A stretch of 64,000 nt of DNA from Eubacteriales bacterium (GTDB lineage: Bacteria; Bacillota; Clostridia; Christensenellales; CAG-138): contig DAOTGE010000002.1 of the NCBI GenBank assembly GCA_035446965.1, positions 12,715-76,714 on the forward strand, read 5' to 3'. The translations under genes and the position numbers were made by a program. The notes under the pieces were generated by a model. It saw only the letters and a list, made by a program, of their open reading frames with translations. It made no database searches and was not told the DNA's origin. This document shows, one piece after another, positions 1-64,000 of the stretch (its first letter is position 1; each line of letters opens with the position of its first letter).

Positions 1-699
1 ACGTATTTTACGAACCTGACGGTGGGGCTGATTATTAATACGACGCTGATATTAGGCTACATCACCTATGTGATCGTCCAGAGCGTGACGAAGGGCATCG
101 TTGTCCGTTCGTATGTGTATTTCTGGATTGTGATGTCACCCGCGCTGACGACGGCGTTTTCGCTGTTTACCATGTCCACCGCGCAATTACAGCGCATGGT
201 GGCGGATCTGGACAACAAACTGGTCACGATTTCCACGCTCAACGAGGACACCAAACTCAAGAACCTGCGTGCGTTTGAAAACGACGCCGGCATCTACAAG
301 AGCATCGCGGAGCGCTACGACATCGGGTTCGGGATCGTCGTCATCCAGTTCAAGTATCAGAAGGAGCTTGAACGCCTGAGTAAAAAAGAAGGCATGCAGC
401 AGGTCGTGATGGAGGTGATTGGCGCGGTCCGCAAGGCCACGCGCGCCGAGGACGAACTCTACCAGCTCGACGGCAGCGAGATTATGTTCGCCATGCTGAT
501 GCTGACGAAAAAAGAAGGCCTGGAGGTGATCCACGACCGCCTCAAGGAAGCAATCGCGCAGATCAACACGAGCGATATCCTAAATACGCGGCAGCTGGTT
601 CTGGACATGCGTATCGGCGTGGCGTTTGACGGCGGGCAGGGAAAAAGCGTGATGGACCTGCTCCAGTCGGCAAAAGATTCCATGCAGTACGACGTGTGA
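1..699 (+). CDS. C-terminal part of a membrane protein with a degenerate GGDEF-like domain (5' end lies outside the window)
   Basis: Frame 1 is open from nt 1 to the stop at 697-699. Two hydrophobic helices are followed by a GGDEF-fold-like region (GIVVIQFKY...VVMEVIGAVRKATRAEDELYQLDGSEIMFAM). The signature position reads DGSEI instead of GG[DE]EF. Confidence 0.5.
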   Translation, partial: TYFTNLTVGLIINTTLILGYITYVIVQSVTKGIVVRSYVYFWIVMSPALTTAFSLFTMSTAQLQRMVADLDNKLVTISTLNEDTKLKNLRAFENDAGIYKSIAERYDIGFGIVVIQFKYQKELERLSKKEGMQQVVMEVIGAVRKATRAEDELYQLDGSEIMFAMLMLTKKEGLEVIHDRLKEAIAQINTSDILNTRQLVLDMRIGVAFDGGQGKSVMDLLQSAKDSMQYDV

Positions 700-735
700 C
701 GCGAGCCGTTTCGGAAATACGGTCAAGGGAGGCTC

Positions 736-2298
736 ATGTATAAGAAACGAATCGCGCTGTTCCCCGCGATCATCGCAGCCGTTTTGCTGATGTCCTGCGT
801 GCCTGCAGCGGAGCCGGACAATCAGACAGCCGCGGAATGCACCGCGGCTGCCGGCGGCGGGCAAACGGACGGCGGCGCCCCGGAAGAAACGGCTTCTTCC
901 GCCCTGCCGGCCGCCACGCCGTCCCCGGCGTATGCGGACACGCTCTATGAAGCGGAGGACGCGCAGTTAAACGGCCTGGACGTCTACGACCTGCCGTCCG
1001 GCGGCCAGGCCGTCGGGCTTTGGGACTCCGGGGACAGCAGCCTTACGTTCCAATTCGAAGTCCCCGCGACAGGCTATTACGAGCTGGACTTTCTGGTCTC
1101 GGGGGAATACGGCGAGAGCGCGAACACCGTCGTCGTCAACGGACGGTCCCTCGACGGCGTACTCAAAACGACCGGTGAAGCGTACGAAACCGACACGGTG
1201 CTTGCCACGCTGACTTCGGGATGGAACATCGTTTCGGTCGAGCGCAAGCAGGGGTATATCTATATCGACAGCATGCTCGTGCGCGCGTCCGCCGGCTTAA
1301 ACGACGGCATCTACCGGGTCGATTATTCGCTGAGCAATCCGAACGCGTCCGAAAACGCCGTCCGGCTGTTTTCGTATCTTCAGACGATTTACGGCTCCTA
1401 CACGCTTTCCGGGCAGTATGCTTCCGACAAGGGTGTGAATTCGCCGGAAGTACAGGCGATCTATAACCTGACGGGGAAATATCCTGCCGTGCTGGGGATC
1501 GACCTGATGGACTATTCGCCCAGCCGCGTGGAATACGGCGCGGAGACAAAGGCCACGGACTATGCGCTTGAATGGGGCCGTATGGGCGGCATACTCACGC
1601 TGGTATGGCACTGGAATGCGCCCGAGGGTCTGATCGATTCCGACTCGCAGCCCTGGTGGGACGGGTACAACGCCTCGGCGACGACGTTCGACCTGAACGC
1701 GGCGCTCGACGGAAGCGATCCGGAAGGGTACGAGCTGCTGCTGCGGGACATCGACGCGATCGCCGTGCAGCTCAAGCGCCTGGCGGACGAAGACATCCCG
1801 GTGCTCTGGCGGCCGCTGCATGAGGCCAGCGGCGGATGGTTCTGGTGGGGTGCGTTCGGCGCGGAGAACTACAAAACGCTCTGGAAGCTCATGTACGACC
1901 GCCTGACGAACGTGCACCATCTCGACAACCTCATCTGGGTCTATAACGGACAGGCGGCGGACTGGTATCCCGGCGACGGCTATGTGGACATCATCGCCGA
2001 AGACACCTATACGGACCCGCGGGACTATGAAAGCCTCTACAATCTGTTTTACAAGGCGCTGGGCTATACCGACGCGCAGAAGATGATCGGGCTCGCGGAA
2101 AACGGACCGATCCCCGACCCGGCTCTGCTGGCGGAAGACAATGCGCGGTGGCTTTTTTTCATCACATGGAGCGAACAGTTCGTTGTGAATACGAAGAACG
2201 GGAAGATATCCTACAAATACAACGACCGGCAGCATCTTCTCGACGTGTATGGCGGCGAAACGATTTTAACGCTCGACGAACTGGCCTGGCTGCGGTAG
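736..2298 (+). CDS. Secreted lipoprotein: CBM35/CBM6-like module plus GH26 endo-beta-1,4-mannanase domain
   Basis: Lipoprotein signal with lipobox (AAVLLMSC). CBM-like YEAEDAQLNG...GYYELDF segment. GH26 hallmark WHWNAPEG and PVLWRPLHEASGGWFWWG. Confidence 0.75.
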   Translation: MYKKRIALFPAIIAAVLLMSCVPAAEPDNQTAAECTAAAGGGQTDGGAPEETASSALPAATPSPAYADTLYEAEDAQLNGLDVYDLPSGGQAVGLWDSGDSSLTFQFEVPATGYYELDFLVSGEYGESANTVVVNGRSLDGVLKTTGEAYETDTVLATLTSGWNIVSVERKQGYIYIDSMLVRASAGLNDGIYRVDYSLSNPNASENAVRLFSYLQTIYGSYTLSGQYASDKGVNSPEVQAIYNLTGKYPAVLGIDLMDYSPSRVEYGAETKATDYALEWGRMGGILTLVWHWNAPEGLIDSDSQPWWDGYNASATTFDLNAALDGSDPEGYELLLRDIDAIAVQLKRLADEDIPVLWRPLHEASGGWFWWGAFGAENYKTLWKLMYDRLTNVHHLDNLIWVYNGQAADWYPGDGYVDIIAEDTYTDPRDYESLYNLFYKALGYTDAQKMIGLAENGPIPDPALLAEDNARWLFFITWSEQFVVNTKNGKISYKYNDRQHLLDVYGGETILTLDELAWLR

Positions 2299-2352
2299 GG
2301 GCGGCGGCCGGAACGCCGTCGTGGAAAAACATCAAAGAGGAGAACGCCGATC

Positions 2353-3444
2353 ATGAAGAAAGTCATGCTGGTTTTCGGGACGCGTCCGGAAGCGATTAAA
2401 ATGTGCCCGCTGGTGAATGAACTGAAAAGCCGCAGTGGAATTGAGACGCTGGTCTGCGTCACAGGGCAGCATCGTCAGATGCTGGATCAAGTTTTGGAGG
2501 CGTTTCAGGTCTCCCCTGATTACGATTTGTCGATTATGAAGGAAAGGCAGACGCTTTTTGACGTAACGACCGGCGTTCTGGACGGAATCAGAGCGATCCT
2601 GGAAAAAGAAGCGCCGGACCTGGTGCTGGTACAGGGGGACACGACGACCACGTTTGCGGCCGCGCTGGCGTGCTTTTATCTGCAGATTCCAATCGGGCAC
2701 GTGGAAGCCGGGCTGCGCACCTATGATATTTATTCGCCGTTTCCGGAGGAGTTCAACCGGCAGGCCGTTGGCATCGTTGCAAAATACAACTTTGCGCCGA
2801 CCGAGCTTTCAAAAACAAACCTGATTCGCGAAGGGAAAAAACCGGAAAGCGTTTTCGTGACCGGCAACACCGCGATCGACGCGCTGCGGACCACGGTCCG
2901 AAAGGACTATTCGCATCCCGAACTGGAGTGGGCCGCAGGCAGCCGGCTGGTGATTCTGACCGCGCACCGGCGGGAAAATCTCGGCGAGACGATGCGGCAT
3001 ATATTCCGGGCCGTAAGGCGCGTGGTCGACGAACACGGCGACCTGAAGGTGATCTATCCGATCCACATGAACCCGCTGGTGCGGCAGGCCGCCGCCGAGA
3101 CGCTGGGGGACGACGAGCGCATCCGCATCATCGAACCGCTGGACGTGCTGGATTTCCATAATTTCCTCGCAAGATGCTGCCTGATTCTCACCGACAGCGG
3201 CGGAATTCAGGAGGAAGCGCCCAGCCTTGGCAAGCCCGTGCTGGTTCTGCGCGATACGACCGAGCGCCCGGAAGGCGTTGCGGCGGGGACGCTGAAGCTC
3301 ACCGGGACGAACGAGGAAACCATATACAATGAATTCAGCCGGCTTGTGACGGACAAAGCCGCATACGAGGCGATGGCGCATGCGTCCAATCCGTATGGCG
3401 ACGGGCAGGCCTGCAGACGCATCGCCGACATTATATGCGGGTAA
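2353..3444 (+). CDS. wecB: UDP-N-acetylglucosamine 2-epimerase (non-hydrolysing)
   Basis: MLVFGTRPEAIKMCPLV N-terminus, GNTAIDAL, DSGGIQEEAPSLGKPVLVLRDTTERPE. RBS AGAGGAG lies upstream of the ATG. Confidence 0.9.
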   Translation: MKKVMLVFGTRPEAIKMCPLVNELKSRSGIETLVCVTGQHRQMLDQVLEAFQVSPDYDLSIMKERQTLFDVTTGVLDGIRAILEKEAPDLVLVQGDTTTTFAAALACFYLQIPIGHVEAGLRTYDIYSPFPEEFNRQAVGIVAKYNFAPTELSKTNLIREGKKPESVFVTGNTAIDALRTTVRKDYSHPELEWAAGSRLVILTAHRRENLGETMRHIFRAVRRVVDEHGDLKVIYPIHMNPLVRQAAAETLGDDERIRIIEPLDVLDFHNFLARCCLILTDSGGIQEEAPSLGKPVLVLRDTTERPEGVAAGTLKLTGTNEETIYNEFSRLVTDKAAYEAMAHASNPYGDGQACRRIADIICG

Positions 3445-3486
3445 GCGAACCGGCACCTCTCCCGCCGGCGGACGAAGACTTTGCAT

Positions 3487-3522
3487 AAAACAGCCGGGCA
3501 TGAAAACATGCCCGGCTGTTTT
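3487..3522. terminator. Bidirectional intrinsic terminator between convergent wecB and the lacI-family gene
   Basis: AAAA-CAGCCGGGCATG-aaaa-CATGCCCGGCTG-TTTT. Perfect 12-bp stem flanked by A and T runs. Confidence 0.8.
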
Positions 3523-3553
3523 AAAAGGAACCGCGCTCAGGTGACGGACTGCT

Positions 3554-4600
3554 TTACTTGTTGACGCGTGCTTTTGTCGACCCTTTGATGATTAGCTTTA
3601 CGCCGATCATTTCGCCGGGGGCGTCTTCTCCGCGCATCAGAAGTTCCAGCTGCTCCGCGGCTTTCACGCCCATCTCGTAATTATGCATTTTAACGATCGT
3701 CAGCGTCGGCGTAATCATATCGGAAAGCTGCTCGCCGTTGAGACAGATCAGAGATGCTTTTTCCGGCACGCTGAATCCCTGCTCCGCAAGGAACTTTACA
3801 ACGCCCGCGCCGCAGCGGTCGTTCGGCGCCAGCAGCGCGTCAAAGTCCACCGAGGCGGCCATCAGGCGGCGGGCGGCCGAATAACTGGACTCGTAGGAGA
3901 ATCCGCCGAAGACGATCAGCGACGGATCGGGCTTGACGTTTTCTTCTTCAAGCGCGCGGCAATATCCGGTGTAGCGGTCGTATACTGAGAAATGCGTGCC
4001 CGCCGGGGAATGATATTCACGCATGAACGAATCGAAGTCGTGAATATGGTTCAGCCAGAAGTTTGCGATAAACGCAATCCGCCGGTGTCCCAGGTGCAGC
4101 AGATATTTCGTTGCAAGATACCCTGCGGAGGTGTTGTCCTGATAAACATGCGGCACGCCGTCGACCACCTTGCGCGGCCCGATGATGACGAGCGGGATCC
4201 TCCTGAGTGCCGGGGCGATTTCATACGGGTCCCGCCCGGTGACGGGGGTAAAAATCACCCCTGCGGTCGAAGGGGAACAGGCCGCCTGCAAGCAGTCTCT
4301 TTCCTGATCGGGGTCCGCGCCGGTGGTCATCACAACGACTTTCCGGCCCAGCCTGCGCGCAGTGTCGATCGTGCCGTTTGCAACTTCGGCATAATATGAC
4401 ATGCCCAGCTTGGGCACGATGAATACAATTTCACCGCTGGCGCGCGCTGCGGGCGTTTGATAGCCCAGTTCCGCTGCTGCGCGGAACACGCGCCCTGCAA
4501 GTTCCGGCGCAACCGACGGGTTCCCGTTGAGTGCGCGTGAAGCGGTTGCCGCAGACACGTTTGCCTTGGCCGCTACCGCACGAATGTTGATATCGCTCAT
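3554..4600 (-). CDS. LacI/GalR-family transcriptional regulator
   Basis: HTH NIRAVAAKANVSAATASRALNG followed by a periplasmic-binding-protein-like sugar-binding fold. Start moved to the ATG at 4600 (MSDINIR), which has an AGGAGG RBS. The longer ORF-track start adds an AT-rich, non-homologous extension. Confidence 0.85.
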   Translation of the reverse strand: MSDINIRAVAAKANVSAATASRALNGNPSVAPELAGRVFRAAAELGYQTPAARASGEIVFIVPKLGMSYYAEVANGTIDTARRLGRKVVVMTTGADPDQERDCLQAACSPSTAGVIFTPVTGRDPYEIAPALRRIPLVIIGPRKVVDGVPHVYQDNTSAGYLATKYLLHLGHRRIAFIANFWLNHIHDFDSFMREYHSPAGTHFSVYDRYTGYCRALEEENVKPDPSLIVFGGFSYESSYSAARRLMAASVDFDALLAPNDRCGAGVVKFLAEQGFSVPEKASLICLNGEQLSDMITPTLTIVKMHNYEMGVKAAEQLELLMRGEDAPGEMIGVKLIIKGSTKARVNK

Positions 4601-4762
4601 TCGGTTTCCTCCTGCTGGCATCCCAGACGCTGCAATATTTTTGCCATATACCTTATTATGAAGAAACAGTTTCATAAAATCAATAGTAAAATAGAACAAA
4701 GCTGAAAAATAGCCAAGATATTTCACATAACAGTCAAAATATGAGAAACATGTAAAATTCCC

Positions 4763-4791
4763 TTGACTTTATGTTTATTATTTATTATATT
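4763..4791 (+). promoter_or_regulatory. Sigma-A type promoter for the tctC operon
   Basis: TTGACT (4763-4768), 17-nt spacer, TATATT (4786-4791), in the AT-rich divergent intergenic region. Confidence 0.5.
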
Positions 4792-4813
4792 ATAGGTGCT
4801 TTTCAGAGAAACA

Positions 4814-4827
4814 GTTTAGCGCTAAAC
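4814..4827. promoter_or_regulatory. Candidate LacI-family operator
   Basis: Perfect 14-bp palindrome GTTTAGCGCTAAAC with a central CG, about 20 nt downstream of the -10. The 11-mer AGAAACAGTTT occurs twice in the intergenic region (4662-4672 and 4807-4817). Confidence 0.45.
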
Positions 4828-4885
4828 ACAAAACGAGAAACAACGAGAAACAAAAAAGGAAGATCTACGAAAGGAAAACTTCATC

Positions 4886-6004
4886 ATGCTGAAAAAACTA
4901 TTAGCCATTGTACTTGCTCTGAGCATGGCCTTCGCCGCTGTTGCCTGCAGCGCCGGCGATACGTCGGAAACAGAGACGGCGGCGACCACCGACACAACCG
5001 CCGCCGAGACGACAGCTTCCGATACGACTGCGGCTGCTGAGACGACGGAGGAGACGACCTTTGATTATCCGGTCAAGACCATCACGATGATCGTGCCTTA
5101 CGGTGCGGGCGGAACGACCGACACGGTCGGCCGTCAGCTGGCGGCGGCGCTCGGCAACGTCCTTGGCGTTTCCGTCGTCGTTGAAAACCAGAGCGGCGCT
5201 TCCGGCTCGATCGGCTGCCAGGCGGTGCTCGACGCCGACAAGGACGGTTCCGTCGTGCTGTTTACCGCGGAAAGCCTCGGAACGCAGCGCGTTATGGGCA
5301 TCAGCAACCTCAGCTATGCCGACTTCAGCCCGATCATGCTCACGGCGAATGACCCCAAGGTTATCGTTGTTGCCGGCGACTCCGAGTATAACGACATTCA
5401 GTCCCTGCTGGATGCGATCTCGGCTGCGCCGAACACCATCCAGATGGCGTATACGGGCCCTGGCGGCTCCGGCCATGTGCAGGCGCTCATCATGAATCAC
5501 TTTGGTTATGAACCCGCGCTGACCGCTTATACGTCCGGTTCCGACTGCATCGTTGCAACGCTGGGCAATCAGGTCGTGTTCACCAACTCCAACTATTCCA
5601 CCGTTGCTTCCTATATTGAGAGCGGCGATCTGAAACTGCTGGCGGTTTGCTCCACCGAACGGATGGCGCAGTATCCCGACGTGCCCGCGCTTTCGGAAAT
5701 CATTGAAAACAGCGAAGACTACATGTCCATCCCGTATACGCCGCTGAGCATGCTCGTTGCGGCCGACGTTCCCGAGGACGTGCAGGACATGCTTCGCGCC
5801 GCCTGCGCAATTGCAGTTCAGGATCCGGATTTCAACGCCTTTATGGAAAACAACAACGTCGATAAGCTGTATGAAAAGTATACCACGGTCGACGAGATGA
5901 ACGCGTTCTATTCTTCCTGGGAATCCACCGTGTCCTGGCTGCTCTATGACGCGGGTGCCGCGTCGTTCAGCCCCGAACAGTTCGGGATTGCAAAACCCAA
6001 CTAA
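4886..6004 (+). CDS. tctC: Tripartite tricarboxylate transporter substrate-binding lipoprotein (TctC/Bug family)
   Basis: Lipoprotein signal (AFAAVACS), Thr/Glu-rich linker, and the Bug-family core YPVKTITMIVPYGAGGTTDTVGRQLA. Confidence 0.85.
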   Translation: MLKKLLAIVLALSMAFAAVACSAGDTSETETAATTDTTAAETTASDTTAAAETTEETTFDYPVKTITMIVPYGAGGTTDTVGRQLAAALGNVLGVSVVVENQSGASGSIGCQAVLDADKDGSVVLFTAESLGTQRVMGISNLSYADFSPIMLTANDPKVIVVAGDSEYNDIQSLLDAISAAPNTIQMAYTGPGGSGHVQALIMNHFGYEPALTAYTSGSDCIVATLGNQVVFTNSNYSTVASYIESGDLKLLAVCSTERMAQYPDVPALSEIIENSEDYMSIPYTPLSMLVAADVPEDVQDMLRAACAIAVQDPDFNAFMENNNVDKLYEKYTTVDEMNAFYSSWESTVSWLLYDAGAASFSPEQFGIAKPN

Positions 6005-6100
6005 AATCTGGTGAAAGTCCCGGCGAAAACCGCCGGGCGGAAAAATGATTCGCCGGGGACGGAAACGCCCCCGGCGAGGTTCACAGAGGAGGAATCCGCC

Positions 6101-6577
6101 TTGCATGAATATCTGAAAAACAAAAGTGTGCAAGATAGCATTGTGGCCCTCGCGCTGGGTATAGCGCTTGGAGTTTACAGTCTGTACAGTTACCACAGCG
6201 CGGTCGTCCAAACCGCATGGATCATGTCCCCATATCTGTTCCCGCTCCTGCTCGCCACGTTCGCCGTCGCGATTGCCTTCTCGCTCTTTATGGAGGGCCG
6301 TTACCAGGTCGTTTCCGCGCGCGAAAAGGAAGGGGAGGCGGAAGTGCCCGCGGCCAAGATGGATATCAAAAAACTGCTGTGCGTCATCGGACTGGGAATC
6401 GCTTATGTTGTATTAATCAATTATATTACCTTTGTCCCCGCGACGGTGCTGTATCTGGCCGCGATGATTTGGCTTCTTGGAGAGCGGAGGATCTGGATGA
6501 TTGCCGCAATTTCCGTTGGTATGCCGATTCTGCTGTATGTACTTTTTGCCGTACTTCTGAATGTCCGGCTGCCGTAA
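6101..6577 (+). CDS. tctB: Tripartite tricarboxylate transporter small membrane subunit (TctB family)
   Basis: 4-TM protein of about 158 aa between tctC and tctA. Start placed at the in-frame TTG at 6101, preceded by GAGGAGG. The ORF-track GTG at 6011 adds a non-hydrophobic extension. Confidence 0.65.
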   Translation: MHEYLKNKSVQDSIVALALGIALGVYSLYSYHSAVVQTAWIMSPYLFPLLLATFAVAIAFSLFMEGRYQVVSAREKEGEAEVPAAKMDIKKLLCVIGLGIAYVVLINYITFVPATVLYLAAMIWLLGERRIWMIAAISVGMPILLYVLFAVLLNVRLP

Positions 6578-6589
6578 GGAGGTTATTTC

Positions 6590-8107
6590 ATGAGCACTCT
6601 GCAAGGAGTCCTCTCCTATTTTGTTGATCCCCGTTTTATACTGCTCTGCTTTGCAGGGGCTGTGGCGGGGCTGTTCGTTGGCTCCATTCCCGGGCTGTCC
6701 GTGTCGATGGCGACTGCGCTGCTGGTTTCCATCACGTATACCTGGAGCACGAACGACGCGCTCGCAACCGTTATGGGCGTGTATGTCGTCGGCGTTTTTT
6801 CGGGTGCGCTGTCCGCAATCCTGATCAATATTCCCGGCGCGCCGTCGAGCGTTGTGACCACGCTGGACGGTTATCCGCTTGCAAAGCGCGGCGAATCGTT
6901 TAAGGCGCTGAAATATGCCACGATTTATTCTTTTATCGGCAGCGTGTTCGGTCTTGTCGTGATGGGGCTGCTGGCGCAGCCGATCACGAAGATCGCGCTC
7001 AAATTCCAGCCGATGGACTACTTCCTGCTTGCGCTGTTCGGCCTCGCCACGGTCGGAAGCCTCACGACAAAGAGCTTTTCAAAGGGGCTCATCAGCGCGC
7101 TGATCGGCATTTTTCTTGCGCTGATCGGGCTGGATTCCGTCGTCGGCACGCCGCGGCTTACGTTCGGCATACAGAATCTGAAGGCGGGCGTCGCGGTGGT
7201 CCCCGCGCTGGTCGGCCTGTTCGGGTTTGCAGAGGTGCTGACGGTAATCAGCACGGGCGCTTCGGACGGCGAGGTTTCCAAAATTGGCAAGGAGGTCGTC
7301 AAACTCGGAACGATTCTGAAAGAGTTCTGGCATTCGATGTATTACTGCGTCATCGGCACGCTCGTCGGCGCGCTGCCCGGCGCGGGCGGCCCGGTTGCGG
7401 CTTTCCTGTCGTACAGCGAAGCCAAGCGCATCGTGAAAAAGCCGAGCCGTCCCTTCGGCGAAGGCGCGGTGGAGGGCATCGTCGCTTCCGAAAGTGCGAA
7501 TAACGCCTGTATCGGCGGCGCGCTGATCCCGATGCTGACGCTCGCCATCCCCGGCGACGCCGTGACCGCGATCATCCTTTCCGTGTTCTATATTCACGGT
7601 CTGCAGCCGGGTCCTACGTTTTTAAAGACCAATGCAGACAGCTTTTACGCAATTCTTGCCGGCGGGCTGATCAGCTGTGTTTTCCTGCTTGTACTTGGTC
7701 TGCTGGTCGCGCCGCGCATCAGCAAGATCATCAGCGTGCCGAAAAAGCTGCTGCTGCCGGTCGTCGCCGTGCTTTGCGTCATCGGCGCCTACGCCTGCAA
7801 CAACCGCATTTTCGACGTTTGCATGATGCTGTTTTTCGGCGTGCTCGGATTTTTGCTGCGCAGGCGCGGCTACAGCGTCGCGCCCGTGACGCTCGGTCTT
7901 GTTCTCGGCGGCATGATGGACTCGAACTTCCGCCGCGCAATCTCGCTGGCCTCGACTGCGGCCAACCCCGTCGTAGCAATGTTCGGCCGTCCGATCACGA
8001 TGATCCTTCTGGTGCTCACAATACTGACAATCGTTACAAATATCCCGGCGGTGAAACGCTATCGTGCCGGCCGAAAGGCTGCGCGGATGGCAAAGCGCGC
8101 CGGCTGA
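6590..8107 (+). CDS. tctA: Tripartite tricarboxylate transporter large permease (TctA family)
   Basis: 505-aa polytopic membrane protein with the repeated GxxPG(L/A) motifs (GSIPGLSVSMATALL, GALPGAGGPVAAF) typical of TctA. Confidence 0.85.
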   Translation: MSTLQGVLSYFVDPRFILLCFAGAVAGLFVGSIPGLSVSMATALLVSITYTWSTNDALATVMGVYVVGVFSGALSAILINIPGAPSSVVTTLDGYPLAKRGESFKALKYATIYSFIGSVFGLVVMGLLAQPITKIALKFQPMDYFLLALFGLATVGSLTTKSFSKGLISALIGIFLALIGLDSVVGTPRLTFGIQNLKAGVAVVPALVGLFGFAEVLTVISTGASDGEVSKIGKEVVKLGTILKEFWHSMYYCVIGTLVGALPGAGGPVAAFLSYSEAKRIVKKPSRPFGEGAVEGIVASESANNACIGGALIPMLTLAIPGDAVTAIILSVFYIHGLQPGPTFLKTNADSFYAILAGGLISCVFLLVLGLLVAPRISKIISVPKKLLLPVVAVLCVIGAYACNNRIFDVCMMLFFGVLGFLLRRRGYSVAPVTLGLVLGGMMDSNFRRAISLASTAANPVVAMFGRPITMILLVLTILTIVTNIPAVKRYRAGRKAARMAKRAG

Positions 8108-8120
8108 CAGGAGAAATACT

Positions 8121-9422
8121 ATGTACGCATATTCAAAACGCGGTTCCGTGTCCGGTACCGTCACCGTTCCGGGCTCGAAGAGCCATACGATCCGCGCGGT
8201 CATGCTGAGCACGCTCGCAGAGGGCGACTCCGTGATCCATAACCCGCTGCCGAGCAAGGACGGCCTTGCGGCCGCCGACGCGGCGCGCGTTTTCGGCGCA
8301 GACGTTACAATCGATAAAGAAACGCAGACCTGGACCATCCGCGGCGTCGGGCATCGTCCGGCCGCGCCCGCAGCCGTAATCGACACGATGAACAGCGGGA
8401 CGACGACCTGCTTTGCGCTCGGCCTCGGCGGCCTGACCGAAGGATACGTCGTCGTTACGGGCGACGAGCAGATCTGCCGCCGACCGGTAAAGGGGCAGAC
8501 GAAGGCCATGGAGGAGATTGGCGCCGTCTGCATCCATACCCGCCCGGAAAACGACTGCCCGCCCGTTGTGATCGGCGGACCGATGAAAGGCGGCGTCTGC
8601 CACCTGAACGGATTCAGCAGCCAGCATATCTCCGGGATCCTGCTGCCCGCGCCGATGCTGGATGAAGGACGGCAGACGGAGATTGTTGTGGAAAATCCGC
8701 GGGAACTGCCGTATCTGCAGATGACGATCGACTGGATGCGGCGCTACGGCGCCGAGGTCGAATATTCGCCCGATTATAAGCATTTCCTTGTCAAGGGCGG
8801 ACAGAAGTACACCGCGGTGGAAAGCACGATTCCGTCCGACTGGTCCGGCGTGGCGTTCCCGATGATCGCCGCCGTCATCTCGTCCGGGGAACTGACGATT
8901 ACCGGGCTGGATTTCGACGACTGCCAGGGCGACAAAATTGTCGCCGACATTTTGATCTCCATGGGCGCGGATATCCAAAAAGACGAGAAAAACGGCACGA
9001 TGGTCATCCACGGCGGGAAACCGCTGCACGGCACGACCATCGACATGAGCGACATTCCGGACAGCCTGCCGGCGCTCTGCATTGCGGCGGCGTATGCACA
9101 GGGAGACACGTTCTTTACGAGCCTTGCGCACGTACGTGTTAAGGAAAGCGACCGCGTTGCGGTCATGCAGGAGATGCTGGACGCCTGCGGCGGCAGCACG
9201 GAAGCCACGAGCGACACCATGACCGTACACGGCGGGAAGCCCCTGCACGGCGCGTCCGTTTCCAGCCACGGCGACCACAGAATCGCAATGGCGATGGCGG
9301 TTTGCGGACTGATGTGCGACGGGCAGATGCGCATCAGCGAAGCGGAGTGCGCCTCCGTATCGTTCCCCGAGTTCTATGAAACGATGAACAAGATCGGCGC
9401 CGGGTTCGAGGTCGGTCAATGA
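8121..9422 (+). CDS. aroA: 3-phosphoshikimate 1-carboxyvinyltransferase (EPSP synthase) family protein
   Basis: VPGSKSHTIRAVMLSTLAEG, KESDRVAVMQEML, GDHRIAMAMAV. Start at the ATG at 8121 after GGAGAAA. The stop overlaps the next ATG (ATGA at 9419-9422). Confidence 0.8.
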   Translation: MYAYSKRGSVSGTVTVPGSKSHTIRAVMLSTLAEGDSVIHNPLPSKDGLAAADAARVFGADVTIDKETQTWTIRGVGHRPAAPAAVIDTMNSGTTTCFALGLGGLTEGYVVVTGDEQICRRPVKGQTKAMEEIGAVCIHTRPENDCPPVVIGGPMKGGVCHLNGFSSQHISGILLPAPMLDEGRQTEIVVENPRELPYLQMTIDWMRRYGAEVEYSPDYKHFLVKGGQKYTAVESTIPSDWSGVAFPMIAAVISSGELTITGLDFDDCQGDKIVADILISMGADIQKDEKNGTMVIHGGKPLHGTTIDMSDIPDSLPALCIAAAYAQGDTFFTSLAHVRVKESDRVAVMQEMLDACGGSTEATSDTMTVHGGKPLHGASVSSHGDHRIAMAMAVCGLMCDGQMRISEAECASVSFPEFYETMNKIGAGFEVGQ

Positions 9423-10840
9423 CGGCGTGGCTGAAAAAGAACTGCGGCAGCGAGGTTAACCCCGTTTGGTTTGCAAAGATGGCCGCCAGCCTGGTTGTGC
9501 CGGCGCTCATCATGCTGCTGCGTCCTCTCGGCATGGATTTTCGCCAGAGCGCGACCGTTGCGGGCGTGCTCCTGGTGATTATCTGGTGGACGACGAACAT
9601 CGTAAAAAAAATTCCGGCGTCTCTGTTTTTGCTGCTGTGGTTCTGCGTCTTTTCGGGCGCGCCCGCAAAGACGATCTTTACGTTTCCGCTCGGCGAGACG
9701 TTTCTGATGCTGGTGATTACGTATCTGTTCAGCCAGGCGATCAGCAACTGCGGGCTTGTCAGCCGCGTGCTGCTGCCGATGCTGATTCGCTTTGCGAATA
9801 CGTCGTTTAAAAGCCTCCTGGCCATCATCTTCTCGTTTTGCCTGACGATGTATGTAATTCCCCAGCCGATGGCGAGGCTGGTATTGGTCGCGGTGGTGTT
9901 CGACAGCTTCCTTGCGCAGACTACGATCAAAAAGGAAACCCGGCAGGTGCTCATGTACGCGGTGTTCGTGTTTTACGCGATTGTGAACATCGCCTGCAAG
10001 GATGCGGACATGATCATGAACTATGTGGCCGTCAGTTCCTCCGGCGTTGCAATCAGCAACTGGGAGTGGACGAAGGCGATGGCAATTCCGACGGTCGCGT
10101 ATGCAGCCGTCGTGCTCGCGCTATTCTGGTTCGTCTTCCGAAAGGAGCTGCGCGGCGTGCATTTTACGTCCGCGCCCGGCGCGGGGGAAACGCAGCGCGG
10201 GTTTTCGCGCAGCGAACTTCCGCCGGTGATCGTAATCGCCGCAACCGTCGTGCTCTGGATGACGAGCGGGCTTTGGGGCAGCAATATCCGCCTGTTCGGA
10301 TATATCTCCGTCAACACGCTGATTACGATTGCGGCGACGGTTGTGCTGTTTATCATGGGGACGCTGACGAAAAAGGACTTCGGTGCGATCGACGTTGTCA
10401 CGCTGATCTTTCTGGCCGCGGCGTTCGCAATCGGCGGCGTGCTCAAAGCCTGCGGCGCGGCGGACATCGTATTCGGGCAGTTTTCCGGGATTTTTCCGGA
10501 CCACTTCTCGGTCTGGAGCCTTATGCTGATGGTGCTGGTCGGGATGCTGCTGCATATGGTGCTCGGCAGCAACACGACGACGCTTTCCGTAATCGTGCCC
10601 GGGCTCATCGTGCTTTGCGGCGCGCTGGTTAGCCCGGAGGTCGTTGTGTATACCTCGATCATCAGCGTTGCCTTCCATGCGATTCTGCCGTTCCATTCGG
10701 TCAGCGTGATGGTCGGCACCAGCAGCGGATATTTCCCCAGCAAGTACGTTGCGCGCCTGGGCATTCCCGTTACGCCGCTGATCTTCCTTTCTGCGGCGCT
10801 GATCTACCTGCCGTACTGGCGGCTGATCGGACTCCTGTAA
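9419..10840 (+). CDS. Anion permease (ArsB/NhaD - DASS/SLC13 superfamily-like)
   Basis: 473-aa protein with about 12 TM segments and a two-halves architecture. Translationally coupled to the aroA-like gene. The family call is from overall topology and composition only. Confidence 0.6.
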   Translation: MTAWLKKNCGSEVNPVWFAKMAASLVVPALIMLLRPLGMDFRQSATVAGVLLVIIWWTTNIVKKIPASLFLLLWFCVFSGAPAKTIFTFPLGETFLMLVITYLFSQAISNCGLVSRVLLPMLIRFANTSFKSLLAIIFSFCLTMYVIPQPMARLVLVAVVFDSFLAQTTIKKETRQVLMYAVFVFYAIVNIACKDADMIMNYVAVSSSGVAISNWEWTKAMAIPTVAYAAVVLALFWFVFRKELRGVHFTSAPGAGETQRGFSRSELPPVIVIAATVVLWMTSGLWGSNIRLFGYISVNTLITIAATVVLFIMGTLTKKDFGAIDVVTLIFLAAAFAIGGVLKACGAADIVFGQFSGIFPDHFSVWSLMLMVLVGMLLHMVLGSNTTTLSVIVPGLIVLCGALVSPEVVVYTSIISVAFHAILPFHSVSVMVGTSSGYFPSKYVARLGIPVTPLIFLSAALIYLPYWRLIGLL

Positions 10841-10889
10841 GGCGAAAACTTCCGCAGAGAAAAACAGGAACCTCCTTTTGGGTCGGCAT

Positions 10890-10926
10890 AAAAAGAACCG
10901 GACGCAGAAATGCGTCCGGTTCTTTG
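10890..10926. terminator. Bidirectional intrinsic terminator
   Basis: AAAAA-GAACCGGACGCA-gaaa-TGCGTCCGGTTC-TTT. 12-bp perfect stem between convergent genes. Confidence 0.8.
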
Positions 10927-10978
10927 CAGCTTGCAGCTTCGCAGTTTTTTTGAAGGGCTGTCTTTGCGAGAGCGCTTT

Positions 10979-11233
10979 TCAGCGCTTGCCGGCGATCAGC
11001 CTGCTTAAAAAGATCAGCAGGCAGGCGCCGCCGATGGCGATCAGAAATCCGCCGATCGACCATACGTTGCCGGAGCCGATGCCGATCCAGCTGGCCAGCC
11101 ACCCGCCGAGCACGCTGCCCGCGATGCCGACGATGATGTTGCGCAGCAGCCCGCCTTTGCCGTGCATGATTTTGCTTGCGATCCAGCCGACCAGCGCACC
11201 GATGAGAAGCCATCCGATTACATGCCAGAACAT
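10979..11233 (-). CDS. GlsB/YeaQ/YmgE family stress-response membrane protein
   Basis: 84 aa with GWLLIGALVGWIASKIM...IIVGIAGSVLGGWLASWIG glycine-zipper helices characteristic of the family. Confidence 0.85.
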   Translation of the reverse strand: MFWHVIGWLLIGALVGWIASKIMHGKGGLLRNIIVGIAGSVLGGWLASWIGIGSGNVWSIGGFLIAIGGACLLIFLSRLIAGKR

Positions 11234-11276
11234 ATCTGTTTTCTCCTTTCCGTGTGTACCATGTTAGTAATTGTGA

Positions 11277-11837
11277 TCAGGGATTATGCATATTTTCGTC
11301 CGGCGGGGCGCTTGCTTCCGCCTCCGTTTGTATCTGTGCGGTTTTCTTTTTGAACAGAACCCGGAAAATGATGTTCGCAACCGCGGCAATCGCCGGGCCG
11401 ATGATCACGCCCGCGCCGCCGAAGGCAAGAAGCCCTCCAACCGAGGCCAGCAGGGTAATCCAAGGCGAAAGGCCAATGTTCCGGCCCGTAATAATCGGGT
11501 CGAGAACCATCCGCAGCACGACCATGGCAATGTAGGTTGCGGCTACGGTAATAGCCATAGGCGTGTTGTGAAAGAGCAGTGCGGCAATCGCCCACGGCAC
11601 AAAAACGACGCCGGAGCCGATGACGGGCAGCAGGTCGAGCAGGCATACCCCAAGCGCAATCAGCGGCGACCACCATTTCATGCCCGCGACGATCATGCCG
11701 GCCGTAACCACGCAGAAGTTCACGCCAAATAGGATGACCTGTGCCTTGCCGAAGCCGAGCGCGGCGGAGCCGATTGCTTTGAGCACGGCTAAAAACCGGT
11801 TTTCTTTTTTTGCTTTGTTTTGTTCCATTGGTTGCAT
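11277..11837 (-). CDS. Half-size AI-2E (PerM/YtvI) family transporter-like membrane protein
   Basis: 186 aa matching only the C-terminal half of AI-2E transporters (LLDLLPVIGSGVVFVPWAI...VLDPIITGRNIGLSPWITL...GGAGVIIGP). Confidence 0.55.
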   Translation of the reverse strand: MQPMEQNKAKKENRFLAVLKAIGSAALGFGKAQVILFGVNFCVVTAGMIVAGMKWWSPLIALGVCLLDLLPVIGSGVVFVPWAIAALLFHNTPMAITVAATYIAMVVLRMVLDPIITGRNIGLSPWITLLASVGGLLAFGGAGVIIGPAIAAVANIIFRVLFKKKTAQIQTEAEASAPPDENMHNP

Positions 11838-11900
11838 TATACCCGAAAGCGGCGCACCGGCACAAGTGTGCAGACTGGCAGCGCCGGACGTTGCCGATAT

Positions 11901-11931
11901 GCTGAAGGCGGGCCGCCGGCCCGCCTTCAGC
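11901..11931 (-). terminator. Strong hairpin downstream of the bceB-like gene (no clear U-tract)
   Basis: GCTGAAGGCGGGC-cgccg-GCCCGCCTTCAGC. 13-bp perfect stem. Confidence 0.4.
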
Positions 11932-11952
11932 GTATACGATGCCGCGTATTTT

Positions 11953-13677
11953 TTATCGCTTGACGATGCGGTAATAGGTGCGCGAGGTCAACCGGTAAAT
12001 GCCGAAGTAGAGGAACGCGAACACGAGCAGCGTTCCGCCGATGCAGCAAAGCACGAGGCTCCAGTCATAGAGCATAAACGATCTGAGCATGCGCGCCATA
12101 ATCCGCGAAGCGAACACCATATGCAGCGCGGTTGCGCCCAGCGGCAGGAAAAACACCCAGAGGACCTGCCGGTTGATCGTGTGCCGGACCTGGCGGTCGT
12201 CCATACCGACCTGCTGGAGGATGGAGAAACGCTCCTTGTCCTCATACCCTTCGGTGATTTGTTTGAAGTAGAGAATCAGGACCGCCACCGCAAGGAACAG
12301 GATTGCGAAGAATGCACCGAGAAACAGCAGCCCGCCGTAGAAACCGTAGCCTTCTTCCCGCGCGGTATAAAAGTCTGAAACGATGAGGTTCGGTGTTTCG
12401 CTGAACGAGGAAGCATAGTGGTCGCGTATCGCCTGTATGAAGGAAACGCAGTCCGCCTCCGTTCCGGCTATATCGAACCGGAAGCTCCCGTCAAAAAAGA
12501 TCAGCGTCGGGACGCCGACAAACGCGCTGTCCGTCCATACAAAGTTGTTGCGGCGGTATTCTTCTCCTTCCGGCAGTTCGGTGATGAGCTTGCTTTTGTC
12601 GGCGGAGAGCGTAACGTTGTTTTCGGCGGCGAGGGACTGCAGCGCCGCGTCGTAGGCGACGATTTGTTCCTCGGTCGCGTCGTCGGGCACGTATACCTGC
12701 GCGTCGAACGGGTACATGCTGCGCGTCATTTCCTCCCGGCCGAGATAGAGCGAAAGCGTGCCGGAGACCGTGACGACCAGCATGGTCGAAAGGATGCAGA
12801 TCGTCGCAAGCCCGCGTGCGTTCTGCCGCATGCGGTGGAACATGCCGGAGATGGTAACGAAGTGGTCCGGTTTGTAGTACAGGCTTTTTTTCAGCCGCAG
12901 CAGCCGCAGAACCACGATGCTTCCGCAAAGGAAGAGCAGATACGTTGCAAGGATGACCACGATTGCCAGCGGGAAAAACACGCCGAGCGCCAGGCCGGGG
13001 ATATCGATCGTCCACGCGAAATAGTATGCGCCGCCCAGGAGGACAAGACCGAGGACCGCCAGCGGCAGAAGTCCTTTTTTGTCCTTTTCGCCGCGTTTTT
13101 CACTTGAAAGCAGCACGATGGGGTTCGCCGTATGCACACGCACAAGGTTGGCGACGGACGTGACGAAAAAGATCACGAAAAACAGACCGAACAGCAGTGC
13201 ATACGCAACCGGCGCAAGGGAAAAACTGCTGCCGGGCACTGCGTGGATCAGCTGGATGAGCGCAAGGAACAGCAGCCGCCCGAAAACCAGCGCAATCACG
13301 ACGCCGCAGGCGAGCCCGCCGCCCATGACGAACAGGTTTTCCCAGAGGAGCACGCGGCCGATGTTGCGTTTGTCGAGCCCAAGGATGCCGTAGAGCCCGA
13401 ATTCCCGCTTTCTGCGCTTGATAAGGAAGTTGTTGATGTAGAGCATAAAGGCAAAGGTAAACAGCGCGTATACGACAAGCCCGAAACCAAACATCATCGT
13501 CGCGGTCCTGCCGGAGGGCGTGTTGGTCAGGCTGTCGGAAAACAGCAGTCCGGCGATCAGCAGGAATACGCCGCTCATCACCGCCGTTGCGATGAGATAC
13601 GGCAGGTACGTCAGCTTGTTTCGGCGCACGTTGCTCAGCGCAAGCCGAAAATAGAAGAACTTATGCAATGTCTCCAC
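11953..13677 (-). CDS. BceB-type ABC transporter permease (FtsX-like, 10 TM with a large extracellular loop)
   Basis: FRLALSNVRRNKLTYLPYLIA N-terminus, two FtsX repeats and a loop of about 200 aa. The start is ambiguous (GTG at 13677 or TTG at 13668) and overlaps the ATPase stop. Confidence 0.85.
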   Translation of the reverse strand: METLHKFFYFRLALSNVRRNKLTYLPYLIATAVMSGVFLLIAGLLFSDSLTNTPSGRTATMMFGFGLVVYALFTFAFMLYINNFLIKRRKREFGLYGILGLDKRNIGRVLLWENLFVMGGGLACGVVIALVFGRLLFLALIQLIHAVPGSSFSLAPVAYALLFGLFFVIFFVTSVANLVRVHTANPIVLLSSEKRGEKDKKGLLPLAVLGLVLLGGAYYFAWTIDIPGLALGVFFPLAIVVILATYLLFLCGSIVVLRLLRLKKSLYYKPDHFVTISGMFHRMRQNARGLATICILSTMLVVTVSGTLSLYLGREEMTRSMYPFDAQVYVPDDATEEQIVAYDAALQSLAAENNVTLSADKSKLITELPEGEEYRRNNFVWTDSAFVGVPTLIFFDGSFRFDIAGTEADCVSFIQAIRDHYASSFSETPNLIVSDFYTAREEGYGFYGGLLFLGAFFAILFLAVAVLILYFKQITEGYEDKERFSILQQVGMDDRQVRHTINRQVLWVFFLPLGATALHMVFASRIMARMLRSFMLYDWSLVLCCIGGTLLVFAFLYFGIYRLTSRTYYRIVKR

Positions 13678-14422
13678 CCCCGAGAATCGAAAGGTTGGAT
13701 ACAATGCGCTCAAAGAACGCGCGGTTCGTTTCGTCCCCTCGGTAAAGCTGGGAAAACAGCGATCCGTCGGAGATGAACAGCACGCGGGATGCATAGCTCG
13801 CCGCCATGGCGCTGTGCGTGACCATCAGAATCGTTTTGCCGAGTGCGTGCAGGTCCGAAAACTGAGACAGAAGGCTTGCGGAAGCTTTGCTGTCCAGCGC
13901 GCCGGTGGGCTCGTCCGCAAGCAGGATGCGCGGGTCGGTGATCACCGCGCGCGCGATGGCCGCGCGCTGTTTTTCGCCGCCGCTGACCTCATAGGGATAC
14001 TTGTTGAGCAACTGGGTGATGCCGAGCTGCCGTGCGATCGGCATGAGCCGCGCTTCCATTTCGCTCACGGGTGTTTGCATGAGCACGAGCGGCAGAAGGA
14101 TGTTGTCCTTGAGCGAGAAGGTGTCCAGCAGGTTGAAATCCTGAAATACAAAACCGAGGTGCCTGCGCCGGAATTCCGAAAGGCCGCGGTCCGGAATCGA
14201 CGAAAAGCTTACGCCGTCGAGCAGCACGTCCCCGCTCGTGGGCTTGTCCAGCGAAGCGAGGATGTTGAGCAGCGTGGTTTTGCCGCTGCCGCTCGCGCCC
14301 ATGATGGCGACGAATTCGCCCTCGATCACTTCAAAGCCGACGTTGCGCAGCGCCACGCACTGACGCATGCCGAGCTTTGTATTATAAATTTTGCCGAGTC
14401 CTTTTACCTGTAAAAGAGCCAT
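13661..14422 (-). CDS. BceA-type ABC transporter ATP-binding protein
   Basis: Walker A GASGSGKTTLLN, signature VSGGEKQRAAIARA, Walker B ILLADEPTGALD. Confidence 0.9.
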   Translation of the reverse strand: MALLQVKGLGKIYNTKLGMRQCVALRNVGFEVIEGEFVAIMGASGSGKTTLLNILASLDKPTSGDVLLDGVSFSSIPDRGLSEFRRRHLGFVFQDFNLLDTFSLKDNILLPLVLMQTPVSEMEARLMPIARQLGITQLLNKYPYEVSGGEKQRAAIARAVITDPRILLADEPTGALDSKASASLLSQFSDLHALGKTILMVTHSAMAASYASRVLFISDGSLFSQLYRGDETNRAFFERIVSNLSILGGGDIA

Positions 14423-14456
14423 GTTTCGTCCTCCATAATGATCTTATGATACGGAC

Positions 14457-14522
14457 ATTCTACAAAAAACGGAGACCGCCGAGCCATCGAACGGCCTTAC
14501 GATCCTCCGCATAATCCTTACG
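14457..14522 (-). promoter_or_regulatory. Candidate response-regulator-dependent promoter of the ABC genes
   Basis: On the minus strand, the direct repeat CGTAAGG appears twice with 21-nt periodicity (14495-14501 and 14516-14522 on the plus strand). It lies upstream of a TAGAAT -10 (14457-14462). Confidence 0.35.
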
Positions 14523-14528
14523 CTTTTG

Positions 14529-15518
14529 TCACATCTGCATGAATTCGTCCCGCACCGGAAAGCGCAGAAAGACGCGTGTGCCGTGCCCCGGTTCGGATTC
14601 CACGCGCACGCGGATGCCAAGCGCGTCCGCCGCGCGTTTGACGAGATAGAGCCCGATGCCGCTTGCGCGGTTGTCCATCCGCCCGTTATAGCCCGTGTAT
14701 CCTTTTTCAAAGATGCGGGGCAAATCCTCCTTGCGGATGCCGATGCCGGTGTCGCTTACCACGAGCGCGCCGTTTTCCATATAGATATGCACGCCGCCGG
14801 CATGCGTATACTTGACGCTGTTGGAGAGGAGCTGCTCAAGAATGAAATTGAGCCACATGGGGTCGGAGGGGACCTCGGTGTCCAGCGGATCGATCGTGAC
14901 GGAGAGCTTGCTGTACACAAACAGCAGGGAGTATTTTTTGACCGCTTTCTGCGCGGCTTCGTCCAGATCGCAGAGGCCGACGACGAGGTCGCCTGAAATA
15001 TCGCCGAGCTTGACGAATTTGAGCGCGAGGTCGGCATATTGTTCCACCTTAAAGAGCTCCTGCTTCATTAGGCGCGCGTTTTCGTCGTCCTGCCCGGCGA
15101 GCAGCAGGCGCATTGCGGCGATGGGCGTTTTAATCTGGTGCACCCAGAGCGTGTAATATTCCCGCTGTTCGGCGCTTTCGGCAAGCGCCTCGGCGCGCAG
15201 ACTTTCGCACTGCGCCGAGAGCGCGCAGATTAGCTTGCCGTAGTCCGCCGCGAGCGCGTCGAGCGGCTCCGGCAGTTCGCGCGGCACAAGCTCGGTGCGA
15301 AGGCCGATTTGCCGCAGCTGTCTGCGCCGCCTGCGCCAGCGTGCGCCGTCGGCAAGCAGCACGCAGACGAACGCAAACGAAAGCAGCAGCGTTTCGTATT
15401 TTACGTATTCCGCGTCCTGACCGGCCAGAAAGCCGAGCACGCGGACGATCAGCACCGCGAGCAGGAAGAGGATAATCAGCGCGCGCCGCGCGGACAGATA
15501 CTCAAGAAATCTGCGCAT
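14529..15518 (-). CDS. BceS-type intramembrane-sensing histidine kinase
   Basis: Two N-terminal TM helices with a minimal loop, H-box WVHQIKTPIAAM, and ATPase motifs SDTGIGI and GIGLYLVKR. Confidence 0.85.
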   Translation of the reverse strand: MRRFLEYLSARRALIILFLLAVLIVRVLGFLAGQDAEYVKYETLLLSFAFVCVLLADGARWRRRRRQLRQIGLRTELVPRELPEPLDALAADYGKLICALSAQCESLRAEALAESAEQREYYTLWVHQIKTPIAAMRLLLAGQDDENARLMKQELFKVEQYADLALKFVKLGDISGDLVVGLCDLDEAAQKAVKKYSLLFVYSKLSVTIDPLDTEVPSDPMWLNFILEQLLSNSVKYTHAGGVHIYMENGALVVSDTGIGIRKEDLPRIFEKGYTGYNGRMDNRASGIGLYLVKRAADALGIRVRVESEPGHGTRVFLRFPVRDEFMQM

Positions 15519-16182
15519 CGATGGAATACCCCTGTCCTTTGTGTGTCTTGATGCATTCGCCGAGTCTAGCCCCGGCGAGCGTTTTGCGCAGGCGGTTGAT
15601 GTTGACCGTGAGCGTGTTGTCGTCCACGAATTCGTCGCTGTCCCAGAGCTTGAGCATGAGCGTTTCGCGGCTGACGATCGCCCCGCGTTTCCCCAGCAGC
15701 GTGCCGAGGATACGGCTTTCGTTCTTTGTCAGCTCAACGCGCTTTCCATCCACCAGCAGGCTGGAGGAGGCCGAATCGAACTCCGCGCCGCAAAACCGCA
15801 TGGTCTGCGGCGGTTCGTAGTCGTATGCGCGCCGGAGTACCGCCTGTACTTTGGCGATGAGTAGCTCCGGGTCGACGGGCTTTGCAATGTAATCGTCTCC
15901 GCCCATGCCGACCGCCATCACGACGTCCGCCGTGTCCGAGCGCGAGGAAAGGAACACGATCGGCGCCTTTGATTCCCGGCGGATTTTTTCGCACCAGTAA
16001 TAGCCGTTGTAATACGGCAGGGAGATGTCCATGATTACGAGATGCGGCGAGAGACTTTGAAACGTGCCGAGGACGTCCGAAAAGTCCTCCGCGGCGACCG
16101 CCTCAAACCCCCATTGCCCGAGCGAGCGCATAAGCGCGCCGGCGATCACAGCGTCGTCTTCCACGATCAAAATCCGATACAT
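15502..16182 (-). CDS. OmpR-family response regulator (BceR-like)
   Basis: ILIVEDD and DISLPYYNG receiver motifs, with a winged-helix C-terminus (TVNINRLRKTL). Confidence 0.9.
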   Translation of the reverse strand: MYRILIVEDDAVIAGALMRSLGQWGFEAVAAEDFSDVLGTFQSLSPHLVIMDISLPYYNGYYWCEKIRRESKAPIVFLSSRSDTADVVMAVGMGGDDYIAKPVDPELLIAKVQAVLRRAYDYEPPQTMRFCGAEFDSASSSLLVDGKRVELTKNESRILGTLLGKRGAIVSRETLMLKLWDSDEFVDDNTLTVNINRLRKTLAGARLGECIKTHKGQGYSIDAQIS

Positions 16183-16402
16183 GTTTCAGCGTGTCCTTTC
16201 CAAGCGGGCGTATTAATGTATTAATCATATAATACACTTAATTTGCGTGCACTGCAAGCCGTGAAACGTGCGGCAAAAACCGGCGGGCTTGGCCGCCGCA
16301 CAAGTATACTATATATTTGTCCCGCGCGCATTGACACCCAATCCAATAAAAACTACGATGAGAAGGAAGAATGTACAGAATTTTACAGCGGGAGAGCCGA
16401 GC

Positions 16403-17461
16403 ATGAAGATTTTAATCATCAATCCGGGCGCGACTTCGACCAAGATCGCCGTATACGAAGACGAAGCGGAGGTCTTTTCTGATACCATCCACCACACACA
16501 GGGAGAACTGGCCGGATTCGAGCACGTGATCGATCAGCTTGCGTTCCGCAGGGACCTTGTGATGCGGACGCTGCGCGAACACGGTTTTTCACGGAACGAT
16601 TTTTCCGCGGTGTGCAGCCGCGGGGGACTGCTGAAGCATATCCCGTCCGGCACATACCGCATTTGCGACGCGGTCGTGCGCGACATCTATCATCCGCCGT
16701 ATGGCGAGCATGCGTCCTCGCTCGGGCCCGTGATTGCAAAGGAACTGGCCGACCTTGCGGGAATTCCCGCGTTTCTGGTCGATCCCGTCTCGGTGGACGA
16801 GATGATCCCGCTTGCGCGGGTGTCGGGTCTCAGGGGCATGGAGCGGGAGAGCTTTTTCCACGCGCTCAACCAAAAGGCGGTCGCAAGGAAGGCCGCAGGC
16901 CAGCTCGGCAAAGCCTATGAAGAAGTCAATTTGATCGTCGTGCATATGGGCGGCGGCGTGTCGGTCGCCGCGCACCAAAAAGGCCGCGTGATCGACGTGT
17001 ACAACGTCAAGGACGACGGCAGTTTTTCCATGGACCGCGGCGGCGCGCTGCCGGTCAACGCGCTGGTGAACCTCTGCTTTTCCGGCAAAACCCGGCAGGA
17101 GATTAAAAAACTGCTCGGAACGGAGGCGGGTGTGTTTTCTTATTTAGGAACGCGGGACTTCCGGGAAGTCGAAGCGCGCATGCTCGCGGGCGAGGCCGAA
17201 GCAAAACTGATTTTTGAGGCGATGGCTTATCAGCACGCAAAGGACATCGGCGCGCTGGCGGCGGTGCTGAAATTCGACGTGGACGCAATCGTTCTGACCG
17301 GCGGCATTGCGCATTCCGAACGGTTCTGCGCCGAGATTTCCGGCTATGTGGAAAAGATTGCGCCGATTCTGCGCATCCCCGGAGAGGAAGAAATGCGTTC
17401 GCTGGCGGAGGGCGCGCTGCGCGTGCTGCGCGGCGAACCGGCAAAGGAGTATGAAGCATGA
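16403..17461 (+). CDS. buk: Butyrate (short/branched-chain acyl) kinase
   Basis: MKILIINPGATSTKIAVYEDE N-terminus and ASKHA fold motifs. Start set at the ATG at 16403 after GGGAGAG. The ORF-track start at 16268 is an upstream extension through the promoter. Confidence 0.9.
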   Translation: MKILIINPGATSTKIAVYEDEAEVFSDTIHHTQGELAGFEHVIDQLAFRRDLVMRTLREHGFSRNDFSAVCSRGGLLKHIPSGTYRICDAVVRDIYHPPYGEHASSLGPVIAKELADLAGIPAFLVDPVSVDEMIPLARVSGLRGMERESFFHALNQKAVARKAAGQLGKAYEEVNLIVVHMGGGVSVAAHQKGRVIDVYNVKDDGSFSMDRGGALPVNALVNLCFSGKTRQEIKKLLGTEAGVFSYLGTRDFREVEARMLAGEAEAKLIFEAMAYQHAKDIGALAAVLKFDVDAIVLTGGIAHSERFCAEISGYVEKIAPILRIPGEEEMRSLAEGALRVLRGEPAKEYEA

Positions 17462-18360
17462 GGCACACGTTGGGCGAAATCATCGCGCATGCGCAGGGCA
17501 TGCAGATGCGCGTCGCAGTTGCGGCGGCGCAGGATCGCGACGTGCTCGGCGCGCTGGCGATGGCGCGGCAGAAGGGCATCTGCAGCGCGACGCTGTTCGG
17601 CGACGAAGCGCGCATCCGCGCAATCCTGAAGGAGCAAAACGCCGACGAACGCGGATTCACGATCGTCGAACCGGAGGACGGGAGCGGCGAAGCCTGCGCG
17701 CGCGCGGCGATATCCGCCGTCGTAAGCGGCGAAGCGGACTTCCTGATGAAGGGGATCCTCAGCACGGGCGACCTGCTGCGGCATGTGGTGCGCTCCCCGC
17801 TTGTAACGGGCCGGCTGCTTTCGCATGTGATGCTCTTTGAACTGCCTTCTTACGGAAAACTGCTGTTCAATACGGACGGCGGAATGAACCCGCTGCCTGA
17901 TCTGGAACACAAAAAAGCCATCCTTGAAAACGCCGCCGGGCTGCTGAAACTGCTCGGCTACGAGGAGATCATCGCGGCCTGTATAAGCGGCAGCGAGTCT
18001 GTGAGCGAGAAAATTCCTTCCACGACGGACGCAAAAGCGCTCGCACAAATGGACTGGATGCGGTACAATATGACTGTTTATGGTCCGGTCGGGCTGGACC
18101 TCGCTATCAGCGAGGAAGCCTGCCGGCATAAAAAATATACCGCCCCGGGAGGCGGCCGCGCGGACATCCTGCTCATGCCGAACTACGAAACGGGCAATTG
18201 CTTCGGAAAAGCACTGACCTATTTTGCGGGTGCGTGCTCGGCGGGCATCGTGGTCGGCGCGCGCTGTCCCATCGTGCTGGTTTCGCGCGCGGACCCGGCG
18301 GAAACGAAATTAACGTCCCTCGCGCTCGGCGCGATCGCGGCGAAAGGAGGCAAAGGATAA
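17458..18360 (+). CDS. ptb: Phosphate butyryltransferase
   Basis: About 300-aa PTA/PTB family protein (RVAVAAAQDRDVLGAL, ADFLMKG, PNYETGNCFGK). Its ATGA overlaps the buk stop. Confidence 0.85.
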   Translation: MRHTLGEIIAHAQGMQMRVAVAAAQDRDVLGALAMARQKGICSATLFGDEARIRAILKEQNADERGFTIVEPEDGSGEACARAAISAVVSGEADFLMKGILSTGDLLRHVVRSPLVTGRLLSHVMLFELPSYGKLLFNTDGGMNPLPDLEHKKAILENAAGLLKLLGYEEIIAACISGSESVSEKIPSTTDAKALAQMDWMRYNMTVYGPVGLDLAISEEACRHKKYTAPGGGRADILLMPNYETGNCFGKALTYFAGACSAGIVVGARCPIVLVSRADPAETKLTSLALGAIAAKGGKG

Positions 18361-18362
18361 AA

Positions 18363-20147
18363 ATGGAATCCTGTACAAAACACCTGCTCACCGGTAACGA
18401 GGCAATCGCACGCGGCGCGTTTGAAGCGGGCGTAAAGGTCTGTTCGGCCTATCCCGGCACGCCCAGCACGGAGATTTTTGAAAATCTTGTGCGCTATAAG
18501 GACGTGCTCTACGCGGAATGGGCGCCGAACGAGAAAGTCGCCGTCGAAGTTGCGTACGGCGCGTCCATTGGCAACGTGCGTTCGCTGGCGGCCATGAAGC
18601 ACGTCGGCGTAAACGTTGCGGCCGATCCAATTTTTACCGCCGCTTACAACGGCGTCGGCGCGGGGTTCGTCATCGTCAGCGCGGACGATCCGAGCATGCA
18701 TTCCTCTCAGAACGAGCAGGACAACCGGCGGTATGCGCGCTTTGCGAAAATCCCGCTTGTCGAACCGTCCGACGCGCAGGAATGTAAGGATTTCATGAAA
18801 GAAGCGTACGAAATCTCCGAGCGGTTCAACACGCCGGTCCTCGTGCGCATGACCACGCGCGTTTGCCACTCCAAGAGCCTGGTCACGTTTGAGGAGCGCG
18901 AAGAGCGCGAGGTCAAACCGTACGTGAGGAATATTCCGAAGTTTGTCTGCACGCCCGCCAACGCAAGGGTGCACCGCGTGCAGCTGGAAGAAAGGCTCGA
19001 AGAACTGCGGGCGTATGCTGAGACCAGCCCGCTGAACGTTACGGAATACAAGGGCGGAAAAGTCGGCGTAATTTCGTCCTCCATCGCCTATCAGTATGCA
19101 AAGGAAGCGTTCCCGGAGGACACGTCGTTCCTTAAACTCGGCTTTTCCTGGCCGCTCCCGCTGGATTTAATCCGTGCGTTTGCCGCCCGCGTGGAGAAGC
19201 TCTATGTGGTCGAGGAACTCGACCCGTTCCTTGAAGAGCAGATCAAAGCCGCCGGAATCGAGTGCATCGGCAAGGACGTGATCCCGGACATGTACGAACT
19301 CAACCCGGAGATCGTCCGGCGCGCGGTGTTCGGCGAAGAACCGGAGACGGTCAAGCCGGACTGCGCGGTGGTTGCGCGTCCGCCGGCGCTCTGTCCGGGC
19401 TGTCCGCACAGGGGATTTTTCTATGTACTCAGCAAGCGCAAGGATTTTGTGATCGCGGGCGACATCGGCTGCTACACGCTCGGCTGCGCAGCGCCGCTTT
19501 CGGCGATGGACTCGGTCGTCTGCATGGGCGGCGGGTTCTCGGTCGCCATGGGGCTTTCAAAAGCCTTTGAAGCGAGCGGGCAGGACAGCAAAAAAGTGTT
19601 CGGCGTGGTGGGCGATTCCACGTTTTTCCACAGCGGCATGACCGGCGCGGCGGAGATCATCTACAACAAGGGGAAGGTGATTCCCTGCGTGCTGGACAAC
19701 TCCATCACCGGCATGACGGGGCATCAGGACAATCCCGGCACCGGGTATGCGCTCTCCGGCGAAATCGCCGCGCGCATCCCGATTGAGGACGTTTTGAAAA
19801 GCTATGGCTACCAGAACGTGATCATCGTCGACCCGCAGGATCTCGCCGCCATGCAGAAAGCGGTGGACGACGCGCTGGCGAGCGAAGTTCCCGCCGCAAT
19901 CGTCGTGCGCAGGCCGTGTCTGCTGATCAAGCGCATCAAGCACGACATCGGCAAATGCACGGTCGACCGGGACAAGTGCCGCGGCTGCAAAATGTGCCTG
20001 AAGGTGGCCTGCCCGGCGATTCATATGCGCGAAGGCAAGGCGGAAATCGACCGCACGCTCTGCGTGGGCTGCACGGTCTGTGCGCAGGCCTGTCCGTTCG
20101 GCGCGATCTCGCGCGACGGCGGACCTTCCGCAAAGAAAGGGGAGTGA
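18363..20147 (+). CDS. iorA: Indolepyruvate:ferredoxin oxidoreductase alpha subunit
   Basis: TPP motif GDSTFFHSGMTG and two C-terminal CxxCxxCxxxCP ferredoxin motifs (CRGCKMCLKVACP, CVGCTVCAQACP). Start at the ATG at 18363 (MESCTKHLLTGNEAIARGA). Confidence 0.9.
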   Translation: MESCTKHLLTGNEAIARGAFEAGVKVCSAYPGTPSTEIFENLVRYKDVLYAEWAPNEKVAVEVAYGASIGNVRSLAAMKHVGVNVAADPIFTAAYNGVGAGFVIVSADDPSMHSSQNEQDNRRYARFAKIPLVEPSDAQECKDFMKEAYEISERFNTPVLVRMTTRVCHSKSLVTFEEREEREVKPYVRNIPKFVCTPANARVHRVQLEERLEELRAYAETSPLNVTEYKGGKVGVISSSIAYQYAKEAFPEDTSFLKLGFSWPLPLDLIRAFAARVEKLYVVEELDPFLEEQIKAAGIECIGKDVIPDMYELNPEIVRRAVFGEEPETVKPDCAVVARPPALCPGCPHRGFFYVLSKRKDFVIAGDIGCYTLGCAAPLSAMDSVVCMGGGFSVAMGLSKAFEASGQDSKKVFGVVGDSTFFHSGMTGAAEIIYNKGKVIPCVLDNSITGMTGHQDNPGTGYALSGEIAARIPIEDVLKSYGYQNVIIVDPQDLAAMQKAVDDALASEVPAAIVVRRPCLLIKRIKHDIGKCTVDRDKCRGCKMCLKVACPAIHMREGKAEIDRTLCVGCTVCAQACPFGAISRDGGPSAKKGE

Positions 20148-20152
20148 CGGGT

Positions 20153-20737
20153 ATGACGGCGAACACGAAGAGTATCCTGCTTGCCGGTGTAGGCGGTCAG
20201 GGAACGATTTTGATGAGCAAGGTGCTCACGGCGGGGCTTGTTTCCGCCGGGTACGACGTGAAGATGAGCGAAGTGCATGGCATGGCGCAGCGCGGCGGCT
20301 CCGTTTCAACGCAGGTGCGTTACGGCGAAAAGGTTTATTCGCCGATCATCGGACGCGGCGAGGCGGACGTTCTGGTCGCGTTTGAAAAGATGGAAGCCGT
20401 GCGCTATGCCGAGTTTTTAAAGCCCGGCGGCGCGGCCGTGATCAACGATATCGAAATTATGCCGCTTCCGGTCGCCACCGGCGCGGCGGAATATCCGCTG
20501 GGAACGGTCGAGGCCATGCAGCATTCGTTTTCCAAAGTGCTCGTGATTCCGGCAAGCGGAATTGCGCAGAAACTCGGCAATCCCAAGTGCATGAACATCG
20601 TGCTGCTTGGCGCGCTGGTGCGCGCGTTCCGTCTGGAAGCGATCGACTGGAAAAAAGCGATGGGGGAGACCATTCCGCAGAAACTGCTGGAAATGAATCT
20701 TGCGGCGTTCGACGCGGGCTACGCGTACGGAGGCTGA
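20153..20737 (+). CDS. iorB: Indolepyruvate:ferredoxin oxidoreductase beta subunit
   Basis: LLAGVGGQGTILMSKVL N-terminus and 194-aa size typical of IorB. Start at the ATG at 20153. Confidence 0.85.
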   Translation: MTANTKSILLAGVGGQGTILMSKVLTAGLVSAGYDVKMSEVHGMAQRGGSVSTQVRYGEKVYSPIIGRGEADVLVAFEKMEAVRYAEFLKPGGAAVINDIEIMPLPVATGAAEYPLGTVEAMQHSFSKVLVIPASGIAQKLGNPKCMNIVLLGALVRAFRLEAIDWKKAMGETIPQKLLEMNLAAFDAGYAYGG

Positions 20738-20741
20738 AACG

Positions 20742-21932
20742 ATGGTATCGCAGGAAATGCGGGAAGCGGGGCGCGTGCGCTCCGCAATCCGCGAGGTGTT
20801 TGAATACGGCCGCCGCCGCGCGCTGCTGGTCGGCGAAGAAAACGTATTCGATTTTTCACTCGGCAATCCGTCGGTGCCGCCGCCCGCCGAAGTGAGCGCG
20901 GCGTTTATCGACCTGCTGCAAAACAGCGATCCGATCCGGATTCACGGGTACACGAGCGCGCCCGGCGCGAACGAACCGCGCGAAGCGATTGCCGCCAACC
21001 TCAACCGGCGCTTCGGCACGAACTTTTCAAGGAAGAACCTGTATCTCACCTGCGGCGCGGCGGCCGGACTGACTTCGGTTTTCCGCGCGCTGACGCTGGA
21101 CGAGCGGACCGAGTTTGTGGCGATTGCGCCGTATTTTCCCGAATACGCCTGCTTTGCCAAAACGGCAGGCGGGAAGCTCGTGATTGTGGAAGCGGACACG
21201 CAGGATTTTCAGATCGATTTCGACCGGCTTGCCCGCGCGCTCGGCCCGCATACGCAGGGCGTTGTAATCAACTCGCCGAACAACCCGTCCGGCGTGGTAT
21301 ATTCGGAGGAAACGCTCAAAAAGCTCGCCGCGCTGCTCCGCGAAAAGAGCGCGGAATACGGTCACCCGATCTACCTGATTTCGGACGAGCCGTACCGTGA
21401 GCTGAACTACACCGGCGTGCCCGTGCCGTTTATTACGCAGCTTTACGAATGCGCGATTGTGACCTATTCCTATTCAAAGAGCCTCTCGCTGCCGGGCGAC
21501 CGCATCGGCTATGTGCTGGTGGCGGACGAAATGCCGGATTTTGACGACGTTTGCAACGCAATCGCCGGCAGCGCGCGCATGCAGGGGTATGTCTGCGCGC
21601 CCGCAATCCTGCAGCAGGTCGTCGCCCGGTGTGCAAAAAGCGACGTGCAGCCGGACCTTTCGAGCTATCGTAAAAACAGAAAAGCGCTCTATGAGGGGCT
21701 TACGAAGATCGGCTACCGCTGCATGCCTCCGGACGGTGCGTTTTACCTGTTTGTGCAGGCGCCGGGCGGGGACGGGGACGCATTCGCCGAAAGAGCAAAA
21801 AAGGAGGACATCCTCATCGTCTCCGGGCGGAGTTTCGGCTGTCCTGGATATGTGCGCGTTTCCTATTGCGTGGCGTACGAGACCATCGTGCGCGCCATGC
21901 CCGGCTTTGCGCGTTTGTTTACAAACAACTAA
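20742..21932 (+). CDS. Class I/II PLP-dependent aminotransferase (aspartate/aromatic type)
   Basis: INSPNNPSG and SYSKSLSLPGDRIGY (PLP lysine). Start at the ATG at 20742, directly after iorB. Confidence 0.85.
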   Translation: MVSQEMREAGRVRSAIREVFEYGRRRALLVGEENVFDFSLGNPSVPPPAEVSAAFIDLLQNSDPIRIHGYTSAPGANEPREAIAANLNRRFGTNFSRKNLYLTCGAAAGLTSVFRALTLDERTEFVAIAPYFPEYACFAKTAGGKLVIVEADTQDFQIDFDRLARALGPHTQGVVINSPNNPSGVVYSEETLKKLAALLREKSAEYGHPIYLISDEPYRELNYTGVPVPFITQLYECAIVTYSYSKSLSLPGDRIGYVLVADEMPDFDDVCNAIAGSARMQGYVCAPAILQQVVARCAKSDVQPDLSSYRKNRKALYEGLTKIGYRCMPPDGAFYLFVQAPGGDGDAFAERAKKEDILIVSGRSFGCPGYVRVSYCVAYETIVRAMPGFARLFTNN

Positions 21933-22014
21933 CGTTCATGGTACAATCTTTTTGTTATTGATGTGTCCTGTTTCATAGCTTGGGCGACGGTGTTCTCTTA
22001 GGGGGGGCGATACC

Positions 22015-22476
22015 TTGAGCCGGGACGATACGAAGAGGCGTGACGCCGTACGGCTGCGTGCACGGGCGATGCTTGCGCAGCAGTCGCGCGAGGAACTGAT
22101 TGAAACGGCGCTCACACTGCAGGACAAAAAGATGATGATGCGCTCCGAAATCGAGCGGTTACGGCGTGTCATCGCCAAACAGCGCGCATGGGGACGGCTG
22201 TCGCTTTCGTTCATTGCGTCCGGTGTTTTGTTCGCAGTGATCCTGATTGAAGGCGTGCAGCACCTCTGGACGGTGCCGCTGGTGCTGATTGAGTCCGTGT
22301 TTGGCGGGTTTGTTGCGGGATTTTTGCTGGTTACGGCGCAGCGGACGATCCGCAAGCACATTTATGAAAAGTTCGACTACTCCAGGACCGCGCAGGCGGC
22401 CTCCTACATTACACTGTTTGTAATGAGCGCCGCCGTGATTATCATCGGCTGGCTGATAGAAACCATGTGGTTTTAG
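22015..22476 (+). CDS. Hypothetical membrane protein (N-terminal coiled coil plus 3 TM)
   Basis: ORF with a TTG start preceded by a G7 run. Coding-like composition, with no recognisable family. Confidence 0.4.
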   Translation: MSRDDTKRRDAVRLRARAMLAQQSREELIETALTLQDKKMMMRSEIERLRRVIAKQRAWGRLSLSFIASGVLFAVILIEGVQHLWTVPLVLIESVFGGFVAGFLLVTAQRTIRKHIYEKFDYSRTAQAASYITLFVMSAAVIIIGWLIETMWF

Positions 22477-22599
22477 CGCAGGAACGCCGCCTGTTTTGAG
22501 CGGCGCCGGAGCGGCAGATTATAAACCCCATGCAGTTTTTCAAAAAAATCAGGCTTTCGTCGCGTTTGAGCGGTGGAAGCCTTTTTTTGCATGGCGCTT

Positions 22600-23697
22600 T
22601 TATCGTACGCCGCGGCGCTGCAGCATAATTTCGGCGATGATCGCGCGCATTTCGGGTTCGCGCACATCCATTTCTTCCAGCAGGCGGAACTGCGTCCGCG
22701 CGCGCTCGAGATTCTGCCCCGGACGCGAAATATGATAATATCGGTCGCCGGAGAGGTAGTCGGTCAGAAAGCGCACGCCGTTTTCAAGCGCCATCATCCT
22801 TGCCCCGGTTGGAAGCATGGCGGTTTCCGTTTCGCTCAGGCTGTCGCCACAGGCGGAAAGATATCCGCTTGCAAACGATTTGAACAGCGCGATATCGAAG
22901 TGCACAAAATCAAGCTCCGGTTCGTCCTCGGCTGCCGTGGACGCGCCGAAGCGGACTGCGTCGCCAAAGTCGGTGGCGCAGAGCCCCGGCATGACCGTGT
23001 CCAAATCGATGACGCAGAGCGCTTTACGGGTCGCCTGATCGAACAGCACATTGTTGATTTTGGTGTCGTTGTGCGTTACGCGGAGCGGCAGTTCGCCCTC
23101 CGCCGCAAGATCGGTCAGCGTGTGTGCGAACGCTTCATACCGGAGCGCAAAGCTGAGTTCGCGCTGCACGCCGCGCGCGCGCATAAGCGGGTCTTCTTCA
23201 GTGGCGGCGCGCAGCGCCGCAAAGCGCGCCGGTGTGTCGTGGAAGTGCGGAATCGTCTCCGCGAGTTCGTGCACGGGAAAATCCGCAAGCAGAGTCAGAA
23301 ATTGTCCGAAGGCGGCGCCGCTTTCGTAAAACAGCGCCGCATCCGCGTGATCGAAACAAATGCTGTTTTCAACGAAACGGAAGACGCGCCAGTATCCGCC
23401 GTTTTCAACGGCGAACGGACGCCCGTCGCGCGCGGGCACCAAGGAGAGCACCTGCCGCGGGTCGTCCGTTTTTTTGCGAAGATGCGCGCAGACGCGCTCG
23501 ATGTTGCGCATCAGCAAAACAGGCTCTGTGAACACGTGCGTGTTGATGCGCTGGAGGATGAACGTCTCGCCGCCGCGGCAGGCGACGAGGCGCGTATCGT
23601 GGATGTGCCCGCCGCCGTATGGCTCGCAGGAAACCGGTTTGTCTGGAAAGGCAAAACAGGAAAGGACGGACAGCACGAAAAAGTTCCTCCGTTTCAT
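22600..23697 (-). CDS. nahK: N-acetylhexosamine 1-kinase-like phosphotransferase (APH fold)
   Basis: EPYGGGHIHDT...ILQRINTHVF, HFHDTPARF, RVTHNDTKINNVLFD, IDLDTVMPG. Collinear, as far as I recall that sequence, with bifidobacterial NahK over the full length. Confidence 0.75.
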   Translation of the reverse strand: MKRRNFFVLSVLSCFAFPDKPVSCEPYGGGHIHDTRLVACRGGETFILQRINTHVFTEPVLLMRNIERVCAHLRKKTDDPRQVLSLVPARDGRPFAVENGGYWRVFRFVENSICFDHADAALFYESGAAFGQFLTLLADFPVHELAETIPHFHDTPARFAALRAATEEDPLMRARGVQRELSFALRYEAFAHTLTDLAAEGELPLRVTHNDTKINNVLFDQATRKALCVIDLDTVMPGLCATDFGDAVRFGASTAAEDEPELDFVHFDIALFKSFASGYLSACGDSLSETETAMLPTGARMMALENGVRFLTDYLSGDRYYHISRPGQNLERARTQFRLLEEMDVREPEMRAIIAEIMLQRRGVR

Positions 23698-23724
23698 CCG
23701 CTGTGCGGGAAGATTGCGGGTCTG

Positions 23725-26136
23725 TTACCTGGAACGGGGCTTGCGCATTCCCTTTAGACCCTTAAAGAAACGGCCGTTGAGCATCGTTACGATCGCGTCC
23801 ACCTGCTTTGGCCCAAACCCGCTGCCGCCCATGGTCAGCATGCGCAGCGGTGATTCAAACACCAGATAGTCGACCATTTCTCCGGCTTCTTCGTCGTCTT
23901 TCATCTTTGCGGCGACGCGTTTGCCGACGAGCACGAGGATGCGCCCGAGCAGCGTGTGTTTTGCCTCGGCAAGGGTGGAATTGCGTGTGAACGGATCGCC
24001 TTTTTTCATGCTCCGCTGTGGAATCGGCCTGCCGAGCAGCGCGCTGAACGCGTCGTCCGGCACGATGACACCATTTGAAAGATCGTAGTAGCAGGGTGCG
24101 CTTTTGCGAAAATCCGGGATGGTCTGGCCGCCGTCCGCTTGCGCGCGAACGCTTGCGCGCAGGCGAATATCGCGGCTGGAGGCGGAGATGCGGATTTCAT
24201 ATTCGCCGCCCTCGACGCGCCAGCCGGACGCTTTTGTGTTGTAGTAACTGATATCGCGGCGATCGAGCGTAAACGAAACGGTCTTCGTTTCGCCCGGATG
24301 CAGAAGGACTTTCTCAAAGCCCTTGAGCTCCTGCTCCGCGCAGAACATCACGTCCGAACGATGCGAAACGTACAACTGTACGACTTCGCCGCCGGTGACA
24401 CTGCCGGTGTTGGTTATGTCGCAGGAAATTTCCAGCGTTTCGCCCGCGCTGAGCGACGAACCGCTCAGGCGCAGGTTGGAATAGGCAAACGACGTGTAGG
24501 AAAGCCCATAGCCGAACGGATAACGCACGGGTTTTTCCGCAGTGTCGAAATACCGGTAGCCGACAAAGATGCTTTCGCGGTATTCCACCGTATGCGGATA
24601 GCCGGGGAAGTATGCGAAGGAGGGGCTGTCCGCCAGCGTCAGCGGCCAGCTTTCCGGCAGTTTGCCGGAGGGGCAGCGCCTTCCCGTGATCAGGTCCGCC
24701 GCGGCACCGCCGACCGCTTCGCCGCCGAGGTAGGTCAAAAGAATCGATTTTGCGCCGGATTCCCAGGCCATGTCGACGACCGAGCCGCAGGCGACCACGG
24801 CGACGACGTTCGGATTGGCCTGTGCAACCCGGCGGACCAGCTCGATGTGGTTCTTCGGCATGTCCAGCTTCGCGCGGTCGAACCCTTCGGACTCGTAGCG
24901 GTCCGGCAGGCCGATGAACAGGATGGCCGCGTCTTTGCCGCGTGCGGCTTCGCAGGCTTCCCGGAGGAGCGCTTCGTCCGGCTCGTCGCTGGTTACGTCG
25001 TATCCGTCGGCATATTCGGCACGGATGCCGAGCGTCTGGAGTTCCTCCAGCGCGCTGTCGAGCTTGACGGGCACGACCTTGGAGCTGCCCGCGCCCTGAT
25101 AGCGCGGCGTTTTGGCGAACGTGCCGATCACGGCGACGCTTGCGCCGGGTTTGAGCGGCAGCAGCGCGTCTTCGTTTTTGAGCAGCACGGCGGAGCGGGC
25201 CGCGGCTTCCCGCGCGAACGCGTGGTGCGCTTCGTGCTTTTGTACAAGCGGCTTTCGCTCGGCGTTTGCGCGCAGAACGAGCGCGCAGACGCGCTCGGCA
25301 CAGCGGTCGACGTCCTCCTGTTTGAGTTCGCCGCGTTCCACGGCGGCGGCGATTTCGTCGTCCCGGTACGAATCCACATACGGCATTTCCAGATCGAGGC
25401 CAGCGCTTACGCCGAGGTTGCGGTCGTTGACCGCGCCCCAGTCGGACATCACGAGCCCGTCGAATCCCCATTGATTGCGCAGGACGTCGGTCAAAAGCCA
25501 CTTGTTCTCGCTCGCGTGCAGACCCTTAACGCGGTTGTAGGAGCACATCACCGTCCAGGGACGCGCGCTTTTGATTACGCGTTCAAAGGAAGAAAGGTAA
25601 AGCTCAAACATGGCGCGTTCGTCCGCGACGGAATCGACGATCAGGCGGCGCAGCTCCTGATTGTTGAGCGCGAAGTGCTTGACGCAGGCGCCGACGCCCT
25701 GGCTCTGCACGCCCTGCACGAATGCGCTCGCCAGTTCGCCGGAAACGACGGGGTCTTCGCTGAAATACTCAAAATTGCGGCCGCAGAGCGGGCTGCGCTT
25801 GCAGTTGAGCCCCGGGCCGAGGATGACGGAAACGTCCTCCGCGCGGCATTCCTCCGCAATCGCGGAGCCGAGGGAGCGCAGTAAGTCCCGGTCGAACGAA
25901 CACGCGGAAAGCGACGCGGTCGGGAAGCAGGTTGCCGGGAGCGTGCGCTTTTTTTCAGCTCCTTCGCCCGCCGCCTCTTTTCGCAGACCGTGCGGCCCGT
26001 CCGACACCGCGACGGCGGACAGGCCGAGCCGTTCGACCGGTTTGGTGCGCCAGCTGTCCGCTCCGCTGAGCAGACGCGTTTTTTCCTGCAGCGTCATCTG
26101 GGAAACGAGTTTTTTTGCCTCATCGTTAAAATTCAT
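23725..26136 (-). CDS. GH3 family beta-glucosidase/exo-glycosidase
   Basis: GLNCKRSPLCGRNFEYFSEDP, MSDWGAV (nucleophile Asp region), and a C-terminal fibronectin-III-like domain. 803 aa. Confidence 0.85.
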   Translation of the reverse strand: MNFNDEAKKLVSQMTLQEKTRLLSGADSWRTKPVERLGLSAVAVSDGPHGLRKEAAGEGAEKKRTLPATCFPTASLSACSFDRDLLRSLGSAIAEECRAEDVSVILGPGLNCKRSPLCGRNFEYFSEDPVVSGELASAFVQGVQSQGVGACVKHFALNNQELRRLIVDSVADERAMFELYLSSFERVIKSARPWTVMCSYNRVKGLHASENKWLLTDVLRNQWGFDGLVMSDWGAVNDRNLGVSAGLDLEMPYVDSYRDDEIAAAVERGELKQEDVDRCAERVCALVLRANAERKPLVQKHEAHHAFAREAAARSAVLLKNEDALLPLKPGASVAVIGTFAKTPRYQGAGSSKVVPVKLDSALEELQTLGIRAEYADGYDVTSDEPDEALLREACEAARGKDAAILFIGLPDRYESEGFDRAKLDMPKNHIELVRRVAQANPNVVAVVACGSVVDMAWESGAKSILLTYLGGEAVGGAAADLITGRRCPSGKLPESWPLTLADSPSFAYFPGYPHTVEYRESIFVGYRYFDTAEKPVRYPFGYGLSYTSFAYSNLRLSGSSLSAGETLEISCDITNTGSVTGGEVVQLYVSHRSDVMFCAEQELKGFEKVLLHPGETKTVSFTLDRRDISYYNTKASGWRVEGGEYEIRISASSRDIRLRASVRAQADGGQTIPDFRKSAPCYYDLSNGVIVPDDAFSALLGRPIPQRSMKKGDPFTRNSTLAEAKHTLLGRILVLVGKRVAAKMKDDEEAGEMVDYLVFESPLRMLTMGGSGFGPKQVDAIVTMLNGRFFKGLKGMRKPRSR

Positions 26137-26332
26137 AACTGCACCTCCGCATAAAAAAATTATAGCATGGAACCTTGCCGGATCAAACAGAGCGTTTGTA
26201 TAAATCCAGGCAAAATAAGGAAAAATCCGGGGAGTCCGGCACGTGTTTGTACACGGAGTTCACAACCGGGGAAACGACGCGCTTGACACGCGGCGCTCTC
26301 GTGTGTTAGCGTTACGTTGAGGTTCAAGAGAA

Positions 26333-26432
26333 TCTCCCGCGAAAAGGCAAACCCCGTGAAAACGGGCGGCGCAAAACTACAGGGTCTACCGGCGCGCTCT
26401 TACGCCTATGACAGCCAGTTGCCGAACGAGTA
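26333..26432 (+). promoter_or_regulatory. Class I cyclic-di-GMP riboswitch (GEMM-I) aptamer
   Basis: AAAGGCAAACC-CCGT-GAAA-ACGG-GCGGCGCAAAACTACAGGGTCTACC...CCTATGACAGCCAGTTGCCGAAC. This matches the GEMM-I pattern GGCAAACC-(stem)-GNRA-(stem)-G..CGCAAA...GGGUCUA...AUGAC.GCCAG.UUGCCGAA, including the GAAA tetraloop hairpin. Confidence 0.72.
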
Positions 26433-26465
26433 CTCCCGGAGAAACCCCCGGGTGCATATGTGTTT

Positions 26466-26505
26466 TCGGCAGCATGGCGGCAGAAAAAGCCGGCTGCTTT
26501 TTTAG
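26466..26505 (+). terminator. Intrinsic terminator forming the riboswitch expression platform
   Basis: GCAGC-atgg-CGGC-agaaaaa-GCCG-GCTGC followed by TTTTTT. It is preceded by a CCCGG/CCGGG hairpin. Confidence 0.55.
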
Positions 26506-26777
26506 TTCGGTCCATGGGGTGAAGCGTTCCGGGCAAAACCTAAACCGTCCGACGGCGAAAGGGGCTGGCGCATGATCTGAAAGTACAATTTTGCAGGGCG
26601 TGTACAGACTGATACGTTTCGGCCCGGATGCAAACAGGGGAACCGGATGCGAAGGGGACGCCGGCCCTGCGGTGTGTTTCAATTTGAAAAAAGCCGCCGC
26701 GTTTATGCGGCATCACGAACTTATGCGGATTTGCGCCAATCCGGAGGTGGACGTTTGGGCACAGCCGTTTCACGCCT

Positions 26778-26805
26778 TTGAATTGATTCAGCCTTGTGGT
26801 ATTAT
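26778..26805 (+). promoter_or_regulatory. Sigma-A type promoter proximal to the HD-GYP gene
   Basis: TTGAAT (26778-26783), 16-nt spacer ending in TGG, TATTAT (26800-26805). Confidence 0.45.
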
Positions 26806-26873
26806 ATATGAAGTGGTAACCTATGGGGTCGGGCACATGTACAATGCAAAAAAAGCGATACCATAAGGCGAAA

Positions 26874-27818
26874 ATGGGTGTTGAGATGGAAGGAATCGTA
26901 TTTAACCGCCGTGGGACAGGTTTGCCCGCCGGAGGCGAAAACGAAGCGATTACGGCTCTTCTGGCAAAGCAGGGGAGTCTTGAGATTATGTCGCAGAAGA
27001 TCGGCGGCGAGTCCGTTGTTTGGCTTATACCCGCGAGCGATCCGGAAGCGATGGAGTTTTTCTTTATTCACGAAGGCGGCGTTGAGCTTGCGCTGGACGA
27101 CGGGCCGGTGGCGCTGGGCCCCGGCGAATCGTTTATGGCGCGCGGGCTTAAGCGCGATATCCCGGTCAAGCTGCTTGGAGACACGCGAATCCTGTATGTG
27201 ACCAACTGTCCCGCGTTCGAATCCGTTTCCCGCTTTGAAGAGAGTTTGACCGCGCTATTGATGCGCATCAACGAAAAAGATCACTATACATACCGCCACA
27301 GCGCGGCGGTGCTGAAATATTCGCTTTGTCTGTTCGATGCGCTGGAACCGGGCATACAGGGCGTTTCCCGGGACGATCTGGGTGTGGCCGCGCTGTTCCA
27401 CGACGTTGGCAAGTGCTTTATCCCGGTGGAAATTCTGCAAAAACCGGGCAGTCTGGAACCGGCGGAGATCCGCTATATTCTGCGCCATCCAATCGACAGC
27501 GGGCGGCTGCTGAAAGCCGAATTCGGCTTTCAGGTGGCAGAAATCGCCATGAATCATCATGAGCGGCTCGACGGGAGCGGATACCCGCGCGGGCTGACGG
27601 CGGAGGACATCAGCCTTCCGGCAAGGATCGTTGCGGTTGCGGACGCATTCGACGCGATGACGACCGACCGCGGGTACAACGAAGTGAAAACATCCGAGCA
27701 GGCCGCGGAGGAACTGGCTTCGCTCGATGAAAAATTTGACAGTATGGTAACAGAAACGCTGCGCAGGCTGATCGAAAGCGACGCGTTCAAAATGGAGGAG
27801 AATGAAACGGATGAATAA
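26874..27818 (+). CDS. Cupin-domain / HD-GYP-domain cyclic-di-GMP phosphodiesterase
   Basis: N-terminal cupin-like barrel (MEFFFIHEGGVELALDDGPVALGPGESF). HD-GYP signatures AALFHDVGK and HHERLDGSGYPRG. The start is uncertain (26874 or 26886; the ORF track gives 26823). Confidence 0.85.
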   Translation: MGVEMEGIVFNRRGTGLPAGGENEAITALLAKQGSLEIMSQKIGGESVVWLIPASDPEAMEFFFIHEGGVELALDDGPVALGPGESFMARGLKRDIPVKLLGDTRILYVTNCPAFESVSRFEESLTALLMRINEKDHYTYRHSAAVLKYSLCLFDALEPGIQGVSRDDLGVAALFHDVGKCFIPVEILQKPGSLEPAEIRYILRHPIDSGRLLKAEFGFQVAEIAMNHHERLDGSGYPRGLTAEDISLPARIVAVADAFDAMTTDRGYNEVKTSEQAAEELASLDEKFDSMVTETLRRLIESDAFKMEENETDE

Positions 27819-28269
27819 GCTGGACAAATGCGGCTATTGGCTGATGCTATCGGATTACGATATGGGAACGATCGACGCGCTGATTCAGGGGGAACGCTGG
27901 GTTTACGTGGCATTTTTATGCCAGCAGGCGACCGAACGGCAGCTTAAGGCGATGTATGTGTATTTCATGGAGGCGGAACCGCCTAAAACGCACAACGTCA
28001 ACTTCCTTTTTTCCAAGATAACGGACGGCGCGGCGTTTAAAAACGGAGTGGATTTCGAGCGTTTTTCCAAAGGCCGCAACGAATGCGAAGACTTTTTAAT
28101 GGACGTGATGTTCTATTATATGTCCGACTATCCGTTTTCCTACAAAAACATCACCAGCCGCTTCGTGAAAAAAGATCTTGCGCTGGAACTCTACGAAAAA
28201 ACGAAAAAGTACGTTCTCTGGCTGCGCGGGTTCCTGCCGGAAATCGAAGTTCCGGGCATCCCGGAGTAA
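27802..28269 (+). CDS. HEPN-domain protein
   Basis: YWLMLSDYDMGTIDALIQGERWVYVAFLCQQATERQLKAMYVY...PKTHNVNFL follows the HEPN (PF05168-like) helical pattern. It overlaps the HD-GYP stop by 17 nt. No Rx4-6H motif is seen. Confidence 0.65.
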   Translation: MKRMNKLDKCGYWLMLSDYDMGTIDALIQGERWVYVAFLCQQATERQLKAMYVYFMEAEPPKTHNVNFLFSKITDGAAFKNGVDFERFSKGRNECEDFLMDVMFYYMSDYPFSYKNITSRFVKKDLALELYEKTKKYVLWLRGFLPEIEVPGIPE

Positions 28270-28319
28270 ACGCGGAAAAAGCGTTTTTGTGCTCTGCGGG
28301 AGTATTGCGGTTTACACAT

Positions 28320-28350
28320 AAAAAACAGCCTCTCACAAGGCTGTTTTTTT
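28320..28350. terminator. Bidirectional intrinsic terminator
   Basis: AAAAAA-CAGCC-tctcacaa-GGCTG-TTTTTTT between convergent genes. Confidence 0.7.
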
Positions 28351-28364
28351 ATGCTTTTGATCCG

Positions 28365-28694
28365 TCAGTTCATTACATACGGCGTTGCGGTCGGCTCGGG
28401 CGTCGGCGTTTCAATTACATCCGCACCCGGCTTGCTCGTTACGTGCGGCTCGACCGACTCTCGCAGATAGTCCGCGCCTTTGTCGAGCAGGCCGGCCGCG
28501 TCCTCGGCGATGCCGGAATCGTCCATGAAATACCGGATTTCGACCCAGGCTTCCTTGCCGAGCACACGGAGCGAACCGATGAGCTGCTCCAGCTTGCCGC
28601 TGAGCAGGTCCTTGGTGTCCAGATAGCAGAGCACCGCCATGATGATGACCAGCAATACGACCAGTATGCCGATCAGGCGAAAAATAAATTTCAT
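28365..28694 (-). CDS. Small single-pass membrane protein, hypothetical
   Basis: MKFIFRLIGILVVLLVIIMAVLCYL TM helix. The ATG at 28694 is preceded by GGAGGAG. Confidence 0.45.
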   Translation of the reverse strand: MKFIFRLIGILVVLLVIIMAVLCYLDTKDLLSGKLEQLIGSLRVLGKEAWVEIRYFMDDSGIAEDAAGLLDKGADYLRESVEPHVTSKPGADVIETPTPEPTATPYVMN

Positions 28695-28805
28695 AGGGAC
28701 CGTCTCCTCCAAATTCAGGCGGAAGCGACGGGCGGTCGCTTCACAACTGCATTATAACACGGAGGTTAAAAACCCGCTGTGAATGTTATGTGAATTCCGG
28801 TTTTG

Positions 28806-29975
28806 CTACTCCACGTCCTGCGTGATGGTTTCAAGCAGCGCCTTTTCGATCATCGGTTCAAAATCAACAAGCGATTCGCTTTGGCGGATGGCGTCGAGTT
28901 TCGGCTTTGTGACGGGGTGCTGCGGCACGAACACCGTGCAGCAGTCTTCATAGGGCAGGATGGACGTTTCGAACGAACCGATCGCCTTTGCGCGGTCGAT
29001 GATCTCCTCCTTGTCGAACCCGATCAGCGGGCGGAAAACGGGCAGCGTCACCGCGTCGTTGGTGACGGTCAGGCTCTCGATGGTCTGGCTCGCGACCTGG
29101 CCGATGGATTCGCCGGTAACGAGCGCCTGTGCGCCGTTTAACAGCGCGATACGTTCGGATATCTGCATCATGAGCCGGCGCATGAGCACCGTGGTTTCGC
29201 TCTGCGGGCATTTTTCGTAGATGGCGAGCTGAATTTCCGTAAACGGAACGAGGTGCAGCGTCACCGTTCCGGCATAGGCCGAGAGGATGCGTACGAGATC
29301 GACGACCTTGTCGCGCGCGCGCTCGCTCGTGTACGGATAGCTGAAGAAATGCACGGCGGAAACGCGCACGCCGCGCTTTGCGATCATGTAGCCCGCGACG
29401 GGGCTGTCGATTCCGCCGGAGACGAGCAGCATCGCGTGGCCGTTGCAGCCGACCGGCATGCCGCCCGCGCCGAGGCGCTCCTCCGCGAAAACGAACGCCT
29501 GGTTCTGGCGGATTTCCACGCCCACGTAAAAGTCCGGCGTGTGCACGTCCACGCTTAAAACCGGAAAGGCTTCGAGCAGGAGTCCGCCGAGCGTGCGGCA
29601 GATTTCCTCCGAGCGCATGGGGAAGCGCTTGTCCGAGCGGCGGGAGATCACCTTGAACGTTGCGTGTTCCAGGTTCGCGATGCGCGCGCCGACAATTTGC
29701 TTTGCGGCCCCTGCGATCGGCTCCCATTCCTTTTCGGCGGCGACGGCGGGGCTGACGGAGTGAATGCCGAATACGCGCGTGAGTTTGTCCGCCGCGGAAT
29801 CGATATCCGCCTCGGCAAGGCCGAAAACAAAGATGCGTCCCTGTTCGCGCACGACGTTTGCGGGCAGCGGCCTGAGCGCAAGCTCGATGCGCCGCACCAG
29901 GCTGCGCTCAAAATAAGGCCGGTTGAGGCCTTTTAAGTGAATTTCCGCATAGCGGACGATGATGACCGGTTCCAT
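28806..29975 (-). CDS. thiI: tRNA 4-thiouridine(8) synthase
   Basis: N-terminal ferredoxin-like/THUMP region (IIVRYAEIHLKGLNRPYFE) and PP-loop LLVSGGIDSPVAGYM. Confidence 0.9.
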   Translation of the reverse strand: MEPVIIVRYAEIHLKGLNRPYFERSLVRRIELALRPLPANVVREQGRIFVFGLAEADIDSAADKLTRVFGIHSVSPAVAAEKEWEPIAGAAKQIVGARIANLEHATFKVISRRSDKRFPMRSEEICRTLGGLLLEAFPVLSVDVHTPDFYVGVEIRQNQAFVFAEERLGAGGMPVGCNGHAMLLVSGGIDSPVAGYMIAKRGVRVSAVHFFSYPYTSERARDKVVDLVRILSAYAGTVTLHLVPFTEIQLAIYEKCPQSETTVLMRRLMMQISERIALLNGAQALVTGESIGQVASQTIESLTVTNDAVTLPVFRPLIGFDKEEIIDRAKAIGSFETSILPYEDCCTVFVPQHPVTKPKLDAIRQSESLVDFEPMIEKALLETITQDVE

Positions 29976-30033
29976 AGGTTCTCCTGTTCAGCCGCCCGAA
30001 AACCCGGCGGCTTTATTGTTAAAAGTCCGTGTG

Positions 30034-31179
30034 TCAGCGGCGCTGGAAACGCCGCAGGAACGTTACCTGTTCGGCGACGGCCAGCGCGGCGGCGTCCATC
30101 TCCTCCGGCGTGTTGAACGGGCAGAGACTGAAGCGGAGCGCGCCTTCCGCGCGCGCGCCGGAAACGCCCATCGCGCCGAGGACGCGGTTTTCGCCTTTTT
30201 TGTGCGTCGAGCAGGCCGAGCCGGTGGAAACGTAAATCTGCCGCTCGGAAAGCGCGTTGACCAGCACTTCGCCGCGCACGCCGGGGAAAGAAACGTTCAG
30301 AATATGCGGCGCGCCGTCCTCCGGCGCGGGACCGTTGACGACCGCGTCGGGAATGCGCAGCAGCGCGTTTGCCAGCCGGATTTTGCAGGCGCGGACGTTT
30401 TCCAGCCAGTCCGGCTGGCTGGCGCGGTAAAGTGCGAGCGCCGCGTCCATGCCGAGCACGCCGGGCACGTTTGTCGTGCCGGAGCGCATGCCTTTTTCCT
30501 GTCCGCCGCCGATCTGCCCGCCTGCGAATTTCACGCCGTTTTTCACATACAGCGCGCCGACGCCCTTCGGTGCATGGAACTTATGCGCGCTGATGCTGTA
30601 AAGGTCGCACGGCACGCGGAAAAACGGCAGTTTGCAGAATGCCTGCACGCCGTCGACATGGAACAGCGCGCCCGGCGAGAGCCTGCGAATCAGCGCGGCA
30701 GCGGCCTCGATATCGTTAATCGCGCCCGTTTCGTTGTTGACGTGCATGAGAGATACGAGCGCCGTGTCCTCCGTGAGCGCGGTTTCGAGTTCGCCGAGGT
30801 CGGCCGCGCCGTCTTTGGTGCAGCCGATCAGCACGGGTTCAATGTCCGGTTCGCGCTCCAGCGAAAGCACGGCGGCGTACACGGACGGATGTTCGTTTTT
30901 GCAGGTGATCACCCTGCGCTTGCCGCGTCCCGCCTTCAGCGTGCCAAAAATCGCCATGTTGTTGGACTCCGTGCCGCCGGAGGTATAGTATACTTCGCCT
31001 GCGGCGCACCCCAGCGCGCCCGCGAGACGGGCGCGCGCGGCGTTGACCGCACGTTCGGTTTCGACGGCGGGTTTATAGCCTGCGGCCGGATTAAAAAAGT
31101 CTTCCCGCATTGCGCGCTGTGCCGCGTCCGCCGCCTCCGGCAGGACGCGCGTGGTTGCGCTGTTGTCCAGATAGATCAT
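30034..31179 (-). CDS. Cysteine desulfurase (NifS/IscS class V aminotransferase)
   Basis: MIYLDNSATT, SAHKFHAPKGVGALYV (PLP Lys), STGSACS (catalytic Cys). Adjacent to thiI. Confidence 0.9.
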   Translation of the reverse strand: MIYLDNSATTRVLPEAADAAQRAMREDFFNPAAGYKPAVETERAVNAARARLAGALGCAAGEVYYTSGGTESNNMAIFGTLKAGRGKRRVITCKNEHPSVYAAVLSLEREPDIEPVLIGCTKDGAADLGELETALTEDTALVSLMHVNNETGAINDIEAAAALIRRLSPGALFHVDGVQAFCKLPFFRVPCDLYSISAHKFHAPKGVGALYVKNGVKFAGGQIGGGQEKGMRSGTTNVPGVLGMDAALALYRASQPDWLENVRACKIRLANALLRIPDAVVNGPAPEDGAPHILNVSFPGVRGEVLVNALSERQIYVSTGSACSTHKKGENRVLGAMGVSGARAEGALRFSLCPFNTPEEMDAAALAVAEQVTFLRRFQRR

Positions 31180-31600
31180 TGCACATTCTCCTGATCATTG
31201 CGCGGAGTTCCCCGTAAGCGGGAAAAAATCGCACGTTGGCAGTATAGCACATTTCGCGGCGTTTTGGCGGGCGAGTTTTCGTTTTGTGACGCAAAGCCCG
31301 CCAAAAACAGCCGGGAGTCCGGTTCCCGGCTCAGCTTGTCGAGAAAGCCCGGCATTGCTAAAATGATTGAGCTTGCTTGCAAAGATGAATTGTTGAAGTT
31401 AAAATCTGTCAAAACCGGCGGCGCGTACGGCGGTTTTGATACGCTTCATGGAGATAAGCCGACAAACGGCGCAGCCGTTCGAGGCCGATTCTGCATGGAA
31501 AATTCCGCCGCAGCGGTTCCCATCGAAAAACTAAAGTTTTTCGATGGCCTGAGCCGGGAGTTCGGTCCCGGCTGTATTTACATCAATAGGTGTGCGGCGT

Positions 31601-32560
31601 TCAGCGGCCGAACCGGTCTTTGAGATACCCGTAGCCCGCCTGATCGAGCTCGTCATACGGGATAAAGCGCAGCGACGCGCTGTTGATGCAGTAGCGCACG
31701 CCGTTCGGCGATTCCGGGTCGCCCGTGAACACATGCCCGAGATGCGAATTCCCCGCGCGCGAGCGCACCTCCGTGCGCTCCATGCCGTGCGAGCGGTCCT
31801 GCCGTTCCACGACGACCGCTTCTTCGACCGGTTTGGTGAACGCGGGCCAGCCGCAGGAGGAATCGTATTTGTCCAGCGAGGTAAACAGCGGTTCTCCGGT
31901 CACAATGTCCACGTACAGGCCTTTTTCGCCGTTTTGGAAAAACTCGTTTTGATAGGGCCGTTCCGTCGCGTTTTTCTGCGTGACGGCAAACTGTTCGGGC
32001 GTGAGGCGCTCTTTAATTTCCTCTTCGGACGGGCGTGCGTATGAACCCGCATCGACGGCGGCGCCTGAAAGGCGCGCGATTTCGGCGAGCGGAATATGGC
32101 AGTACCCGCCCGGGTTTTTATCCAGATAGTTTTGATGGTATTCCTCGGCGGGATAGAAGCTGACAAGCGTTTTGATTTCTACGGCAAAGCCCGGCGTGCG
32201 CGCGCGCTCGATGGCTGCGATGCGCTCGACGGTATCGCCGGATTCGTCGTCGGCATAGTAAACGCCCGCCTGATACTGCGTGCCGACGTCGTGTCCCTGC
32301 CGGTTGACGGCGGTTTTGTCCACAACGGCGAAGTACGCAAACAGAAGCTGGTCAAGGCTGACTTTTGCAGGATCATACACCACAAATACCGTCTCGCGAA
32401 AGCCGGTTTCACCGGTGCAGACGGTCTTGTAGTTCGCGTCCGCTTCACAGGTGCCGTTTGCGTATCCGCTTACGGCGCCGACTACGCCGGGAATCGAGTG
32501 CATGAGCTTTTCCATGCCCCAGAAACACCCGCCGGCAAGATAGATGCTGCGTGTTTTCAA
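31601..32560 (-). CDS. msrAB: Bifunctional peptide-methionine sulfoxide reductase MsrA-MsrB fusion
   Basis: MsrA GGCFWGME, MsrB zinc/catalytic region, and RYCINSASLRFIP. Start placed at the TTG at 32560, which has an AAAGGAGG RBS. The longer ORF-track extension runs into the upstream gene. Confidence 0.85.
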   Translation of the reverse strand: MKTRSIYLAGGCFWGMEKLMHSIPGVVGAVSGYANGTCEADANYKTVCTGETGFRETVFVVYDPAKVSLDQLLFAYFAVVDKTAVNRQGHDVGTQYQAGVYYADDESGDTVERIAAIERARTPGFAVEIKTLVSFYPAEEYHQNYLDKNPGGYCHIPLAEIARLSGAAVDAGSYARPSEEEIKERLTPEQFAVTQKNATERPYQNEFFQNGEKGLYVDIVTGEPLFTSLDKYDSSCGWPAFTKPVEEAVVVERQDRSHGMERTEVRSRAGNSHLGHVFTGDPESPNGVRYCINSASLRFIPYDELDQAGYGYLKDRFGR

Positions 32561-32583
32561 AATGAACCGCCTCCTTTGGAGCG

Positions 32584-33246
32584 TTAAACGGTTGGACGGG
32601 TTTGCCGGGAACGTTTGTCCGCTTTTGCGAGCAAGCGGTCGGCCAGCACAAACAGGTACCCAAGCGCGACGAAAAACGCGGTCATAACGGCGACGGTAAC
32701 GAGTACGCGCACGATTCCCTGCGTCGCGACGTCCATAAACGGATACGGGTAAAACGGGTCGCCGGGCGAAGCAAATGCAAGCAGTAAAACGACGGCAAAA
32801 TACAGCAGGGGAAAGATAGTCCAAAGCAGCGGGGACGTGCGATTGAAGCGGCCCTTTTCATCAAAGAGGAGCCAGTCGAGCACCGTCATGACCGGAACGA
32901 TCGTATGCACCAGCAGGATGGAGACGCGCATGCTTGCACCCATCGTGAAATTGCCGAGCATGATATGCGCAACAAGACAGGTCACGGTTATGCCCATCAT
33001 GGCGGCGCCTTTGAGCGGAACGCACCAGTTTTTTGAGCCGTCGTTTGCGCGGCCGGAAAGGATATAAACGGCGTCCGCAAGGAAATAGAACAGGCAGAGC
33101 AGGTTGCTCAGGTTGGTAAAATACCGAAAGCTGGAAAGGCGCAGTTCGCCGCTGAAAATTCCGACTTGCAGGCCGAGACCGACGAACGCACAGAGGACGA
33201 TTGCAAATTTCCAGATCAGCGAGAGCGCTTTTGAACGAATACGCAT
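32584..33246 (-). CDS. Pr6Pr-family (FAR-17a/AIG1-like) integral membrane protein
   Basis: 6-TM protein of 220 aa with the FRYFTNLSNLL motif. Confidence 0.55.
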   Translation of the reverse strand: MRIRSKALSLIWKFAIVLCAFVGLGLQVGIFSGELRLSSFRYFTNLSNLLCLFYFLADAVYILSGRANDGSKNWCVPLKGAAMMGITVTCLVAHIMLGNFTMGASMRVSILLVHTIVPVMTVLDWLLFDEKGRFNRTSPLLWTIFPLLYFAVVLLLAFASPGDPFYPYPFMDVATQGIVRVLVTVAVMTAFFVALGYLFVLADRLLAKADKRSRQTRPTV

Positions 33247-33299
33247 ATAGACGAAGTACCTTTCCTATATAAAGCACGCATTGCCGCGGGCAGATTTTT

Positions 33300-33881
33300 C
33301 TATTGAACGGAATCCGCGGCGCTCTTTTTGAAGAACGTGCGGCGAAGGAGCAGGATTGCGGTCACAGCCATAGAGACGATGCAGAAGTAAGCGGTCAGAG
33401 TCGCGATGGCGGCGGGGATCCCGGCGGCCAGCGCGGTGGTGGTATCCGCCATGCTGGAAGCGGAAGGCACGGTAACGGCAAGGATCAGGTTGACGACCCC
33501 AACGCAGAATGAAAGGATGACGATGATGCCGGTGAAACGGCGCAGGGTGTTGAGCTTGCGCGCGGCTATATGCAGGAGGATTCCGGCGATCAGAAACAGC
33601 GTCCAGAAATAGATTAAAAGATAGAATCCGTAGAAAACCGCATAATCGGTGCCCTGCACGATCAGCACGACGGTATACACGATTGCAATCAGGATTGGCG
33701 CCCAGACGAGGGCTGCTCCGGTGATGCAAAATCCTTTCCCTGCGGACATGCGCCGCGCCGCTGTTTGTTCGGCGGTTACTTCGGGCGGTTCCTCGCGCGG
33801 GAGGAAAACACTGTCTTCGGCGGCGGCATTATGCCGCCGCCCGGTTGCGTGCAGTGTTGTAATTTTCAGGTTGAGACTCAT
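33300..33881 (-). CDS. Hypothetical polytopic membrane protein (paralog B)
   Basis: 4 TM segments. Shares the (L/V)WAPIL(I/F) first-helix motif and topology with the upstream gene. ATGA start/stop overlap. Confidence 0.5.
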   Translation of the reverse strand: MSLNLKITTLHATGRRHNAAAEDSVFLPREEPPEVTAEQTAARRMSAGKGFCITGAALVWAPILIAIVYTVVLIVQGTDYAVFYGFYLLIYFWTLFLIAGILLHIAARKLNTLRRFTGIIVILSFCVGVVNLILAVTVPSASSMADTTTALAAGIPAAIATLTAYFCIVSMAVTAILLLRRTFFKKSAADSVQ

Positions 33882-34342
33882 TCACCGGACTCCTTTTCGA
33901 CGGTCACAGCCGTGGTGTTTTTTTGAAACAGCGCTTTGATTTGCAGGATGCCGATGACCGCAATGCCAAGCACAAGCAGGTTGTAGATCACGATCAGCGC
34001 GATGACGAGCGCAAACGCGAACCCGTCCGGGGACGTCGTGCCGTGTGCCAGGCCGCTCGCGACGGCGTAAATCTGCGAAGCTGCCAGCGCCAGTACGGCT
34101 GCGGCGGTCGCCCAGAGAAGCCATCGGGTGTACAGATGGGAAAGGAACCCGCAGACGATCAGCAGTGCCGCGCCGATGATCACGGCGAGGAAAAGTTCGG
34201 CGAGCATAAGGTAGTCGAAAAGCAGCTTTCCGGATTGAATGCTGCCGATAACGGCAAGCACCACCATAAACAGGATCGGCGCCCAGAGCAAAACGCTCCC
34301 GGCGATTGCGGAAATTTTTGCAAACAGCAGTTTCTTTTTCAT
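33878..34342 (-). CDS. Hypothetical polytopic membrane protein (paralog A)
   Basis: MKKKLLFAKISAIAGSVLLWAPILFMVVL..., 4 TM segments. RBS AAGGAGG upstream. Confidence 0.55.
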   Translation of the reverse strand: MKKKLLFAKISAIAGSVLLWAPILFMVVLAVIGSIQSGKLLFDYLMLAELFLAVIIGAALLIVCGFLSHLYTRWLLWATAAAVLALAASQIYAVASGLAHGTTSPDGFAFALVIALIVIYNLLVLGIAVIGILQIKALFQKNTTAVTVEKESGE

Positions 34343-34430
34343 CCTGAAGCCTCCTTAGTAAGACTGGTCGGCAGGGGGGGGGTGGAAAAATAGCGCGGAC
34401 ATGCGGCGTATGCGCCGTAACTCTATGCAG

Positions 34431-34459
34431 ATTATATCGTACGTTCGGCGAAATTGCCA
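34431..34459 (-). promoter_or_regulatory. Sigma-A type promoter for the membrane-protein pair
   Basis: Minus strand: TGGCAA, 17-nt spacer, TATAAT. Confidence 0.45.
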
Positions 34460-34625
34460 GCAGCGTGCCGGTACGGCGGGCGCCCTGCACGGCGCATCGG
34501 GAACTTTTCCGGGGTAAAATGAAGAATTGTATTCTGCGTATGGACTGGTATAATAAATAAAACTCGCGCCTGCACCGGGAGAATGCGCGGCGCGAAGGCC
34601 GCTTTGGCCGGAAAAGGGAATACGA

Positions 34626-35618
34626 ATGAAAAAAGCCTTGAAAATCCTGCTGATTATTCTTGCCGTGCTGCTGCTTTCGGCCGGTGGGTTCGCGCTCGTG
34701 CAGCGGGTCGTTTATCACCGAAGCGCGCTTTCCGGTATTGCGGACGTTTATATTATGCTGGCGGGCAACAAAAAGAAATTTGAAACGGCGGAAGCGGCGG
34801 ACGCGTTTATGCAGGAGCAGGGTGAAGCCTGGTGGGACGGGTACGAGATTCCGGAAAACGTGCACTTCGACTGCACGCTGGAAGAGGAGCAGACCGCGGG
34901 CATGCAGGTTTTTTGGCTCAACCGGGACGCGGCTTCGAGCGATACGGTCGTTTTTTATCTGCATGGCGGCGGGTTCGTCAATCCGCCGCAGAAGGTGCAG
35001 TGGAACACCTGCGACTCGATTGCATTGCAGGCCGGGTGCAGCGCGGTGCTGCCGGTCTATCTGACCGCGCCGAACTTCACGTTTGACCAGTGCTACGACG
35101 CGCTGCTGGAACTCTACAATTCCATTCTGGAAACGCATGCGCCGCAGGATATCGTGCTCATGGGCGACTCGGCGGGCGGCGGGCTTGCGCTCGGATTCGC
35201 TATGTGGCTCGACGAACTCGGGTATGAACAACCCGCGCAGATTATCGTTTATTCGCCGGAGCTGGACATTACGCTCTCCAACCCGGATTTGGAAGAATAT
35301 GAAAAGCTGGACGCGATGCTTGCCATCGACGGCATCGTCGAGATGGGGCGCGTTTGGGCGGGCGGCGCCGACCCGGAAGACTATCGCCTCAGCCCGATCA
35401 ACGGGGATGTGAGCGCACTTGCGCCGATCACGCTGTTTGCGGGCACGCGGGAACTGCTCTATCCGGACGAAGTCAAGTTTGTTGAGCTGGCGAAGCAGCA
35501 GGGCGTTACGATCGACTATCACGAAGGCGAAAACCTTGGCCATTGCTGGCCGCTCTACCCGACCCCGGAAGGCCGGAAAGCGCTCGCTTACGTTGCGGAC
35601 AAAATTACGGGCGAATAA
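34626..35618 (+). CDS. Alpha/beta hydrolase, hormone-sensitive-lipase-like esterase with N-terminal membrane anchor
   Basis: Oxyanion motif YLHGGGF, nucleophile elbow GDSAGG, and a C-terminal His region (GHCWP). Confidence 0.85.
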   Translation: MKKALKILLIILAVLLLSAGGFALVQRVVYHRSALSGIADVYIMLAGNKKKFETAEAADAFMQEQGEAWWDGYEIPENVHFDCTLEEEQTAGMQVFWLNRDAASSDTVVFYLHGGGFVNPPQKVQWNTCDSIALQAGCSAVLPVYLTAPNFTFDQCYDALLELYNSILETHAPQDIVLMGDSAGGGLALGFAMWLDELGYEQPAQIIVYSPELDITLSNPDLEEYEKLDAMLAIDGIVEMGRVWAGGADPEDYRLSPINGDVSALAPITLFAGTRELLYPDEVKFVELAKQQGVTIDYHEGENLGHCWPLYPTPEGRKALAYVADKITGE

Positions 35619-35627
35619 GCGGACGGT

Positions 35628-36065
35628 TCAATTAGATTTGCGCCTGCGGAGCGCGCCGCCCGCATAAAAAACGACGAACAGCATGACGAACGCGGCGGCA
35701 TAGACGGGCGGCATGGTATGCGCGAATAGTACGATCCTGCCGGCAAGACTGATCAGCGGAAGATAGAAAAACTGCGGGAGAAGCCCGAACGCGTTGAACC
35801 AGTAGCGGCCAAGCGCCAGCTCCTGATATAAAAGCAGCGCCAGCGCGGCGAGCGCCGGGATATGCGCGATCGCCGCCGCGGCAAACGCCGATTTTGCAAG
35901 CGGGCGCGTCCAAAAACCGAGCAGCAGCCAGAAAAGCAAAAAGAAAAGGCCGATTACGCCGTAGGGAAGCGTCGTATCCTGCAGCGCGCCGAGCATCAGT
36001 GCGTTGAGAAGCGTGCCGAACGCAAGCGGCAGCAGTCCAATAAAAAACAGCAGCAATTTTTTCAT
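35628..36065 (-). CDS. Hypothetical 4-5 TM membrane protein
   Basis: The ATG at 36065 gives [17 protein letters not shown]. The product is strongly hydrophobic. Confidence 0.45.
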   Translation of the reverse strand: MKKLLLFFIGLLPLAFGTLLNALMLGALQDTTLPYGVIGLFFLLFWLLLGFWTRPLAKSAFAAAAIAHIPALAALALLLYQELALGRYWFNAFGLLPQFFYLPLISLAGRIVLFAHTMPPVYAAAFVMLFVVFYAGGALRRRKSN

Positions 36066-36268
36066 AAAAAAGAAAATTCCTTTCCGGGCAAGCCTGCCCG
36101 CGAAGGCGGATAACCGCCGCAATGAGTATAGCATACTATGCGCTCCGGCGGCGGAAATGTTGCTTTTTCTGCGTGAACATGCAGGCTAAGGAACATCTGC
36201 AAATGGAGAGAGCCGTATATGCCCTCGTTAAACCGACAGGATGATACGCTTTGGGGTCTGAAGCACAT

Positions 36269-36526
36269 TTAATAACAGCACAAAGCTTTAAGATCGTCCC
36301 AAGGTGTAGGTAAATGATTATCATAGCCGCAGTGAGGACAATTGACTTCGATATCATAATTCGTATCATTTCTCGAAACACAATTATGTACTAAAGTTTT
36401 TTCCGTGGGAATACGTTCAAAAGCCGGTGCTGTCCCCATTCGCTGGCGTTGTATTTGAAACCAGTGCCATTTAAATTTCCTGTTGCAATTTTCACAGATG
36501 CGGTCAGCTGAAAATATAACAGGCAT
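36269..36526 (-). CDS. Small zinc-ribbon-like protein, hypothetical
   Basis: CENC...CPHC cysteine pairs and an AAGGAG RBS. Lies in a low-GC islet next to the tRNA gene. Confidence 0.4.
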   Translation of the reverse strand: MPVIFSADRICENCNRKFKWHWFQIQRQRMGTAPAFERIPTEKTLVHNCVSRNDTNYDIEVNCPHCGYDNHLPTPWDDLKALCCY

Positions 36527-36782
36527 TACTTATTCTGCTCCTTAAGCATATTATGATGCTTCTGTTTGTGCACATCAAATCGTATTACCTGGTTGGCGAA
36601 AAGGCAATATAGTTTTGCAATGCGAATGAGAGAATACTCGGAAAATGGAAGAGAAAGGTTACGGATATATTAAGAAGGCGGGACACTCCCAGCAAGCCGC
36701 TCGTTGCCTGCACTTCGTGGGAGAACTTTCCTTAACTGTGTCATTGGAGAAGTGTGTTAAAAAGTGTGTTTTTGGCGTAAAC

Positions 36783-36820
36783 AAAAAGAGCCGGAATCGT
36801 TAGATTCTGCCGGCTCTTTT
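36783..36820 (-). terminator. Intrinsic terminator after tRNA-Leu
   Basis: AGAGCCGG...CCGGCTCT stem, followed on the minus strand by a T run. Confidence 0.6.
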
Positions 36821-36823
36821 CAA

Positions 36824-36910
36824 TGGTGCCGAAGGTGGGACTCGAACCCACACGTTGTCGCCAACAACGGATTTTGAGTCCGTCACGTCTGCCAATTCCA
36901 TCACTTCGGC
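36824..36910 (-). tRNA. tRNA-Leu (anticodon CAA), CCA encoded
   Basis: Minus strand: GCCGAAG acceptor stem, anticodon stem-loop ACGGA-CTCAAAA-TCCGT, long variable arm, T-arm GTGGG-TTCGAGT-CCCAC, CTTCGGC-ACCA. 87 nt. Confidence 0.9.
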
Positions 36911-36921
36911 TCAGCGTGAAT

Positions 36922-36950
36922 ATTCTAGCATAGCGACCGGTGCTTTGCAA
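36922..36950 (-). promoter_or_regulatory. Sigma-A promoter of tRNA-Leu
   Basis: Minus strand: TTGCAA, 17 nt, TAGAAT, about 11 nt upstream of the mature 5' end. Confidence 0.55.
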
Positions 36951-37083
36951 GCGCGGTTTACGCCGCGAAAGCGGTGTTTATGCCTGCAAGGAAATGCCGC
37001 GCCGGGCGCTGCGGGCGTTGAAACAATCCGTACCGGATGGTATACTGAATTCGCTGAACAGCAAAACAATCGGAGGACATAAA

Positions 37084-37497
37084 ATGGAATCGAAATATCC
37101 GCGCGACCCGGACGAGGAACGTGCGCAGGAATCCGGCGGCGACGATTTATCACAACAGCAGGACCAGGAGCCCGAAGAAGAGCTTGACGATCTGCAAAAG
37201 CGCGTCCGGGCGTATCCTGAGGCGAAGTGGAACCTGATACAGCGCGTCTGCGGCGCGCTGACAGGCGTTTTGTGCGGGTCGCTGCTGACGTATTTTTCGG
37301 CGATGGAGTCCATCGGCATGTACGGAACGATCGGCGCGCTGCTGATCGCTCTGTTTGTGCCGCGGCTGGCGGAAAAACGGCTGAAACGTTCGGTGAACAA
37401 GGGGCGCACGGCGATGCTGAGCGCGCTTGCGCTTTGGATTGCGGTGTACGCGATTATTATGGTCGTCAAGGGCGTGCCGTTTTTCACCGAGGGATAA
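37084..37497 (+). CDS. Hypothetical membrane protein (acidic N-terminus, 3 TM)
   Basis: The ATG at 37084 follows GGAGGA. Promoter TTGAAA-17-TATACT at 37018-37046. Confidence 0.5.
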   Translation: MESKYPRDPDEERAQESGGDDLSQQQDQEPEEELDDLQKRVRAYPEAKWNLIQRVCGALTGVLCGSLLTYFSAMESIGMYGTIGALLIALFVPRLAEKRLKRSVNKGRTAMLSALALWIAVYAIIMVVKGVPFFTEG

Positions 37498-37539
37498 TCC
37501 GACCGATTTGGACAAGGCATAGCGCCGGGAAGGACCCAT

Positions 37540-38487
37540 ATGGATAAGAAACCGCTGGTTTCCGTCGTCTGCCCGTGTTACAACGAAGAGCCGATGATCC
37601 CGTTGTATTACGAGGCCATGCAAAGAGACGTGTTCGACCGGCTGTGCGGGTATGAATTTGAGTTGATTTTGGTCAACGACGGTTCAAAGGACGGCACGCT
37701 GCACATCCTGCGCGATCTGGCCGGGCGCGACGGGCGGGTTAAATACGTCTCGTTCTCCCGTAACTTCGGCAAAGAAGCAGCGATGTATGCGGGGCTGAAA
37801 AACGCCAAAGGCGACTTTGTCTGCGTCATGGACTGCGATTTGCAGGACCCGCCGGAAATGATCGGGACCATGCTTGCGCGGCTGGAGCAGGGGGAATGCG
37901 ACTGCGTTGCGACGCGCCGTGTCACGCGCAAAGGCGAGCCGAAGATCCGCAGCGCGTTTGCGCGGTCGTTTTATCGCGTCATCAACCGCATTTCCGAGAC
38001 GGAGTTTGTCGACGGAGCGAGGGATTTTCGCATGATGCGGCGCTGTGTGACGGATGCGGTGCTGGAGCTCACGGAATACCACCGCTTTTCCAAGGGGCTG
38101 TTCATGTGGGTCGGCTTCGACACGGTTTGGCTGGAATACGAAAATGTCGAGCGTGCCGCGGGCGAGACCAAGTGGTCGTTTTGGAAGCTGGCGGCGTACG
38201 CCGTGGAGGGCATCGTTTCGTTTTCCACCGTGCCGCTGCGCATTGCAACGATTGCCGGAAGTCTTGTTTCGGCGCTGGCGCTTATTTACATGGTCATTCG
38301 TGTCATCATCGCGCTGATCTGGGGCAACCCGGTTGCGGGCTATCCGTCGCTGCTGGCGATTATGCTTTGTTTGGGCGGATTTATCCTGCTGGCACTCGGG
38401 GTAATCGGCGAGTATGTCGCGCGGACGTATATGCAGAGCAAACGCAGACCGATCTACATTCAAAAAGAAACGAACATCGGGAAATAA
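37540..38487 (+). CDS. GT2 polyprenyl-phosphate glycosyltransferase (GtrB/CsbB/ArnC-like)
   Basis: VSVVCPCYNEE, DGSKDGT, DCDLQDPPE (DXD), and two C-terminal TM helices. Confidence 0.85.
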   Translation: MDKKPLVSVVCPCYNEEPMIPLYYEAMQRDVFDRLCGYEFELILVNDGSKDGTLHILRDLAGRDGRVKYVSFSRNFGKEAAMYAGLKNAKGDFVCVMDCDLQDPPEMIGTMLARLEQGECDCVATRRVTRKGEPKIRSAFARSFYRVINRISETEFVDGARDFRMMRRCVTDAVLELTEYHRFSKGLFMWVGFDTVWLEYENVERAAGETKWSFWKLAAYAVEGIVSFSTVPLRIATIAGSLVSALALIYMVIRVIIALIWGNPVAGYPSLLAIMLCLGGFILLALGVIGEYVARTYMQSKRRPIYIQKETNIGK

Positions 38488-38490
38488 TCA

Positions 38491-38521
38491 AAAAGGATGG
38501 AACAAAAGTTCCATCCTTTTT
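38491..38521 (+). terminator. Intrinsic terminator
   Basis: AAAA-GGATGGAAC-aaaa-GTTCCATCC-TTTTT. Confidence 0.85.
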
Positions 38522-38585
38522 GACGGCAGGACGGATATGGCGGGAGGTTTCGCCTCCAAAACACCGCATAAGGCCGTACTGTCCT

Positions 38586-38745
38586 AGGGTGTGTTTCTAA
38601 AGTCTAAATGATGCAGTTTTGCCGAATCGGCTTGCAGATTGAGGCGAAAAACGTAGGCGCAGTGGTGCTGCGGCGAGGCTTCTCAACGAAAATATGCATG
38701 CTGAGGTGGTAGAAATGCGCTTTTGGGATTTTAGAAACACACCCT
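38586..38745. repeat. 160-bp element bounded by a perfect 16-bp inverted repeat (MITE-like element or structured RNA)
   Basis: AGGGTGTGTTTCTAAA (38586-38601) and TTTAGAAACACACCCT (38730-38745), separated by 128 nt that contain internal hairpins (CGCAG-tggtg-CTGCG). Confidence 0.6.
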
Positions 38746-38834
38746 GAGAAATTGTTTGAAACAGGGATTCCCAAGGGACACGTCCCCTGGGGAGGTGCAG
38801 GGGAAAATCCCCTGCATAAAAGAGTTTTTTACAG

Positions 38835-38870
38835 ATAAAAAACGGCGGGACATGCGCCCCGCCGTTTTGC
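38835..38870. terminator. Bidirectional intrinsic terminator downstream of the RND gene
   Basis: AAAAAA-CGGCGGG-acatgcgc-CCCGCCG-TTTT. Confidence 0.75.
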
Positions 38871-38875
38871 GTGTT

Positions 38876-41800
38876 TTATTGCTGTGCCTGCTCCACTTCC
38901 AGGTCGCGGTCATGCACGGAGCGCGGACGTTTTTTGATCATGCTGTCGTAAAGAATCGGAACGACGAAGAGCGTCATGAACGTCGCATAAACGAGTCCGC
39001 CGATGCTGACTACCGCGACCGGCTGAATCAGTCCGCCGCCGATGCCAAGGCCGAACGCCAGCGGCAGAAGACCGAGAATGGTCGTCAGCGCTGTCATCAG
39101 CACGGGACGAAGCCGGAGAGTGCCGGCGGTGACGACCGCTTCCCGCCGTTCCATACCGTCGGTCCGCAGCTGATTCATCGTGTCGATAAGCACAATGCCG
39201 TTATTGACGATGATCCCGACGAGCATGATGAAGCCGATCATTGCGACGATGGAGATTTCCATGCCGCAGATCAGCAGTGCAATCAGGCCGCCCGTGAACG
39301 CCAGCGGGATGGTCATCATCACGATGAACGGCGAGAGCAGGGACTGGAACTGCGCGACCATGATGAGATACACGATCAGGATGCCGAGCAGCATCATGGT
39401 CCCGAGATCGCCCAGCGCGCTCATGATGGTTTCGCTTTCGCCTTCGAACTCGATCGAAACGCCGTCCGGCGCGGTATACCCGGCAAGGGCGTCCTGCGCG
39501 TCGCCGGCGACGTTGGTCACGTTGTAGCCGTCCGCAATCTCTGCCGTAACGGTAACGTAGCGGCGCTGTTCGTCGCGCGTGATGGACTGGAGCGTCGTGC
39601 TTTCCTCGAATGTTGCGACGTCTTTGAGGGCGACGTGCTTATAGGTCCCGTCGGTCGCCTGGAACGTGATCTCATAGTTTTCGAGGTCGCTCAGCGTCGG
39701 ATCGGCATCCGGCAGGCTGACCACGACGTCCTGGTCCGTGTCCTCAATGCTGGTAACGCTCGCGTCCGACTGGAGCATGAGCGCCACGGATTGATAAATC
39801 TGCGCGGTGGTCAGTCCCTCCAGCGCGGCCTTTTCCTTGTCGACAGTGATACGCAGCGCAGGCATGGTGTTTTCGACGCCGTCGCTTACGTTCTTCGTGC
39901 CCTCGACGTTCGCCAGCACGCCGGCGACCTCCGTGGCGGTCTGCTGCAGTTCGTCCAGGTCGTCGCCGTATAGGTTGATCGTGACGCCGCTGCCGTTCAG
40001 TTCGGTCAGATATTCGCTCATGTTGCCGGAGCCCTCTGCGGAAACCGTGCAGTCGAGGTCGGCGCACATGTCTTCAATCACGCTCGAAAGATCCGAACTG
40101 TCACGCACTTTTTCACCGATGGGGATTACGCCGAACAGCGTTTCCTGCTGCTCCAGAACGAGGTAAAGCATGGTCTGGGTCGTGTCTTCGGTATCGGTGC
40201 TGATTCCGAACATGCTGGTCAGCCCCGAAGACAGCAGGGAACCGCAGGTTTCAACCTCGGGAATCTGCATGACCCGGCTGGCGACCTCGTCCGTCATGGC
40301 GGTCGCTTCTTCAAAGGTCGCGTCGTCCGGCATGGTGATTTCAACGGACATCTGCGGGCTGTCCATATCCGGGAAGTAGATGAAGCCGCGGTTGATTGCG
40401 GCGTACGCGCTCACAACGAGCAGCAGCAGCGCCAGAACAAGCACCGTACCCTTGCGGCGCAGCGCGCCGGAAAGCATCTTTTTATAGATGCGCTGCAGGA
40501 ATTGGCTGTCGTGGCGTTTCTTTTTGCGTTCGCGGCCGAGCAGACCGGAGGAGAGCGCGGGCACGAGCGTCAGCGCGACCACCAGACTGGCGAGCAATGA
40601 ATACGCGATGGTCAGCGCCATGTCCGCAAACAGCTGGCGCGTCAGCCCTTCGACAAACACGATCGGGAAAAACACGCAAACGGTGGTCAGCGTCGAGGCC
40701 GTAATTGCGCCCGCCATCTGTTTTGCGCCGGTGACGGCCGCTTTGACGGCGCTCATGCCGTTCATGCGCAGACGATAGGTGTTTTCGATCACGACGATGG
40801 AGTTGTCCACCAGCATGCCTACGCCGACGGCAAGTCCCGCCATCGAAATGATGTTCATCGTAACGCCCGAAAAATACATCAGCACGATTGCGAACGTAAC
40901 GCTGATGGGAATGGAGAGGAAGATAATCAGCGTTGGCCGCACGTCGCGCAGGAACAAAAACAGGATGACGACGGCCAGGAGCGCGCCGAGCACGATGTTC
41001 TGCAGAACGGAGTTGATGACCAGCCGGATGTAGTCGCCCTGGTCCATCAGCGTTGAAAACGACAGGCCGGGGTACTCTTCTTCAAGCGTGTTCATCTCGT
41101 TGTGGAGGTTGGTCGAAACGGTGGCGGTGGCATAGTTGCTCTGCTTATTGAGCGTAAAGAGGATGGCGTCGCTGCCGTTGATCTTGCCGTAAGTGGTGGC
41201 GGCGTCGTCGCTGACAAAAATATCCGCAACGTCCGAAAGGCGGATTGGATCGAGCCCGTCGAGCCCCAGATCGAACAAGATGAGATCGCCGAGTTCGTCC
41301 GCGCTGGAGAAAGCGTCGCCTACATAGACGAGCCATTCGCTGTCGTTCCCGTCGTCGGCAACATAGCCGGCTGGCATGGAGAAATTCTGCGCGCCGAGGA
41401 TTGCGCCGACGCTCTGGAGCGTAAGCAGGTTATTTAAGTCGGCGCTGTCGTATGCCTGCTGTTTTGCGTCGTCCAGTGTCTGTTTGTTTTCGTCCAGCGT
41501 TTCCTGCGCGTCGTCAAGCTGCTCACGGCTTTCGTCCAGCGCCTCCTGCCCTTTTTTCAGCTGGGACCAGCCGGAGGATATCTGGCTGCGCGCTTCCTGC
41601 TCCGTTTCGTCAAGCTGCACATAACCGTCTTCAATCTGCTGTAAGCCCGCGTCGATTTCGGCGATGGCCGCGTCGATCCCGGCCGCGTCGGAAATCCCGC
41701 TGGACGCGGTGAACGCCGCCCATGCGTCCGAGCGCTGTGTGTCCAGCGCGTCCCGCTGCGACTGCAGGTCCGCCCGCTGGGAAACATAGTCGTCCCGCTG

Positions 41801-42769
41801 GGCGATCAGCGCGTCTTTTTCCGGGCCGTCTTCCATTGCGTCTATGGACGTGTTGAGCCCGCTGATGACGGTGTCAAGATAGCTGATGCTCACATCCAGC
41901 TGTGCAATTGCACTGTCGAGGGAATCAAAGTCCGATTTTGCGCTTACAAGCTGGCTGCGCTGGGATTCCAGCGCGGCCTTTTGCGTGTCCAGTTCTTCCT
42001 GCGACGCCGCGATCTGTTCGTTCAGGTCGCTGCGCGCGCTGCCGAGCTGCGCTTCGCCGCTTTTGATCTTGCTTTCGCCGGTTTCGACCTGTTCGTACCC
42101 GTCGTCGATCTCCGTCTGCGCGTCGGAAAGCTGTGTTTCGCTGTCTTCGAACTCTCCGTCCACGGCTGCGCGGATGAGGACGTTCATTTCGTCCATCTTA
42201 TCCTGACTGAGCACAACGTTGACCTGCTCGGAAATCAGGCCGCTGGAACTGACGCCTGCAACGCCCTCGACGCCCTCGAGACGGGGGAGGATGGTCTCCT
42301 CATAAAACTGCGTCATTTCCGTGGAAGAGTACCCGTCGCGCTCAAGCGCGACGGCGGCGAGCGGAATCATGTTCGGGTTGATATTGAGGATGGACGAAGT
42401 GCCGACGCTGTCGCTCCAGCTGTCGCGGAGCGTATCCAGTTTTTCACGGATGTTCATCGTGGCCGCGTCCATGTTTGCATCGGAGGTAAACTGGAGGAGC
42501 ACCATCGAATAGTTTTCGCTCGACTGCGAGGAAATACTGTCGATGTTGTCCAGCGTGGCCATCTCCTGTTCGATGGGTTTGGTCACGACGTCTTCAACTT
42601 CCTCCGGCGTGGCGCCGACATAGCTGGTGAACACCACGACGTACGGCAAATCGATGTTCGGAAGGAGGTTCGGCGTCATGCTGGTGAACGCCACAACGCC
42701 GAGTACAATCACAAGGATGACCGCGACAAACACCGTGTACGGACGTTTAACGGAAAATTTAGAAATCAT
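38876..42769 (-). CDS. RND-superfamily efflux permease (AcrB/HAE-like) with a large coiled-coil insertion
   Basis: 1297 aa with 12 TM segments in a 1+5/1+5 arrangement and AcrB-like motifs in TM4/TM10 ([38 protein letters not shown]). About 250 extra residues (aa ~196-446) have heptad-like, Q/E/D/S/L-rich sequence. Confidence 0.9.
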
Positions 42770-43399
42770 TTAGAACGCCGCCTTTCCGCAGTCCGGTGCA
42801 CGAAGGAAGCCGCGCTTAACGAGCTCCAGCTTTTTTTCAAGCTGTGCGCGCAGCTGCGGAGCCTTCTGCGGATCGCAGAACAGCTCGGCGAGCGCGAAAG
42901 CGAGCATGGTAAACAATATTTCCAGCATATAATAAAGGTCGTCCCGCGTTTCGCAGGCAAGCGCCGTTGCGTCGATCAAATCGATGTTTTGCGTCAGAAT
43001 GGCAATGCTGGCCAGCGGGGATTCCCCCTGACGCGGCTGCAGCGGCTGCCTGTATGAAAAGAGATGGCGCATGACGGACAGGTTTGATTCCGCGGAAGCA
43101 AACTGAACGGATTCGTCAAACCCGGCGAGCACCGTCAAAAACACGTCTCCGTTCTGCTCATGGAGCGTACGCATAGCGCTTTGCTGCATGCGGGAACGAT
43201 AACCCGTGAGCAGGAAATCGTACAGATCGTCCTTGCCGGAAAAATACTGGTAGTAACTTCCTCTCGGAATTTTCGCCAGATGGATGATTCGGTTGATGGA
43301 AAGCTCGCTGAACGGCACGCGGGTCAGTTCGTCCCGGATTGCGTGCATCAGGCGTGTCCGCTTCTCATCAGGCAGATTGAAAAAAGTATCTGTGGGCAT
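42770..43399 (-). CDS. TetR/AcrR-family transcriptional repressor
   Basis: HTH INRIIHLAKIPRGSYYQYFSGKDDLY. The ATG at 43399 follows GGAGGAGAC. The stop abuts the RND start codon. Confidence 0.85.
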   Translation of the reverse strand: MPTDTFFNLPDEKRTRLMHAIRDELTRVPFSELSINRIIHLAKIPRGSYYQYFSGKDDLYDFLLTGYRSRMQQSAMRTLHEQNGDVFLTVLAGFDESVQFASAESNLSVMRHLFSYRQPLQPRQGESPLASIAILTQNIDLIDATALACETRDDLYYMLEILFTMLAFALAELFCDPQKAPQLRAQLEKKLELVKRGFLRAPDCGKAAF

Positions 43400-43465
43400 A
43401 AGTCTCCTCCGATTATTTCGGCACGTCCTGCGCCGGCGGGTTTGTTCTGCATGCGGGCCGTAAAA

Positions 43466-43495
43466 ATGACAATCTGTCATATGACACCTTGTCAT
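43466..43495. promoter_or_regulatory. Tandem palindromic operators (candidate TetR binding sites)
   Basis: ATGACA-atc-TGTCAT immediately followed by ATGACA-cct-TGTCAT. The centre is the perfect 12-mer TGTCATATGACA (43475-43486). Confidence 0.55.
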
Positions 43496-43524
43496 ATAAT
43501 AAAAAACAAAAGCGCTCGTGTCAA
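43496..43524 (-). promoter_or_regulatory. Consensus sigma-A promoter of the tetR-RND operon
   Basis: Minus strand: TTGACA, 17-nt spacer, TATTAT, with the operators directly downstream. Confidence 0.6.
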
Positions 43525-43592
43525 GCGGGCACGAACGTTTTTCACATTTTTTCCATATTGTGTGCCGGGTTCCGATAAATCGGCGGCTATGC

Positions 43593-44306
43593 TCAGATGT
43601 GTTCCATCCAGCGCACCGTCCGGTCCGAAGCGGTGAAGCCGAGCTTTTTCTGCAGCGCAAAGGAAGCGTCGTTGCCAAGGCGCACCTGGCAGAACGGAAG
43701 CCGGCCGGCTGCAAGAAGCGTATTGACCATGCTCGCTTCCAGCGCAAACGCCAGGCCGCGCCTGCGAAAAGCCGGCAGGACCTCGAGCAGGCCGATGGAG
43801 AGCTCGCCGTGCGTGCCGATGAAGCCCGCTATTTCGCCGTTTACAAACGCGCCGAGCATGCCCGCGGCAATGCGTTCGCGTACATATTCCGCGTCGTCCA
43901 CGCTGTGATAGTGCGCGCGCACAAACGGGAAATAGCTTTGATCGAGCGGCCGGATTTCCACGCCCTGCGGCAGTGTGAATCGGATAGGGGTTCGGGAATC
44001 ATAAACACAGTTGCAGCAGTCTAAAATCGGCGAGAGATTGCGCTGTGTCTGCAAATCGTCGCTTAATTCCGGCGTGTGGAGCACCACAAGGTATTCGCCT
44101 TTATCGGGCAGCGCGGAAAGCAGCAGGGGTAAAAACCGCTTTTTTGTGCCGGGTTCCGTCGAAAGCTGAAACAGGAAATCGTACTGAAAAAAAACGCCGT
44201 CGTCTCCGGCGTAGAATACCCTTGTGCAGGGGTCCTTGAGCTGTTCGAGCGCATCGATGTTTTTCAGGCGGTCACGAAGCAGATATTCCGCGGCTTTTTC
44301 TTTCAT
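43593..44306 (-). CDS. GNAT-family N-acetyltransferase
   Basis: C-terminal acetyl-CoA binding core LEVLPAFRRRGLAFALE. Start taken at the internal ATG (MKEKAAEYL); the ORF-track start is 44342. Confidence 0.7.
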   Translation of the reverse strand: MKEKAAEYLLRDRLKNIDALEQLKDPCTRVFYAGDDGVFFQYDFLFQLSTEPGTKKRFLPLLLSALPDKGEYLVVLHTPELSDDLQTQRNLSPILDCCNCVYDSRTPIRFTLPQGVEIRPLDQSYFPFVRAHYHSVDDAEYVRERIAAGMLGAFVNGEIAGFIGTHGELSIGLLEVLPAFRRRGLAFALEASMVNTLLAAGRLPFCQVRLGNDASFALQKKLGFTASDRTVRWMEHI

Positions 44307-44402
44307 GCCGTGCAGTTTATCACAGATTATACCGCTGCGCAATCGCCGTGCGGCGCAGTTGTAAACCTTGCGTAAAGAAACGGGATTACGCCCCCTGTTC
44401 GT

Positions 44403-44431
44403 TTGACACTTATTGGGCGGAATGTTACACT
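44403..44431 (+). promoter_or_regulatory. Sigma-A promoter at the head of the polysaccharide locus
   Basis: TTGACA (44403-44408), 17 nt, TACACT (44426-44431). Confidence 0.45.
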
Positions 44432-44497
44432 ACGATAGGAAAATCAGAGCGAAAAAAGCGGAAGATTCAATCCGAAACGGAGAGGAAAAGGGACGCG

Positions 44498-45361
44498 ATG
44501 GCGGACGTTACGGCGATTGTGCTGACCTGCAACGAGGAAGCGAATATCGAAGCCTGCCTGCAATCCGTGGCGGGCTTTTGCAGCCGCGTCGTCGTGCTCG
44601 ACAGCGGCAGCGCCGACCGCACCTGCGAAATTGCAGAGCGGCTTGGAGCGGACGTGATTCCGCACCCGTACACGTATTACGCCGAGCAGTACAACTGGGG
44701 TGTGGACAACGCGGGCATCTCGACCAAATGGACGCTGCGGCTCGACGCGGACGAGCGCTTTACGCCCGCCGTATGCGCGCGCTGCGAAAAGCTGATGGCC
44801 GAGCACGCGGACGACGACATAAACGGCATCGTTATGGAAAGCGATTTTTTCTTCCTGGACCGGCAGATGAAGCACGGCGGCAGCAAAAAGCGTAAAATCA
44901 TGCTGTTTAAAACCGGCAAAGGGCGTATTGAGGACCGCAGGCGGGACGCCCACACGATCCTGCTGGAAGGCAGGCCGGCGGCGATCAAAGAGCGATATCT
45001 GCACTTCGACTGCAAGGACCTGACGACCTACATCGACCGCTACAACAAATATGCAACCCGGGAGATGCTGGACTATCTCGACTATGAAAGCGGCGCGGGC
45101 TTCGACGTAAAGACCGACGAACAACTCAGAAAGCACCGCAGGAAAAAATTTAAAATTTACTACCGCGCGCCGATGTTTTTCCGCGCGTGGCTTTGGTTCG
45201 TGTATAATTACTATTTCCGGCTGGGGTTCCTGGACGGCCGGGAAGGGTATTTGTACCACTATTTTGAGAGCTATTGGTACCGCTTTCTTGTGGATGCGAA
45301 AATCTATGAACATCGGAAAACCGTGCGCGGGGAATTTGAACGGCGCGCGGCGGAGAAGTAA
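44498..45361 (+). CDS. GT2-family glycosyltransferase
   Basis: VTAIVLTCNEEANIEACLQS, LDSGSADRT, RLDADE (DXD-like). Start at the ATG at 44498. Confidence 0.8.
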   Translation: MADVTAIVLTCNEEANIEACLQSVAGFCSRVVVLDSGSADRTCEIAERLGADVIPHPYTYYAEQYNWGVDNAGISTKWTLRLDADERFTPAVCARCEKLMAEHADDDINGIVMESDFFFLDRQMKHGGSKKRKIMLFKTGKGRIEDRRRDAHTILLEGRPAAIKERYLHFDCKDLTTYIDRYNKYATREMLDYLDYESGAGFDVKTDEQLRKHRRKKFKIYYRAPMFFRAWLWFVYNYYFRLGFLDGREGYLYHYFESYWYRFLVDAKIYEHRKTVRGEFERRAAEK

Positions 45362-45366
45362 AAGAG

Positions 45367-46485
45367 ATGCTGGAAACCCCTGTACGCGTGCTGGAAGTGC
45401 TGACCGTCCCGTTTGCGAAAAACGGCATTACTATGTGCGTGATGAACTATATATCCCGCTTTGATTCGGCGTATGTCCGCTGCGATCTTTTAGCGCCCAC
45501 CGAGCCGGACGAGATGTCGGCCCGGCTGATCGAGCAGACCGGCGGGCAGGTTTTTGTGCTTGGACGCAGAAACAGCGACCCGGCGGCGTATATGCACAAG
45601 CTTTCAATCATCGTTTCCGAGCGAAAGGAGCAGATCGTGCATGCGCACGGCAACAGCGCGACGCTGGCGCTCGAAATGCTCGCGGCCAAGCATGGCGGCG
45701 CGAAGGTGCGGGTTGCGCATTCGCATAACACTACCTGCAAAATGAAGCTTGCGGACAAGGCGCTGCGCGGGACGTTCCGAAGGAATTATACGCATGCGAT
45801 GGCCTGCGGGGACGCGGCGGGCGGATGGCTGTTTGGCGACGCGCCGTTTACGGTGCTGAAGAATGCGATTCCCGCGTCGCACTTTCATTATAACGAGAGC
45901 CTGCGTGCACAGACGCGAGGAGAATACCATATCCCGGCTGAGGCGTTCGTCGTCTGCCACGTCGGCACATTCAACGAGCAGAAAAACCAAGCGTTCCTGC
46001 TGGATGCTTTTGCGAAGTTGCTGCAGAAAAGGCCGGATGCACGGCTGATCCTGGCCGGAGAAGGCAGGCTGATGCCGGCGTGCCGCGAACGTGCGGCGAA
46101 ACTGGGGATTGACGGTTCGGTCGTGTTTACCGGCGCGCTTTCGGACGTTGCGCCCGTGTTTTCGGCAGCGGACGTTTTTGCATTGCCGTCTCTGCACGAA
46201 GGGCTGCCGCTGACGCTCATTGAAGCGCAGAGCGCGGGCCTGCCCTGCGTCGTTTCGGACCGGGTCACGAAAGAAGCTGCGCTGACGGAACTGGTCATGT
46301 TCTGTGGAATCGGCGGCGCAGAAGCATTTGCGGACGCGCTCCTGCAACCAAGCGTAAAAGGCGGGCGCGATTCTTTGTCCGACACGGCGATCAGGCATGT
46401 GCGCGAGTCGGGATACGACGTGAACGAAAACGCCAAGCAACTTGTGAAATGGTATGAATCGCTGGTGCGAGAGGCTGAAACATGA
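45367..46485 (+). CDS. GT4-family (GT-B) glycosyltransferase
   Basis: EX7E motif EGLPLTLIEAQSAGLPCVVSD. Confidence 0.85.
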   Translation: MLETPVRVLEVLTVPFAKNGITMCVMNYISRFDSAYVRCDLLAPTEPDEMSARLIEQTGGQVFVLGRRNSDPAAYMHKLSIIVSERKEQIVHAHGNSATLALEMLAAKHGGAKVRVAHSHNTTCKMKLADKALRGTFRRNYTHAMACGDAAGGWLFGDAPFTVLKNAIPASHFHYNESLRAQTRGEYHIPAEAFVVCHVGTFNEQKNQAFLLDAFAKLLQKRPDARLILAGEGRLMPACRERAAKLGIDGSVVFTGALSDVAPVFSAADVFALPSLHEGLPLTLIEAQSAGLPCVVSDRVTKEAALTELVMFCGIGGAEAFADALLQPSVKGGRDSLSDTAIRHVRESGYDVNENAKQLVKWYESLVREAET

Positions 46486-47561
46486 AGAAAATTCTGATTG
46501 TAACGCATAAAATGAGCGGCGGCGGCTGTGAACGCGTGATTGCGCAACTGCTGACCTGTTTTGCGCGCGACGGGATCGAGTGCGTGCTGGCTACGGAATG
46601 CGGCGTGCCGTCCTACTATGATTTGCCGGAGTCCGTGCGGCAGATTTATCTCACGTTCGATAAGGCGCTGCGGCCGAAGGACATCCCGCGCGCATACCGC
46701 AAGCTGCGGCGGCTCGTGAAAAAGGAAAAGCCGGACGTTGTGCTCGCCATGCCGGAGAAAGTGAATGTCTGGACGGTTTTGTTCCTGCTTGGCTGCGGCG
46801 TGCCGGTCGTGGTGAGCGAGCGCAACGATCCGCACCGCCATCCGGAGAATAAAATCAAGCGGTTTCTGCGGTGCCTGACGTATCCGTTTGCGAAGGGGTT
46901 CATCTTCCAGACACAGGAAGCCTCGCAGTATTTTTCAAAACGGATCCGCTCACGCGGCGCCGTGCTGGATAATCCGCTGGACCGCGGACGAATCCCCGAA
47001 CCATTTCAGGGCGAGCGGCGGCAGGTAATCGCCGCGGCCGGGCGGCTGCATCCCCAGAAGAATTTTTCCATGCTGGTTCGCGCGTTCGCGCGGTTTTACC
47101 GGACGAATCACACCTATTCGCTGGTCATTTACGGCGAAGGGAACGATGAGCGGGAACTCATGCGCCTTGCAAGCAGCCTCGGCGTCGCGGGCGCGGTGGA
47201 GTTCGCGGGGCAGTCCAAAACTTTGCTCGAAGAAATCAACGACTGCGCGATGTTCGTTTTGAGTTCCGACTATGAAGGCATGCCGAACGTGCTGATCGAG
47301 GCGATGGCATGCGGGCTTTGCTGCATTGCAACGGACTGCCCGATCGGCGGCGTGCGCTCGCTGGTTACGGACGGCGAAAACGGCCTGCTGATCGAGCCGG
47401 GCGATGAAACGGCGCTGTGCGCCGCCATGGAGCGGGTCGCCGCAGACGGCGCGCTGGCGGAAAAACTCGGCAAAAACGCGGCGGCAATCCAGCAAAGACT
47501 GGACGAAGCGGTCGTTGCCGAACAATGGAAGAATTATCTGGAGCGGGTTGCAAAGCGGTAA
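46482..47561 (+). CDS. GT4-family (GT-B) glycosyltransferase
   Basis: EGMPNVLIEAMACGLCCIATD. ATGA overlap with the upstream gene. Confidence 0.85.
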   Translation: MKKILIVTHKMSGGGCERVIAQLLTCFARDGIECVLATECGVPSYYDLPESVRQIYLTFDKALRPKDIPRAYRKLRRLVKKEKPDVVLAMPEKVNVWTVLFLLGCGVPVVVSERNDPHRHPENKIKRFLRCLTYPFAKGFIFQTQEASQYFSKRIRSRGAVLDNPLDRGRIPEPFQGERRQVIAAAGRLHPQKNFSMLVRAFARFYRTNHTYSLVIYGEGNDERELMRLASSLGVAGAVEFAGQSKTLLEEINDCAMFVLSSDYEGMPNVLIEAMACGLCCIATDCPIGGVRSLVTDGENGLLIEPGDETALCAAMERVAADGALAEKLGKNAAAIQQRLDEAVVAEQWKNYLERVAKR

Positions 47562-47588
47562 GCATTCATCGACGGGGGGACAAAACCG

Positions 47589-48629
47589 ATGTTGTTCAGC
47601 GTGCTGGTGCCGGCGTATAACGCCGTCGCCTATCTGGCGGAGTGCCTGGATTCTGCACTGGCGCAAACGGAACGGGATTTTGAGATAATCGTCGTGGACG
47701 ACGGTTCGACCGACGGCACCGGCGAGATCTGCGAGCGGTATCATGCGCGCGACCCGCTTTGCGTGCGCGTGATCCATCAGCAAAACAGGGGATTGATCCT
47801 TGCGCGGCGCGCGGGCGTCGCTGCGGCACAAGGAGACTATTGCGTGTTCCTGGACGCGGACGATACGATTGCACCGGATACGCTTGAAACGGTTCGCGAA
47901 ACGATTGGACGCACCGGCGCGGACGTCGTGATCTACAATTTCTATAATCGCTATCTGCCGGACGAAACGCTCGATATGGCAACGCCGGTTTTTGCGGACG
48001 GCACGGTGTTCTGCGGCGAAGGGAAGCGCGCGCTGTATGAAAAAATTATTTCCTCCTGGCGGCTCAACAATATCTGGAGCAAGGCGGTGCGAACGCCGCT
48101 CGTCAAGGAGGATGATACGCCTTTCGAACGGTATGCGGACAATCCGCACATGGAGGACCTTTTACAGTCCCTATATCCGCTGACGCACGCAAACTGCGTC
48201 GTGTACCTCGCAAAACCGCTGTACTATTACCGCCGCAACAGCGAAGGAATTTCAGGAGCCGTTGTGGCGGGACAGATTGAACGGCAGTTCAGCGTACCCG
48301 TGATGAAGCAGCTTGAACGGTATATGTCCGTTTGGAACATGGATATACCGGAATACCGTGCAAAGCTGAACCTGCGGAAAATTAAGAAGATGCTTACCGT
48401 ATTTTACCAGCATTACAGGGCGGCAAAAACTCCGCGGGAAAAGCGCCGTGTTGTTGCGATTCCATGGGGCGACTATATTGACCGCGACGGTAGACGCGTC
48501 GTCGGTTTTTCCGAACTGAGCGCTTTGCAGTGCTTGCAGCTTTATGCCGTGCTGTACAAACGTGTCTGGCTGGCCGGTGCGTTTGCATGGTTCGGGGAAA
48601 TGAAGCTGAAATATCTGCACGGAGAATAA
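47589..48629 (+). CDS. GT2-family glycosyltransferase (paralog of 50734-51774)
   Basis: MLFSVLVPAYNA, VDDGSTDGTGEICE, FLDADD. Confidence 0.85.
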   Translation: MLFSVLVPAYNAVAYLAECLDSALAQTERDFEIIVVDDGSTDGTGEICERYHARDPLCVRVIHQQNRGLILARRAGVAAAQGDYCVFLDADDTIAPDTLETVRETIGRTGADVVIYNFYNRYLPDETLDMATPVFADGTVFCGEGKRALYEKIISSWRLNNIWSKAVRTPLVKEDDTPFERYADNPHMEDLLQSLYPLTHANCVVYLAKPLYYYRRNSEGISGAVVAGQIERQFSVPVMKQLERYMSVWNMDIPEYRAKLNLRKIKKMLTVFYQHYRAAKTPREKRRVVAIPWGDYIDRDGRRVVGFSELSALQCLQLYAVLYKRVWLAGAFAWFGEMKLKYLHGE

Positions 48630-48780
48630 AGCGGCGCAGCGATAAATCCTGCGTCCGAGAGTTCTGCAAAGGAACGAAGGAAAATCCGGTGGTTTCTGAA
48701 ATGGAAACGCTCCTTAGTAAATATAAAAAAGGGGCATATGGCGGACGGTTACAGAACCCGGTTGAAAAGACACTGAGGGG

Positions 48781-49731
48781 ATGAATATGAGCCCGCAAAG
48801 CAAACAGAAGTCAAAAAGACGAATGAAATTCGTTTCGATGCTGCTTAAAAGACCGCGGCTGCTGTTTGTCTGGCTTGCCGAACACGGCTGGTTTACGCAC
48901 ATGGACGACGAGAAATACCTCCGATTGTTCTACCGTGCGAAGATGGGACGGACGCTGCATCTCGACCCGCCGGTGACGCTCAACGAAAAGGTGCAGTGGC
49001 TTAAACTGCACGACCGCGACCCGCTGCACTGCAAGCTCGTGGACAAGGCCGCCGTGCGCGGATACATCGCCGAAATGATTGGAGCGGAATATCTGATTCC
49101 GATGCTGGGCGTTTGGGACGATCCGGACGAGATTGATTTTTCCGAACTGCCGGAGCGGTTTGTGCTCAAATGCACGCATAATTCCGGCGGGGCGATCGTT
49201 TGCGCGGACAAAGCGGCGTTTGACGAAGCGCGCGCCAGAAAAGAACTGAAGCGGCAACTCAAGCGGAACTATTACACGGTCGGCCGCGAATGGCTCTATA
49301 AGGATGTTCCGCGAAGGGTGCTGGCCGAGGCGTTCATCGGTTCGGAAGAGGGCGTTCTGCCGGTCGACTACAAGTTTTTCTGTTTTAACGGCGTTGCGCG
49401 CGCGCTGATCGTCTGCCTAAACCGCGTCGGCAACCGCGTGAATTCCTACTATTTCGACCGGGATTTCCAGCTGTTTCCAATTCAGCGGACGACGATCGAA
49501 AAACCGGCGGACTTCATCATCGAAAAGCCGCCGCACTTTGAACAGATGCTCGGCCTTGCCGAGAAGCTTTCTCGGGGGATGCCGTATGTGCGCATCGATC
49601 TGTACGACACACCGGACGGAATCCGCTTTGGCGAGTTTACCTTTTTCGGCAAGAGCGGCTTTGAATATCTGTATACGGAAGAAGGGGACCGCATCATGGG
49701 CGGATTCCTGAAACTGGAGGAAAAACAATGA
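48781..49731 (+). CDS. TupA-like ATP-grasp amidoligase family protein
   Basis: LNEKVQWLKLHDRDPL...LVDKAAVRGYI...LPERFVLKCTHNSGG...DYKFFCFNG...RIDLY. Pattern characteristic of ATPgrasp_TupA. Confidence 0.72.
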   Translation: MNMSPQSKQKSKRRMKFVSMLLKRPRLLFVWLAEHGWFTHMDDEKYLRLFYRAKMGRTLHLDPPVTLNEKVQWLKLHDRDPLHCKLVDKAAVRGYIAEMIGAEYLIPMLGVWDDPDEIDFSELPERFVLKCTHNSGGAIVCADKAAFDEARARKELKRQLKRNYYTVGREWLYKDVPRRVLAEAFIGSEEGVLPVDYKFFCFNGVARALIVCLNRVGNRVNSYYFDRDFQLFPIQRTTIEKPADFIIEKPPHFEQMLGLAEKLSRGMPYVRIDLYDTPDGIRFGEFTFFGKSGFEYLYTEEGDRIMGGFLKLEEKQ

Positions 49732-50744
49732 GTTTGAATATCCTGATCGGCGCAGACGCCGCGTCTGCACAGTTGTCCGTCGGGCTGCGGGAAACCTGGC
49801 GGCAGGCGGACGTGCGGTTGTTTCAGCTGAGCGCGGGCGCGCAGGCGGCACAAGAAACACTCGCTGCACTGGAACCCACGGCGGTGCTGGCCGGCATAGG
49901 CGGCAATCCTGCCGCAAAAGACGAACTCGCCGGGTTGCTTGGCACGCTCAAGGCGGCGGGCGTCCCGCCGTTCGGTGCAGGAATCGACCTTGAAAGCGCG
50001 GACACGCCGGTTTATTTTGTAAAAAACGGCCTGCGCATCGGTCTGTATGCCGTCGGCGAACATAGCGGCGCCGCCGCGACGGAACGCTCGGCGGGGGTCA
50101 ACCCGCTCAATCCGCTTGAGCTCGGCGACCGCGTGCGGGATATCCGCGGCAACTGCGACCGGCTGATCGTGTTTTTCAGCGGCGGATGGAAAGGATATGC
50201 GTATCCTTCGCCGCAGGTGCAGAAGGTATGCCGGAAAATCGCCGAGTGCGGCGCGTCCCTGGTGCTCTGTCAGGGCGGCGGGGTCGCCGGATGCTACGAA
50301 AAATGGGACAATGCGACGATTGTTTACGGGCAGGGCGCTTTTTTAAGCGGGCAGGACGCGGAAGGGCTCCTCGTTCGCTATGAGATCGGCGATTACGGAA
50401 CGGAAAAGATTTCGTTTGTGCCGCTGACCTGCAAAGACGGCGCGGCGGATATTCCCGGCGATGAAAAAGCGGCGGAAATGCTCGAAACATTTGAGCGACG
50501 CTCCCGCCGTATCCGCGTGCAGGGCTTTGTGGAGGCGCGGTACACGACATTTGCCGCAGAAAACGGAGAAAGTCTTCTGTGCAGGTTCGCAGACGGACCG
50601 AAGCCGCGCCCGGCAGGCACGCTGTTTGGCCGCAGGGCGGTTTGCCGCCTGACCAAGGAGCGCAGGGATGCGCTTTACAGCGCGCTTTCCTGTGAATCGG
50701 AGCGCGAACTGCTTGCGGAGGGATTGCGTAACGATGCTGTTTAG
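49728..50744 (+). CDS. CapA/PGA_cap-like protein with apparently degenerate metallophosphatase motifs
   Basis: Collinear by eye with CapA (…GLRIGLYAVGE…, RLIVFFSGGWKGYAYPSPQVQ, GASLVLCQGGG, IVYGQGAFL). The usual ANNH, HWG, GHHPH and LGNF residues are replaced. ATGA overlap with the ATP-grasp gene. Confidence 0.5.
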   Translation: MSLNILIGADAASAQLSVGLRETWRQADVRLFQLSAGAQAAQETLAALEPTAVLAGIGGNPAAKDELAGLLGTLKAAGVPPFGAGIDLESADTPVYFVKNGLRIGLYAVGEHSGAAATERSAGVNPLNPLELGDRVRDIRGNCDRLIVFFSGGWKGYAYPSPQVQKVCRKIAECGASLVLCQGGGVAGCYEKWDNATIVYGQGAFLSGQDAEGLLVRYEIGDYGTEKISFVPLTCKDGAADIPGDEKAAEMLETFERRSRRIRVQGFVEARYTTFAAENGESLLCRFADGPKPRPAGTLFGRRAVCRLTKERRDALYSALSCESERELLAEGLRNDAV

Positions 50745-51774
50745 CGTTCTGGTCCCGATCTATAACGCGGGGATATACCTCGAAGCCTGCGTTGAATCCG
50801 TTCTGCGGCAGAGCGAGCAGGATTTTGAGCTCGTGCTGGTCGACGACGGGTCGACGGACGGCAGCGGCGAGGTTTGCGAGCGCTTCAGCGCACGTTCGCC
50901 CGAACGCGTGCGGACCGTGCATCAGAAAAATCAGGGACTGATTCTTGCCCGCAGGACGGGTATTGCGCAGGCAAAAGGCGATTACTGCGTTTTTCTGGAT
51001 GCAGACGACTGGCTGGAAGACAACGCACTTGCCGTCATTCATGAACGGATTGAAAAAACCGGCGCGGATATTGTGATCTATGACTATTATAACCGCTTTG
51101 AGCCAAATCTGTCCGCGCTGCCGGTGAAGCCCGTCTTTCAGGACGGAACGGTTTTCCGTGGAGAAGGAAAGAAGCGCATATATCAAATGCTGATCGGTTC
51201 CTGGCGGCTCAACAACCTTTGGAATAAAGCCATACGCAGGGAGTTGGCGCAGAGAGACGATACGCCGTACGCCGACTTTGCAGACAACCCGCACGGCGAG
51301 GACCTGCTCCAGTCGCTTTATCCGATCACGCACGCGGAGACGATCACATACTGTGCAAAACCGCTCTACAATTACCGCCGCCGGAGCGGAAGCATCACGA
51401 CGCAGATTTCACAGCAGAGTATAGCGCGGCAGATCGGCGGCGATATGAACAACGGCCAACTGAGCCGCTATATGGTGCTCTGGGGACTGGATACGCCGGA
51501 AAATCGGCGTCTGCTTGCCGCGCGGAAGCTGCAGCTAATGCTGACCGTGTTCTGGCAGCATTACCGCGCCGCGAAAAATACGGCGGAAAAGCGCGCCGTG
51601 CTGAACTACCCCTGGCAGGAAGCCGCCGAACGGTATCATGCGGCGGACAGCCGCCCGGCGTTGCCCTTGGGCAAACGGATGCAGCTCGGCGCGGTGCTGA
51701 AAAAACGCAAATTTTTTCTGGATGTTACCGCGTTGCTGGCCGGTTTACAAAGAAAGGTGAAATATGGAATCTAG
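50734..51774 (+). CDS. GT2-family glycosyltransferase (paralog of 47589-48629)
   Basis: MLFSVLVPIYNA, VDDGSTDGSGEVCE, FLDADD. Start at the ATG at 50734. Confidence 0.85.
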   Translation: MLFSVLVPIYNAGIYLEACVESVLRQSEQDFELVLVDDGSTDGSGEVCERFSARSPERVRTVHQKNQGLILARRTGIAQAKGDYCVFLDADDWLEDNALAVIHERIEKTGADIVIYDYYNRFEPNLSALPVKPVFQDGTVFRGEGKKRIYQMLIGSWRLNNLWNKAIRRELAQRDDTPYADFADNPHGEDLLQSLYPITHAETITYCAKPLYNYRRRSGSITTQISQQSIARQIGGDMNNGQLSRYMVLWGLDTPENRRLLAARKLQLMLTVFWQHYRAAKNTAEKRAVLNYPWQEAAERYHAADSRPALPLGKRMQLGAVLKKRKFFLDVTALLAGLQRKVKYGI

Positions 51775-52711
51775 CGCACCGCTCGTTTCGATCGTATGTG
51801 ATACCTATAACCACGCGCCGTACATCCGCGACGCGCTGGACAGTTTTCTTGCGCAAAAAACGGATTTTTCGTTTGAAATTATTGTGCACGACGATGCTTC
51901 TACGGATGAAACTGCGGATATCATTCGCGAATATGAGGCGGCGCATCCGGAACTTTTTCGCTGCGTGTACCGCACGGAAAACATCTATTCGCACGATACG
52001 AAAATTCTGGAGCACTATGTGTTTCCTCTCGCGCGCGGCAAATACATCGCCATCTGCGAAGGCGACGACTACTGGACCAGCCCCGGTAAGCTGCAAAAGC
52101 AGATCGGCTATATGGAAGCGCACCCGGACTGCACGCTCTGCGTCTGCGCGGCGGACACCGTCGACCCGCAGGGAGCGCGCACCGGGGAAGTCGCGCCATA
52201 CAATGAAGACAGAATCGTCTCCATGGACGACCTCATCCGCGGCAGCGGCGGGTTCGTTGCAACGGCTTCGATCGTCGCGCCGGCGAAGCTCGCCAAGGAG
52301 CGCGCGCCGTTCTGCGACCTTTCGGATGTGGACGACGCGGTGCTGCAGCTTTGGTTCGGCATGAACGGCACGGCGTATTATTTTGCCGAGCCGATGTGCG
52401 TTTACAGGCAGGCTGTGCCGGGCTCCTGGACGGAGACGTTTTTCTCCTCGCGGCACGCCGAGCGGGTCCTGCATCACGAAGCGATGATCCGCGCGCTGGA
52501 GGCGTTCGACGAGCAGAGCGGCCGCCGCTGGCACGATTCGGTGGACTTCTGCATTACGCATCAGCAGAAATACGAGATACTGCGCCTGCAAAATGACGTT
52601 GCAACGCTGCGCAAGCCGCCGTACCGGAAGCAGTATCTTGCGCTGCCGTTTCACCGGCGCGTGCGGATGCAGCTTTCACGCATGGGATTTTTTAAAGAAA
52701 AGGAGAAATGA
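51764..52711 (+). CDS. GT2-family glycosyltransferase (paralog of 52708-53676)
   Basis: VSIVCDTYNHAPYIRDALDS, HDDASTDET, CEGDDYW. Confidence 0.85.
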   Translation: MESSAPLVSIVCDTYNHAPYIRDALDSFLAQKTDFSFEIIVHDDASTDETADIIREYEAAHPELFRCVYRTENIYSHDTKILEHYVFPLARGKYIAICEGDDYWTSPGKLQKQIGYMEAHPDCTLCVCAADTVDPQGARTGEVAPYNEDRIVSMDDLIRGSGGFVATASIVAPAKLAKERAPFCDLSDVDDAVLQLWFGMNGTAYYFAEPMCVYRQAVPGSWTETFFSSRHAERVLHHEAMIRALEAFDEQSGRRWHDSVDFCITHQQKYEILRLQNDVATLRKPPYRKQYLALPFHRRVRMQLSRMGFFKEKEK

Positions 52712-53676
52712 GAATGGAGTCGCTTGTCACCGTAATCCTTCCGACGCATAACCATGCCCCGTTTATCGCACAGGCGATCGAAAGCGTACTGATGCAGCAA
52801 ACGGATTTTCCGTTCGATATCCTGCTGCACGACGACGCTTCCACGGACGGCACGGCGGACGTCTGCCGCGCATACGCAAAGGAACATCCGGACAAGATCA
52901 CGCTGATTGCGCAGAGCGTCAACCAATATCAAATCGACCGGCGCATCCAGTCGCATATTCTCATTCCCCGTGTAAAAGCGAAATACACCGCGATCCTCGA
53001 CGGGGACGATTTCTGGGTCGACCCGCTGAAACTGCAAAAGCAGACCGACTACATGGAAAACCACCCGGATTGCACGCTCTGCATCGGTTCGGCGAACGTC
53101 GTGGACGTAAACAACAAGGTCGTCGGACGGGTCGCGCCGTACGATGAGGACCGGGTTGTCGATCCGGCGGACATGATTCGCGGCGGCGGCGGGTTCGTCG
53201 CGACCAACACGATTTTAATGCCCACGGAACTGCTCAAAAATCTGCCGGAGTTTGCGGACCATATCGAGGCGGAGGATATCCCGTTTCAGCTGCTCGGCGC
53301 GCTGGCTGGGTACGCCTGGTATATAGCCGGCACGCTGATTGCATACCGGCAGCTGGTGCCCGGTTCCTGGTCGGTGCGGCAGTATGCCTCCTCAATGGAA
53401 ACGCGCATCAAAACCAGCCGGGACGTCATCGCGCTCAACGAAGGGTACGACGCGTATTCCGGCGGGAAATATCACGAGGCGTTCGTGCAGGCAATTCAGT
53501 ACCAGGAGTTTTTGATCCTGTGCTATACGCATAAGCTGCGCGAAGCGATGCGTCCCCCGTACCGGCGGTTTTACGACGCGCTTTCGGCAAAGCGCAAAAT
53601 CCGGCTGCGCTGTGAAAAGTATTTCCCGAAGCTCACCGCGCGTTATATTGCATGGCTCCGGCAGCGGAGCAGATAG
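52708..53676 (+). CDS. GT2-family glycosyltransferase (paralog of 51764-52711)
   Basis: VTVILPTHNHAPFIAQAIES, HDDASTDGT, LDGDDFW. ATGA overlap. Confidence 0.85.
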   Translation: MRMESLVTVILPTHNHAPFIAQAIESVLMQQTDFPFDILLHDDASTDGTADVCRAYAKEHPDKITLIAQSVNQYQIDRRIQSHILIPRVKAKYTAILDGDDFWVDPLKLQKQTDYMENHPDCTLCIGSANVVDVNNKVVGRVAPYDEDRVVDPADMIRGGGGFVATNTILMPTELLKNLPEFADHIEAEDIPFQLLGALAGYAWYIAGTLIAYRQLVPGSWSVRQYASSMETRIKTSRDVIALNEGYDAYSGGKYHEAFVQAIQYQEFLILCYTHKLREAMRPPYRRFYDALSAKRKIRLRCEKYFPKLTARYIAWLRQRSR

Positions 53677-53732
53677 CCAAAGCGGCGGCGGAACCGCCGT
53701 GCCGGCATAAATTGGGAGCAAAACTACGATAG

Positions 53733-55223
53733 ATGGATCAAACGGTAAAGAATAAAACCATATCCGGCGTGATCTGGAAGGCGATGGAGAGCGGCGGCAA
53801 TCAGCTCGTCCGGCTCATTATTTCCATCGTGCTGGCGCGCCTGCTGGACCCGGCGAATTATACGACGCTCGCGATCGTGCTGATTTTCATCAACCTTGCG
53901 GACGTGTTTGTCAAGCGCGGGTTTTCCACGAGCCTGATCCAGAGCAAGGAAGCCGACAACGTCGATTTCTCATCCGTGCTTTGGGCGAGTCTCGGCGTAG
54001 CGGCAGTTTTGTATGTCGTCCTGTTTTTTGCCGCGCCGTGGATTGCGGCGTTCTATGAAGAGCCGGTGCTCAGTCCAGCGCTGCGCGTGCTGTCCGTCAT
54101 TCTCTTTACCGGCGCGTTCAACGCCGTGCAAAACGCGATCATCACGCGAAAGATGGAGTTTAAAAAGCTTTGCATCTCCACCCTGGGCGCGACGTTCTTC
54201 TCCGGCGTGATCGGCATCTGGATGGCATACGCGGGATACGGAATCTGGGCGCTGGTCGTCAACCAGCTGCTCGGCTCGGTTACCAACATGGTGCTGCGCT
54301 GGGTACAGGACCGCTGGAGACCGGCGCTGGTCTTTTCCTGGCCGCGCGTCAAGACGCTGTTCGGCTTCGGCTGGAAGCTGATGGTCTCGGCGCTGCTGGA
54401 CTCCGGGTATTCCAACCTGTCCGGCCTCGTGATCGGCAAACGTTATATCGGCGATTCGCTTGCGTTTTTCAACCGCGGCAAGCAGTATCCGGAGATGATC
54501 GCCAACAATCTCACCAGCGTGGCGCTGGCGGTGCTGTTTCCGGTCTATGCGTCCAAGCAGGACGATAAAACGCGCGTGCTCGGCATGGTGCGAAAGACGA
54601 ACCGGTCCACCGCGCTGATGGTGTTTCCCATGATGGTCGGCATGGCGATGGTCGCTACGCTTCTGATGCGCGTACTGCTCACCGAAAAGTGGGTGTCTGC
54701 CGCGCCGTATCTGCGCGTGATGGCGCTGATTTACGCGCTGTATCCGATCGAGGCGGCGAACCTCCAGGCGATCAATGCGATCGGCCGGAGCGATCTGTAC
54801 CTGAAAACGGAGATCATCAAAAAAGTATTCGGGATCCTTGCGCTTGCCGTGACGGTGTTCTTTTTTTCGACGCCGATCGCGATTGCGTGGGGCGTTACGG
54901 GCACGGCGGTGTTTTCCATGCTTGTGACCATGATCGTGATGCGCAGGGAGTTTTCCTACCGCATGCGCGACCAGCTCTGGGACATGACGCCGCCGCTGCT
55001 GCTTTGCATTGCGATGGCCGCGGGCGTATGGGGCGTTTCGCTGATTCCGATGGGCGATCTTGCTTCTTTGATCGCGCAGGTGGTTTGCGGTATTGCGGTT
55101 TACCTCGGTTTGGCGGTATTATTAAAGTTACAGAGTTTCGAGTATCTCCGCGTATCGATCGGGGATTATCTGCATAAGAAACGCAACGGCGCAAAAGCCG
55201 GTGCATCGGAACAGGAACGGTAA
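53733..55223 (+). CDS. wzx: Wzx-type oligosaccharide flippase (MOP superfamily, polysaccharide biosynthesis protein)
   Basis: 496 aa, about 14 TM segments. N-terminus SGVIWKAMESGGNQLVRLIISIVLARLL is typical of Polysacc_synt family flippases. Confidence 0.8.
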   Translation: MDQTVKNKTISGVIWKAMESGGNQLVRLIISIVLARLLDPANYTTLAIVLIFINLADVFVKRGFSTSLIQSKEADNVDFSSVLWASLGVAAVLYVVLFFAAPWIAAFYEEPVLSPALRVLSVILFTGAFNAVQNAIITRKMEFKKLCISTLGATFFSGVIGIWMAYAGYGIWALVVNQLLGSVTNMVLRWVQDRWRPALVFSWPRVKTLFGFGWKLMVSALLDSGYSNLSGLVIGKRYIGDSLAFFNRGKQYPEMIANNLTSVALAVLFPVYASKQDDKTRVLGMVRKTNRSTALMVFPMMVGMAMVATLLMRVLLTEKWVSAAPYLRVMALIYALYPIEAANLQAINAIGRSDLYLKTEIIKKVFGILALAVTVFFFSTPIAIAWGVTGTAVFSMLVTMIVMRREFSYRMRDQLWDMTPPLLLCIAMAAGVWGVSLIPMGDLASLIAQVVCGIAVYLGLAVLLKLQSFEYLRVSIGDYLHKKRNGAKAGASEQER

Positions 55224-55284
55224 AAACTGTGCGCGCACGGCGGAACGTTTGCCCGCGTATGCACAAAAGCAGGAGGAGCGAGAA

Positions 55285-56574
55285 ATGAAACTGGCGGTTG
55301 CCGGAACGGGATATGTCGGGCTTGTCGCGGGCGTGTGCTTTGCGGAAAAAGGGCACGCGGTCACGTGTGTCGATGTGGACGAAGAGAAGGTCGCGCGCTT
55401 AAGCGCAGGGGAATCGCCCATCTACGAAGCCGGACTTGAGGAGCTGCTCAAAAAAAATCTTGCCGCAGGAAGACTGCTTTTTACGACGGACTATAAAAGC
55501 GCCTATGCGGATGCGGACGCCGTTTTCATCGGGGTTGGGACGCCGGAACTGCCGGACGGCAGCGCGAATCTTTCCTATATTGCGGCGGTCTGCCGCGAAA
55601 TTGCCGAGAGCGTGACGCGCGACTGCCTGGTCGTTGTGAAATCCACCGTTCCGGTCGGCACGAACGATAAGGTTGAGCAGTATATCAAGGACAATCTCTT
55701 GCAGAACGTGACCGTGCGCGTGGCGAGCAACCCGGAATTCCTTGCGCAGGGCAACGCCGTGAACGATACCATGCATGCAACGCGGATCATCATCGGCACG
55801 GAGGACGAAAAAGCGGAAGAACTGCTGCGCGAAATCTATGCGCCGTTCGGCCTGCCGATCGTTTCGGTTTCGCGCCGCTCGGCGGAGATGATCAAGTACG
55901 CCTGCAACAACTTCCTTGCGCTCAAGATTTCTTATATGAACGACATTGCGAACCTCTGCGAGATGGTCGGCGCGAGCGTTGACGACGTGGCCGAGGGCAT
56001 GCGATACGATCCGCGCATCGGCGCGAATTTTTTGCGCGCGGGCGTCGGCTACGGCGGCAGCTGTTTCCCGAAAGACACCAAGGCGCTGCGGTTTCTGGCG
56101 CAGCAGCACGGCTACAATCTGCGCACCGTGAACGCGGCGGTGGAGATCAACGCCGAGCAGAAGACAAGGCTGTTTGAAAAGGCGAAGAAGCGCTTTATGA
56201 CGTTCGAGTGCATGAAAGTTGCGGTGCTTGGCCTTGCGTTCAAGCCGGGCACGGACGACCTGCGCGAAGCGCCTTCGCTGGACAACGTGCGGCTGCTGAT
56301 CGAGCACGGCGCACAGGTGACCTGCTACGACCCTGTGGCCGCGGAGAACTTCCACCGGCGTTTCCCGGACGTGAAACTCGCGTCCAGCGCCGAGGAAGCG
56401 CTGGACGGTGCGTTCTGCTGCTTTGTGTTTACGGAGTGGGACGAAATCAAGCGGCTTAAACCGGAAATATTCTGCAAAAAAATGCGTGTGCCGCTGGTAT
56501 ACGACGGACGGAACATTTTCGACCCGGAAACGATGCGCCGCGGCGGCGTGGAATACTATTCGATCGGCAGGTAA
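55285..56574 (+). CDS. ugd: UDP-glucose 6-dehydrogenase
   Basis: MKLAVAGTGYVGLV Rossmann motif and catalytic GYGGSCFPKDTKAL. The ATG at 55285 follows AGGAGGAG. Confidence 0.9.
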   Translation: MKLAVAGTGYVGLVAGVCFAEKGHAVTCVDVDEEKVARLSAGESPIYEAGLEELLKKNLAAGRLLFTTDYKSAYADADAVFIGVGTPELPDGSANLSYIAAVCREIAESVTRDCLVVVKSTVPVGTNDKVEQYIKDNLLQNVTVRVASNPEFLAQGNAVNDTMHATRIIIGTEDEKAEELLREIYAPFGLPIVSVSRRSAEMIKYACNNFLALKISYMNDIANLCEMVGASVDDVAEGMRYDPRIGANFLRAGVGYGGSCFPKDTKALRFLAQQHGYNLRTVNAAVEINAEQKTRLFEKAKKRFMTFECMKVAVLGLAFKPGTDDLREAPSLDNVRLLIEHGAQVTCYDPVAAENFHRRFPDVKLASSAEEALDGAFCCFVFTEWDEIKRLKPEIFCKKMRVPLVYDGRNIFDPETMRRGGVEYYSIGR

Positions 56575-57585
56575 TTGCGCTTGATAACGGAAAAAACGAA
56601 ACGACCGATTTTGGTCACCGGCGCGGCCGGATTCATTGGCTATCACCTTTGCAAACGGCTGCTTGAAAGCGGCTTTTCGGTTGCGGGCGCGGACAGTATC
56701 AACGACTATTACGATCCCGCGCTGAAGCAGGCGCGCCTAAGCGAACTGCAAAAACACGACGCGTTTTCCTTTACGAAAGGCGATCTTGCCGACGCGGCGG
56801 TGGTGGACGCGCTGTTTTCGTCCGTGCAGCCGGAGGTCGTTGTGCATCTGGCCGCGCAGGCGGGCGTGCGCTACAGCATCGACAACCCGCGTGCGTACAT
56901 CGAAAGCAACGTCCTGGGCTTTTTCAATATCCTCGAAGCGGCGCGCAGGTATCCGCTGAAGCACCTGCTCTACGCTTCCAGTTCTTCGGTATACGGCAAC
57001 CGTGAAAAAACGCCGTTCTCCGTTGAAGACCGGGTCGACCGTCCGATTTCGCTCTATGCCGCGACCAAGAAGAGCAACGAACTGTTTGCGTATACATATT
57101 CGCATCTTTACGGCGTTCCAGCAACGGGGCTGCGTTTCTTCACGGTGTATGGCCCGTTCGGCAGGCCGGACATGGCGTACTTCAAGTTTACCAAAGCAAT
57201 TTTTGAAGGCGAAACGATCGATATTTACAATAACGGCGATCTTTTGCGGGACTTTACGTATATTGGCGACGTGGTTTCGTGTGTGGAGCGCATGCTTTTT
57301 TCACCGCCGGCGGCGGATGAAAAGAACGATCGTTACGCGGTGTACAACATCGGCAACAACCACCCTGAAAAGCTCATGGACTTCATTGAAACGCTGGAAA
57401 AAGCCGCGGGCATTCCTGCAAGGAAGCGCTTTTTGCCCATGCAGCCCGGGGACGTTTATCAGACCTGCGCGGACATAACGGAGACGGCGCGGGACTTTGG
57501 CTTTTCACCGGAAACGCCAATCTCAAAAGGACTGCCGGAATTTGTGGAGTGGTATGGAAACTATTATAAAATCAAGCGGCACTGA
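56575..57585 (+). CDS. NAD-dependent UDP-glucuronate 4-epimerase-like SDR
   Basis: VTGAAGFIGYHL, SSSSVYG, YAATKKSNE (YxxxK), RFFTVYGPFGRPDMA. TTG start directly after the ugd stop; the exact start is uncertain. Confidence 0.8.
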   Translation: MRLITEKTKRPILVTGAAGFIGYHLCKRLLESGFSVAGADSINDYYDPALKQARLSELQKHDAFSFTKGDLADAAVVDALFSSVQPEVVVHLAAQAGVRYSIDNPRAYIESNVLGFFNILEAARRYPLKHLLYASSSSVYGNREKTPFSVEDRVDRPISLYAATKKSNELFAYTYSHLYGVPATGLRFFTVYGPFGRPDMAYFKFTKAIFEGETIDIYNNGDLLRDFTYIGDVVSCVERMLFSPPAADEKNDRYAVYNIGNNHPEKLMDFIETLEKAAGIPARKRFLPMQPGDVYQTCADITETARDFGFSPETPISKGLPEFVEWYGNYYKIKRH

Positions 57586-57622
57586 AAGCCGTTTTAAACG
57601 AAAGAAACGGAATGGGGAACGG

Positions 57623-58255
57623 ATGGTAGGATTCTATAACTACACGGTCATACTGACCTATTTGGGGGTTGCGAGCGCGGTCACCGGCATGGGGCTCGCA
57701 ATGTACGGCAGAACGTCCATGGCGATTGTTTGCCTGATGATTTCCGGGTTCTGCGACCTCTTCGACGGGTCGATTGCCAAAACGCGCAAACGCACCGAGC
57801 CGGAAAAGAAATTCGGCATCCAGATCGATTCCCTTGCAGACATGATCTGTTTCGGGCTGCTGCCCGCTGCAATCGGCTTTTCGATCGGCCTGACGCATTG
57901 GTACGAAACCGTTGCGCTGATTGCATACGTGCTGGCCGCGCTGATCCGGCTTGCATATTACAACGTAACGGAAGACGAACTGCAGTTTTCGGAGAAGACG
58001 GCGCGCGAGTATTACGACGGGCTGCCGGTGACGACCGTTGCGCTGATCATCCCGCTGATTTACACGCTGCGACCGGTGATGAAGAGCGGATTTCTTTTGA
58101 TGTATGCGATCTGCCTGCTGCTGATCGCCGTTGCATTTCTCGTGAAATTTAAAGTGCGCAAACTCGGCATGAAAGGCATGATCGCCGCGGCGCTGGCCGG
58201 CGCAATGATCCTTGCGTTTCTGATCGTCGGCTGGAACTGCGTCGGCGCGGTGTAA
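57623..58255 (+). CDS. CDP-alcohol phosphatidyltransferase family protein (phosphatidylserine-synthase-like)
   Basis: DLFDGSIAKT...GIQIDSLADMICFG fits the D-x2-D-G-x2-A-(R/K)...G-x3-D-x3-D motif. 6 TM segments. Start at the ATG at 57623. Confidence 0.75.
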   Translation: MVGFYNYTVILTYLGVASAVTGMGLAMYGRTSMAIVCLMISGFCDLFDGSIAKTRKRTEPEKKFGIQIDSLADMICFGLLPAAIGFSIGLTHWYETVALIAYVLAALIRLAYYNVTEDELQFSEKTAREYYDGLPVTTVALIIPLIYTLRPVMKSGFLLMYAICLLLIAVAFLVKFKVRKLGMKGMIAAALAGAMILAFLIVGWNCVGAV

Positions 58256-58277
58256 AGTTTTACCAAGAAAACAACAT

Positions 58278-58307
58278 AAAAAGGCGCTTTTTCAGGCGCT
58301 TTTTTTG
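58278..58307 (+). terminator. Intrinsic terminator
   Basis: AAAAAGGCGC-tttttcag-GCGCTTTTTTT. Confidence 0.6.
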
Positions 58308-58379
58308 TGTTAAACGGTCAATCACAAGCAAATTAGTGGTATACTAGGCAAAGCAAACAAACGGGAGGCAGGGAAACGA

Positions 58380-58868
58380 ATGAAGAAATATGCCGCGCTG
58401 AAAGGCGCTTTACAGCCGACGCCCAGGATTATCGTCACCGTGCGGGACAGGGCGGGACAGGACAACGCGCTGGTCGTCGCATACTGCGGAAACTGCAGCT
58501 ATGATCCGCCGATGATCATGGTCGGCGTTGTGCCGAGCCGCTTTTCCTATCATATGATCAAAGAAAACGGCGCGTTCGTCGCACACCTGGTCAAAAAGGA
58601 TCAAACAGCTCTCTACGAATGCTGCGGCAAACAGAGCGGGTCCGACGGGGACAAGCTCAAGAAAGTCGGCGCAAAGATGAAAAACGCGGACAAGGTCAAC
58701 GCCGCCGTCCTGGAGGAGTGCCCGGTTGCGATCGAATGCACGGTCGTCGATTCAATCATGACCGGTTCGCACGAAATGTTCATCGGCAAGGTGGAGTGTG
58801 TGCACGCCGAGGAAGAACTGCTCAAACCCGACGGCACGATCGACTTTGGCAAGCTCGATCTGATGTAA
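58380..58868 (+). CDS. Flavin reductase-like FMN-binding split-barrel protein
   Basis: 162-aa protein. Pattern ...VVAYCGNCSYDPPMIMVGV...HMIKENGAFVAHL...HEMFIGKV is typical of the flavin reductase family. Confidence 0.75.
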   Translation: MKKYAALKGALQPTPRIIVTVRDRAGQDNALVVAYCGNCSYDPPMIMVGVVPSRFSYHMIKENGAFVAHLVKKDQTALYECCGKQSGSDGDKLKKVGAKMKNADKVNAAVLEECPVAIECTVVDSIMTGSHEMFIGKVECVHAEEELLKPDGTIDFGKLDLM

Positions 58869-58934
58869 CGCATACGGAAAAGAAAAACCGGAGCCGTCTC
58901 GACGGCTCCGGTTTTTTTGCAATGTTTTGCGAAT

Positions 58935-59321
58935 TTACGAAAGCGCTTCGGCGAAAAATGCTGCGACTGCACTATATGCCGTCTGAACCGCGCCGGCCGC
59001 CGCTTCCCAGTAAAAATCGTAAACGGCAAGTGCGTCTTCGGGGACGGCGTTGCGGATGCTCTGCAAAACCGCGTAGATTGTTGCGTGATTCGGGTCGTGC
59101 GCATAGGCGGTGCTGTCCAAAATGGCGAGCACGAGCACCACGACGACGGCAAGGACAAGCATCGTTCCGATGAAGCGGAACAGCCCGGCAAGCACGCCGC
59201 CGCGCGCGCCCGGACGGCGGGAAGCGCCGTATTCCGCACCGCAGAACGGACAGTACGCGCCGCGAAAGCGTGCGCCGCACCGTTTGCAGACATGTGCTTT
59301 TTTTCGGGAATGTGCCGCCAT
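58935..59321 (-). CDS. Zinc-ribbon / single-TM hypothetical protein
   Basis: CKRCGARFRGAYCPFCG zinc ribbon followed by the TM helix LFRFIGTMLVLAVVVVLVLAIL. Confidence 0.5.
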   Translation of the reverse strand: MAAHSRKKAHVCKRCGARFRGAYCPFCGAEYGASRRPGARGGVLAGLFRFIGTMLVLAVVVVLVLAILDSTAYAHDPNHATIYAVLQSIRNAVPEDALAVYDFYWEAAAGAVQTAYSAVAAFFAEALS

Positions 59322-59352
59322 ACGAATGTCCTGTTCGGTCGTTTGAATTTGG

Positions 59353-60111
59353 TTACGCTTTGCCGGACGCGTTTTTCAGCAGTTCCAGTGCCTCTTTTTT
59401 GCGGATTACGTGGCAGGCCGGATTCTGAAAGTCGTTTTCCGGGCAGTAACCCAGCGAAACGCAGCTTGGGCCTGCGTCCTCAAACAGCGCGGGACATGCT
59501 TCCTTGCAAAGACGGAGCATTTTCCAGGCCAGATCGCGTATCTCCGTCTGCGCGTTCATGCAGCAGCGGATTTTGAACCAGTCGAGCAGCGCGTGCGCAT
59601 TCATGCCGATGAGCGCCTTAAATTCCGTCGCCTGCGGCTTGAGATAGCGCAGTTCCTCTTCCTTGTAGCCCGCGTCCACGCCCGTGTTATACCATTCTTC
59701 GAGCATGCCGAGAAGATCGGCGGCTCCAAGCGAAACCTTTTCGCCGCCCGGCAGGGTGCAATCTGCGCGGTGGTCGAGAATCGCGTCCGGAAGGACGACA
59801 TCGTAGGAACGTTTGCCGTGCTTTTCCGCGCGGCCGCTCTTAATGAGATAGCTCGCGATGCGCTTGCGCACCAGCTGCACTTCGGTCACGCGGGAATATC
59901 CTTCCACGCCGAAGAGAAAATAGTCGAATTCGGTCGCCGCGAGGTGGCCTTTTTCAACGATGCTGCGCACAAGCTTTTCGTTGTATGGCGAGGCGATGAT
60001 TTCGCCCAGGCTGCGCTCGCTGCGCGTGAAGCGCGCGGCGACGTCCGTATACACCTTCCCGCCGCCTGCAAGCAGCACGACGGTGCCGTCGCCGACTCGT
60101 TTTTGATTCAT
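59353..60111 (-). CDS. thyX: ThyX-family (FAD-dependent thymidylate synthase-like) protein with divergent signature and Cys-rich tail
   Basis: EKGHLAATEF...QLVRKRIASYLIKSGR aligns by eye with the ThyX RHRxxSxxxxSxRY motif, and IRCCMNAQTEIRDLA with the second conserved block. Overlaps the dCMP deaminase gene by 4 nt. Confidence 0.65.
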   Translation of the reverse strand: MNQKRVGDGTVVLLAGGGKVYTDVAARFTRSERSLGEIIASPYNEKLVRSIVEKGHLAATEFDYFLFGVEGYSRVTEVQLVRKRIASYLIKSGRAEKHGKRSYDVVLPDAILDHRADCTLPGGEKVSLGAADLLGMLEEWYNTGVDAGYKEEELRYLKPQATEFKALIGMNAHALLDWFKIRCCMNAQTEIRDLAWKMLRLCKEACPALFEDAGPSCVSLGYCPENDFQNPACHVIRKKEALELLKNASGKA

Positions 60112-60533
60112 AGTTTCACTTCTCCCTGGGCGTTAACGACCTTCGCAATGCCCGCGTTTTTAATCAGCCGCGTGCACATCACGCACGGCACCGGCGCTTC
60201 GATCGGGCGGTCGAATCCCCCCTCGAATCCGGAAAGATAGATCGTGCTGCCGATCATTTCGTTACGGCTTGCGCTGATGATGGCGTTCGCCTCAGCATGG
60301 ACCGCGACGCATTTTTCATACTGCTCGCCATGAGGGATGTTGTTGCGCTCGCGCCAGCAGGCGCCTTCGTCGCAGCAGTTGGGGTCTCCGCGCGGCGCGC
60401 CGTTATAACCGGTGGCCACGATTTCGTCGTTTTTAACGATGACCGCGCCGTACTGCCGCCGAAGGCAGGTCGAGCGTCTTGCTACCGCCGCCGCGATGGC
60501 GAGGTAATATGCGTCTTTCCCGATTCGTTCCAT
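60108..60533 (-). CDS. Deoxycytidylate (dCMP) deaminase
   Basis: CVAVHAEANAI and PCVMCTRLI zinc motifs. Start at the ATG at 60533 (MERIGKDAYYL), which has an AAGGAG RBS. Confidence 0.85.
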   Translation of the reverse strand: MERIGKDAYYLAIAAAVARRSTCLRRQYGAVIVKNDEIVATGYNGAPRGDPNCCDEGACWRERNNIPHGEQYEKCVAVHAEANAIISASRNEMIGSTIYLSGFEGGFDRPIEAPVPCVMCTRLIKNAGIAKVVNAQGEVKL

Positions 60534-60702
60534 TGTCTCACTCCTTTTGTTGTATTTTCGCATAAGCGCACGCAAGCGTCAAGGACACGCGCCGCCGAAC
60601 GGACGAAATTTCGACCTGCCTGCCGCTGTGCATAAAAAAGCGCCGTGCATGACACGACGCTCTTTTGAGGCCTGAAATAAATTTGCCGGGAAAGGCGGCG
60701 CG

Positions 60703-62109
60703 TCAGGCGTCGATAACGCGCGTGGTCGCCGGGGACAGCGGTTTGATGCGCGTGCGGTAAATATGCACGAACAGGAACAGGGCAAATATAACGGTGCATC
60801 CCTCCGCAGCAGGGAACGCCCACCAAACGGCGTTGACCTGACCGACCACCTTGGCGAGCACCCACGCGACCGGCACGAGCACGACGAGCGAACGCGCAAG
60901 CGAAAGGTACATGCTGAACGACCCTTTGCCGATGGACTGAAACATGACCGAACAGCAGATCGTGACGACCGAGATCGGCAGTCCCAGCGGGATGATGGTC
61001 AGCGCGGCGCGGCCGATCTGCAGCATGTCGCTCGAAGCGTTGAACAGCGAAAGAATCTGGTCCGGCAGCAGCAGCATCAGCGACGTCATAACGATCATCA
61101 GCACGAGGCCGGAGATCAGTGTGAGTTTCCAGGTGCGCATCATGCGCTTCTGGTTGCATGCGCCGTAGTTATAGGCAATGATGCTCATTGCCGCGTTCGT
61201 TTCGCCGAAGAGCGGCATATAGGCGATGGACTGCACCTTGAAATACACGCCGAACACCGCGACCGCCGTTTCACTGAAGACGATCAGGATCGCGTTGAGC
61301 GTAAGCGTCATCACCGTGCCGATGGCCTGCAGCACGATGGTCGGGAAGCCGACTTCATAGATGCCTTTGACGATCTTCGGATCGGGCCGGAACCCTTTGA
61401 AGGTCAGGCGAACTTCGTTCTTTTTGCCGAGGATGACGAAGAGCGAAAACAGCATGGCGACCATCTGCCCGCCGACGGTTGCAATTGCCGCGCCGGCGAT
61501 GCCGAGCTTTGGAAAGCCACAGAGGCCGAAAATCAGAATCGGATCGAAAACGATGTTGACCACCGCGCCGACCAGCTGCATGAGCATCGCATACAGGTTT
61601 TTGCCCTGGGACTGCATGATGCGTTCGCAGAAAACCTGAATGAACAATCCGATGCAGAACGTGCAGATAATGGAAAGATAGGTCGCGCCGTACGCCGCGG
61701 TCTCCGCAACGTCCGTATAGGCGGCGATAAACGGCTTTGCGCCGAAGATGCCGAAAAGCACGAAAACCAGCGAGGAAAGCACCATGACGATAAAGCCGTT
61801 GCTCGCGGCTTTTTCAGCTTCCTCAAAGCGCTTGGCGCCGAGTCGGCGGGAAATCAGCGAGTTGATGCCGACGCCGGTGCCGACCGCAACAGCGATCATC
61901 AGCATGAAAATTGGGTAGGCGAGCGTTACCGCAGTCAGCGCGCTTTCGTCGATATACGAAACGAACACGCTGTCCACGATGTTGTAGAGCGCTTGCGTGA
62001 GCATGGACAGCGCCAGCGGCACGCCCATGGAAAAAAGCAGTCTGCCTTCCGGCAGGACGCCCATTTTATTCGGTTGCGAACTCTGTGTGCGATTCAGTTT
62101 TTCTTCCAT
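60703..62109 (-). CDS. MATE-family multidrug/toxin efflux transporter
   Basis: 468 aa, 12 TM segments. Internal repeat with the typical MATE N-terminus (PLALSMLTQALYNIVDSVFV). Confidence 0.9.
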   Translation of the reverse strand: MEEKLNRTQSSQPNKMGVLPEGRLLFSMGVPLALSMLTQALYNIVDSVFVSYIDESALTAVTLAYPIFMLMIAVAVGTGVGINSLISRRLGAKRFEEAEKAASNGFIVMVLSSLVFVLFGIFGAKPFIAAYTDVAETAAYGATYLSIICTFCIGLFIQVFCERIMQSQGKNLYAMLMQLVGAVVNIVFDPILIFGLCGFPKLGIAGAAIATVGGQMVAMLFSLFVILGKKNEVRLTFKGFRPDPKIVKGIYEVGFPTIVLQAIGTVMTLTLNAILIVFSETAVAVFGVYFKVQSIAYMPLFGETNAAMSIIAYNYGACNQKRMMRTWKLTLISGLVLMIVMTSLMLLLPDQILSLFNASSDMLQIGRAALTIIPLGLPISVVTICCSVMFQSIGKGSFSMYLSLARSLVVLVPVAWVLAKVVGQVNAVWWAFPAAEGCTVIFALFLFVHIYRTRIKPLSPATTRVIDA

Positions 62110-62201
62110 AACGGAAATGGATTATATCATGAATAAATATTTAAAGCAACGAAAAGAAAAGCGCGGATTTTCCGGCGCCGCGTTTGCGGCGGAAATGGCG
62201 T

Positions 62202-62744
62202 TCAGCCGAGCAAATCCATCGTTTCGGCGAGGTTTTCGACCGCAACTCCGCAGTCGTATGCGTAGTTGACCGTATAAAGCGTTCCGCCGCGCATGCGGCG
62301 CAGGTATGCGATGCAGCGGGTTGCATGGTCCACCAAATACCGGTTGCGCCGGCGCATGGAGGCGGGACTGCAGGTTTCGGCCGCGTACCAGACGCGCGCG
62401 CCCGCCGCGGCAAGGATTGCATCATAGCGTGTGCGGTCGGCTTCCGGCCAGTCGCCGGCCTGATCGCGCCCGGGGAGCGCAAGGCAGAGAACGACGTCCG
62501 GATCGTCCGCTCCAAGGCGAAGCACGGCCTCCGCGGCCAGGGTGTCGAAGCCGCGCGCGCCGCCCGCAAAAAAGCAGGTGAATCCTTCGTCGCGTGCGCG
62601 CGATACTGCGGATTCCAGCAAATCGCCGAGCATCTGCATGCCCGGCCGGGTTTCATCGCCGCGCTCCGGCAGCGCCTCGGGGCGGTGTCCGGTAAAGCAG
62701 CAGCAGTTTTCACGCAAAGCGGTATAATCAAACGGGTTTTGCAT
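62202..62744 (-). CDS. SLOG-superfamily DUF1273 (YpsA-like) protein
   Basis: CCFTGHRPE, FFAGGARGFDTLAAE, GGTLYTV. Start at the ATG at 62744 (MQNPFDY). Confidence 0.7.
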   Translation of the reverse strand: MQNPFDYTALRENCCCFTGHRPEALPERGDETRPGMQMLGDLLESAVSRARDEGFTCFFAGGARGFDTLAAEAVLRLGADDPDVVLCLALPGRDQAGDWPEADRTRYDAILAAAGARVWYAAETCSPASMRRRNRYLVDHATRCIAYLRRMRGGTLYTVNYAYDCGVAVENLAETMDLLG

Positions 62745-63600
62745 CCATCCTCCTCGGGCCAATCAGCCGGAACGCTTCTGCGGCGTCGCCGGTTTGCATG
62801 GCGGAAAGCGCCGCTTCCAAAAGAGCGGGCGCTTCCCTGCAGGCGTGGTCAAACAGGTCGGGGAACGACTCCGTCCGCGGCGTGTCCGCCGCCCAGGGCG
62901 AGCGCCATTCGGCGTGTTTGAGGTTCAGGCGGTCGTCCGGGTTCGGATGATGCGCAACTAAAAAACACGTTAGTTTGCCCGGCTTGCGGAACAGACGTTC
63001 CAGCGCGCCGAAAAAGCGGAGTTTGCGGTTCTTGGGATCGTAGGAAACCGTATTGACAAGAATCCATTTGCGCAGGCTTCTTGCAAAAGCGCCTTTGGTC
63101 GCCAACCGGGAAGATACCATAAAGAAATTTTCGTGCAGCTCATCCAACTCGCGGACGCGCTTCGTGCGGTAAAACCGTTTTGGCGGAGCGGGTACGCCGG
63201 GGAATCGTACGCGGTCGGTCATCATCAGATCGAACTGAATCTCCGCAGGCGTATGCGCTTTTCCCGGGAAACGTGCCTCGATATATGGGTGCGCGGTCGT
63301 ATCCAGCAGAAAATGGCAGAGAAAGCCGAGCGTATAAGCCGTCAGCGTTTCACTTCCGGCGGCCAGACGGAACATGTGGCCAAAGAGGACGCGCGCGTCG
63401 AGCGTATGCATTTGTTCGGCCAGCGGTTCGCGGCACGGCGAAAACAGCGGCTTTGGCCTGGAGTCGCCGAAATACGGGTCCGGGCCCATGGTGCCGATCA
63501 AAAACACGTCCATGCGGCGGCGGACAAGCTCGTTCACCTGCCCGCTCGCCTGATTGAGCGCGGTCAGCCCGACCAGCGCGTGCGTAAAATTATATGGCAT
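62728..63600 (-). CDS. Zinc-dependent phospholipase C-like family protein (intracellular type)
   Basis: YNFTHALVG, GPDPYF and CHFLLDTTAHPYI histidine motifs. No signal peptide. Confidence 0.6.
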   Translation of the reverse strand: MPYNFTHALVGLTALNQASGQVNELVRRRMDVFLIGTMGPDPYFGDSRPKPLFSPCREPLAEQMHTLDARVLFGHMFRLAAGSETLTAYTLGFLCHFLLDTTAHPYIEARFPGKAHTPAEIQFDLMMTDRVRFPGVPAPPKRFYRTKRVRELDELHENFFMVSSRLATKGAFARSLRKWILVNTVSYDPKNRKLRFFGALERLFRKPGKLTCFLVAHHPNPDDRLNLKHAEWRSPWAADTPRTESFPDLFDHACREAPALLEAALSAMQTGDAAEAFRLIGPRRMDAKPV

Positions 63601-63990
63601 GGCATTATTATACGTTCAAGTGTGCCACGGGTTCAAGTACGGCGGCAAAAAAACAAAAACAGACAGTCAGGGCCGCATACGGCGCAAGGGAAGCGGCGCC
63701 GGCATGCGGCAGGGAAATAAAACGCGGAGAGCCGGGGAAAGGGCGCATCCTGCTGGAAAAACTCACATAAAACCGCAGTGCGCCGCCGGAACGGATTCAC
63801 CGGAAAGAGGTGCTGCGGTAAAATGGACACGCGCTTAAACACGCGATGCTTTTGTGTGTCTGCCGGGTGGCCAAGTGATGAATTTTTTCTAACGAAAACG
63901 TGTAAATTTTGAAAATCTTATGTTTTGCTATGGTGCTTTGTTTCTTGCACGTGTTACAATACCCTTGATAGCACGACCGAGGTGGAGAGC

Positions 63991-64000
63991 ATGAAAAAGA
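63991..64000 (+). CDS. First codons of a CDS continuing beyond the window
   Basis: ATG at 63991 (MKK...), preceded by GAGGTGGAG and an extended -10 (TGTTACAAT at 63952-63960) in a low-GC leader. Confidence 0.35.

Follow-up and report, generated by a model that had tools for sequence, protein, structure and literature searches.

Few RNA sensors are as well characterised as class I c-di-GMP riboswitches, and the one present here would be caught by any annotation based on Rfam. The question raised by this locus is what such an element controls, and in which direction, when it stands in a long gap between called genes and the operon behind it has partly decayed. Throughout, the window means the whole 64-kb stretch of DNA that was analysed. 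The sequence quoted in the preliminary description is found where it had been placed, at 26333-26505.

The class I aptamer and its relatives

The whole window was scanned with cmscan against all 4227 families of Rfam 15. Two matches exceed the gathering thresholds, namely: RF01051 (c-di-GMP-I) at 26336-26426 on the forward strand, which is the sole riboswitch, and a tRNA gene with a long variable arm at 36827-36910 on the reverse strand (RF00005, 53.5 bits). The RF01051 match had been proposed earlier as the check on the family assignment, and with 69.5 bits it reaches about twice the gathering score of 35 (E 1.5e-11), running end to end over model positions 1-87 of 87. RF01051 is also the top-scoring family of its clan, the variant families scoring lower, and a permissive Rfam scan of 26100-26950 yields no credible second structured RNA in the gap. 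Such a score is far beyond chance, and the aptamer is a genuine, ordinary class I (GEMM-I) c-di-GMP riboswitch, a standard member of RF01051. Its parts are as follows.

26336-26426 (+), c-di-GMP-I (GEMM-I) aptamer; 95.9 bits with our own model R1 (see below), backed by covariation
26347-26372 (+), P2 of the aptamer, with the GAAA loop at 26358-61
26375-26420 (+), P3 of the aptamer, with a variant tetraloop receptor, UCUACC/UAUGA, at 26385-90 and 26407-11

The GEMM-I core is laid out as had been claimed from the sequence: the P2 stem (26352-57 with 26362-67) is capped by a GNRA tetraloop, and the CGCAAA junction and the 3' GCCAGUUGCCGAA strand are both present. Most relatives carry the 11-nt receptor CCUAAG/UAUGG at the place of the variant receptor; of the changes that separate the two, C-G to U-A is compensated, and A to C is common to six other aptamers. 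P1 lies outside the RF01051 model. RNAalifold predicts no P1 on 43 flanked sequences, but the same alignment also missed P3 and so is not used as evidence. By hand, P1 candidates of 3-4 bp can be drawn (ACUC/GAGU in relatives, CUC/GAG in the window), while the 5' flank forms a hairpin of its own. The expected P1/P2/P3 fold is accordingly borne out for P2 and P3, by the covariation described next, and unconfirmed for P1.

In order to place the element among its relatives, species-representative genomes were scanned with the downstream HD-GYP protein, giving 75 loci, most of them in uncultured Clostridia with labels such as Christensenellaceae/Christensenellales or Oscillospiraceae. More than 60 related genomes have the same aptamer ahead of orthologous genes, and RF01051 is matched at the syntenic position in all 18 relatives scanned with Rfam (70-82 bits). 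A covariance model, R1, built from the relatives' syntenic RF01051 matches finds 81 aptamers in 76 sources, plus 18 in metagenome loci. When the 81 are aligned by structure, 95.1% of the cells are standard pairs and double changes occur in 14 of 21 pairs. None of 500 shuffles reaches the observed values, and slid partners leave 24-40% paired. Double changes are found at all six pairs of the GNRA-capped P2 helix, and the P3 pairs are kept at 93-100% with covariation. At columns conserved at 85% or more, the window has no private substitution, save variants that are common to other members or compensated, and none of its own changes touches an invariant column.

The closest relative, L082, shares 89% HD-GYP identity with the window. 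Six independent metagenome contigs that include the GH3 gene next door show 100% identity throughout the gap and are thus uninformative. Two loci carry paired aptamers: in L066 a tandem of GEMM-I aptamers precedes the HD-GYP gene (2023-2107 and 2197-2281), and L054 has two in divergent orientation (2453-2536 on the reverse strand and 2695-2779 on the forward strand).

Gap, leader and downstream cassette

The aptamer had been assigned to a 690-nt gene-free gap. The gap between called ORFs is real (26137-26822), but it holds a minimal nucleotidyltransferase (MNT) pseudogene, and the apparently empty stretch is fully explained by two promoters, as predicted, a leader and this pseudogene. The features of the gap and its neighbours are listed below.

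23725-26136 (-), GH3 beta-glucosidase gene, the divergent neighbour
26186-26159 (-), promoter-like site TTGATC-16-TGnTATAAT, about 25 nt upstream of the divergent GH3 gene and fully conserved in L082
26283-26312 (+), predicted riboswitch promoter, with -35 TTGACA at 26283-26288 and extended -10 TGtTAGCGT at 26304-12
26319-26336 (+), 5' hairpin abutting the aptamer (GAGGUU...AAUCUC), from ViennaRNA folds
26430-26455 (+), variable linker hairpin between aptamer and platform, from folds
26461-26478 (+), switching strand, able to pair with 26414-26428 (antiterminator) or 26489-26498 (terminator)
26468-26503 (+), intrinsic terminator: hairpin 26468-26498, -15.4 kcal/mol, and U6 tract 26498-26503
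26534-26866 (+), MNT pseudogene, with an in-frame TGA at 26573-26575 and its GSxAxG and DxD motifs lost
26778-26805 (+), promoter-like site TTGAAT-16-TGgTATTAT from a consensus scan, inside the MNT pseudogene and 80 nt upstream of the HD-GYP start
26886-27818 (+), cupin and HD-GYP gene, 310 aa from a conserved MEGIVF start (Pfam HD_5 1.5e-34, HD 6e-18, weak Cupin_2)
27802-28269 (+), HEPN-domain gene (Pfam HEPN 8.4e-09), starting within the 3' end of the HD-GYP gene and closing the cassette

The riboswitch promoter is not called by the promoter scan and was read from the sequence. About 45 orthologous leaders have the TTGACA equally spaced from the aptamer, with TGtGATAAT as their -10; in the window, L007 and L082 the -10 is weaker (TAGCGT in the window vs. 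GATAAT in relatives). Transcription is predicted to start near 26319, where the 5' hairpin begins. This hairpin, which lies outside the Rfam model, keeps its structure while its sequence changes across orthologs (L007-L073): it reads GGAGGUU...AACCUCC in L082, and GGAUAAG...CUUAUCC or GAGCU...AGCUC at the same position in distant relatives.

Two genes occupy the corresponding gap in relatives, encoding a protein of about 125 aa with a signal peptide and an MNT of about 113 aa with Polbeta/NTP_transf_2 domains. In tblastn searches with the MNT proteins of L007, L009 and L033, the MNT frame of the window aligns without gaps at 42-53% identity (E down to 1e-26), good conservation being left only in the C-terminal 40 codons. 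The 91-aa ORF of this frame has no Pfam match, and the intact orthologs match Polbeta/NTP_transf_2. We also considered truncation of the MNT gene by deletion, and rejected it: the alignment is full-length and gapless, with an in-frame stop and lost motifs, so the gene is degenerate. The same TGA is present in L082, which has lost a further 150 nt (equivalent to 26607-26756 of the window). We read the MNT of the window as a decaying pseudogene. The true deletion in the window is that of the upstream secreted-protein gene.

The order riboswitch, secreted protein, MNT, cupin-HD-GYP and HEPN is found in about 55 of the 75 genomes. As read from gene order and content, about 55 related Clostridia of gut and digester type keep the cassette, which has partly decayed in the window genome; there the distance from aptamer to HD-GYP gene is 460 nt vs. 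900-1000 nt in most relatives. The HD-GYP protein has complete HD and HHExxDGxGYP motifs, and its orthologs start at MEGI(V/I)F, aligning from query residue 22. HEPN follows the HD-GYP gene in about 55 relatives; in the window it is intact, although its MNT partner has decayed.

Several other candidates within the gap were tried and set aside. An 18-nt inverted repeat (26486-26503/26687-26704), with arms 83% complementary and flanking 183 nt, could recall the invertible DNA switch of C. difficile flgB, and was rejected as chance. One arm is the 3' side of the terminator, and the other lies in the pseudogene segment deleted in L082; no inverted variant of 26486-26704 occurs among the six metagenome contigs, all identical over the gap. 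A terminator-like hairpin on the reverse strand (26712-26695) falls in the decaying pseudogene segment deleted in L082 and is not conserved. Matches to isrK and DnaX (E 1.8-5.6, below threshold) likewise lie within the decaying pseudogene and are not conserved.

The promoter-like site at 26778-26805 bears on whether the riboswitch still reaches its genes. It is sigma-70-like, and may be an internal promoter from which HD-GYP and HEPN are expressed without the riboswitch. Intact orthologs have ordinary coding sequence at this stretch, its codons reading ATGAAT...TATCAT, so the site may be an inherited coincidence. If it were a promoter, aptamer and terminator would be intact but uncoupled from the genes, and the riboswitch transcript would be mostly a short terminated RNA, or a minor component of read-through. 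We regard such uncoupling as unlikely, though it has several points in its favour: the operon is decaying, with the secreted-protein gene absent, the MNT a pseudogene and 150 nt more lost in L082; the -10 element of the leader is weaker than in relatives; and L082 has the promoter-like site unchanged, in a stretch of 88% identity with blocks of 68-69% on either side. Against it, the aptamer and terminator are still constrained. Between the aptamers of the window and L082 there are two differences, both compensatory double changes from U-A to C-G, one in P2 and one in P3, with no damaging substitution, which argues that the aptamer structure is still under selection in the lineage of the window. 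Furthermore, identity to L082 is 88% in the aptamer and 83% in the terminator vs. 56% in the linker.

Expression platform and proposed circuit

A riboswitch that remains coupled to HD-GYP and HEPN would act through the terminator downstream of the aptamer. The hairpin and T6 tract noted in the preliminary description are present, the latter at 26498-26503; the hairpin, however, starts 41 nt past the end of the aptamer and not about 35. The terminator element GGCAGCuuGGC...GCcaGGCUGyC-U5-6 is conserved in relatives, and a hairpin of different sequence takes the place of the linker hairpin there.

The earlier suggestion of a transcription-termination switch is strengthened by the way in which the terminator, with its U6 tract, competes with an antiterminator that uses the aptamer 3' strand. 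In ViennaRNA folds, the leader adopts the antiterminator in its unconstrained minimum free energy structure (-65.5 kcal/mol), and the terminator with U6 once the aptamer is enforced. The antiterminator duplex of the window has an energy of -22.2 kcal/mol vs. -11.6 for shuffled strands. Complementarity for both terminator and antiterminator is found in 51-54 of 66 orthologous leaders, whose duplexes are near -20 kcal/mol vs. -12 for shuffles. The z-score of the whole-leader fold is unremarkable (-1.0 to -1.95). As the switching strand pairs either with the aptamer's 3' strand or within the terminator, ligand should favour termination (OFF). By this strand logic and the folds, the element is most likely a transcriptional OFF switch similar to Cd1, stopping transcription at high c-di-GMP.

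It should be noted that some GEMM-I members, e.g. Vc1 and pilM, are ON switches (PMC4744006, PMC9262584), and that the Sedimentibacter orthologs L068-L072 lack the terminator and have the aptamer close to the ribosome-binding site. An ON switch, or translational action instead of termination, is nevertheless very improbable in the window: the strand that competes with the terminator is the 3' strand of the aptamer itself, so that the aptamer is compatible with the terminator but not with the antiterminator, and the nearest start codon is 460 nt off.

Termination at high c-di-GMP leads to the following mechanism, which we infer with its start site, ligand binding, direction of regulation in vivo and enzymatic role of HD-GYP all taken as predicted. 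An mRNA starting near 26319 would carry the aptamer at its 5' end. With c-di-GMP bound, the aptamer 3' strand (26414-26428) would stay in P3 and the ligand pocket, leaving the switching strand free, such that the terminator hairpin (26468-26498) would form before U6 and polymerase would stop near 26503. In the ligand-free RNA, 26414-26428 would pair with 26461-26478 as the antiterminator, permitting read-through across the MNT pseudogene into the cupin-HD-GYP and HEPN genes. If HD-GYP is a c-di-GMP phosphodiesterase, the circuit would be double-negative, high c-di-GMP shutting off its own degrader in a positive feedback.

We consider it very probable that the locus is what this mechanism requires, i.e. 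a class I c-di-GMP aptamer heading an mRNA from about 26319 and serving as a transcriptional OFF switch for HD-GYP and HEPN. Several points count against this explanation. About 380 nt of untranslated RNA would lie between the terminator and the HD-GYP start, the first gene of the ancestral operon being deleted and the second a pseudogene. The unconfirmed P1, the weak -10, the candidate internal promoter and the unremarkable leader z-score also weigh against it, and an OFF switch on a c-di-GMP degrader departs from the homeostatic arrangement that one might expect. On balance, c-di-GMP probably controls HD-GYP and HEPN in this lineage of uncultured Clostridia, or did so until recently.

Only the conserved cassette and its reduction in the lineage of the window are new, and modestly so; the riboswitch as such contributes little. 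A search of the searchable literature returned no paper combining a c-di-GMP riboswitch with an HD-GYP and HEPN cassette, which is no proof of newness. We suggest tentatively, and with more doubt than confidence, that the riboswitch marks an undescribed four-gene cassette in about 55 uncultured Clostridia species, in which HD-GYP sits between the MNT and HEPN halves and the whole is silenced by c-di-GMP. Were this true, the cassette could form a bistable double-negative c-di-GMP loop, or an MNT/HEPN module gated by a second messenger. In the lineage of the window it would also be in the course of reduction to HD-GYP and HEPN, and the persistence of HEPN after the loss of MNT would mean that the two are no classical toxin-antitoxin system. 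A riboswitch-controlled cassette of MNT, HD-GYP and HEPN would be a candidate example of positive feedback in c-di-GMP signalling.

Ligand contacts and comparison with known riboswitches

The ligand assumed in this circuit was examined through the bases that contact it. Vc2 numbering was transferred via the Rfam consensus alignment, using the unpaired G20 and its spacing from A47: in Vc2, the unpaired G20 immediately precedes the G21-C46 pair, and A47 follows 27 nt after G20 (PMC4744006, PMC6140456). The equivalents in the window are given below.

26346 (+), G, equivalent of Vc2 G20 (model position 11)
26373 (+), A, equivalent of Vc2 A47 (model position 38)
26422 (+), C, equivalent of Vc2 C92 (model position 83)
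26370 and 26414 (+), C and G, equivalent of the Vc2 C44-G83 interhelical pair (model positions 35 and 74)

GEMM-Ib riboswitches for cGAMP have A at position 20, and wild-type Vc2, having G20, discriminates against cGAMP (PMC6140456). With G at 26346, the argument for c-di-GMP selectivity holds. The G and C that had been aligned to G20 and C92 are therefore correctly placed, and A47 and the C44-G83 pair are present as well (PMC6140456, PMC4744006). Judged by its contact bases, the aptamer is of the c-di-GMP and not the cGAMP selectivity type. There is hardly any probability that, like GEMM-Ib, it recognises 3'3'-cGAMP or accepts both dinucleotides. The folds of GEMM-I and GEMM-Ib can barely be told apart, and the position-20 equivalent is A in 11 of the 81 related aptamers (G in 70). 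Yet G is found both at 26346 and in every syntenic aptamer ahead of the four-gene cassette; the three syntenic aptamers of A type (Sedimentibacter L068-L070) stand before a lone HD-GYP gene; and Vc2 with the same G selects against cGAMP (PMC6140456).

A second GEMM-I aptamer lies just 3' of the HEPN gene in many relatives; the window is without one. Eight of these second aptamers have A at the position-20 equivalent, which is the G20A signature of GEMM-Ib riboswitches that recognise cGAMP or are bispecific. Their positions are as follows.

L009:5486-5575, L010:5487-5576, L013:5503-5592 and L021:1402-1493
L043:5428-5512, L044:5426-5510, L046:4905-4989 and L048:5430-5515

The second aptamer of L009 precedes genes for a type IV prepilin peptidase (Peptidase_A24) and TadE-like proteins, i.e. 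a Tad pilus locus.

Compared with known systems, the aptamer of the window, which reads as specific for c-di-GMP, shares its fold and Rfam model with the GEMM-Ib 3'3'-cGAMP riboswitches (Geobacter Gs1761, pilM). It differs from them in the G that replaces A at the position-20 equivalent and in its predicted OFF logic, pilM being ON (PMC6140456, PMC9262584). The resemblance to the structural reference, Vc2 of Vibrio cholerae, extends to G20, A47, C92, C44-G83, the P2 GAAA tetraloop and the presence of a receptor in P3 (PMC4744006, PMC6140456). Here the differences are the receptor sequence, UCUACC/UAUGA in place of CCUAAG/UAUGG, a variant also seen in a few relatives, and a P1 that is not evident in the window. 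Cd1 precedes flgB in Clostridioides difficile and switches transcription OFF; its aptamer forms together with the terminator, and its antiterminator is built with the 3' strand of the aptamer (PMC9262584). It regulates flagellar genes, whereas an HD-GYP and HEPN cassette follows in the window, and the terminator of the window is succeeded by a pseudogene and not by an invertible switch. The two elements nonetheless belong to the same Rfam family, both have a long leader between terminator and first gene, and, as the sequence and folds of the window suggest, they would share the same OFF strand logic.
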